A stretch of DNA of 64,000 nt from Lingula anatina (lineage: Eukaryota > Animalia > Brachiopoda). A program made the translations under genes and the position numbers. Position 1 is the first letter of the stretch; each line of letters starts with the position of its first letter. Where the stretch lies: NCBI GenBank assembly GCA_051362555.1, contig CM120640.1, positions 45,300,788-45,364,787 of the forward strand, read 5' to 3'. A model generated the notes under the pieces. It had not been told where the DNA came from, made no database searches, and worked only from the letters and a program-made list of their open reading frames with translations. Below are positions 1 to 64,000 of this stretch, piece by piece.

Positions 1-147
1 CTAAAAATCTAAAAATCTATTTGCGGTATCTCTGTGCCCTGAATACCCCACGGCGTAATTACTGGCAGTGCCGAGAATTAATTACAGCTTTACGCAAATA
101 GATTTTTAGATTTTTAGAAAATAGATTTTTCATGTGAACGCAGCCTT
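1..147. mobile_element. Right part of a palindromic MITE, cut off by the window edge
   Basis: 1-25 ctaaaaatctaaaaatctatttgcg is the exact reverse complement of 93-117. The stretch ends in gtgaacgcagcc+tta, which resembles a PIF/Harbinger-type terminus with a TTA/TAA target. Confidence 0.5.
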
Positions 148-907
148 ACTGTGAGTGTGAACTTTTTTAATGTAAGATCCCAGCATAGGTAACCCAATAA
201 TGATCAATTAAAAACTGATTATAACAGAATTGAATTATGAATAACAGAAGTACTTTGTACTGAAACTGTTCCTGCTGTATCTACCTCCATTGTCTTCATT
301 TTTTTTTTCTTAAAAAAACTTTCTTCGAACATTTGCTTATTTTTTATCTCAAACTATGAGAAACCAAAAGAGCTATAGGTATATGGCTTGATATAACCTT
401 TTCATCCTATCAGCAATTATCATTCTTTAATTATAAAGAGATGTTTGGTCTAATATATCCTGTATTCGGTACCAGTTAAAAAAAACTGAAAACATGCTAC
501 AAAGTTAATATCAAATGAAAAATGTTATACCAGTAAGCATATGAAAGTCCGCCTGAGGACTGTTGTTTTCTATTTAATTATATGCATTTTTTATATACTG
601 CAGGTCTAATTTCAAAACTTAATTGGCCTATGCAGCATGTTATCATTTTCCCGTATGGTAAATGCAGGCTTTCAAAAAGTGTTGACACCTAAAAAACAGC
701 AACAGCTGTAGAGAAAATTCTCCAGTTTATAAAACACCATCATATCCACCAACCATCCCACTTCTCTGATTAATCTACAAATAACCACAGTCGCCTAATT
801 ATTGTTTCAAGAAGATTTTATTTTGTTTTGTCTAGCTACTCCTTCAGATTTTACTCTAAGTTTTGTGTTAACATTAACATTAAAAATCACATAACGTCGC
901 GTCTTAC

Positions 908-928
908 CTCATTTGTTCTACTGGTCAT
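908..928 (-). CDS. Probable first coding exon (MTSRTNE) of an unidentified gene running off the left edge
   Basis: ATG at 928 is followed by 7 codons and a consensus donor GAG|gtaaga. Upstream is a CpG-richer leader, a second donor CAG|gtaagg at 1185 and an ETS-like ACTTCCGG at about 1293-1300. Confidence 0.4.
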
Positions 929-2806
929 GATCGATCGTGGGGGAACAACACCGGGCACATGCTTCTTTACAATAATCAACGTGAATTTACACTGAAACCC
1001 CCGGCTGCCTAGATCATTTCCAAGAATCCACTGATTCAGTTCTTGGAAAAACGTAATCCAGACCGAGGGCGAAGGTCAAACGTCACATTGCCTGCCAGTG
1101 CCGGTCTGGTAGTAGTGCTGTTCTTTTAATCGATACGTGGCGTATCAGCGTTGTATTTTGTTTTTGGTGCATTCTAGGCCTTACCTGTGGTCGAAATAGT
1201 CCTTTAAATGATTTTCTTAGCGAATACATCGTAATACTAACAGTAAATACACGTTAAAGTCGCGTTCAACTGGACTAACTCAGTTCCAGCTAGACTTCCG
1301 GTTGTGCAATACGTCATCGGATTATGTCCATGCAGTATCGTGCACTTGTTTTCGTTTGTTACTTACCTTATCTATCAATCTATCTAGCTGGAGCGGAGTA
1401 GGGAGTGAGTTGTGAGTGCATCCTCACCACGCCTTTCTTTTAAGCCAATTTCATTGGATCCCCACTCGCCTCCTGCTAATCAAGAAGGGGTTGGACAGAG
1501 ACACTTACGCCCCAAAAAACTCTTGATGTATATTTTAAACAAAAATAATGTTATAAAAAATAACCTCTGGGAGGGAGGGGGTCATCTACAATGTCTGCAT
1601 TACTTTTATTTATTTAATATAATCTCTTTGATGCTTCTTTGCTTATTTTTGTTGCAAATCGTGCATTAGTAGGCCTACTATTATGTATAAATTAATTTGA
1701 TCAATTTCACAAATTAATATACTCAGTCACTGCTTGGTATTACAGGTAGACGACTTGGGAAAGCTAATTTCAGCCCGCCCAGGCAGTTCGCTCTTGGCAT
1801 ATTGTTCCATCTTCGTATCACTAATTGCTTTTTCAAACTAACTTATAAAGAAAATTCTGCTTATGTGCGGTTTTACTAGGAAGTGAAATATATATACAGT
1901 ATAGCCACTCCTTACTTTCTCAGTACAGTCCTACAGTTCCTTGTACGTGAGCCTCGGCATCTTTTTAACCTTAAAAATTCCCGCCGCTGATGTGCCCGTA
2001 GTCATTTAATAAATAAAGCAACTTATTCTTATTGATGCCCCAGCCAATGCATGTACTGGTACATGAACCAACGGGTAACCTCAATTATGTTGAAAAGCAA
2101 CACCCAAATTAATTAAACAAATAAATAAGCTGAATGTACTAAATTCAAGATGGCCAAGGTTTTAAACTGCAGAACAATTTATAACCTTTTTTCATTCATT
2201 TGGGTATATCGTATCTGTTTTCGAAAGTGCTATTGAGAAAGGGCCTAGCCTATTGGCCTGGAAAAACGTATGGAAAACAATTAATTCCAAGCTGTTGATT
2301 AGCTAGACTCCAATTGCAACATGAATATGAATATGTTTACGCTAATATAATGCATTACCTATGACCCATAATAAATTGGGACGTAGGCTTTTATACACTG
2401 ATTGATTCCAACACAATGGATGTGACTTGGCAATTTGTCTTCTCTACAGCAATTACGTAGACCTATTGGTTTCTGGCTGTGAATGTCCTATGACCCTAAA
2501 TGGTATCTAGCATGTTTTGTAGCGATTCATGTCAAGATCATATTGGAATAACATTGATTTTGTCGCTAGAAAATAGCATTATCACCGGATGCATGAATGG
2601 ATGATTCCTATCGTTTTTTTAGAGCCCTCTTTAAACTAAATCATTGAAATAAAAATGCAAGTGATAATCAAATATAGATTTAGCAACCTTCTGAACACAT
2701 TTGATTGTAAATATTAAATCTCCTTACCTGGTGTGTTTAAACCTGGATATATGTAAGGAAGGGGCTGGGATGTATTCTGTTATCCCAGACAGGTAGTTCA
2801 TAAATA

Positions 2807-3330
2807 TAGGGGAGACCGCGGCTAGTTTGACCCCGGGATAACTTGGCCCCTCGCCAATTTAGGAAATTTAGGAAAAAGTACCTACGAGCCGTACGAGGTA
2901 AAAAAAAATTGATCACATAATCTCGTAAAATGACCATATTCATATGTCAAGAAAAGCATCGGTCGTAAAAAAGGGCTACAACTTCAGCAAAGACTCTAAA
3001 AATCAATTAAATATAATGAGATGAGTAAATATACAATCATTCCGATTACACGGATTTCTAGCTTATCATACCCGTAGTATAGAGTGGTAACTTGCCCGAC
3101 CCTAGGACCAACTTGACCCGCCAAGGGCTAAGTTGGCTCACCTGTCATCAGGTGGGTATTTGTCAAACTGTAAGCCTAAAGGCATAACATCTGCAAAAAA
3201 AATGACGTTGCATTTATAGCTAAGTCTTTGGCGCTCGTTGTAAAATCAGTTTTGCTGCTCTAACTTTTTCTTAGATGGCTCTGCAAGACCCTAAGTGTCT
3301 AACTGGGCCAACTAGCCTCGGTCTCCCCTA
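2807..3330. mobile_element. Tc1/mariner-pogo-type MITE, about 520 bp
   Basis: TIRs taggggagaccgcggctagtt (2807) and aactagcctcggtctccccta (3330), with TA at both ends and internal subterminal aacttg(g/a)ccc repeats. Confidence 0.75.
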
Positions 3331-4797
3331 CGTGTGGCACGTCAAAATATATATATAGCTATGTTCGACGATAAACTAGCGAAACGCACCAAAATTTGAG
3401 CATGCAAATAGCGTGTTTCACACTAGAGAAGTTGCCGTCAAAATAATACCTCTGAATCACGATATCTCTCAAATCTGTGTTGAACTTAAAAATCATTTTG
3501 GTGTATAATAAGAGAATAAATCAATGCGGTTACGAACAGATTACGTTGCATAAGGTTATTCATAAGTCGATTTGTTGTTAAGTCTAGCACAAATACACCA
3601 CAGTATACCAAAGCGGTATCATTCCAGAGGTACTGTATGTTACAATATGTTTTAGACATACATAATACACCGTGGTAAGCATGAATTAAAGTTTTCAAAA
3701 ATCATGGCCCTGAAGTTAGCTGCGAACTAGACCTTATCACTTTGCGCGCCAATTTCAATTTTGCACACACCCCTTCTTCTTAACACAATGTCGTTTACAT
3801 CTTTGACTCCCCTCGTACCTCGAGTGTTCGTAACTCGGGGTTTGCCTTATAAACTAATAGAATTTTACATTCAAATTCTATTCATTTTACTCTCGCTTGC
3901 TGGCAATAGTTCTAAAAAAATAATTTAAGAAAATAAATCACTCTATGCAAGTCAAATCAAACAGGTCTAGGTAATTAATTTCAATTGTTTTTCAAAGAAA
4001 TTAAAGAAACTAATGCTGATAGTCTGTTCAAATGCATGCCAATGCGACGTTTAAACTTTGGCTCATTATTGGTCGAATACCTTAACAACCCTTACAAGAG
4101 AAAATCTCGCGATACTTCAGTTGGGTGAATTATCAGGTTTAAGTTTATTATAGCACAATGTCGATTGTTTGCACACCTACTTTAATTCTGCTTTATTACC
4201 TGTGTTCCGCTTTGGTTAAGCTGACCTCGCAAGAGAAAGGAGGGTTTAATCTAACGTTGCTTTACGACCGATCGGTTTAATGATTTTTACGCCAGACAAT
4301 ATCGCCCATGGTGAATGTTCAATGCGGTCAATTCTTTACTGTTAATTGGTTTGCGCTAATTAAGGCAAGAGGCGTCGAAAATATGATCAAAGACACAGCC
4401 AGATGATTATCGAAGGTTATTGAAGGGTCTTTGAACCAGTCATCGACGGTTCTATCGATCTGTAATGGCTCGGAGAGAGGAGCTAGCAACATCAACTATT
4501 GATCGTAAACAGTGATGCCACTATAGTAATATTTAGTTACCCTTAGAAGGATATATACGGAACCTCTTCACGCAGAACGGAAAGTGAGACTGGTTTTTTA
4601 TTTTGTACGTGTATCTAACGATTATTTCTGAAAACATCATGTTTGATCATCAAACTTTAGAGAAGATTTACGACATTGCTGACTATTTGCTTTGTGGTGA
4701 TCAGTCTATCAAAGCATCACGGATTCATATCTAGTATGGGTAAAGATATCACGTGTGTGTGTACTGCAATATTTCAATTTAACTGACTGCGTCGGTA

Positions 4798-5997
4798 ATG
4801 GCTGGACTTATGGCTAAGCCGCCATCACAGCCATTTCTGGACAGTGTGTCGACTCTGGAACGACCAGACTCCAGAAAGAAGGCGCTTACTTCTTTTACGA
4901 TTCCCAGAGATCATAATTTGAACTATTCACTGAGGAAGCATGTTGGAACGAACAATGTTTGGTCATCAGTGCCAGGAGGGGCTTGGTTACCCCAAAATCC
5001 TGCCCCTGAGTCGCCTAGTAAGGACGTTAATGTTCTGAACCCAAATTGGCGACTTAAACAAATGACAAAAGGCAACTTTTTGCCTACGCTAGAAATACCA
5101 AAACCACAAGCATTCGGTATTACACCGAAAGTCCGCCCCGGGCGGCCGTTAGGGACCAGACGGCCCACAGGCTCAGCGCGAATTCAGTCATCACGAGAGG
5201 GATTTTATTCGGCAGAATATGGCGGGGCCAACTTTCTGAACACTGTTTTGAAGCCGGGCACAGCTCCCGCTTCTTACAACTCATCTGCTCAGGGTCTTGT
5301 AGCCCCTAACCATGCTCAGAGTTACCAGCTTGGATATGTCCACGGTATGACAGCACAAAGCGCTAGTTTGCACGACAGGCGACACAGTCAGCCTGCACAA
5401 AGTGGTTCTCAGCAGTTGCCTGACCTGCAAAACCCCGTTAGCCTACCGCCCTCCCTGGAAGGCTATCGGGAGCACCGCGCTAGTCCAACGACTCATAATA
5501 CGAATCAAGGCAGTAGCCAGTCGCAAAACCATGACCCAAGTTCAGCACACTCTAGTCACCAAGAAGACCATAGTGATCCTGTAAAACCTATTCTGAAAGC
5601 CAAAATAAACCGGGGAAGTTTACATGCCCCTTTGAGTGGAAACAACAACCAAAAACAGGACATCGCTACTTCCAATCAAAAGGGAACTAAAGAGAAACCA
5701 TCGGGCACAAGACGAATCTCACCTCGATCTAGAATGGCACAAAAAATTGCTCGGGCCAATTTGACACTCAGCGACTATTCAACCATTAAGATTGACGTTT
5801 GTGATAGTGACACTAAATCCGATCCCGGTACTGTCGAAGAGAAGAAACCAGATTCGGAGGAAGGCTCTGTAAAGTCGGAAAACGACGTCGTGAAGGAGGG
5901 CGAGGAGCAACCGGTTCGCGTGAAACGCTCAGTCCGGTTCAACATGGGACATAAAATACACGAATTTGTGCCATGGGATCCAATCAGTTCTGTTTGA
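4798..5997 (+). CDS. Intronless 399-aa Ser/Pro/Gln-rich disordered protein with a C-terminal RVxF (KRSVRF) motif; candidate PP1-interacting protein
   Basis: A 1200-nt uninterrupted ORF that is clearly more GC-rich than its flanks, with ATG context gtaATGG. No globular domain was recognised. Motifs: KPILK (5584-5598) and KRSVRF..IHEF (5923-5967). Confidence 0.75.
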   Translation: MAGLMAKPPSQPFLDSVSTLERPDSRKKALTSFTIPRDHNLNYSLRKHVGTNNVWSSVPGGAWLPQNPAPESPSKDVNVLNPNWRLKQMTKGNFLPTLEIPKPQAFGITPKVRPGRPLGTRRPTGSARIQSSREGFYSAEYGGANFLNTVLKPGTAPASYNSSAQGLVAPNHAQSYQLGYVHGMTAQSASLHDRRHSQPAQSGSQQLPDLQNPVSLPPSLEGYREHRASPTTHNTNQGSSQSQNHDPSSAHSSHQEDHSDPVKPILKAKINRGSLHAPLSGNNNQKQDIATSNQKGTKEKPSGTRRISPRSRMAQKIARANLTLSDYSTIKIDVCDSDTKSDPGTVEEKKPDSEEGSVKSENDVVKEGEEQPVRVKRSVRFNMGHKIHEFVPWDPISSV

Positions 5998-8900
5998 ATA
6001 GGTGGAGCTGAACTTTTTAAACAATCGCGTGAGACGCATGTACCCTAAAGCATCACAGTAGCTTAATCATCTTTTAATGTTTGTTTTAGGCTTAAATGAC
6101 TGAAAATGTAGTGGGAGCCAGACGGCTTTGTCAAAAAAATACGAAAATACAAACAAATTTAGTGAAGCGTGTGATTTGTATGCTTTTTAATATACTTTAA
6201 AATTGGATGAACTTAAGTTAATATCAAAAAAGCTGTTACAGTTACGAATCAGGAGAGAAAAAAGTGCCAACTCTATTTAAATTCTAACACATTTGGGAAA
6301 TATATGGATGATTTCTGTTCTAAGGATCGTACCGCTTACTGTTTTCACCACCGGCGGTCACAAAACCTTCAAAACTCAGACGTAAAAAAGTAGCATAATT
6401 TATTCGTTGGTGCTTTTTGATATTGTCTCACATCGCACAATATAATTTTACATAGTCGCACATAACTGACGCCAAAAACAGAGCAGAATGAGCTATTTTT
6501 CTTAGGCATGGTGCTTGACAAGTTACAGTTGAGTGCTGAAGGGTATGGTGAATTTTTCGAGTGACCCGATCAACAATTCTTCGAAATGCAAATTATTCTT
6601 CAAAGTGCATTCAACTAGAATCTTTCAACGACCAAATAATAAACCCTTTAACTGTATTTCAAGTGGATTTGTTTGAAAGGAAATAAAAACATAGTAAGCA
6701 GCAGTCCATCATATAGACCTGGCAACAGTAACAACGGCACGCTGACTGGTACGTAGAGATACGTTGACTATTTTCTAGATGCCATATAGTAGTTTTGCCG
6801 TGAACGACCTTGCTCAATCTCTTTATAAGACGGGTTAATGGGAGTATTTTATGGCTCCAATACCAACATAGTGGTAATTTGTCATGCAGCCGATTAATTG
6901 ACCCTGTACAATTTGAAATCTTTATGAAATAAATGCAAACTTACTAAAGCAACAAGGTGTTTGCACATTTGTTTCCTGCAGGTTGGGGTGTGAGCTGGGA
7001 CGTTTGCTTAATCTAAGTTTAGTTGACATTATAGATCAGCTTTCAAATATAACTTTGACTCAGAAAGTGAAGCACTATGGCTAAGTATAAGCAAACACTT
7101 ACAGCTAAATCTCCGCGGAGAATGTCACTTTTATTTAATTTATACTATATCTAATGTGTAAATAGTCTGTCACTTTAAACAACCTATGTGACCGGTTTTA
7201 GTAGACACGCGTTGTTCCGTAGCCTTAACACGGCAATCTGTGAAAATAATAAAGGGATTATCCACCTTGGTGAACTATCTATTCTATGCTTATTTATGGT
7301 CTCGTTTTACCCTCGTGTTTCCGTACATCTTTGTTGTCTTTAAAGTCCAAATATAACAAAAAGACCAAGTTCCATATTTTAACAATTAATTTGCAATCCT
7401 AGACAGTTCTATTCAGATTTATGCTTGTCAGAAAATCCCTTTATCAATATATAAAATATATTTTCTTAATATAAAAAATTTAAGAACAAAGAGAGGTTAT
7501 CAAGTCATTTATAACTCAAGACGTAGGGTGGAGCAACTAGTATGCTTAGCTGTTTCAAATTTAAAAAGGATTTGAGTCTCATTCAGTAGGGGATTGAAGG
7601 TTTAACTGCGTCTCTCATATGTGCTGGTAAATTTGACTCACTTATTATCTTCTTTTAATCTTTGCCTGGTGAAAACTTAAAATGATGAAGCTCCAGGGGG
7701 CATATGTGCCTAGCAAGCTTCACATAAAACTTGCCAACGTAATCTTATACCCTATTTTAGAATAAAATGTACAGCTTATCTTTTAATTTTTTATTGGTAT
7801 ACAACTTAATTGCATTGTCACTTCTAAGTGCATGCTCGTAACCTCCAGCACGGTGCTTTAGGCCTACATCTGAATTAGGCCTATTTCCATGACATTTGAA
7901 TAAGGATAAATGGTTGACTCAAATAAGTTTCTGACTATGCTGGTTATTGCTCACTTATAGGCAAGTTCTTAGGAATGTCTGTCTAAACATTCCTTTTTTT
8001 TCCTTTTAGATAGTTAATGCTTATGTTTAAAGGTTAAACACATCCCTTATCACATTAAATAATAGAATCTTCCCCAATTTGAAAAAATGCACTTGTTGGT
8101 GGTAGTTGGTATATACCACAGAATTGTTGTTGATCTTATACTTTTTCTGCGCTTTCTTTAAAGAAATTTTTGACTAAACTGTCAATAAAATTTGATTATC
8201 AGGATGACCTAATTTGGACTTTTATTATTTGATTTATACCTGTGGGAGTCGGCAATGTTACGCCAATATTGAATAAGCACTTCTTACGTGTACCAGAACA
8301 ATGGACTAAATTATTTATGGTTTAATCAATAATCCGTCAATTCAGTGATAATGGATAGAGAAAACCAATGGCATTATTCCTATACTGCATTAAGTATGCC
8401 TAATTAAGAATTGGTACCTTACAACAAAAGGGGGTCAATCGGGCGAAAATGAAGTGAAAAACTAACGGTAGTACAAGTAAGGCAGGTAATAGTTGAAACC
8501 CAGGTGACAATAATCACTTTCTTGCATGTTCCAAACTGTCATTGCCAAATAGGCTCTCCATTCACTGTGATGATCTGTGCAACACGTGGAATGCTCAACG
8601 AAGCATGCACGTGCAATGTCTGAGCGCATTCTCATCCCACAACTTCGTCCTAAATTGATTAAATCACAAAAATATAGAGACAAGAAATAGTATAAAGCAT
8701 TAATTAATGAATTAGAACAGCCCATGTGTTTTTTTTTCTACTCCCTGACCACAGGGTCCACTAGTAGTCTGTTACAGAATTTTTGTATATTCTTATCATT
8801 TGATATCTGATAAGTTATAACGATCTTTGCTTAGTTGACATGGGAAAATTACAGTGCTCAGCACTCTTCTTCTTTCTATTTCATAACAATCAACAGCTAA

Positions 8901-9559
8901 AGTGTGTACTCTTCATAGAAATCAATAACATAAATATGTCATTTCTGTTTAATTAATCAATAATTATAATCAATAATCAAATGAATTAATTTTTATTTGA
9001 TTTAAGAATTGTTGCATTATTTCATATTAGAAAAAATTTCTAACGTTAAAGAAGCAATGCTGGCGCTTAAAAATGTCCCAAATTCATATTTTCTGTCCAC
9101 ATATCCTGCAGAGCCACTTATCTCTCACAATTCAGACCTCAAAAACGAATAGAAAAACTCCTTTAATAAAAGCGTTTGATGTGGATATTTCCTTCCGAAA
9201 TGTACGTGGCAGTCTAAATGTGTTGTCAGATTATTAGAACAGAATTATCTTATTCTCGAGTAAATTCGACTTGGCGCGAAAATCCCGAAAAAGATATCAT
9301 TAAAGAGTAGTTAACTGCAACGCGCAGCTCATCTCAGAAGTGAGTTCCCAGTGTGGTCTCAAACTCAGGGGAACAGTACCCGCCCGTACCCTCTACAAGG
9401 GTCACAAAATGATTTTCACTAGATATTTCACACATACGTCTCTGGCTTAGGCAAATTACTTGTTTAAACATGGAACTCAGTCCAGTGAAGGATTTCAGAA
9501 GCTGTAAAACTGAAGCATCCTGACGCAATCGAGGCGGGTAGATGAATGATTTTTACAAC

Positions 9560-10052
9560 CTTTTGCTACGGCTGGCCTATTCGTCAATTACTACAGGTTT
9601 ATTGTTGTTTTATTTATTTAATTAAGAGTGAAGAGTTTACAAATTATTTGTTTTCGTTTGAATAGATGAATTAGAACATAAATATATTTGTATACGGTTC
9701 ACGGTTGATTAAAATATTGTGGCTAGGAGGGTAGATGAGTGGTTTTTACAGGTGTGGTGTGAGTTACTGTTCATTTATACAGACGAAGTATTCTTATGTA
9801 CGTTGAATGTTCTTATTCGTTCAGCCTAGAGTCGCCGTATAGCAAATGTTTACAGTGTATATTGACCAATTAATTTTTGTATGCCTTATTTTAGTTTTAT
9901 GTTTACAATAAAAGTCACTGGGCTCTCGCACATTTTTGCTACGGATGGCTTATGTGTCAATTACTACAGGTTTACAAGTTGTTTTATTTGATTAATTAAG
10001 AGTGAAGAGTTTACAAATTATTTAAGTTCGTTTGAATAGATGAATTAGAACA
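9560..10052 (+). repeat. Diverged direct repeat of about 120 bp (9560-9678 vs 9934-10051)
   Basis: ttttgctacgg...gtcaattactacaggttta...ttaattaagagtgaagagtttacaaattattt...ttcgtttgaatagatgaattagaaca occurs twice. Confidence 0.8.
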
Positions 10053-10058
10053 AAACTA

Positions 10059-10219
10059 TGGTCATGGCTACAGTCTACCAGGGCCGCAGTCATTATTGTG
10101 GACATTTTTTGCTGATACTGACATCAGACCAAAATGACTGTCTATATATCTAGACACCTATCTGTGTGAATATCTGTGAAAAATCTATCTGTCGCCCTGG
10201 TAGAGGGTAGGTCATGGCC
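10059..10219. mobile_element. Small degenerate MITE
   Basis: Left end ggtcatggctacagtctaccagggc matches the reverse complement of right end gccctggtagagggtaggtcatggcc. Confidence 0.55.
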
Positions 10220-10646
10220 GTGTTTTAAAGAAATTGTTACAGTTACTGAGCAGACTGAGCTTAGTCCACCATCAAAAGTAGATGTACAGTTGTAGTAGTG
10301 TCATATTTGAAGTGTATTTTTTACAATGACAGCATATTAGACCATAAACAGCCCTGATACCTGGTGATCTGAAAAGAAAAAGGTAACTTAGTCACGCAAC
10401 CATGTCAACGAAGAAAAGGTTGTAGGAAAACTGAGAGAAGCCTTGTGCATACAATCGGGAATTTCCATCTCCTAAAAATAAACAAAAAGACCCATACGCC
10501 ATTGCGAGACTATAAATAGACACCCCCCAGCAGTGCATACATAAAATTTTGCGTCGGCATATTTCCATTTGCAATCACTGCGTAGTCAGTGTTACCGAGA
10601 AAATTCAGGCATCTCATGCAAACCCCAGTTCAACTCAGCAGTCAAA

Positions 10647-13600
10647 ATGAACGCTGGGGGATATGATGAGGAGCTGATAGAGTTTATAAACCTCAGCACT
10701 ACGGAGAAGGATGTACTAACCTGCAATGTGTGGTAGGACTGTACAATAGACTGTTTATAAGTTCTTATTTAAAAGTATGACCTAATGTATTTTTATGTAC
10801 CAGTACCTGTTTTGGATTTTTAAAAAATCCGAGGTCGCACATTATACTGTGTAGAAGAGTTTTGAATGCACTTGAATAAAGTGCCAAAAACGCCCCTTTA
10901 AAAGCATATCAGTTATTTCTATAAAATAAGGAACCCAGTATAGCCATAGGCCTACTAAGACTGCTGATTAATATGGTTAGAGACAACTCAATAGTTAATC
11001 CTCTCCAGACAAGGATACCATGTGCAGCGCTTCCAAACACTTATAAAGTCTTGCTAGATAGTGTTTTGCGTTGCCGTTTCGATGAAAAGATGTTTTACTT
11101 TCATTTTCGACCTTCGTTCACGTGACTAACAAATATGGAATGCAGATCTGAAGCGAAGGTCTTTATAATTGGGTCATGCAATCTAGACTGCATTGTATAA
11201 AAAGACCCAATAAAAAGACCTAAAGCATGTAAATAATTCGTAGCGCAAAACAGATTTATTCGTTACCCTCCGATTTAGATTTTACCCAGTGCATTCTAAA
11301 CTCTCTGAGGATGAGCATTCCTTCATGTTAATGTTTTTAATGAACATTTTATATTCCCTCGTACTTTGTATCTTAATGGTTGTCATATTTTCGATTCAGC
11401 TGGAATGTTGTTCGGAAAGCAGTTCGATGTGGAGAATGTGAGAAATATTTCTGTGGCGGTTGCATCCATAACTGGAACAAGGAGGGACGGAACAGTTGCC
11501 CAACTTGCCGAAAATCTATGACCAGGAACTTCGGACCTGACCTTGAAGTAGACGCTAGGCTAGAGAGAGAGGGTGTTAGGTGTAAGAAGTGCCCTTGGAA
11601 GGGGCTGCTGGTCCAGTGGGGCGATCATCGGTGCTGTGAAGGACACAGGCCTCAATCTAGCAGGTGAGTGAAGAAAAAAATAGAAATAAAATATTCATAT
11701 TATTATTAAAGTAGGCCTACTAGTTATTTATTTTATTAAAGGAAATATAAATATTAGCTTGCTTAGTAGGACATGTTGGTTTTACAATAGATGCACGCAC
11801 ACACACACACACAGAGAGAAGATATGCACTGAAGATGGTAAAATAATGATAGAAATAAAGTATAAATAACTGGAATTATAAATGATTTACTTTTCTCAAG
11901 AGAACAATTCACAGTATACCTATATAAAGATTTAACACATGCATTCATACATGAAATGGCCATCTCTGTCTCCCTCCTATCACACACACACGCGAGCGCA
12001 CACGCTGCTGACACGCACACACATCCCCCCCCCCCCACACACACACAGTGTGAAAATCATCCACCATATGGTTTTACTGTCTAAGAACTGCCTTTTACAT
12101 TATCTTAACACGCTTGATGATTGATGTATATATCACCTGATGCATATTGTTTTAGTAATAACGTAGACGTGGTTGGAGAACTGTACGGAACGCTTTCCTC
12201 CGGGGACCAAGTGCTGAGTGAAGAAGAAGAAGAAATGATGAACATTCTCCTAACAGCTGGCATCGTGACTGGAGAGTACGTTGAGAAGAAACAAGAAATT
12301 CACCTTCGTTTATAATATGATTTACTATTTGATAATGCGAACTTATTTTAATAAATATCAGTTCATAAACACGTCCATCTATGCGCATGTAAAGTATTAT
12401 CGCCAAATTTATCTTCTTGTGTGCCTTTGTAAATCACTCTCTCTGAACTATGCGCACCTGCATTTACCATTCAGTTTATGCACAAAAATATAAATAGGGA
12501 TAAAATACTCAGCTGTTGATTAAGTGAAGGAATGAAAAGAAAACACTCAATGTAGAAGAAGAAAAATACTAAACTAGTGACCTAATGACGATAAGGAAAA
12601 TGAACTCCCCTCCCTTCCCCCACATTACCATACCTCGGTTGCCATCTTGAACAGTTTTTTTCTATCTGACCCGCAACCAGTGTGTGTATGGTTAAGTTTA
12701 CTACGCTTGATTAAGGCTTTTAAGGTGATATTCATTTACTCATCAACTTTTACAGTGATCTTCATTCTCCGAATGGTCAGCGTCGACCTGTGCCTGAGTT
12801 GCGGGAAATTCTTCAGGCCGCAATGAGGCGCCGTTACAGACATCTTCCGCCCCTCCTACACCGTCCGGGATTACGACGTTTAATACTGCTTTCCACCAGA
12901 CCACACAATCGGAGGTCGTTACGTAAAATATTATTATCCGTCTTTGCCAAAGTTAAATAAAGTCATTTTTACTTTAATGCTTTTCAAACCATTCGGCATC
13001 GTGAAAATAAACTGGTTTAGATGTCCCTCACTAATTATAACAGTAGAAAAAAGTAGGTTTGCTGCCAGCACCAATGATGAAAATTGGTGCAAAAAATCAC
13101 CATCATTTTTTTTAATTGCCTAGACTTAATTTTGATATATTCTCTTAAAGAGTCCCTTTCCCGGAACAAGGTCCCTCAAATGGAGAGGCACATGGTGATT
13201 CCTTGACAACGGAAGAATCCGAGATTCTTGATGCTCTTCTTACGTCCGGAGTACTTACGTCCGAGTAAGGTTCCATAGTTGAGAAAGATGGTGGCATTTT
13301 GTTGATTTGTTTTTATGATAAAAATATCGGAAAGCCAGACAATATCTTCATCATAATTTCATAATCCTTCCAAGCTTTCATTCCGAATAAATCAACATAC
13401 TGATGGTCACTTAAAGATAAAACAAAACAACAAATTGGGGACATTTTAGTTGTCTACTAGAAATAAAATGTTGAGAGTGATTTTGGGTTAATGTAGTATA
13501 CGTACATACCTTACTGATCGAAATTGCTTCATTCAGGGACCTTGCCGTAGCTGAGAGTCAGAACATATCTAGGAAGCAGTTGCTTAGAAGGTTTATCAAG

Positions 13601-14423
13601 GAACAACAACAAGCCTATACATGTGCCACGCCCCACAGAGAAAGGTGCTTTAACACGTACTGGATGTTTCTTGTAACCTTTGGTCTATGTGGTCATTATA
13701 AGAAGGATAAGGGAACCGTGCTGTACTTTTAGCCTTATCTTGAAAATAGTTTTTTCTTTTGTCATTATCTATTGATACAGGAATACTTAAATATTATATA
13801 TTCTCCATTCAAGTATAACCGAGATATATACAAAACACAGCAAACCATAAATATTAATTTACTGTATTGAGAGCTATTCATGAAAAAGAAAAATATCACG
13901 ATGCCTAACACTTATCAAGGTATAAGTCGGTATCTGTATTTATTACAATAGTCACTGAAGCTTGAAACAAATGGGAGTTTTTGTGCAATAACAGAATACC
14001 TGACAAAATAAATCAATAATAAAAAATACGAACTACCTGTAAGTAGATGAAAAATATAAAAACGATCATACCAGCAATCTTACTTTTTCCAGACGGCGCC
14101 ATAGACACCCCCTGCTTTTAATTTTCGGTCCCGGTGCAGCGCATGCTGGTTTACGTAGACAGTTTCTTCCTACAGATAATTTGGATGATGAAGTTGCCCC
14201 ACACCATTTCGTCCGTCTTACTGGCCACCGCTTCCCCGATGAACTAGTGGCTCCCCATCATCACCATACTGACCACGAATTTCCGTTAAATGGGGCTAGT
14301 AGTGCTTTGCTCGGATTGAACGGGAATCAGCGTGGCCATGTCGGTTTTGATATGAATAACACTGAGGAAGAGTCAGAAGAATCGGATCCAGCATTGCCTG
14401 CTGATGGCTGCTCCATTACATGA
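10647..14423 (+). CDS. RING-finger (C4C4) plus TRAF/SIAH-like zinc-finger protein, probable E3 ligase, 393 aa, 7 exons
   Basis: Exons 10647-10732, 11400-11663, 12156-12275, 12756-12914, 13151-13264, 13537-13644 and 14093-14423 join with GT-AG into 1182 nt with no stop; all six introns are phase 2. The N-terminus MNAGGYDEE...TCNVC-WNVVRKAVRCGECEKYFCGGCIHNW...CPTCR is followed by CKKCPWKG..DHRC, resembling RNF41/RNF151/TRAF N-termini. Confidence 0.75.
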
Positions 14424-15320
14424 ATGGCACGGGAAATTACTTGACAGCCCGACTCGAAGGAAAGACGTACTTTGATTGTGTAATTTATGTTGCACCGGGG
14501 CTTGTGTATGTACATGTTCTAAATAAGTATGTTATGTGATATGTTACTAAAAAGTTTGTCTAATTAAGTTGAGGGCAAGCACAAATGAAGTCCTGTCACA
14601 AATTTGAAAATTTGTTTATTATATATAGGCTATTTATTAAGTCTCAAGTTAACTGTTTTTTTTTTTCATTAGCATGTAGGATAGGCATTTCAGATCTACT
14701 GTATGAAAATATTTATGTTGCAATCATGGTGACAGGATAATCAATTGAATCTGAACATTTTCCTTGAAATTTTATTTAAAATAGTTTGATCTCAGAAGTA
14801 TATTTATGAACAAACATTACAAGGTTTTTTTAATGTTCTAATCGAAATTGTATAGCTAAAAAGTACACGAAAAGCGTTCTTGAAAATCCATATACTTTTC
14901 CTCTGGCGGAAGAAAAACGAAATATGATTTAAAAAGAAGTTTTAATTAAAATATCCTCATTACAAGCTGTGTTTCATTTCCTATCAAAGCAAGTTCTAAG
15001 CGTTCCTGATCAGTGATAAATGTTACTGTTTTACATTTCAAATAGATAGTTATATTTGTTGTATAGCTTAAATGCCCATATGCATCAATGTATGTTCCAA
15101 TACGTAAAACAATGAAGTGAAAATTAGATCAAATGAAATTTCTTTGCATTAAATTTTTCAAAATGGAAAGGCCCATTGGGTTTATGTGTGGCACGTGGTA
15201 CAAGTTTATAGTTGAACTCGGGGAAAAGCTTTTTTATGTTCTAAAATCGCCCGCGTAACTGTAGATTTGACATTCCCTTGGGGTAGTAGGCCTAAAGATA
15301 TGTAAATCTATCAAAATAAA

Positions 15321-16870
15321 GAGGTCAACAAATACATGTATCTAGAGGTCAACAAATACATGTATCTAGGTCTCCTTCTAAATCGATCAGGAAGCTTTAC
15401 AGAAACCAAAAATAATCTCCTACAACGTGCTACAAAGGCATTCTTCAGTCTGTCCAAGTCTCTTCCACTTCAGAGTAATGTTAACACATCCTTAAAAGAG
15501 AAATTATTTGATACCCTCATTTCCCCAATCCTTACATATTGCTCAGAGATATGGGGCTACTCGGTGTCAACGGATAACTGCCCTACAGAAAAGTTGCACT
15601 TAAAATTTTGCAAACAAATCCTTGGCCTCCATCAAAACGTATCAAACTATGGTGTATACACTGAACTTGGCCGCCTTCCCCTCTATGCAAAAATACAGTT
15701 TGCATCTGTCAAACTATGGTGTAAAATTATTCAAATGTCTGATGCTACACTAATGAAACAAGCATACATACAAGAGATAAATAGTTACAAGTTGCTGACA
15801 CCCTATGTCCCACCCGCAGTCCACACACTCAGACCAGCTTGTATGTCATGGTCTGAGGGTATCCGAAAAATCCTTTTCACATTTGGCCTTGGTGATGTGT
15901 GGCTTAGCCAGTCACCTCCAAAAAACTTCACCACAATTTTCAAACAAAGACAAACTGACCACTTTACCAAAATATGCAAACTTCAAGCCAACAGTAAATT
16001 ATCTCTCTTCCGTATACTTAACCAAAAGTGTGAAAGGGCAACTTATTTTGATAAAATAACAAATTTCGACACCTTGTCAACCCTTGCTAAACTACGTCTT
16101 AGTGACCATAAACTCCACATCAAAACTGGGCGGCACACCAGGCCAAAAACTGAAAGGTGCGACAGAATCTGTCACCTGTGCACACAAGGGGTAATTGAGG
16201 ATGAATACCATTTTATATTCCAATGCCCAATGTACAAAACAGACCGAGTCACCTTTTTCAGTAAAACCTCATTCCTAAAAGCTGATTCAAGGTCACCAGA
16301 CAGTCAATTATGCCATGTATTTAACAGTGCCAACAAAGATACTTTGGTGTCCCTCTCCAACTTTATAATCAAATCATTCGAGAAAAGAAGTGAAGTGGTT
16401 GCTCTGCTTGGTAACTCTTAACATATCCCTTAAAATGTCAGTGTATGGTCCCACTGTTGTGAGAAGTGACTCGGCAGTGGGACTGAACATGGCACAGTAT
16501 TTATATCTGTGTAACTTATTTACTTATCTGTCTTATGTAATTGTCATTAATCGTAATTATCAATGTCATCAAACTGGCTCTGAACAGCCATGTAAACAGC
16601 TATGTAACGGTGGTTTTAAGTTTTTTAAAAACATATTCTTTTTGTGTAACATGTTTATAGTATGTTTATGGTAAATTTATAATCACACCAAGGTTTATCT
16701 CATTGCTTAGATAGAATATTTTTATGAGTAATTTTACTAGTACTTATCTTCATTATATAAAAAGATGGTAATGCACTAACTGTATTGTATCGTCATTTGT
16801 ATATCATATTGTACAAGCTAGGTCATGACAATCTATGTACCAGTACAGAAATAAATTGAATTGAATTGAA
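15321..16870 (+). mobile_element. 5'-truncated non-LTR retrotransposon (RTEX-like LINE): RT thumb plus CCHC zinc knuckle
   Basis: ORF 15336-16421 has YLG...SGSF, KFCKQILG..ELGRLPL and RLSDHKLHIKTGRH..CHLC..IEDEYHFIFQCP. It ends in AATAAA plus a (TTGAA)n tail at 16849-16870. TSD TATCAAAATAAA lies at 15309-15320 and 16871-16882. Confidence 0.9.
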
Positions 16871-17146
16871 TATCAAAATAAATAATAATAACAAGTTAAC
16901 AAATCTAGGAAGTTTAGCTCATTAAACGTCATATGTAAAATAATAATGATAAATTTCCTCTACTGACCCAGTTTATCAAGTATTCGGTCGAAAAACCAAC
17001 TTATCTGGTCCAACTAATGAAATTGTGTTAGTTGCGTAAGTATTTTTCACTCATCTATGCGCAAGGATACATACGAACTACATCTTGTCAACGGGAACAA
17101 TCCAAGCGTCCTACTCGATTCGTACACAGATTCCAAGGATTCAGAC

Positions 17147-19206
17147 ATGGCGTGCGTATTTCTTTAATCAATTCTTCCTTATTAAATCAATCATGTACGT
17201 CACTTAGACCTTAGTTTTGTCTAGTTCAGTTGTTTGATTTTTAAATGCATGTCGCAAATTAATTGATGTTTAAGTTGATGTGCTTGTAATATGTACCGCC
17301 ATCTTGATAAATTTGTTTTAACTTCAAAGTGCAAGGAATATCTCAACAAGCGGCGTTTGTAAAATTTCGAAATAAAGCCAAAGCAAATTTGCAAATATTT
17401 GGAGGCGATACTTAGTTAGCAGTAATTGAATAAATGACATATCTGGTTTCAGGAACAATGAATGCAGAATTTACGTGGGAAACCTTCCCCCAGACATCAG
17501 AACAAAGGACATTGAAGATTTATTCTATAAGTTTGGTCGCATAACCTTCATCGATCTGAAAAATAGGAGAGGTCCACCATTTGCTTTTGTAGAGTTTGAC
17601 GATCCAAGGTAATGTCTTAGAATTTTATAAATGGAACTGGTCTTGGTGTGACTCAGCACCGAATGGCTATCGGCCCACATCATATTATTTTACCTATCTT
17701 AGCATCAAACTATCATCTGTGCCCATTGTAAACCCCTTACAGATGCAGTACAGTGCTAGTATCAGATCTACTATTTACGTAAAAATTGAACAAATTGGTT
17801 CTGCTTCAAAGTCATTTTTATGCACACAAGTAATGTCCTACATATATTTTCAGCAATAGGTCTGTATTTTAACTCCTTCGCTACTCATTGTAAGCTTATA
17901 ACACCCCTCCACTTAATAATACTTTCTTGTTAAGTAGATTCCATCAGTGAAAATATTTTTATTAATATTCCAGAGATGCTGGGGATGCAGTGCATGCACG
18001 TGACGGCTATGACTATGATGGCTATAGACTGAGAGTAGAATTTCCAAGGGGATCTGGACCTGGTGGCCCTCGTGGAGGTGGAGGCGGTGGACGTGGTGCA
18101 AGGCGAGGAGGACCCCCTTCAAGAAGATCAGATTACAGAGTTTTGGTGTCAGGTATACAATGGTATTATCAAATTATCCTAGGAGGAGGCTCTTCAGGAT
18201 GAGAATGAAGGACAAGGACCACTTTTACATAACTCAGGATACTGTGTAAAAGATGGATTTTGCAAAACCAGCAGTAGAGGAAGACAACATCTCTCTATTT
18301 TGAATAGGTTTGAGTGTGTGAAATGAGGTAATTTCTGTGGGTAAAAATAGTCAATTAGGTAGCAAAGAAATATTTTATTTTTGAAGTTTTTTCAGTTCTT
18401 TGCCATTTAGGTATATTATTTGCTATATACCAATCTCTGTTCCCTCACAAGGATTGCCCTCTACTGGAAGCTGGCAGGATCTGAAGGACCACATGCGTGA
18501 GGCTGGAGATGTTTGCTATGCAGATGTTTTCAAAGATGGGACAGGGGTGGTGGAGTTCCTCAGATATGAAGACATGAAATATGCTGTGAGGAAATTGGAT
18601 GACTCTAAGTTCAGGTCACATGAGGTGAGAAGATTCTGTAATAAGTGTTAATATTGGAGGTATGCAATATCTGGTGAGAGAGACTGTTGAAAAAATTTAC
18701 AAAATACAAAGTGTAAGTGATCTTGTGAAAAGATTCTTTATCAGATGTGAAAGTGGATACCTTGTATAGTGAGGGGCAATTACTTACAGCAAAGATATTG
18801 TAAATAAAAATAACATTGTTCATCCTGATAACTGAATTGCAGCACAGATCAGTTTTTGCCATGGAATTTCAAATATAAGACCTCTCTATTAGTGTTATAG
18901 TGGCACAAGGTTAAGTACAGGATAGTCTGGATTATTAAACAGCTAAATAAGGTTTTGTGTAATGTTTGTCTCTTGTTTGCAGTTTTATTTACATAAAAAG
19001 GGAAAACCTAATATTTCCAGGGAGATACAAGCTACATCAGAGCAAAAGAAGACTCCAGTGGTAGGAGAGATGGTGGAGGTGGCCATATGGGAGATGGCAT
19101 GGGACGAGGTGGTAGAGATCGCTCAAGAAGTCGTAGTTTTTCACCACCAAGACGCAGTAGAGGGTCACCAAGCTATTCACCGATGAGAAGAGCTTCTCCA
19201 TACTGA
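17147..19206 (+). CDS. SRSF1: SR splicing factor SRSF1/SRSF9-like (SF2/ASF), copy A, 232 aa
   Basis: Exons 17147-17151, 17453-17608, 17974-18152, 18452-18624 and 19021-19206. RRM1 ([35 protein letters not shown]), Gly linker, pseudo-RRM SWQDLKD, and a short RS tail ending [15 protein letters not shown]. Confidence 0.95.
18170..18335 (+). promoter_or_regulatory. Conserved GGA-rich element in intron 3 of SRSF copy A (putative poison/splicing-regulatory element)
   Basis: Aligns with copy B at about 25490-25675, whereas introns 1, 2 and 4 are not alignable by eye. Contains repeated AGGA motifs and a donor-like gag|gtaatt at 18327. Confidence 0.65.
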
Positions 19207-19649
19207 GTTATGCGGTTTAATTTTCACAGCAGCATCTTTTGAGTGCTTTGACTGTTGTCACATTTATAAAGACTTGTAAAGATTTCTCAAGTAAAGTGGA
19301 CCAAAGGTTTTCAATGTAGACTTTCAAGTGGTTAAAGAAAGTGATTTTTCTCATAATTATAAATAGATTGATTTTTAATTGTCTGCTGAATGACATTTTT
19401 AACATGATATTTTTATTTCTTAGAGACTGCATTTGAAGAGATATAAGGTGTCATAAAATTTCAGAAAAAAAAATGTTTGAAATATTTGCATAGACATTTG
19501 AAGATGCTTCATTGCATGGTTTCCATTGCAGTTTGAAGATTTGGTCTGTGAGTTTTGTCCTCTACTTACGTCTCCCTAGAATGAATGTAGTGTGAATGGT
19601 TGGTTGAGATTCTTGCACATATTATCCTCATTGCTAAAACAATATATAT

Positions 19650-20600
19650 TTCACAAGCTAATTCACAATTTTATTTCTATTTGATATAAGGTGCTTGGGA
19701 GTCTCCTGCCATTCTTTTACTGGATGCGGAAATACAGGGATCATATTAGTATATAGGATAGGAGGATTTAAACATAGGAGGAAACCTCAGGATCCACTAG
19801 GATCACTGGATTGTTTGGGAGATAGGGATAAGTTTGATGTTCGTATAAATATAAATTTGCATCTCTCAAAAATTAAAACTCTTTATTTTGGAAACTAAAT
19901 TGCCTAAAATTTTCTTGAGTTAATGAAAAATATTTAAGTTAATACAATTTCATTCCATAAAAAAATAAAGCTTATAAAAAATGAATGCCCCTAAACATCA
20001 CAAAAGCAAAAGAGGAAGTGGATCATATTTGGAAAAGGCAAAAAATCGGATGGAGCAGTTTCCTCTATGACGGAACAAGTCTCACAAACTAAAACTTAAG
20101 TCCTTTGGAATGAAGATACTTATTACTGGAGGTCTTGTCTAGGAGAAATCTTGGAATTCAAAAAACTAATATTAGGAATAGGAAAAGATCTTGACTCTGC
20201 ATATGGATTGGTAATATTATAACATGGAAGGAGACCTTTAACATAGTTCTTGCACTTTCATTAGGATAAGGAAACATTTTTGGGAAGGAAATTGCGAGGG
20301 AAATGTGGAAGACCTCATTAGGAAAGGAAAATGGGCTCATAAAGGAAATGATGGTATAGTATTGAAATTGGTTACATGTTGGGTTTTATATCTACAATTG
20401 CCCCTTCTTTTACAGATTACCTTCTGTGTGTTCTGTGTTAATTGTGCACTTGTCTAGTCTCGTGTGTTTGAATGTTGAAAGTGTGGGAGAATGGATGGTA
20501 AGATTGGCTGAATTTGACTGTCTTCACTGGAATAATGTCTGTTTGAGCATTTCCCTGGAATTGTCAAATGCAGTTTGAATAAAAATTTTGAACTTGATTC
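19650..20600 (+). promoter_or_regulatory. Conserved 3'UTR regulatory blocks and polyA signal of SRSF copy A
   Basis: 19668-19826 is identical to the reverse complement of 24187-24345. About 20120-20520 is highly similar to about 23460-23865. AATAAA is at 20578-20583. Confidence 0.75.
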
Positions 20601-20752
20601 CACAATTTGTTTTGTTCAATTAATTTTAAAGTATAATGGAGAAAGAAAGATCTTTTACTAATTGTAAACTCCCTAGATGAAAGTCAGATAAGTTGGTAGG
20701 CATTCCTGACATTTTTCCCTTGTACAGTACATCCTAAGTAATATTTACACAG

Positions 20753-21167
20753 AGGAGCTTTTGAATGCATCGAAAAGCTCCTGTTGAGCTGCATTTTGCA
20801 ACTGGTTACAAAATGCATTCAGTTGCAAAATGCGGTCCTACTAAGCAGAGACGCATTTTGCATCCAAAAAAAATTGTGATAACGCATTTTGCAACTACAA
20901 CGCATTTTGCAACCAGGATTTTTTTCTAAGTGCCTAAAACAGTTTAAAGCACGAAACGGGTAGAATTAGAGTGGGGGCGGGTTTGCTTCGACTATGTATG
21001 CTGAAACTAGCCAGGTTGCCCCTGGGATGGAAGATAATATAAAACTTATATTATGCGTTTTCATGATTTTCTTTGGTTGCAAAATGCGTTCAGTTGCAAA
21101 ATGCGGCTCGCATTTTGCAACTGAACGTATTTTGCAACTGGTTGCAAAATGTGGCTCTAAAGCTCCT
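20753..21167. mobile_element. Non-autonomous element with a 5' hairpin, subterminal IR and GCATTTTGCAAC repeats (HINE/MITE-like)
   Basis: aggagctttt (20753) pairs with aaaagctcct (20772-20781) and with aaagctcct (21159-21167). There are many gcattttgcaac/gttgcaaaatgc units in both orientations. Confidence 0.65.
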
Positions 21168-21961
21168 TACATCCACATAAAGATTGGACATTTAAATTTC
21201 TGCACAAGCTCCATACTGTGCGAGTACATTTGAAATGAGGAAATGTTACATGGTGCTCATTATTTGGACATACTGTTCTTTTCTATGTGAAAAAAAAACG
21301 ACGAAAAATGAAAGACCTGGGCTTGAAAACACGGAAACAGTATATATTGCAACTGCCTTCTAACATTGTGATCAGTTGCTATTTGTGGTGGCAATTCCCC
21401 CCCCCCCCCCCATAAAAAATTACTTAATAAATTCTTCATCAGTATAATTTTTGTCTGTTGAAATAATATTCTTTATGCATAGCTTTCTTCATATGAAAAT
21501 TTCTTTAAAAAGAAGCGTTACCGAGTTGCCAAGATCTCATCCTTTTTATCAGAGGTACTGAGTGAATCAGCCTTTATAAGCTTCCTTGCTTTATCATGTG
21601 CTACAATGAGTGAAAAATAAAAATTGCCATCAAGTTCAATTACATAAGACATTTTAAAATGATGAATGCCGTTTCAAGGTCAACTTGCTGCAAATAATAG
21701 CCTCGCAAAGAGAGATGATAAAACCTGCGAAACAATTTACTCCCTTCAAGAGATGAGTGTTTTTGCTGGATGGTAATTAAAAAGGTCTAACATAAATAAT
21801 GTCACTCACTTGAGCTGATTGCATCTGGCAAGTCTCCATAGAGTTGGGTCGATCCAAGTAGACTGATGGTGTGTTTTTCACACCAGATGCTTTTGATCCT
21901 ACCTCCTCCGTAAGATCTCAAATACAGTCACAGATGGGAAAGAGGACTTCAAGGTCATAAG

Positions 21962-22288
21962 TTAAAGGGATAACTACTGTTTGTAAGATATCTATATTTC
22001 ACTATAAATATATTGCAAACAACTCATAGAAATATAATAAATTCTATTTTACCATCAAAACAGCAGTTAACACATTTATTCTGGGGTTTGTGCTTGTCAT
22101 CGCATCACGTGACCTCCATAGATGGATACACTATGTAATAATCTCTTAAGAGAATATTACAAAAAAAAACAAACTTTTTTTAGAAAAAAATGGACTAACT
22201 TCAAATGTGGGAGTGAATTCATTAACCATTGGGAAGTAAGAGAAAATTGTCCTTTACCCCAGGAAAATTCATTTTTTGACCAAAATGA
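21962..22288. mobile_element. Non-autonomous TTAA-targeting DNA transposon (Kolobok-like), copy 1
   Basis: ttaa-agggataactactgtt ... aacagttgttatccct-ttaa. The internal sequence matches 33133-33466 and about 59680-59880 in the opposite orientation. Confidence 0.7.
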
Positions 22289-22476
22289 ACAGTTGTTATC
22301 CCTTTAAAAGGCAAAAGCCAAACGGATAAAAAAAATTCTGCACACCTGTTTCTTTGGTTAGATATCATATGTGAAAGTATTGTGTTAGCAAATAATCAGG
22401 GCACCAATAATTTTTTCTGTAAAAACAATCTGGCATTTTAATTTTTATAAGTTTAAGGGACCATTCCCACAGATAT

Positions 22477-22678
22477 TTGGATCTATCTATCTCTCTGGGG
22501 AGTCTTACTAAATTTGCTATCATCATAACCGTCTTAACTGTCTGTCACCCCTAATAAAGCCATTAGGGGGGAATTATCTTTACCCCCAGCTGATTCGGTA
22601 GGCGTGACAGACATTTAAGCCTCTTGAGCTGATAGCAATTTAGCAAGAACACCCAGGGAGTTAGATCGATCCAGATGG
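22477..22678. mobile_element. Old palindromic MITE
   Basis: tggatctatcta..ctgggg..tcttactaaatttgctatca..tgtctgtcac pairs with gtgacagaca..tgatagcaatttagcaaga..cccag..tagatcgatcca. Confidence 0.6.
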
Positions 22679-23394
22679 ATCGTTCTAAGTATGGGAACCC
22701 AGTCTTCTTTACAACCTTCATTGGATTGGATCAGGATACTTTTTCTGACAGATTTAAACACTGTTCATTTTAAAATGAAAAATAATTAAGGCTACATGAA
22801 AAAAGTGTGTGGTGGTGGGGGGGGGGGGGGGGGGGGGGGGGGAGGGAGGTTGTGCAGCCATATTTTCTCTTTAAAAGCTGTCTAAATTATAGAAAATACT
22901 GTATCTCGAAACTCCCAGTATTAAGCGCCTTTTTTTGTTTAAAGAATTCTTATCTTTTTAGTCAAAATACTACATGATTATGAGACTTAGCACTTTGTCA
23001 TGATTCTTGTACCAAAATCCATAGCAAAAAATGTGTAAACATCCAATTTAAAAATTGAAATAAGAACCAGTTTATCGTAAAAATAATTTCTTACATCTTT
23101 GTATCAATTCTGTTGTTCAATATTTGGTCTTTAGAAACCTTTCAGTTATCTTTTCAGACATGAGCCTAGGTTTTCAAAAAAATAACCTTTGAACACTTAT
23201 TGAATCTCAGCGTGACAAATTTCAGGAACCATCAGAATTGACTTTAAAAACGCAGAATTCCACGTTACCTCTGAAAAGCTTATGTCTGATCTTTTTCAAA
23301 ACCTTTAAATTTAATTTGAATTTCTGCATTGAATTCATTAAAAATAAAAACCACAAGTAAAAATAAAAACAAAACAAGATCATAAGATTCATTT

Positions 23395-24365
23395 ACAAAT
23401 TTTATTCAAAATTATAAAAAAATTACAATCCCAGAGATGTGCTCAAGCTGACTTTTTACCAGTGCTGTCAAATTCGGCCAATCTTACCATCCACTCTCCC
23501 ACACTTTCAACATTCAAACACACAAGAGACTAGACAAGTGCACAATTAACACAATATACACAGAAGGTTATCTGTAAAAGAAGGGCCAATATTATAGATA
23601 TAAAACCAACATGTAACCAATTTTAATACTATACCATCATTTCCTGTATGGGCCCACTTTCCTTTCCTAATGAGGTGTTCCACATTTCCCTCGCAATTTC
23701 CTTCCCAAAAATGTTTCCTTATCCTACTGAAAGTGCAAGAACTATGTTAAAGGTCTCCTTCCATGTTATAATATTATCAATCCTGATGCAGAGTTAAGAT
23801 CTTTTCCTATTCCTAATATTAGTTTTTGGAATCCCAAGATTTCTCCTAGATAAGACCTCCAGTACCCAGTTGCTTCATTCCCAAACTTTTTAAAGTGTTT
23901 TTAGTTTGTGAGATTTGTTCACAACGGCTCCATCCAATGGTTTTTTGAGAATCTTTCCAAATTTGATCCATTTTCTCAGTGTAGCCAGTTTTATCTTGAG
24001 CAAAGGTAAAAGGATATCTCCAAAATATTTTCAATTTGATTTCAGTGGAATGAATTACAGTCAAATGTTAAATTAACTTGTTTCTGAATGTTTATTATGG
24101 CCATATGCCTTCTTTTTCAACTAACAAAAAGTTAAAATCAATTTAGAAAGAAATGAATTTATATTCATCCAAAGATCCAGAATATTCCTATCTCCCAAAC
24201 AATCCAGTGATCCTAGTGGATCCTGAGGTTTCCTCCTATGTTTAAATCCTCCTATCCTATATACTAATATGATCCCTGTATTTCCGCATCCAGTAAAAGA
24301 ATGGCAGGAGACTCCCAAGCACCTTATATCAAATAGAAATAAAATCGTGAATTAGCTTGTGAAAT
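23395..24365 (-). promoter_or_regulatory. Conserved 3'UTR blocks and polyA signal of SRSF copy B
   Basis: Mirror of the copy A 3'UTR, with AATAAA on the minus strand at 23401-23406. Confidence 0.75.
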
Positions 24366-24817
24366 ACATATTATTGTAGCAATGAGGATGTTATGTGCAA
24401 GAATCTCAACCAACCATTCACACAACACTCATTCTAGGGAGATGCAAGTACAGGAAGTAACCTCTCAGATCAAAACTGCAGTAAGACCATGCAATAAAAC
24501 TTTCTCAAATCTTTTCTCAAATCATTCAACTCAGTACTTATCTTCATTATTTGAAGCAATGTATCTCTGCTCATGTAGTTTCTAAGAGCTAAAAAAATAT
24601 TTTCATGTTAAAATGCCAAGCAAAGTACAATTAAAAACTAATTTGTCTACTTATAGAAGAATCATTTTCTTAAGGTAACCACTTTTACTTCAAGTTTACA
24701 TTGGAAACCTCTGGTCCACTTTACTTTATAAATCATTACATGATCAAAGTCTCTATAAATGTTATACAACAGTCAAAGCACAACACAGATTATGCTGTGA
24801 AAATTATACTGCATAAC

Positions 24818-26780
24818 TCAGTATGGGGAAGCTCTTCTCATTGGTGAATAGCTTGGTGACCCTCTACTGCGCCTCTGGGGTGAAAAACTTCGGCTTCTTG
24901 AACGATCTCTACCACCACCTCGTCCCATACTGTCTCCCATGGAGCCACCACTACCCCGCCCACTGTAGTCTTCTTTCACTCTGATGTAGCCAGTTTCCCC
25001 CTGGAAATATCACAATTTGATCAATTTAATGAAAGGCACATTATACAAGTTTTTCATTGTATTTCAAATTACATATTTTGTAATACTGATATAATTGACC
25101 TCCCCTACAAATGAATTTTCCAAGTAAAAATGCTAAAAATGAATGTGGTCATTTTCTCTGCTTTGTCAAATGTTGAAGATGTGTGCCCTTCTTGGTAGTT
25201 ATTAACATTTACAACACACCTCATGAGATCTGAACTTGGAATCATCCAATTTCCTCACAGCATATTTCATGTCTTCATATCTAAGAAACTCCACCACCCC
25301 TGTCCCATCTTTGAATACATCTGCATAGCAAACATCTCCAGCCTCACGCATGTGGTCCTTCAGATCCTGCCAGCTTCCAGTTGGGGGCAATCCTTGTGAA
25401 GAAACAGAGATCAATATATACTGAACATATTCTTCATAAAAGAACTGTGAATAAAAAAAAATGGTCCTCACTTTAATTTTCAAATTACACCTGTTGACAG
25501 TGTCATTTCACAAACAAAAAAACAACTGACAATCCAGATGTTGTCCTCCTCTACTGCTGGTTCTGCAAAATCCAAAAAAAATTTTAACACAGTATCCTGT
25601 GTTATGTAAAAGAGATCCTTGTCCTGAGAACTTTCACTCTTATCCTGAGGAGCCTCCTCCCAGGTTAATGTGATAATGTCATAATTGTATACCTGACACC
25701 AAAACTCTGTAATCTGATCTCCTTGAGGGGGGTCCTCCCCGCCTTGCACCACGTCCACCGCCTCCACCTCCACGAGGGCCACCAGGTCCAGATCCCCTTG
25801 GAAATTCTACTCTCAGTCTATAGCCATCATAGTCGTAGCCATCACGTGCATGCACTGCATCCCCAGCATCCCTGGAATATTAGAAAATTGACTTCTATGA
25901 GGCAAAAACCTTTGTAAATGCATAGAAGTTGGGTTTGGTTGCGGTGGTAGGGTTACTTACTCGCTACAATTTGTTTATTTCAGACTTTTGAAAGAATTAA
26001 TGTCATTAAGCTATAATAACAATGTATTATCAATAGGAATCATCAAAGATAGTCCAAAAACTTACAACTTAGCAAAATATAAAGGGAGATTTCATGGGAT
26101 TGAACCCTCATCACTAAAAAACCTCACCTTGCCCAATATCTTGCATTTTCCAATCAGTAATGACAACACACAGTGACTTCCTTATGTATGAAATAACGTT
26201 TTCCTTGAATAAAAGGTAATATGATACAGGGAACTGCATCTGATAAGATTTTTTAACACAAATTTTATAATACTTTATAAGGTAACACATTTAATTTTGT
26301 TAAAAACATAAGCTACCTTGGATCATCAAATTGTACAAATGCGAAAGGTGGACCTCGCCTGTTTTTCAGATCGATGAAGGTTATGCGACCAAACTTATAA
26401 AATAAATCTTCAATGTCCTTTGTTCTGATGTCTGGGGGAAGGTTTCCAACGTAAATTCTGCATTCATTGTCCCTGAAACCAAGCAGATCGTTACATTAAG
26501 TCGACATATATATAACCACCCAAACAATTGTTCTGTTATTTGATTATTGTTTAAGAAATAAACATAAATTTTATTGGTGGAAATACTTCGCACACCGAAA
26601 AGGATTCCAAAAAATGGCGACCATGACAAAGCCAACACCGGTCAAGACTGCTAAATGCAACAATGTAATACCCCAAAAGATCAAACAACTGGACAAAACA
26701 AAACTTGATTTCTAGAATAAATGCAAGGTTAACATATTCGATAAATATATCAATGAAAATAGTATGCAAACATACCCCAT
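24818..26780 (-). CDS. SRSF1: SR splicing factor SRSF1/SRSF9-like, copy B (inverted paralog), 231 aa
   Basis: Exons 26780-26776, 26472-26317, 25871-25693, 25392-25220 and 25000-24818. Exon sizes match copy A (5/156/179/173; last exon 183 vs 186) and the frame is intact. It starts MGDNECRIY and RNP1 reads PPFAFVQF. Confidence 0.95.
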
Positions 26781-28135
26781 TTCTGATACGTTTGAAACGA
26801 CCTGCGTCTTTCGTTCCTATGCTGTGAATAAAATATAGTTCCTCTTTATCCTTGCGCGTAGTTTCGTCGGGTGTGATTAGAAATGTGCCGTCTCTGCACA
26901 CCAAACGCAATTTCAGAAAAATTTTGTCATTTCAATTCCATATTTGAAGGTAAAGGAAATTAATCTATTTTTATCTACATTTTTACGACGAATAAGTTTA
27001 CTTTTAATTTTGGTAGTAAAGGATATGTATGCATGACCCACTTGTTCAGATGCAAAAGAGAATATTGAACTTAACTTCGAACAGGAAAACTCATGTTTTA
27101 GTCTATTGTAGACTATTTTTTTAAACCAAATTATTCATTTGCTTCTCTTCAGTTCCCTAGAGAAAGCTTTTGGACAACGGCACTGTATATAACCTGCACA
27201 TAAAGACTAAACACACCTAGAAAAACCGATGAAGCAGTCTTTAAGTCAAACTTCACTAATGATAAAAGGGGTTAAAATGAGATTACATTCAAAATGATGG
27301 CCATTGATGGTAGACTGAATTATTTCAATTTTAAAATTTAACAGAAAAATTAATCTGCAAAATGCATTTCAGCAATAATTTGAATAAATAAGTAAATTCT
27401 ACATTGGGCACCAAAGAAAAAGTAATAATAAACTAAAGTTTCACTAAGTGCATTTAATTACCTCTGCTAATTTAAATTACCTTCCCTCAGTCCTACACTG
27501 TATAATATTATTTACAAAATAAATATATCATAAATCAGCTAACAAGCATACATTTGGTCTTTCCTTTGTTTCTGCTTGTATGTTTCTGTACATATAAATT
27601 GACCCAGGATACCTAGGCTCTCATTGTTTTTTTCATTTGAATATAAGAAGTAAAATGTACCGTCAAGAGAATCACAGCAATATTCAAGTTAAAAATACAA
27701 ATTATCAGCTGCTAGATGAAAGATATCACTCCTGGCTTATTTAAAAAGGTTGCATTTATAAATGTTACAGCTAAACCTTGCATTTTATGTAAATATGCCT
27801 AAAATTATTTCTACCCATATTATAACTTAACCTTTATATGTCAGTGCATATGAACAATATTGGTCACACTTTCAGTTTCAAAACAATTTTGTACAAAACC
27901 ATTTATTCATACATTAACAAATAGCATAGAAGCCATGTCATTTAGTACATTACATAATGCACTGGGTGATTATTGTCAAAAAATTATATAAAACTACTTG
28001 CTACATATATAAATTAAAAAGAAGAACTCTCGTGTCTGAAGTCTTGATCATGTAAACAATTGTTATGTCTTCATTGCTGGTTGCATGTAGATTTAAAGCC
28101 TTTGTTTTATGGGCATATGTATTTCTTAAGCTAAA

Positions 28136-34464
<6,329 letters not shown>

Positions 34465-34496
34465 GCTTCTTCTCGCGTACTAATGCGAGATCTAAC
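34465..34496. promoter_or_regulatory. Ultra-compact bidirectional COQ5/HEATR6 intergenic segment
   Basis: 32 bp between divergent ATGs, containing the inverted repeat TCTCGC-n8-GCGAGA and a YY1-like AACATGGC over the HEATR6 ATG. Confidence 0.6.
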
Positions 34497-45415
<10,919 letters not shown>

Positions 45416-46191
45416 AGTGGAATGGTGTTATATGCAGATTCTGGGCAGTCATTTGAATCTACAAGATATCTTGCAGTGACTTCAGTATTTAAATGCTTTG
45501 TCCAGCTAAGAGAAAAGTTGCAGAAGCAGCAAATAATTTTAGTGTTCAGTTTGCCTGAAAACAATAACTTCCAATAACTGCTTAAAACATTGAACTCCAT
45601 TCATATGAATCTTGTTGTCTTTCTCATATCATTGTCCATTTTTTTTAAATTGTAACTGTGATAGCATTAACTTAAACTTAAAAAATGAATAACTGCTGTT
45701 TTTGTCAATTTATTTATTTCATGTAAAGTATCATATATGTATACTATGTACAATGTGAAAAAAAATTATAAACCCGTTTCTCTGCAATATTTAAGACAAC
45801 ATGATAACTTCATACTAACACAACAAAAAAGTTTTCAGTTTTCAAACATAATGTACTCAAAAATCTTATAAAACTGGAAATGGACCAGTGATCAGAAGGA
45901 TGAATGTAACATGATGCCATATTAGTGAATAAAATTCCTTTTCAATATTTTGATAAAATTCACTGATAAAATATATGTCATCCTTTACATAGAAATAGAA
46001 GATTGCAACTCTATCTGAAATGCATCTTCAATCCAGTTTACCTCCTAAAAAATAAATGTCCTACTTAGTTGACATATTGTTAGACTAAGTCAACATGGAG
46101 GACAATATTCTCCAGGGTTAACACTATCAATTAAAACATAATTAGAAGTTTTCCTCTAAAGACTGCTTAAACTTGCAGTACGTCAGCATTG

Positions 46192-48289
46192 CTACCTTCC
46201 CTCATTATCAGGGCTTTTGTTATGATCAGAGTTTATGACTTTCTCTTGTTGGTTATCTTCATTTTGAGATTGCTCTCCTGCATTGAGGCCTTCTTGCCCT
46301 TCATCGTCATTTTCACTGTCACTTTCTTCTGAAAATATGCCAAATTCCCTTAAAATGTAATGACAACTGCAATGTTTGAAGCCATTTTATCATTAATCCC
46401 TAGGCCAAATAAAAAATGCAAAGTTTTCCTACGACTCAAAGAATTTCTCAAAACCAGCTTGTTACCAGTAAAAAGGCTTTGATGTGTTTTCTGTCATGTG
46501 ACTGAATATTTCAATTATTTAATATTCAATTATTTGCATACGATATTAAGTGGACTCTGGATTAATGCAACTGAAATAATGTGATGTTACTAACATCCAC
46601 AACACTCTTTCTCTCAGACAAGCCTAGCCCAAATTGATTCAGTCTTATATAGAGTCCATAAAAATAAATGGGATGTCCTAATGATGAATTTATGAATACA
46701 TACCACTGTCTTTGTTTTCATCGTTCTGTTTAGGTTTCTTGGCTTTTTGCTTCTGCTTTTTCTTTAGCCTACAGAACATAAGTGTAAGATACTAAGACTC
46801 CCAACTATATCACATTCTTACAAAATGAAGTTAAAAGTGATGTCTTCAAAAAGAATTTGTCCTCAACTTTAACCTCAAGTTGCGACATCCTCCTTTCACA
46901 AAAGTGAGGTACCATGCATATTAGTCTCACTCACTCACTGAGACATAAAATGATCCACATGTTTCATGCTTCTCAAAACCTGACATCATATTGTCAAATA
47001 CAAACATGAAGGACTGAATTTATTTTAGTTCCAGAAAAATGCATAAAAAAAAATAATTTAATTAATTAATAATAATAACATTCTGTAATGCATGCTTAAA
47101 AGTTAACATTATGCAAGAGGGATATATTGAAATTATATTTGCCTTAAAAGGCTCTTTATTCGTACTTTTGATAAAGCATCTCCAAAATAAATTGTCAATT
47201 TCAATTTTCAAAGGGCATTCTTATGGAAAACACATTATTACCTACCTTTTTGCTCTTTTCTTAGCAGTTTTGCTTTCTGCTGCCTGCTTGTTAGCTTCCA
47301 ACTTACGATGATATTCAGCATCTTCTTTTTCCTGTAATCCATTCATATAGAAATATTAAAACATAAGCAACTGAATGCTATTTTGATAACAAAAATGAAA
47401 ACTTTTTTCTCACACCCACCATATGGGCTATCATTGGATAATTATTCACTGATTAATTACAGCAAGGTCTAATAACTGACATGTTTTTGTCAAACATAAA
47501 TGTTTCATATTATAAGCACTAGTATACCAGTCAAAACAACAATAAAGAATGCTCATCTTGACAACCTTTTCTGTCTTCTCTGTCATAAACTTTTGCCTGG
47601 CATATTCTCTCCGCCGTGTACCTCTGTACACATGAAATTCTCCACTTCCAGCACCAGCACTGGAACCTATATATATATATATATATATATGGAAGGATAC
47701 ATGTTAGGAAAATATTCAAGTACTAATGAACATTTAATTATCTAATGTTAAGGAACATAAAAGTGAATAAACATTAACAGAGTTATATATTATAACATTT
47801 TACGTATAGAAAAATGTTGACTTCTGGCAAACTTTCAACATAGACTAATATATTTGTTTTCACATTCTTATATTAATTAATTTATAACAATTTGAAACTG
47901 TATAAAAACCCACCCCAGACATTCCTGACAAATTCTACAGGGGCCTTTGGAGTATATTCTTTGGGTCTGCTTGGTATGAATGCTTCTTTCTCCTACGTAT
48001 GAAAAACAGAACACGCAATCACTTATAATGGATTAATGTCAATGATGATAACATCGTTATTAAAACAAATCCAGTATAACTTACCAGTAAATGTACAAGT
48101 AGCTTTGGCTAATCAACTTTAACTACGAAAATTATTATTCCTATATTGTGAAAATATATATCAAGTTAAAGTTCTTCAACTCACTGGGTTACTCATTAAC
48201 TTTTCAAGTTTCATTCGCTGTAAATCTGCTGCAGTTTTGGGAACAACAACAGTTTTCCCAGGCACATTGGTCTTCTCCTCCGTCGCCAT
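46192..48289 (-). CDS. PRKRIP1: PRKR-interacting protein 1 (spliceosome C* factor), 6 exons
   Basis: Spliced protein [19 protein letters not shown]|[16 protein letters not shown]|[25 protein letters not shown]..|..KTAKKRAKR|LKRKQKQK..|acidic tail, with TAG at 46192-46194. Confidence 0.93.
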
Positions 48290-50099
48290 TTTTTCGTCGT
48301 CTGCAGGTGCTTGAATATTCGAGATATTTTTTATGATATCGTTTTTATTGGTGAAGGGCTATTAAAGAAAATAGCGTAAGTTGCGTGCATATTGTGTTTA
48401 TTAAATTTTTCACACAGTTCTGTAGAAAATAAAGCAAGATATAGGGTATTCTCGTAAAATCTCGATAGCTCGCCAATGACCTAAGATAAGGGTCAGTAAC
48501 ATAAACAAAGCTGCTCGCTGTTTGACAAAGGATTTGCAGATCCCTTACAATCAGCTGCTGTTACGGTTCATTCAAGTTGTCATGCAGTCTGTCGATATAA
48601 TGAGAATCTGCTGAACTAGTAAAGGTGAGAGTTGCATGCAATATGCGTCTGGTATAACTAGGTCACTGGCATGTCACTGTCAGATTTACAAGTGTCAATC
48701 TCTTTATCTACAGGGTACATGTTTGTCAACAGAAACATGAAACTGTTAAAAATTACATAGATGTATTATTGTCATATTCTTTTGACACACAGCAACGTTT
48801 TGTGATTTAGCTTTTGAGCGTTTAAAACATAATGCTTTTTGAAAAACCTGTACGTGCAAGGCTCGTGTTCATTTTGGTTAAACACGTGAAATGGCCAATC
48901 GATTCCTGAGGTGTAAAAGGGGGTGTGTGCAAATGGGCTTGAAATAGCAGTGGTGGTATTCCTATTATCAGCAAGACTTGCAGACCTGTTATCTCTCTGG
49001 ATTTCATTAGTAGTCTCCCGATTTGGGGACATATCTCCTGAACTCTAGATTTAGGCTAAAAATCTCCTGATCTTTCAGACTTATCTCTCTTTCCTTTCGA
49101 TATAATGCACATGACCTAGCTCATTCACAAAAGTTCGCTGTCACTTTTGCTTTCTTTGTTTCATTGATGGAGGTAGTGCAGTAAACAATAAGGAGGAAAT
49201 GTCAAAGACAAAACCACGTCAGGTCTTTGTAGGAGTACCATCCCGAACACTATGTATGTTAATATTGTCATGGGAAGAAGCTTGTTCTGAAAGGAACCAA
49301 GACACCAATCATTTAAACCACTGGCATTGTTTGTATTAATTGCTGTCACAACTAGACTTCCTCAGTTAACTTTTATATGAAAACCACCTGACCTAGCTGA
49401 GAAAGCGAAACTTCTCCCAAACTTCCTGACTACATGTAAGTGCCTGCTTATACATAATAGGTTCAGTATTTTTTCGTCTTTTGCCAAGTTTTGGTAGCTG
49501 CATGAACATCAAAACAATAGCTTAAAGAAAAATTGAATCTGATACAGGATCTTACTTGAAATGAGTAACTCACTATGTCTTCCTCGGGTGAACCAGTATC
49601 AAATTCATTTGTTTGTGTGTGTGTGTGTGTTGGGGTGGAGGATGTGGGGCATGTGAGGGAATCTCCCTCTCCAGCAATTGTCAATGTCAACAAGTATGGA
49701 TTTGATGTACAGAACATGACTGATTTCCCAGTTGATATTTTAACTTATAAATTCACAGTATCTGTGTCAAATTATCTGTCTTACATGTATATCTAGCAGT
49801 TTATAATCCAGAGTTGAAAGGTAAAAAAAAAGATTTGAGAACCTTTGCAATGGGGTTGAAGCACTGGTTGAACATTATTTAAGTTATCTATATAGTACTG
49901 GGGTACCTAATTAAACTTAAGTATATTAGAAATCATGAAACAGAAAGTGCTTACTGTATACACAATTTTTGTACTTATCACTGTTTTGTAATGTTTGCAG
50001 CACATGTTATGATGCACCATAAAAAATTGAATTTTTGTACGGTTCGTTGTACATTTTACAATAATGCAATGAAAAACCTATTTCTAGGTATATTCAAAA

Positions 50100-51112
50100 A
50101 TGGATGGATTCAAAAAACTTCATGAAGACCTTGAGAAGGTGATTGAGAAGGATGACAGCAACAGTTCAACTACCACCTCAGAGATGGAAGACCCTAAACA
50201 TAGCAAACAGACCTTCCGTCAAAAACTGCGTCACATTTTACACACAAACAAGTTTCAGATTGGTGTCATATGCCTTGTTATTCTGGACTGTCTTTTGGTC
50301 ATAGCAGAATTATTAATTGACTTAGAGGTATTTGAAATTGGTGAAGCAAAAGACGAGCTTGGTCCTGCCAAAGTGCTTCATTACATGAGCATCACAATCC
50401 TGAGCATCTTCCTGATTGAGATTTTTACCAAAATATTTGCCATGGGCCTGGACTATTTTAAGAACAAGCTGGAAGTGTTTGATGGCATAGTGGTGGTTGT
50501 ATCTTTTGTGCTGGATGTTGTGTTTGCCAACCAGGAAGGTGCCTATGGTGGTATTGGGTTGCTGATTGTGCTGAGGCTGTGGAGAGTTACGAGGATACTC
50601 AATGGTGTGTTCTGCATAAAAATTGTCTATGACAAATGAAATCTTTACCAACAGATATTGTATTTTTCAAAACATATTTTTATTATTTTTCCATTCGCAA
50701 TGTTGTTAACACAAAACTTAATTATTTCCATCTGAAATGAATTACAAACATCATGGGATGCTGCTTGTTAACTGGGCCATACATTTTGGAAGATATAATA
50801 TTATTTGTTCTGCAGTACATATAATCTTTATTTTTATTGACAGGTATAATAATGTCAGTGAAAAAGCAGTCTGAAAAAAGATGCCTTCGTGAAAGGATGT
50901 TAAAGGAAGCAGCAGAACAAGAACTGGCCAAATTCAGGGAGTATTGTGCAGCCCAGGAAAAAGAAATTGAGGAACTCCAAGCATTGCTAAAAAAGCATGG
51001 GATTGATTTTCCAAAGATTGAAAAGCCAGTAGAGGTCAGCACCATCAGTGTTACAGCAGAAGTAAATGAAGTTGATGGCTACACCAAAAGACCCGATGAT
51101 AGCAATGCTTAA
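50100..51112 (+). CDS. HVCN1: Voltage-gated proton channel Hv1, 2 coding exons (50100-50604, 50844-51112)
   Basis: Four TM helices, the S1 selectivity Asp (LVILDCLLV), S4 RLWRVTRILNG and a C-terminal coiled coil, with no pore domain. A probable non-coding first exon at about 48480-48623 (aag|gtgaga) is divergent from PRKRIP1. Confidence 0.95.
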
Positions 51113-54017
51113 GATTTATGTGGAATTCTCTGGTTGGAATGGATTTGAAATGATATCAGGTTATTCTGACAAAGTATGCAATCTGTAGAACTTAGGAATT
51201 TGCCCTTTTCCAGACCTTTGTGCCCATGCTGATCTTAATTTTATAGAATTTTTTCTTTGTTATGCTACTCAGCAATCAAGTTAACTTTTTTAAGCAATTT
51301 GAGCACGAGTGGTTAAAATGGTCATTAAAAGCACATTTTGAAATGGAAAATTCTTTAGTAATTTAATTAAATAGAAAAAATAGATAAATAAGTTGACAAA
51401 AAGAAACAAAAAAAAATAGGCAAAGGAGACATCAGGATTTCTTCACGGTATTTTCTCTTTATCTGTAGAAGAACAAAAAGAAGCACATGATGGAGACTTT
51501 TTATTCCCTATTTATATGGGGTTCTCCTGCCAGTTAAATATAAACAGAGACATACAAACAATTTCTCCATTCTTTATCTTAAAAACATAATGATCTTTAA
51601 TATCACCTGTTGATCTAGTTTTGGTATCACAAGTTAATCTATTTAAACCATTATAAAAACTAATAGTTTTTATGTAAAAAAAAGACTTGGAGTAGACTTC
51701 CTCTATTAGAGAACTTTTCTGTTTGTTAACATGGAATGTTACCAGTCTGAGAGCAAGGACATTTTGAAGGGAGCAGACCTTGTGAATAGGTATTATACAA
51801 GTCTGTAATTTTGATATAACATGTGTAAGACATAGACCCTCAGATGTCATTTCTACATATCAAGTGAATTATTCTGGGTCCACTGTATTAGACTAGTTGT
51901 TAAGTTGCCAATGAAATGAAGTATGATAAATGTTAATGGACTTATCCTTTGAATATTCCCAAAGGCTATTTTGATATTTTGACTATGGCATTTTGCAGTG
52001 GGTGTCTTATTTAATATACAATTGTTCCTTTATTCATATAATGGTAACAAATAATTTGTACATTGTCAAGTTTAATTGCTTTTGTTGAAGAACATTAGAA
52101 TTTGAGCAAGTTTTTTTTTAATTCTGATTGCTTGTAATTGAAGTAAGGTTGTCAATTACCTCCTGTAGAAAATACTCTATAATTGCAGTCTACCATCTCA
52201 TTTAATACTAGTTTGAAAAAACTAATGAGAATGAGATAGTAGCTTGTACAGATTTGATTTTTTTTTCAAATCTCATGTATGTGCAATCTATTCAATGTTT
52301 TCTCCTTTAGAAACATTGCCCAAGATTTTGATCTTGATTTTACGGACCTCAGCAAATAAATCTTAGATTCTCTTCATATTTTGCATTGATTGAAAGTACC
52401 CCGTAGATTACAGTGTACTTTATATGTTTTTGCAAGAATTACTGTAGTCAAAGTTATTAATTTCTTATAATTTCTTCATAATATGTTATGTTCTTCTCCT
52501 TTTTTTGTGCTAATTTTTTTCAATAACATCGCTAAAAAAATTTTTAATTTTTCATGGCAAGATTGTTATCAGTCTTTTAACTGTAAAAATAATTATTTCA
52601 TTTCAACATAGAGGCTGAAAGAATTGTATCCTGTGCAGAATTGTTTATATTGTATGAGACTAAAAAATTCAGAACTTCCATTTACACAAGGATTTACTTG
52701 AGGTGCTTACTTTGTTACTTTTTTAATTTACACTGTCCTGGAAAGGGGCCACATGAGATTTTGGCATTCTTAATAAAATGTTATTAAAGAACATCACTTT
52801 ATCAAGTTCAAAACTGAGAAATATAAGCACACACACATTTAAGACACGGATGTTTTTCTCCACTTGATGTGAATAGATCCATGGATTAACCTTCTTTTCA
52901 CTTTGTGCCAATTTTTTAAACAAGGGTATCAATGTCATTTTTTTAAAGGCTGTAACATGCTATCCACTAAGTAGGTGATGTAAAAAAATCTGCAACATAT
53001 CCCCATCTATACAGACTTATACTTTATTAGAAAGTAACTTACCTTTACAGTAACTTCTTCCACCTGTATCTGTATTATAACTTCTATCTACTGTTTTATC
53101 ATTTAATTTAAATAAAATTAATCATTTTATGTCAGATAGTAAAGAATGAAAGCCAGAGATAAAAATATAATATTTTCATTGTCATACATTGTTGCAGTAT
53201 GTAGCCATTACAGGTCCTGTGCACACTTATTTCATTTGACTAAAAAATGGCAGCTCTCCAAATTCTTTAGTACATAATTATAATTTGCATTCAGGTATTG
53301 CATGAAATCAAACTGAAATATAGCTTCAAGAATTGTGAAGATCAATAATTTACCAAAGTACCAAGTGCATTATAAATAATGTTCTATGTAATATGTTATA
53401 TGTAGTGATTCTACATTTATTTATTTTCTTTTGTCACATGTTTAGTTTCAAATTATTGTACATTGCATGTTAAAAGGACAGACAACCATAGTGTGTTAAA
53501 TGCAAACTTAGTTTAGTTTTTAAAATGCAGAGGAACTAACCATGTTGAAATACTGTGCAATATTAGCTGTAGCTTGACCATAATAAAAATCAATTTTTAT
53601 GAAATGTTCAGGGTGTCTAATTCAATGTACATAGCATATTCAGTCAGCATAAGGATTCATGAAATTGTATAAATAGTTGCTTTGTCAACTTCCAGAATGA
53701 TATTACTCATCTTTTTTGAAGTATGATATTTACTGTAAGCATTAGCCTGCATAGATCTTAGAATTTAGAATGATTTGCCCAAACTGTGTATGAAAATACT
53801 CTCGCATAATAGATATCCAATGTATGAATGTATGACCACTTTTGAAACTAATAATCCTGCATTACATTCATATTTGTGGAGTATTAACACAAAGAGTAGC
53901 ACATTGAGCAATTTTGTTCCACAATAAAAAAATGAAAAATAAAGTACATGCCTACTTTTTCTGACTTTGACTGAATCTGAATGATCTCACTTTGTGTAAT
54001 TTCAATTCAAATGCTGA

Positions 54018-57000
54018 TTATTCTACACTGGCAAAATGTTTGTCAGTTGTACTGATTATTCTACTTTCTTCTTCTAATTTTTGAAGGCACTTAAGGATGG
54101 CATTTGAATTTAGACTACAGTACTCTTCTGCCTTCCTAATCTCACCCAAAATATGTAGGTAATGGCACCCCTTTTCTGCATCTGAAAGATGATGTTTGAA
54201 AGAACAGTTACAAAAATACTTCATAAATGGACTTGTACTGTGTTCAATAATTGATAACATGTACCATGTTGCTGAAATTCAAGCAACACCTTCATTTAAT
54301 ACATACACCTCAAACATTTAAAAATTACATCAGATTCTTTAAAAATTACATCAATATACACTTTTCCTTCAACAGAAGCAGTTTACAATAATGTTAAATT
54401 ATAAATTATCCTTACATTTTTCTCTGGCACATTCTTTTTGCAGCAAATTCAGCACAATTTTGATAAGTTGGACATCATTCATAATCACCTGAAATTCAAA
54501 GTCCAGTTGAGCAGAGCCTTTAGATTTTGTCACTTGTTTATGTGACAATTTTGGGGACTTATATGATTATTTAAATTTTTGCCCTATAGATCAGGCCTAC
54601 CCAACTACCAGACTCGCACATAAGGATCCTGAATTAACCCGTATTTCAGACCACACTACCCGTTTTCAAGGTGTGTGTCAGACCACATTTCGGAGTATCA
54701 TACCCCAGAACAATTTTTGTAGGACGACCGCGGACTCATCCTGTCAGTGTTCTGACTGATGCTCCGAAATGCGATCTGACACACACCTTGAAAATGGGTA
54801 GTGTGGTCCGATATACCAGTTAATTCAGGATCCTTATGGGCCGAGTCTGGTAGTTGGGTAGGCCTGTAGATGTCCTATTACAAAGGCATATTACATACAC
54901 TGTAAATAATGAAATTACCATTGTTCAAATTTTTTTCTTTCCCTTATCTATCTCTTTTTACAAAGTAAAATACAAAGAACGTTGTACAGAGGTTATCTAT
55001 TACTTTTTAACTGATGGTTGTAGACAAACACAGTCAATGAAATCAGAAAAATTCATTTGTTCTCATTTTTCACGTTAGATCCTATAAACAGTTCCTTAGA
55101 CAACAGGTCGTATGTAGAACGAACATTCTCAGTTAAAAAAATAGTTTTTATCGTCAGCTAACACATGTAAAAATTAGTGCTTACTCTGTAGTGTTCTCGC
55201 TTTTTCTGATGTTTTAATAGAAAACCGCTTTCCTCCAGCTGATTTACAACTTGATCAAGTAAGGTCCTTTTGTTTAAAGCAACCTAAAAAAAAAACAAGA
55301 AAAGTGTAAATTGAGCACTTTACATTGATAAAGTTACTTAATTTTAGCATAAATATTTCCAATAAATGAAAGATTGATGACTGTAAGTTTTAAGCAACAT
55401 GTAAATTGATATTCCCAGTGTATACCTATAATCACAATATCATCTTTAATAAAGCAGACACATTGAGGCAGGTAACCATCAGAGATCAGCAATCTATATC
55501 TCCCCCACTACAGACAGGGGCAAAACTCTCTCAACCTGTCAGGATCATTTAAATGATCCAAATGATGTTTTAAGAAGCTGTACATTCAAACTGATGATGT
55601 TGAGCTAAGTAAATAAGTAAATGAATCCTGTCAATTTCTTTTCTATCTTACACTTTGCTCTGGTGCATTTTGGTCAATTAGGGATTTCACATCTTCAGAT
55701 GTCTCCAAGTCTGCCATGCAGAATTGTACAGTTCTACTTTCTTCGAATAATTTCATGAGGCCATCTTGTAGACTTGCTGTGAGGTGAATCTGGAAGATAA
55801 GTACTGGTGATAAATTTTTTGACAGAAAGAGTAGCTATAGGTTACAATACTAATTCTGTACAATGTTAAAATTTGAGACAAAATTGTAGTCATAAATGGA
55901 ACTGCTGTAATACACAATGAACTCTAAATACTACAAAGAGGTATTAAACAAATGTACATTCTCCTGAGCAACCACAGTATAATAATTTCAGCCCCAGTCT
56001 TAATTATAAATGATATATAACACCGACTTACCAATGAAAGATTATGAGAATTGCAGTTTTTTATTATGTTTGACAACTGGAAAGGCTTGTCATAAAACAA
56101 CTGGTGCAGGGCCTGCACCTCCAGCATTCGGTTCAGTTCCGCATTTGGATCTTTCTCAATGGCTGAAATAAACAGATAACAAATCATGAAAATTACAGTA
56201 ACTTAAAGAAAATGCTTCACCCTAACAAATTTGATAAGTAGACCAACAAGCTGTAACTCATTGTATACAGGCTGAAGGAGAACTTTTGTTTTGTAACTTT
56301 TTTATGTTTAATAGGCATTCCAGATACATTTTACATTTTTTTTCTTTTCTTTTCTTTCTTTCTTTAGGAAGAGGGAGGATGTCAAATTGTCAACTTGGAC
56401 AATTTCTGAGCATTAATATAACAGCATTTAAGTTTTTCTTGGGGTTAGTTTTAAATATTTCCCACTTAACAAGCCAATGTCTAATGCATTTTTTTCATTT
56501 GAAAAAAAAGGGTCTAAAATATCTGATTTCCTCAAATCTGTCAGTCAAACTAGTAAACCAACTTCTCAATTTTGTCTGGCCTTATAATAACTTTGGTGAC
56601 ATCAATTCTATTAAATGGATACTACAATTTCTTAATTCTGGAAACTGGATGTGTATCTTTCAATGGATATAATACAATATAGTGCATAGAAATCCCAATG
56701 AGACATGAAAATTCTTGGTTGGACCTTTTTTCTGTCTGGTGATATACACTGTAACTGATCACCCCATTTCAGGCCTAGAGAAGTCCTCATCAGACACAGA
56801 CCAACCAAAAGGGACATTAAAAAGAATATATCCCTAAAATTCTAAATTAACATTTAAAAATTCTAAGGCAATACATAATTTTTCTTTTAGATCTGTAAGT
56901 TTGAATCTGTAAAACCACTAAAGTCAGCCTTGAAACTTGCCAAAGTAAGAAGCCATTATTTCTCGTTGTTCTCTGAAGATCTTTATTTTTCCTCTGACAT

Positions 57001-58191
57001 GAAGGAGGTCCCCCAGGTTGAATCCTTCCTCTTTACATTGTTGGATTTTTTCAGTTTCTTCTACTTTTTCTTTGAGACCTTTTATAAGAACATGGAAAAA
57101 CAAACAGATAAGAACCCCTTCTGATACAGTGATTTTTCTTTAATTTTAATTTTATTTAACAATACATGTTTACTAGTCTAGCATTTTTGTCACATTTATT
57201 TTAGTGAAGTTCCCAACAAACAAAGGCCTAAGGAAACATACTGGTAGGTCTTACTTATAGACAAGGCAATATGAACAACTAATAAAAAATCAACTCTCTA
57301 GAAAAAACTAAAATGCATGTACTACTACAGTTGTAACCTAACACAGTTTTATAATGTTGTTATTCAACAAATATTTATTCAATGAACACCTGTACAACAA
57401 ACCTGGAATGATGCACTTTTTTACTGTCAATGGATCTGGATTCCAGCAGCAACAATTTATGACTCCAGTGCTATCGTCAACTGTATAAAAATATAAAATA
57501 TGTTAACATCTCCTCAAACCCACTTTAAAAACATGCATAACCATAACTAAAGATAATTAATAAAATGAAACCCCCAAAACAATGTATGTTGATTAACAGA
57601 AACTGATCTTTCTGTGAAAATAATCTGATGTTCTGACTGAATCAAGATCAAAATTAAACTAAAGAAACTGTGATACTAAGGATTTTTAAACAAATGGTTC
57701 CATTTGAATTTTTCAAATCAGTTTGGCCATTTTAACTTTTTTAAAACATCCTATGTACTCATTTCAATAGCTTGACAGAGTTGTGGTTATATCATAAATA
57801 CATAGATGAAAGTTGTAAAAGTTGTAAAAACCATATGAAATAAATTATCAAAATGAAGAATGAGGCATAAACCTGAGAACTTTCACCCATGTAAATAGTA
57901 TTCAGAGAACCAAGTCTTACTTGCATATAAAAACTGCTTGCTCCTCTGCTCCACCCTGACAATCACACCCATCAAATCCACCTTACTAACAGGGTGGTTC
58001 ATATAAGAAAACATCCCTTGAACTGGGGTAGCTGAAGAATACTCAGTCATAGTCAATACATCCCTGATGTAAAGTTTACAAAAAGTCTGCAAAGCGGGAT
58101 CCAAACCCCAGTATATCTGTGGGTACATGGCATTTGCTGTTGTCGAGGTCTCATTTTCTGCTGCCTGCTTTTTATTTTCTGCTTCAGCCAT
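54018..58191 (-). CDS. STN1: CST complex subunit STN1 (OB fold plus winged helix), 8 coding exons
   Basis: WGLDP..FCKLYIRD, VDDSTGVINCCCW, LGDLLHVRGKIKIFREQREI, DPNAELNRMLE..YDKPF and EKGCHYLHI. Approximate exons: 58191-57921, 57481-57403, 57078-56941, 56162-56032, 55789-55652, 55284-55185, 54488-54416 and 54181-54018. Confidence 0.9.
54592..54866. mobile_element. 275-bp fold-back MITE with a 5-bp TSD in a STN1 intron
   Basis: Arms of about 105 bp (caggcctacccaactaccagactcg...cgagtctggtagttgggtaggcctg); TAGAT flanks both ends (54587-54591, 54867-54871). Confidence 0.9.
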
Positions 58192-59273
58192 ATTTACTTG
58201 TACCTGGGTACATGTGAATTCTAAATTTGTATTTCAGGGTTTTGTGCTGAATAGTAATATATGGCAGTAGTTACCATAAAAGTTGAGAAATTAATTAAAA
58301 ACAATTTTTGCATAATGAAAATACATGCATTAAAAAAGTATACACCATATGTGCCAACACAAGAAAGATTTGTACATGTAGAAAACTGTTGCCTCAGCTT
58401 TCAGTCTTACATGCTAGGTATATATTACCTCAGGTAAGGTCTCATATTCACATGCGTTACTTTCAAGTCTTTAAATATCCACGTATTGGGAAAACAGTGT
58501 CCTCTAGATCTTGCAGTATGTATCACATGCAAATGCTGCCCTTTTCTGTCAGTTCACACACCAGTTTTTTCTCCAGCTACCATCTTTGATGTGACTGCAT
58601 GTGCACTGCATTAACTCAGTACCTGTAACACCAAATTAACACTCAGCGGAGTGCAGTCAACCAAAAGGATGACACTAACGGACTAAAATGGTAATTTTAC
58701 AATCGTAGACTACTTCTCTACATGACACGGAAACCCATGTTAACACTCATATCTACGTTTTTTATACGCACACGTACCCAGTAGTGCATATCAAAGACAG
58801 TAAAAAGAAGTGCTAACGCATGAATTTTCGTGCTCCTCTCTGAGCCTTAGCCACTTCCTGTGAAACTCGAGTTTCGCGGTTTGTGTTTAAACACGTGACA
58901 ATAACATACGCTGTCCCTATTCAGCTTGTGTGGGTGGCGACACAAATCTGTTGCCACAAAATCGGGCTCTGCTACAATCTTCTTAAAAGAACAAAAAATA
59001 TTACAGTTTTGGGGAACTCAAATGAAAAAGTGTTTTTGAGGAAAAATTGAAAGAGAGAGTCATTCAGTTTAATATTGGACGTCATAATTCCTTTTTATGT
59101 CCAAAGTTGAATGATAGGGCCTACTAGACAGGGGGTGAGTTGACAAGGGTTTGGAGCCGTTGGGGGATGTGGGAGGCCGTCAATACAATTAAACTGTTAT
59201 TATATATTTTTCTGCAAGGGATTTCCTATAATGTTAATGAACATGTTAACATTAATGCAATATTGATGTATTG

Positions 59274-59530
59274 CAGTTGCGGATTTGGGGGGGGGGGGGG
59301 GGGGGGGGGGCGTCAGGGGGGCCTGACTCAACCTTCGATTTTTGAAAAAAAATGGTCCCCTCTCGAAATAGGAATTTTGACTAGCTGAATCATAGTTCTA
59401 AATCGTACCAAATGGCACCGTTCGCCTCTAAAATACCAAAATGGCGGCGGAGGGGGGACGATAAGGGGTAGCTGAAGGATACGGTTTTGCATCCGCGGAC
59501 CCCCTTCAAATAATCCTGGATCCGCCCCTG
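59274..59530. mobile_element. CAGGGGCGGATCC-type MITE with a 5-bp TSD
   Basis: Left end cagttgcggattt, right end ggatccgcccctg; TATTG flanks both ends (59269-59273, 59531-59535); internal G-run. Confidence 0.75.
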
Positions 59531-59554
59531 TATTGAGAGATATATGGTGTCGGC

Positions 59555-59561
59555 TATAAAA
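59555..59561 (+). promoter_or_regulatory. TATA box of the lectin gene
   Basis: gcTATAAAAg about 60 bp upstream of the predicted ATG at 59615. Confidence 0.55.
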
Positions 59562-59614
59562 GTGTGCATACACGTGGCATTCCCTGTAAGAATAATTGAA
59601 CAGTTAAGGAGGAT

Positions 59615-62600
59615 ATGGCAAGGCATTTGGTAGAACACACAAGGAAGCATGATATTCCTAAATTGTCCAATCCTTGAATTTAAAGGGATAATAATTAATT
59701 AATATAACTCTTCCTTTTGGCCAAAAAATGAATTTTCCTGGAGTAAACAACAATTTTCCCATACTTACTAATGGTTAATGAATCTATTTTTACATTCAAA
59801 GTTAGTCCCTGGTTTTTTTCTAAAAAAGTTTTTTTTTTTTTTTTTTGTTATAATCTCTTAAGAGATTACAACTTGATGCATTCTGTAACATATATAACTG
59901 ACCTTAAATTAACATACATATTTCTCTCATTTAGTAGGTGGTGGCTGGTAGAGAATACCGGATCTTTCTTGGTTACATATTGTTATGTATCTGGCTAGAT
60001 TTTGTATTGTGTCATGATTTCGGTTTTGCATTAGTGATTTATTCTTTATTTATTAACTAATTAAGTACATGTATATCAATTATTGATTGATTAATTCTCA
60101 ATTCTCATTAACAATTAATTAATATTGATTTATTAATTGGCTCAATTCTCATAATTTTTAAATAATTGATTAACAAAAAACTAAGAATCTGTTACTTTGC
60201 TCCCTCCCGTCAGTTTCTGAAAAATTTATCAAAATCCGTCCACAACCTTTTCCATACTGTTGCTAAATACAGGCCAACGGAATCAAAAACTAATGAGCTC
60301 CTTGGCGGGTGTAATAACTCATAATTACTAAGTTTGTAATTTCAAAATCCTTTAGATAAGGACATGTAGCACGGTTTAAAAAATTTAATTTAGAAAATCA
60401 ATTTTATGCGAAGATACCTGGTTCATGATAAAGAACTTTAAAGATCAGCGTGTCTTAAATGCTCTGTTTGTATTTACTTAGTGAAATCCTGCCTGCTGTC
60501 AGCAGAGCTTCTTAATCTTTAAATGTTGATAATTTGCGCTTCTTTATGTGAAATCTTTGTTTCGTTTCAACACATCTTCGGCTCTGCAGAGATGACTAAA
60601 ATAGTGGCTGCACGTTTTTCACCATTTTTGCTACTTTTCATGCATACTTTTTTCCGTGAGTATATCGAAACAGCACTATTAGCAATATTGCAACTCCAAG
60701 AAATGGCAAAAGAATTATGTTGAAATATTTAAATTTGAATGAGATAATAATTTCAGATTTCATAGTGACTTCTTCCCGGCTGCGATTCGAGAACACAGAA
60801 TATGAACTTTACCCAGAAGCGAAGAGTTGGCTCGAAGCTAGAAAGACTTGCTCCCAATTAGGCGGAAGACTTGCCAGTGTCAAGACAGAAGAAGTGCAAA
60901 ACTTCTTGGTGAAGAATGTCATCCAGGCAAAGGAGCACGTGTGGATAGGAGGGTTTGTTGGAAAGAGATGGTTCTGGACTGATAGTAAGTAAAATGGTTG
61001 CAATGGTTGGGGTATGGTGTTAAAATTTCAACGTTAAAATAAAGCTGTGGAAATTAATTGCTTACCACTTTCAGAAATTTCCCTGAAATGAGATTTGTGC
61101 ATCTCAGAGTGACTAACCGTTTAAATGTACATTCTGTACTTTTCAAATCGATAATTTTGACCCCATTATGCAACATTCGCTTCAGAACATTTACATAGTT
61201 TGCCTACTACGACAAATATACGTCAACATTGTTCTTTGTAGAACAAGAGATAGAGTGGTTTTTCTGGGCACCCGGAGAACCCAATAATGACGGAGACAGT
61301 GAGGATAAGCTCCAATTGTTTTACAGATATAAGGGTAAAAAAACACTTTATATCGATGACACAAGGCGATATACATTGTATTTGATAGGCCTTTAACCCG
61401 ACAAAAACTAGCACTGTTTGAATAAAACAATGTTTATTAATATATTGGAGTATTTCTTATAGTAAGAAACAAAGAGTACACATGTTGTCTTACACTGTAT
61501 GCGGTTTGCTTTGTTGGACTTGATGTTTATTGTGATACGAAATATTGGGAATCATTAATTTCTGATAGTGATAAGTAGCTAATCTTAATCCATATTATAC
61601 GAGAACTTTTAAATTTATATCCGCTAATTCTATAGCCCCTTAATATTGTAGTACACTGGATAAAACATTTTTTTCTATTTTGAATGTGGCAGACCACTTC
61701 TTCAATTACACGTGGAACGACAATCAGGGCAGTAACACGTGTGAAAACGGTGTAAAATCAAATTTTATTTGCAGATACGGTGAGTATACATGAACTTGTC
61801 TAGGAGTTTGATATTTGCGATATTTAAAAAATTCCGATCACTTGGGTTTATTCATACAGAAATGTTCAGTATGATGTTTTGTCAAACAAAACCAACACCG
61901 TATCGTTTAGATAAAGCAAAATGTGAAAACGCAACCGTCTGTCATAACGCAAAGACAAACAGTCCATGCATTGAATCCGGGTCTTGGTGCTACATCTTGG
62001 AGGGACAAACTGCTGGCCCAAATCACAAGAGAAACGACCAGTGTACTGAGAGAGGATGGACATGGGATGCTTCAAGCCAATACTGCGAGAAAAATAATGG
62101 AATTCTTGCCAAGATTGAGGACCTGCCCACAATGGAAAAGATTAGAAGCAGGATTCAATCAGATAAGTCAAGATACGAGGGGAATTATTGGATTGGTGGC
62201 TGGTGGGATAGGGATGCTCCACGTATGTGGAAATGGGTTGGAGGTACATTTCATCTTTACGTTCAATATATCCATAAAATAGTAACGACTATGAGAAAAA
62301 TACTGTCAAAGACCAACAAAAAATTGATCTTTCACTCGAGTTTTGTACCTTTGTTTAATAACTGTCTGCTTCTAAGTGTTTTATTAACACGGTTAACAGA
62401 AAATCTTATGAAAATGTCTCACTGGTATGTTCGGTATATCTGTTTTACGCAAAAATCATTATTCAAACGTAGACACGATATCCATATTTACCCACAGGCG
62501 GCAACGTGTCATACACCAATTGGAAGTCAGGTGAACCAAACGAAAACAGTGACTTAAAAATGGTTTGCATGGAGATGTGGACGTCGCACCACAAAGATAA

Positions 62601-64000
62601 CATTAGCGAATGGAATGATGAAAATTGCAAAAATACCTACCCTTACATATGCCAGTTTGGTAAGTTGCAATGTGTATTGTTGATACTTAAAAAAAGCGGT
62701 GTTACATAAACTCTTATGCCAAAGTAAATATTATTTTCAAACCATATTCAAACTCTTTTTTTGAAAATATTCATAGCGCTAAAAACCTTCTTAGTTTTGT
62801 TTCAGTAAAAATGAATTTTGAAATTTGTTTTTTATTTTTATTTTTTCAGATATAACCACACACACTAGTCCTTCAACAGGTTCAATCGATAGTATAGTGA
62901 CCACACCGTCCACTTCCACAATAGGTATGGTGCCTACCCTCTTGGCTACCATGCCGTCTAATGCAACAGCTTCGACCTTTGTGTCAAACAGCATCGACAT
63001 ATCCAACCCAACAACGGCAATGGCGCCAGACATAAAACCATTAGAGAAAATCACTGAATCAACCAGCCTACCCACCGATGTAGTGAATTTTGGGACTCCA
63101 GCCTCAGAGAGTGTAATGGCGTTTAAACATACCACAACTGTAAGAAGTGAAGACGTCAATCATCCCATTACCAAGGGTGCGGCGACGGTGACACGTTCAG
63201 ACCCCTTCATCAGTGACATGAACAAAACGCCAGATTTTGCCGGTCTTTTGCCAAACAACCATTCGAAGAACACAAGAGTGTCATCTGCAGCAGTAGCTCC
63301 TCCGTACAAAACCGATGCTGTGTCTTGGACTTCAGCTCGACTTCCTCACACAACCGAGAAAGAGACAGATGCAGAGGAGGCAAATTTGCCGAAAAAGTCC
63401 TTACCGTCTACCACCTTATCTTTGGCCCAAACTTCTAAGATGCTCCTGGTCGAGAGGAATACAAAAGTTCCAAGATTAGAGCTTTCTGCAGAATTCACCA
63501 CTGCTGCCCCATCAGGCGAAAAGGGAAGATATAAAAATAGGAGTGACAATGGTATGGTTCTTGAAATAAATAGGCCTACTTGTACACTTTAATATTAAAG
63601 TCATTCAAAAATTAAATTCCGGTACGTATGGCATTCCAACACTCATCTACTCAGTTAGGCAAATAAGGCATTCTTTTTAACATTTAAAAAAGTTATTTTT
63701 ATGATATTTATTACATGTTATTTCTAATCGTATTCACACGACACACGCCAAGGGGGTGAGTTGACGAGTGGGTTTGGGTTTGTCACTCACAAAACATTAC
63801 AGCAGAAATAGTCACCTGCCCATCCTTCGGCCTACTTTTCAGGGACTGTTCCAAAAGAGGTTCCAGATTGGGTCATTGCTGTGAGCACTGTCGCCTCAGC
63901 CGCCGTAGCATGTGGTAGTTGTCTGCTGCTTGGCGCTCTTTACAAGAGGTACGCGGTGGGCAAATACAAACGCAAGTCAACACATTATTTGTGGCCATTT
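59615..64000 (+). CDS. Type I membrane C-type lectin: signal peptide, two CTLDs (EPN/WND), Ser/Thr mucin stalk and TM; 3' end outside the window
   Basis: Approximate exons: 59615-59629 (MARHL), 59938-60022 (hydrophobic signal), 60757-60984, 61242-61333 (WAPGEPNN), 61693-61779 (WND..FIC), 61911-62243, 62498-62659 (WKSGEPN..WNDENC..YIC), 62850-63551 (S/T-rich) and 63844-63948 (TM). The first two exons are less certain. Confidence 0.8.
59680..59880. mobile_element. Kolobok-like element, partial copy 3, in lectin intron 1
   Basis: ttaaagggataa start, then ccaaaaaatgaattttcctgg...atggttaatgaat...caaagttagtc...aatctcttaagagatta, shared with copies 1 and 2. Confidence 0.65.

What the first reader, a model, noticed from the sequence alone, without database searches (positions are those of the whole stretch)
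17147..26780. Two intact SRSF1/9 paralogs in a convergent inverted duplication, with non-coding blocks conserved as well as or better than the exons
Seen: both copies keep five exons and intact frames, differing mostly at silent sites (plus A2G/N3D, E->Q in RNP1, S->P in GLPS/GLPP, and exon-5 changes). Introns 1, 2 and 4 are unalignable by eye, but intron 3 and several 3'UTR blocks are retained. Known: SR genes are dosage-sensitive and autoregulate through unproductive splicing and NMD; invertebrates typically have one SRSF1/9 gene. Inference: both copies feed one shared negative-feedback loop in which either protein acts on either transcript. The pair then works as a natural phylogenetic footprint of the circuit.
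Basis: partly seen in the sequence, partly recalled or inferred. Interest (0 to 1): 0.85.

Follow-up and report, generated by a model that had tools for sequence, protein, structure and literature searches.

The report
Gene-converting SRSF1/9 pair with AGGA blocks
A brachiopod carries two expressed, tail-to-tail copies of a splicing-regulator gene whose near-identical non-coding blocks are packed with AGGA words that the protein itself likely binds, but the copies likely also exchange sequence by gene conversion, so their identity is not a clean footprint of selection, and no self-destruct splice form appeared in three deep RNA sets.

Summary
Two intact five-exon SRSF1/9-type genes sit tail to tail (17147-19206 +, 26780-24818 -) in a Lingula genome. 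Both are transcribed and spliced. A 159-nt 3'UTR run is 100% identical while introns 2 and 4 barely align.

The retained blocks are about 20-fold richer in AGGA (24 in 792 nt against 3 in 1963 nt). GGA is the published target of the SRSF1 pseudo-RRM, so self-binding and a shared feedback loop are plausible.

(1) No unproductive isoform was seen: intron-3 depth was 0 and there was no 3'UTR junction in 3 of 3 deep polyA runs. (2) Reads from a diverged sister lineage show both copies sharing new bases at four sites where the two reference copies agree, and the blocks differ between lineages as much as the mappable variable UTR (2.5% against 2.2%). That points to gene conversion, as in Drosophila Amy and Hsp70 palindromes.

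Verdict: a converting paralog pair with probable SR-protein binding arrays. The autoregulatory circuit is inferred, not shown.

The parts
17147..19206 (+). SRSF1/9-type gene A, coding span (exons 17147-17151, 17453-17608, 17974-18152, 18452-18624, 19021-19206)
   Evidence: Open 232-aa frame (boundary corrected); 4 of 4 junctions in reads
19207..20600 (+). 3'UTR of gene A; AATAAA at 20578
   Evidence: Read depth to about 20500; hexamer
18153..18295 (+). Retained AGGA-rich 5' half of intron 3 of A, behind a weak donor; retention would give an early stop; candidate acceptor at 18237, unconfirmed
   Evidence: 10.7% mismatch to B; 7 AGGA against 2.0 in shuffles, p 0.0015; stop positions; depth 0 in X1-X3, about 2 in X8
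19571..19830 (+). UTR block U1 of A, with 159-nt run identical to B (19668-19826), a candidate splice acceptor near 19691 and the densest AGGA array of the window
   Evidence: shared new bases at 19603, 19732, 19743 in the sister lineage; no junction reads
20061..20530 (+). UTR block U2 of A, AGGA/GGAA-rich, with candidate donor 20354, acceptor 20415 and donor 20498 kept in both copies
   Evidence: no junction reads
20601..23385 (.). Spacer between the two 3' ends, with palindromic and dispersed repeats; no transcription bridging it
   Evidence: X1 depth under 1 at 20651-22014
23386..24817 (-). 3'UTR of gene B; AATAAA at 23406; U2 copy 23921-23459, U1 copy 24442-24183
24818..26780 (-). SRSF1/9-type gene B, coding span (exons 26780-26776, 26472-26317, 25871-25693, 25392-25220, 25000-24818)
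   Evidence: Open 231-aa frame; 4 of 4 junctions in reads
25535..25692 (-). Retained AGGA-rich 5' half of intron 3 of B

Best explanation
Two expressed SRSF1/9-type genes in inverted, tail-to-tail order share near-identical exons and AGGA-dense non-coding blocks, which are likely kept alike by recurrent gene conversion acting where selection likely preserves similarity, and which likely serve as binding arrays for the genes' own proteins in one shared negative-feedback loop. Shown: the duplication is older than the split from the sister lineage, both copies are spliced and expressed, the blocks are AGGA-dense on the sense strand, and paralogs share new bases within a lineage. Inferred: the near-identical pseudo-RRMs bind the GGA arrays of either transcript; when protein is in excess this would activate the weak acceptors in the 3'UTR (near 19691 or at 20415), placing a junction far behind the stop, or would hold intron 3, and the product would be destroyed by NMD. 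Conversion would carry any change in an array from one copy to the other, so the two elements evolve as one.
For: Expression: all 8 junctions in reads, X1 A 219/491/32/650 and B 91/293/252/342 (the low 32 is explained below). Motif: AGGA 24 in 792 nt of blocks against 3 in 1963 nt of the other introns and UTR of A (Fisher 9e-11, best of all 4-mers, chosen after looking); above dinucleotide shuffles in 3 of 3 blocks (p 0.0015, 0.0045, 0.0005); the reverse word is not enriched; the 18 densest of 5112 overlapping 100-nt windows of the 64 kb all lie at these blocks. The pseudo-RRM SWQDLKD helix binds GGA (PMC7813835, passages) and is intact in both copies. Human SRSF1 autoregulates by removing a 3'UTR intron (PMC9262138, PMC4529898, passages). 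Conversion: in sister-lineage run X8 laid on A alone, the pile holds both copies (B base in 18 of 27 reads at 18004, 18 of 28 at 18010, 11 of 18 at 18460), yet a base found in neither reference copy is in 25 of 25 reads at 17998, 44 of 49 at 19732, 49 of 52 at 19743 and 11 of 12 at 19603, whose B counterpart 24410 carries the same change in 20 of 20 (X7) and 41 of 41 (X9) reads. At least 12 of the 20 A/B substitutions in 20130-20500 show one shared state in the sister lineage. In X1-X3 the A allele carries B's bases at 18118 and 18124 (95-98% of piled reads) while X8 keeps the reference A base in 7 of 28 reads at 18118. No fold or Rfam family explains the blocks.
Against: No unproductive isoform: only 4 joints were listed, the two constitutive ones and two back-jumps of 6 and 3 reads; intron-3 bins had depth 0.00 in 3 of 3 deep runs against about 650-1160 in exons; no junction in the UTR at depths of a few hundred to 1100. 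Selection on the blocks is not demonstrated between lineages: 16 differences in 645 nt (2.5%) against 10 in 457 nt (2.2%) of mappable variable UTR (p 0.84); counting only bases new to both copies, 6 in 645 against 10 in 457 (p 0.12). Higher GC and purine content could partly follow from GC-biased conversion (PMC2720389, passage). The conversion evidence is from RNA only, with no DNA of the same animals, low depth, reads that are not independent, and 40 of 94 and 40 of 216 variant rows shown. The only outgroup scan gave one chance hit.
Confidence: 0.45

Rival explanations
1. Same history (conversion plus selection) and the AGGA arrays bind SRSF1/9 or another GGA-binding protein, but they act without splicing: on translation, stability, export or 3' end choice of the full-length mRNA.
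For: The long UTR is covered end to end with no junction in 3 of 3 deep runs. Translational and nuclear-retention layers of SRSF1 autoregulation are described (PMC4529898, passage). Molecule ends pile at the homologous places 19301 (A) and 24714 (B) in runs of two studies.
Against: Does not explain the intron-3 array or the acceptor-like tracts kept in both copies. NMD targets can be rare at steady state, and the tissue of X1-X3 is not known.
Confidence: 0.25
2. The blocks are neutral islands: stretches that happened to stay above the identity needed for conversion in a palindromic pair, with no regulatory role.
For: Blocks diverge between lineages about as fast as the mappable variable UTR; no isoform seen; conversion is evident.
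Against: A neutral process does not predict a 20-fold, sense-strand AGGA excess in three separate blocks, nor loss of introns 2 and 4 between converting exons. The variable-UTR rate is a lower bound, since 19924-20111 drops out at 95% likeness in X8. No difference was listed in the 83-nt AGGA core 19744-19826.
Confidence: 0.15
3. One reading: no conversion; the blocks are a pure purifying-selection footprint of an unproductive-splicing circuit.
For: Strong contrast between blocks and introns 2 and 4; AGGA density; intron-3 block keeps 10.7% mismatch and indels, so it does not look recently homogenised; about 2-fold depth over intron 3 but 0 over intron 4 in X8.
Against: Four shared new bases and the B-type exon-3 haplotype on A would each need parallel mutation; constant constraint predicts fewer between-lineage differences in blocks, which was not seen; no isoform in deep runs.
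Confidence: 0.1
4. The pair is an assembly artefact (two haplotypes), or the mixed exon-3/exon-4 reads are trans-spliced chimeras or come from a read-through hairpin.
For: 454 X1 reads join a B-like exon-3 end to A exon 4.
Against: Both copies are expressed in the same runs with their own 5'UTRs, exon 5 and variable UTRs, and each is separately heterozygous; introns are unalignable. The 180 of 180 first-mate-minus reads at 25739 carry A's base, and on A alone the exon 3-4 count (729) matches exon 4-5 (650), so these are an A allele. The spacer has almost no reads and no A-to-G excess was seen.
Confidence: 0.03

Closest known systems
Vertebrate SRSF1 (ASF/SF2) autoregulation by a 3'UTR intron coupled to NMD
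   Same: Two-RRM plus RS protein with the SWQDLKD helix; long 3'UTR with highly retained, GGA-rich blocks and acceptor-like tracts; one published human 3'UTR primer aligns at 15 of 16 columns with the AGGA core (p 0.002 against shuffled UTR, 0 of 76 other windows).
   Different: No UTR junction seen here; retention is measured between paralogs, not orthologs; binding and NMD untested; 2 of the 4 primers matched only at chance level.
Palindromic Drosophila pairs under ectopic gene conversion (Amy-p/Amy-d, Hsp70Aa/Ab)
   Same: Tightly linked inverted pair older than a lineage split, shared substitutions and polymorphism between paralogs, diverged flanks (PMC3924832, passages).
   Different: In Amy the concerted part is confined to coding sequence; here it extends to discrete 3'UTR blocks while neighbouring UTR and introns escape.
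Unproductive splicing in duplicated SR genes (SRSF4/5/6; SRSF4 and SRSF6 share a poison exon)
   Same: Paralogs keep a homologous non-coding element; auto- and cross-regulation of fresh copies is the stated expectation (PMC4379411, passages).
   Different: Those events are seen in transcripts and confirmed as NMD targets; those paralogs are far more diverged. A poison exon of human SRSF9 in the intron matching intron 3 here is recalled, not checked.

Membership tests
SRSF1/9 (SF2/ASF) SR proteins | Pseudo-RRM with SWQDLKD helix | tested here: met
   Present unchanged in both translations; feature described in PMC7813835 (passage)
SRSF1/9 (SF2/ASF) SR proteins | N-terminal RRM, glycine-rich linker, C-terminal RS-rich tail | tested here: met
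   Read by eye from the translations; no profile score was obtained
SRSF1/9 (SF2/ASF) SR proteins | Orthology by database hit or tree, excluding SRSF4/5/6 which also have a pseudo-RRM | not tested
   No homolog search result exists for these two proteins; the subfamily label rests on recalled likeness. COQ5 is the next gene; its linkage to human SRSF9 is recalled
SR-gene unproductive splicing / NMD autoregulation | Highly retained non-coding element in intron or 3'UTR | tested here: inconclusive
   Met between paralogs but confounded by conversion; not significantly slower between lineages; no distant outgroup obtained
SR-gene unproductive splicing / NMD autoregulation | Alternative isoform with early stop or junction behind the stop | tested here: not met
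   None in 3 of 3 deep runs on gene A; a few intron-3 reads in X8; 7 minor joints were not shown; gene B not examined at fine scale
SR-gene unproductive splicing / NMD autoregulation | Isoform stabilised by NMD block and induced by the protein; protein binds own RNA | not testable with these tools
   Needs experiments; only motif density is shown
Palindromic paralog pair under gene conversion | Inverted, tightly linked pair with diverged introns and flanks | tested here: met
Palindromic paralog pair under gene conversion | Duplication older than a lineage split | tested here: met
   X7, X8, X9 (mostly 95-99% alike) hold both A-type and B-type junctions and variable UTRs
Palindromic paralog pair under gene conversion | Paralogs share substitutions within a lineage, and share polymorphism | tested here: met
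   17998, 19603, 19732, 19743 in the sister lineage; 18118 and 18124 in X1-X3; RNA only
Structured non-coding RNA (Rfam) | Match to a family or unusual folding | tested here: not met
   0 of 14 weak Rfam matches lie in the blocks, all below gathering score; z 0.13 and 0.38 for U1 and U2, -2.17 for the intron-3 block

The most novel reading that the evidence does not exclude
The AGGA core of the 3'UTR is the same element as the GGA-rich autoregulatory tract of vertebrate SRSF1, kept since the bilaterian ancestor, and in Lingula gene conversion keeps two copies of this feedback element in step, so that a duplicated dosage sensor cannot drift apart: concerted evolution of a regulatory RNA element rather than of a protein.
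Probability: 0.15. Interest if true: 0.75.

Novelty: new member of a known kind. Interest (0 to 1): 0.4.

Why it matters
If the arrays are self-binding sites, this is a lophotrochozoan case of SRSF1-type feedback elements, and a pair in which conversion reaches discrete regulatory UTR blocks, not only coding sequence. It is also a caution: paralog footprinting in inverted duplicates overstates constraint. The pair marks exactly which few hundred bases to test. No paper on this locus came up in searches (open-access library only, listings read).

Tried and rejected
No whole genome is held, so copy number elsewhere is unknown; within the window there is no third copy. No database comparison of the two SR proteins was obtained, which leaves subfamily and copy number in relatives open. 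A scan of metagenome contigs with a 20-base word from the UTR core gave 1 locus (L001) whose likeness ends at the word itself: chance. Rfam and folding gave nothing for the blocks. Candidate splice sites (UTR acceptors near 19691 and at 20415, donors 19291, 20354, 20498; intron-3 acceptor 18237 with donor 18328) were picked with a rough recalled consensus and none had junction reads. Trans-splicing and a read-through hairpin were rejected (see rivals). The depth dip at 19266-19547 has no bridging junction and is AT-rich, so it is not read as an intron. Of 4 published human primers, 1 matched well, 1 weakly (p 0.026; 2 of 76 other windows as good) and 2 at chance; GGA-rich words can match by convergence, and the order of the two matches in human could not be checked. 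Look-ups of earlier scan findings gave nothing. In one search site 20211 was entered as 27 of 27; the table says 28 of 28. One search placed the exon 2/3 boundary one base off, hiding one silent difference; corrected.
Full report
What is there. The window holds two five-exon genes in inverted, tail-to-tail order. Gene A runs 17147-19206 on the plus strand with a 3'UTR to an AATAAA at 20578; gene B runs 26780-24818 on the minus strand with an AATAAA at 23406. Both frames are open and give 232 and 231 residues with two RRM-like regions, a glycine-rich linker, the SWQDLKD helix and an RS-rich tail. The SRSF1/9 label rests on these features read by eye and on recalled likeness; no database score was obtained for the two proteins. 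A neighbouring proton-channel exon is 99% identical to a Lingula anatina protein, so the window is from that brachiopod. COQ5 is the next gene beyond B; that human SRSF9 also lies near COQ5 is recalled.

Exons 1-4 differ at 23 silent and 4 replacement positions (dS 0.23, pN 0.010). Introns 2 and 4 hardly align (z 1.1 and 2.8), intron 1 weakly (z 5.6). Three non-coding blocks are retained: the 5' half of intron 3 (10.7% mismatch), U1 at 19571-19830 (3.5%, with 159 identical bases) and U2 at 20061-20530 (6.4%), against 3.4-7.1% for exons 2-4 and 12.8% for exon 5.

Both copies work. Nine RNA runs were listed by species label and seven were laid. In X1 the junction counts are 219, 491, 32 and 650 for A and 91, 293, 252 and 342 for B; X7 and X9 show all eight junctions, X4 seven of eight. 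A further 454 X1 reads join a B-like exon-3 end to A exon 4. These are an allele of A, not chimeras: 180 of 180 first-mate-minus reads at 25739 carry A's base, and on A alone the exon 3-4 and 4-5 counts are alike (729 and 650). The spacer is nearly empty of reads, so no read-through hairpin is seen.

What the blocks contain. AGGA occurs 24 times in 792 nt of blocks and 3 times in the other 1963 nt of A's introns and UTR (Fisher 9e-11; the word was noticed by eye first and is the best of all 4-mers). It exceeds dinucleotide shuffles in 3 of 3 blocks, the reverse word is not enriched, and the 18 densest of 5112 overlapping windows in the 64 kb are at these blocks (overlapping windows and the two copies are not independent). 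The SRSF1 pseudo-RRM binds GGA through the SWQDLKD helix (PMC7813835, passages), and SRSF1 and SRSF9 both bind GGA (PMC9022966, passages). The blocks do not fold unusually and match no Rfam family. Acceptor-like tracts near 19691 and at 20415 and donors at 20354 and 20498 are kept in both copies; holding intron 3 gives a stop at codon 17 (A) or 5 (B) of the read-through. This is the layout expected of SRSF1-type feedback, in which the protein promotes removal of a 3'UTR intron and the product is degraded (PMC9262138 and PMC4529898, passages).

Against the circuit. Laid on gene A at a 1% threshold, three deep polyA runs gave only the two constitutive joints and two back-jumps of 6 and 3 reads; intron-3 bins had depth 0.00 against about 650-1160 in exons, and no UTR junction appeared. 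X8 had depth about 2 over intron 3, against about 17-35 in the flanking exons and 0 over intron 4, which is a handful of reads. The tissue of these runs is unknown, their introns are empty throughout, NMD was not blocked, gene B was not examined at this scale, and 7 minor joints were not shown. So the isoforms are absent or very rare at steady state; they are not excluded under protein excess.

X7, X8 and X9 carry the same species label but are mostly 95-99% alike to the window, and have both copies, so they serve as a sister lineage and the duplication is older than the split. Laid on A alone, X8 piles both copies (B base in 61-67% of reads at 18004, 18010, 18460). Yet a base absent from both reference copies is in 25 of 25 reads at 17998, 44 of 49 at 19732, 49 of 52 at 19743, and 11 of 12 at 19603, whose B counterpart is changed alike in 20 of 20 and 41 of 41 reads of X7 and X9. 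In X9 the two core sites are only partly changed among A-assigned reads (13 of 28, 21 of 31), and the B counterparts of 17998, 19732 and 19743 were not among the 40 rows shown. Two other new bases (18498, 18501; 18 of 26) and 20296 (34 of 52) look confined to one copy. Of the 28 A/B substitutions in U1 and U2, 10 are B-type in at least 96% of the X8 pile, against 0 of 82 in the variable UTR (biased, since B reads can pile only on blocks); 6 more in U2 are A-type in all B-assigned X7 and X9 reads. In X1-X3 the A allele has B's bases at 18118 and 18124, while X8 keeps the reference A base in 7 of 28 reads at 18118. Between lineages the blocks differ at 16 of 645 nt and the mappable variable UTR at 10 of 457 (p 0.84); for new bases only, 6 against 10 (p 0.12). 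The variable figure is a lower bound because 19924-20111 drops out. All of this is from RNA, at low depth, from 40 of 94 and 40 of 216 variant rows. Shared substitutions and shared polymorphism in tightly linked palindromic pairs are the standard signs of ectopic conversion, as in Drosophila Amy and Hsp70 (PMC3924832, passages), and mosaic conversion with purifying selection is described for mammalian pairs (PMC2720389, passages).

How it most likely works. Selection keeps the exons and the AGGA arrays similar enough to pair; conversion between the inverted arms then copies changes across, while introns and the AT-rich UTR stretches have escaped. Because the two RNA-binding domains are almost identical, either protein would bind either transcript's arrays, giving one summed feedback loop. 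Whether the output is conditional unproductive splicing (my first choice) or translation, stability or 3' end control is open. The intron-3 block, with indels and 10.7% mismatch, is the best candidate for a real selection footprint.

Deep homology. One of four published human SRSF1 3'UTR primers aligns to 19753-19767 at 15 of 16 columns (p 0.002 against shuffled UTR; 0 of 76 other windows), a second weakly in the same core, two at chance. This is a lead only, since GGA-rich words converge. A metagenome scan for an outgroup gave one chance hit.

Comparison and verdict. Auto- and cross-regulation of fresh SR duplicates is stated as the expectation in PMC4379411 (passages), and shared feedback between two SRSF1 copies was shown in cells (PMC9262138). 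PMC3173450 (passages) places an SF2 clade across bilaterians but the passages seen do not give copy numbers per invertebrate. All eight papers were read as keyword passages only; no supplements were opened, and supplements of PMC4379411 or PMC3173450 might list invertebrate SRSF1/9 copies. Lareau 2007 and Sun 2010 were seen only as references. Searches listed nothing on this locus. The finding is real, combines two known phenomena, and its regulatory reading is unproven: new member of a known kind, interest 0.4.

Noticed in passing
window 19301 (+) and 24714 (-): Many molecules end at the same homologous place about 95 nt behind the stop in both copies and in two studies (X1 on B; X2, X7, X9 on A). 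Could be a minor proximal 3' end or a library effect before the AT-rich stretch.
   Followed up: no
runs X7, X8, X9: Same species label as the other runs but mostly 95-99% alike to the window: a diverged or cryptic lineage.
   Followed up: partly
window 19628-20309 and 23720-24401: A is about 1.5-2 times B in X1 but about half of B in X4, so the copies may be regulated differently through their unalignable promoters.
   Followed up: no
window 20781-21162, 22475-22676, 54592-54866: Palindromic elements, probably small non-autonomous transposons; weak sub-threshold miRNA-like Rfam matches at 21074-21140 come from the hairpin.
   Followed up: no
window 21962-22306, 33132-33466, 59706-59868: Dispersed repeat; reads on the spacer copy run on into unrelated sequence, so they come from other loci.
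   Followed up: no
window 28136-34479 (-) and 34422-63592: Neighbours: COQ5 and, by Pfam, DUF1168 (47.4 kb), an ion-channel exon (50.1 kb) and C-type lectin domains (60-63 kb). HEATR6-like (34-45 kb) and STN1-like (57.9 kb) labels are recalled, with no Pfam hit. Linkage of COQ5 to human SRSF9 is recalled.
   Followed up: partly
window 15306-16421 (+): 371-codon open frame that looks like the tail of a non-LTR retroelement (recalled likeness; no Pfam hit), just upstream of gene A.
   Followed up: no
window 23221-23242: X7 and X9 have reads beyond B's poly(A) signal, a possible longer 3' end in that lineage.
   Followed up: no
window 19276: Every run laid shows A where the window has G, so the window's base is a private allele or an error.
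   Followed up: no
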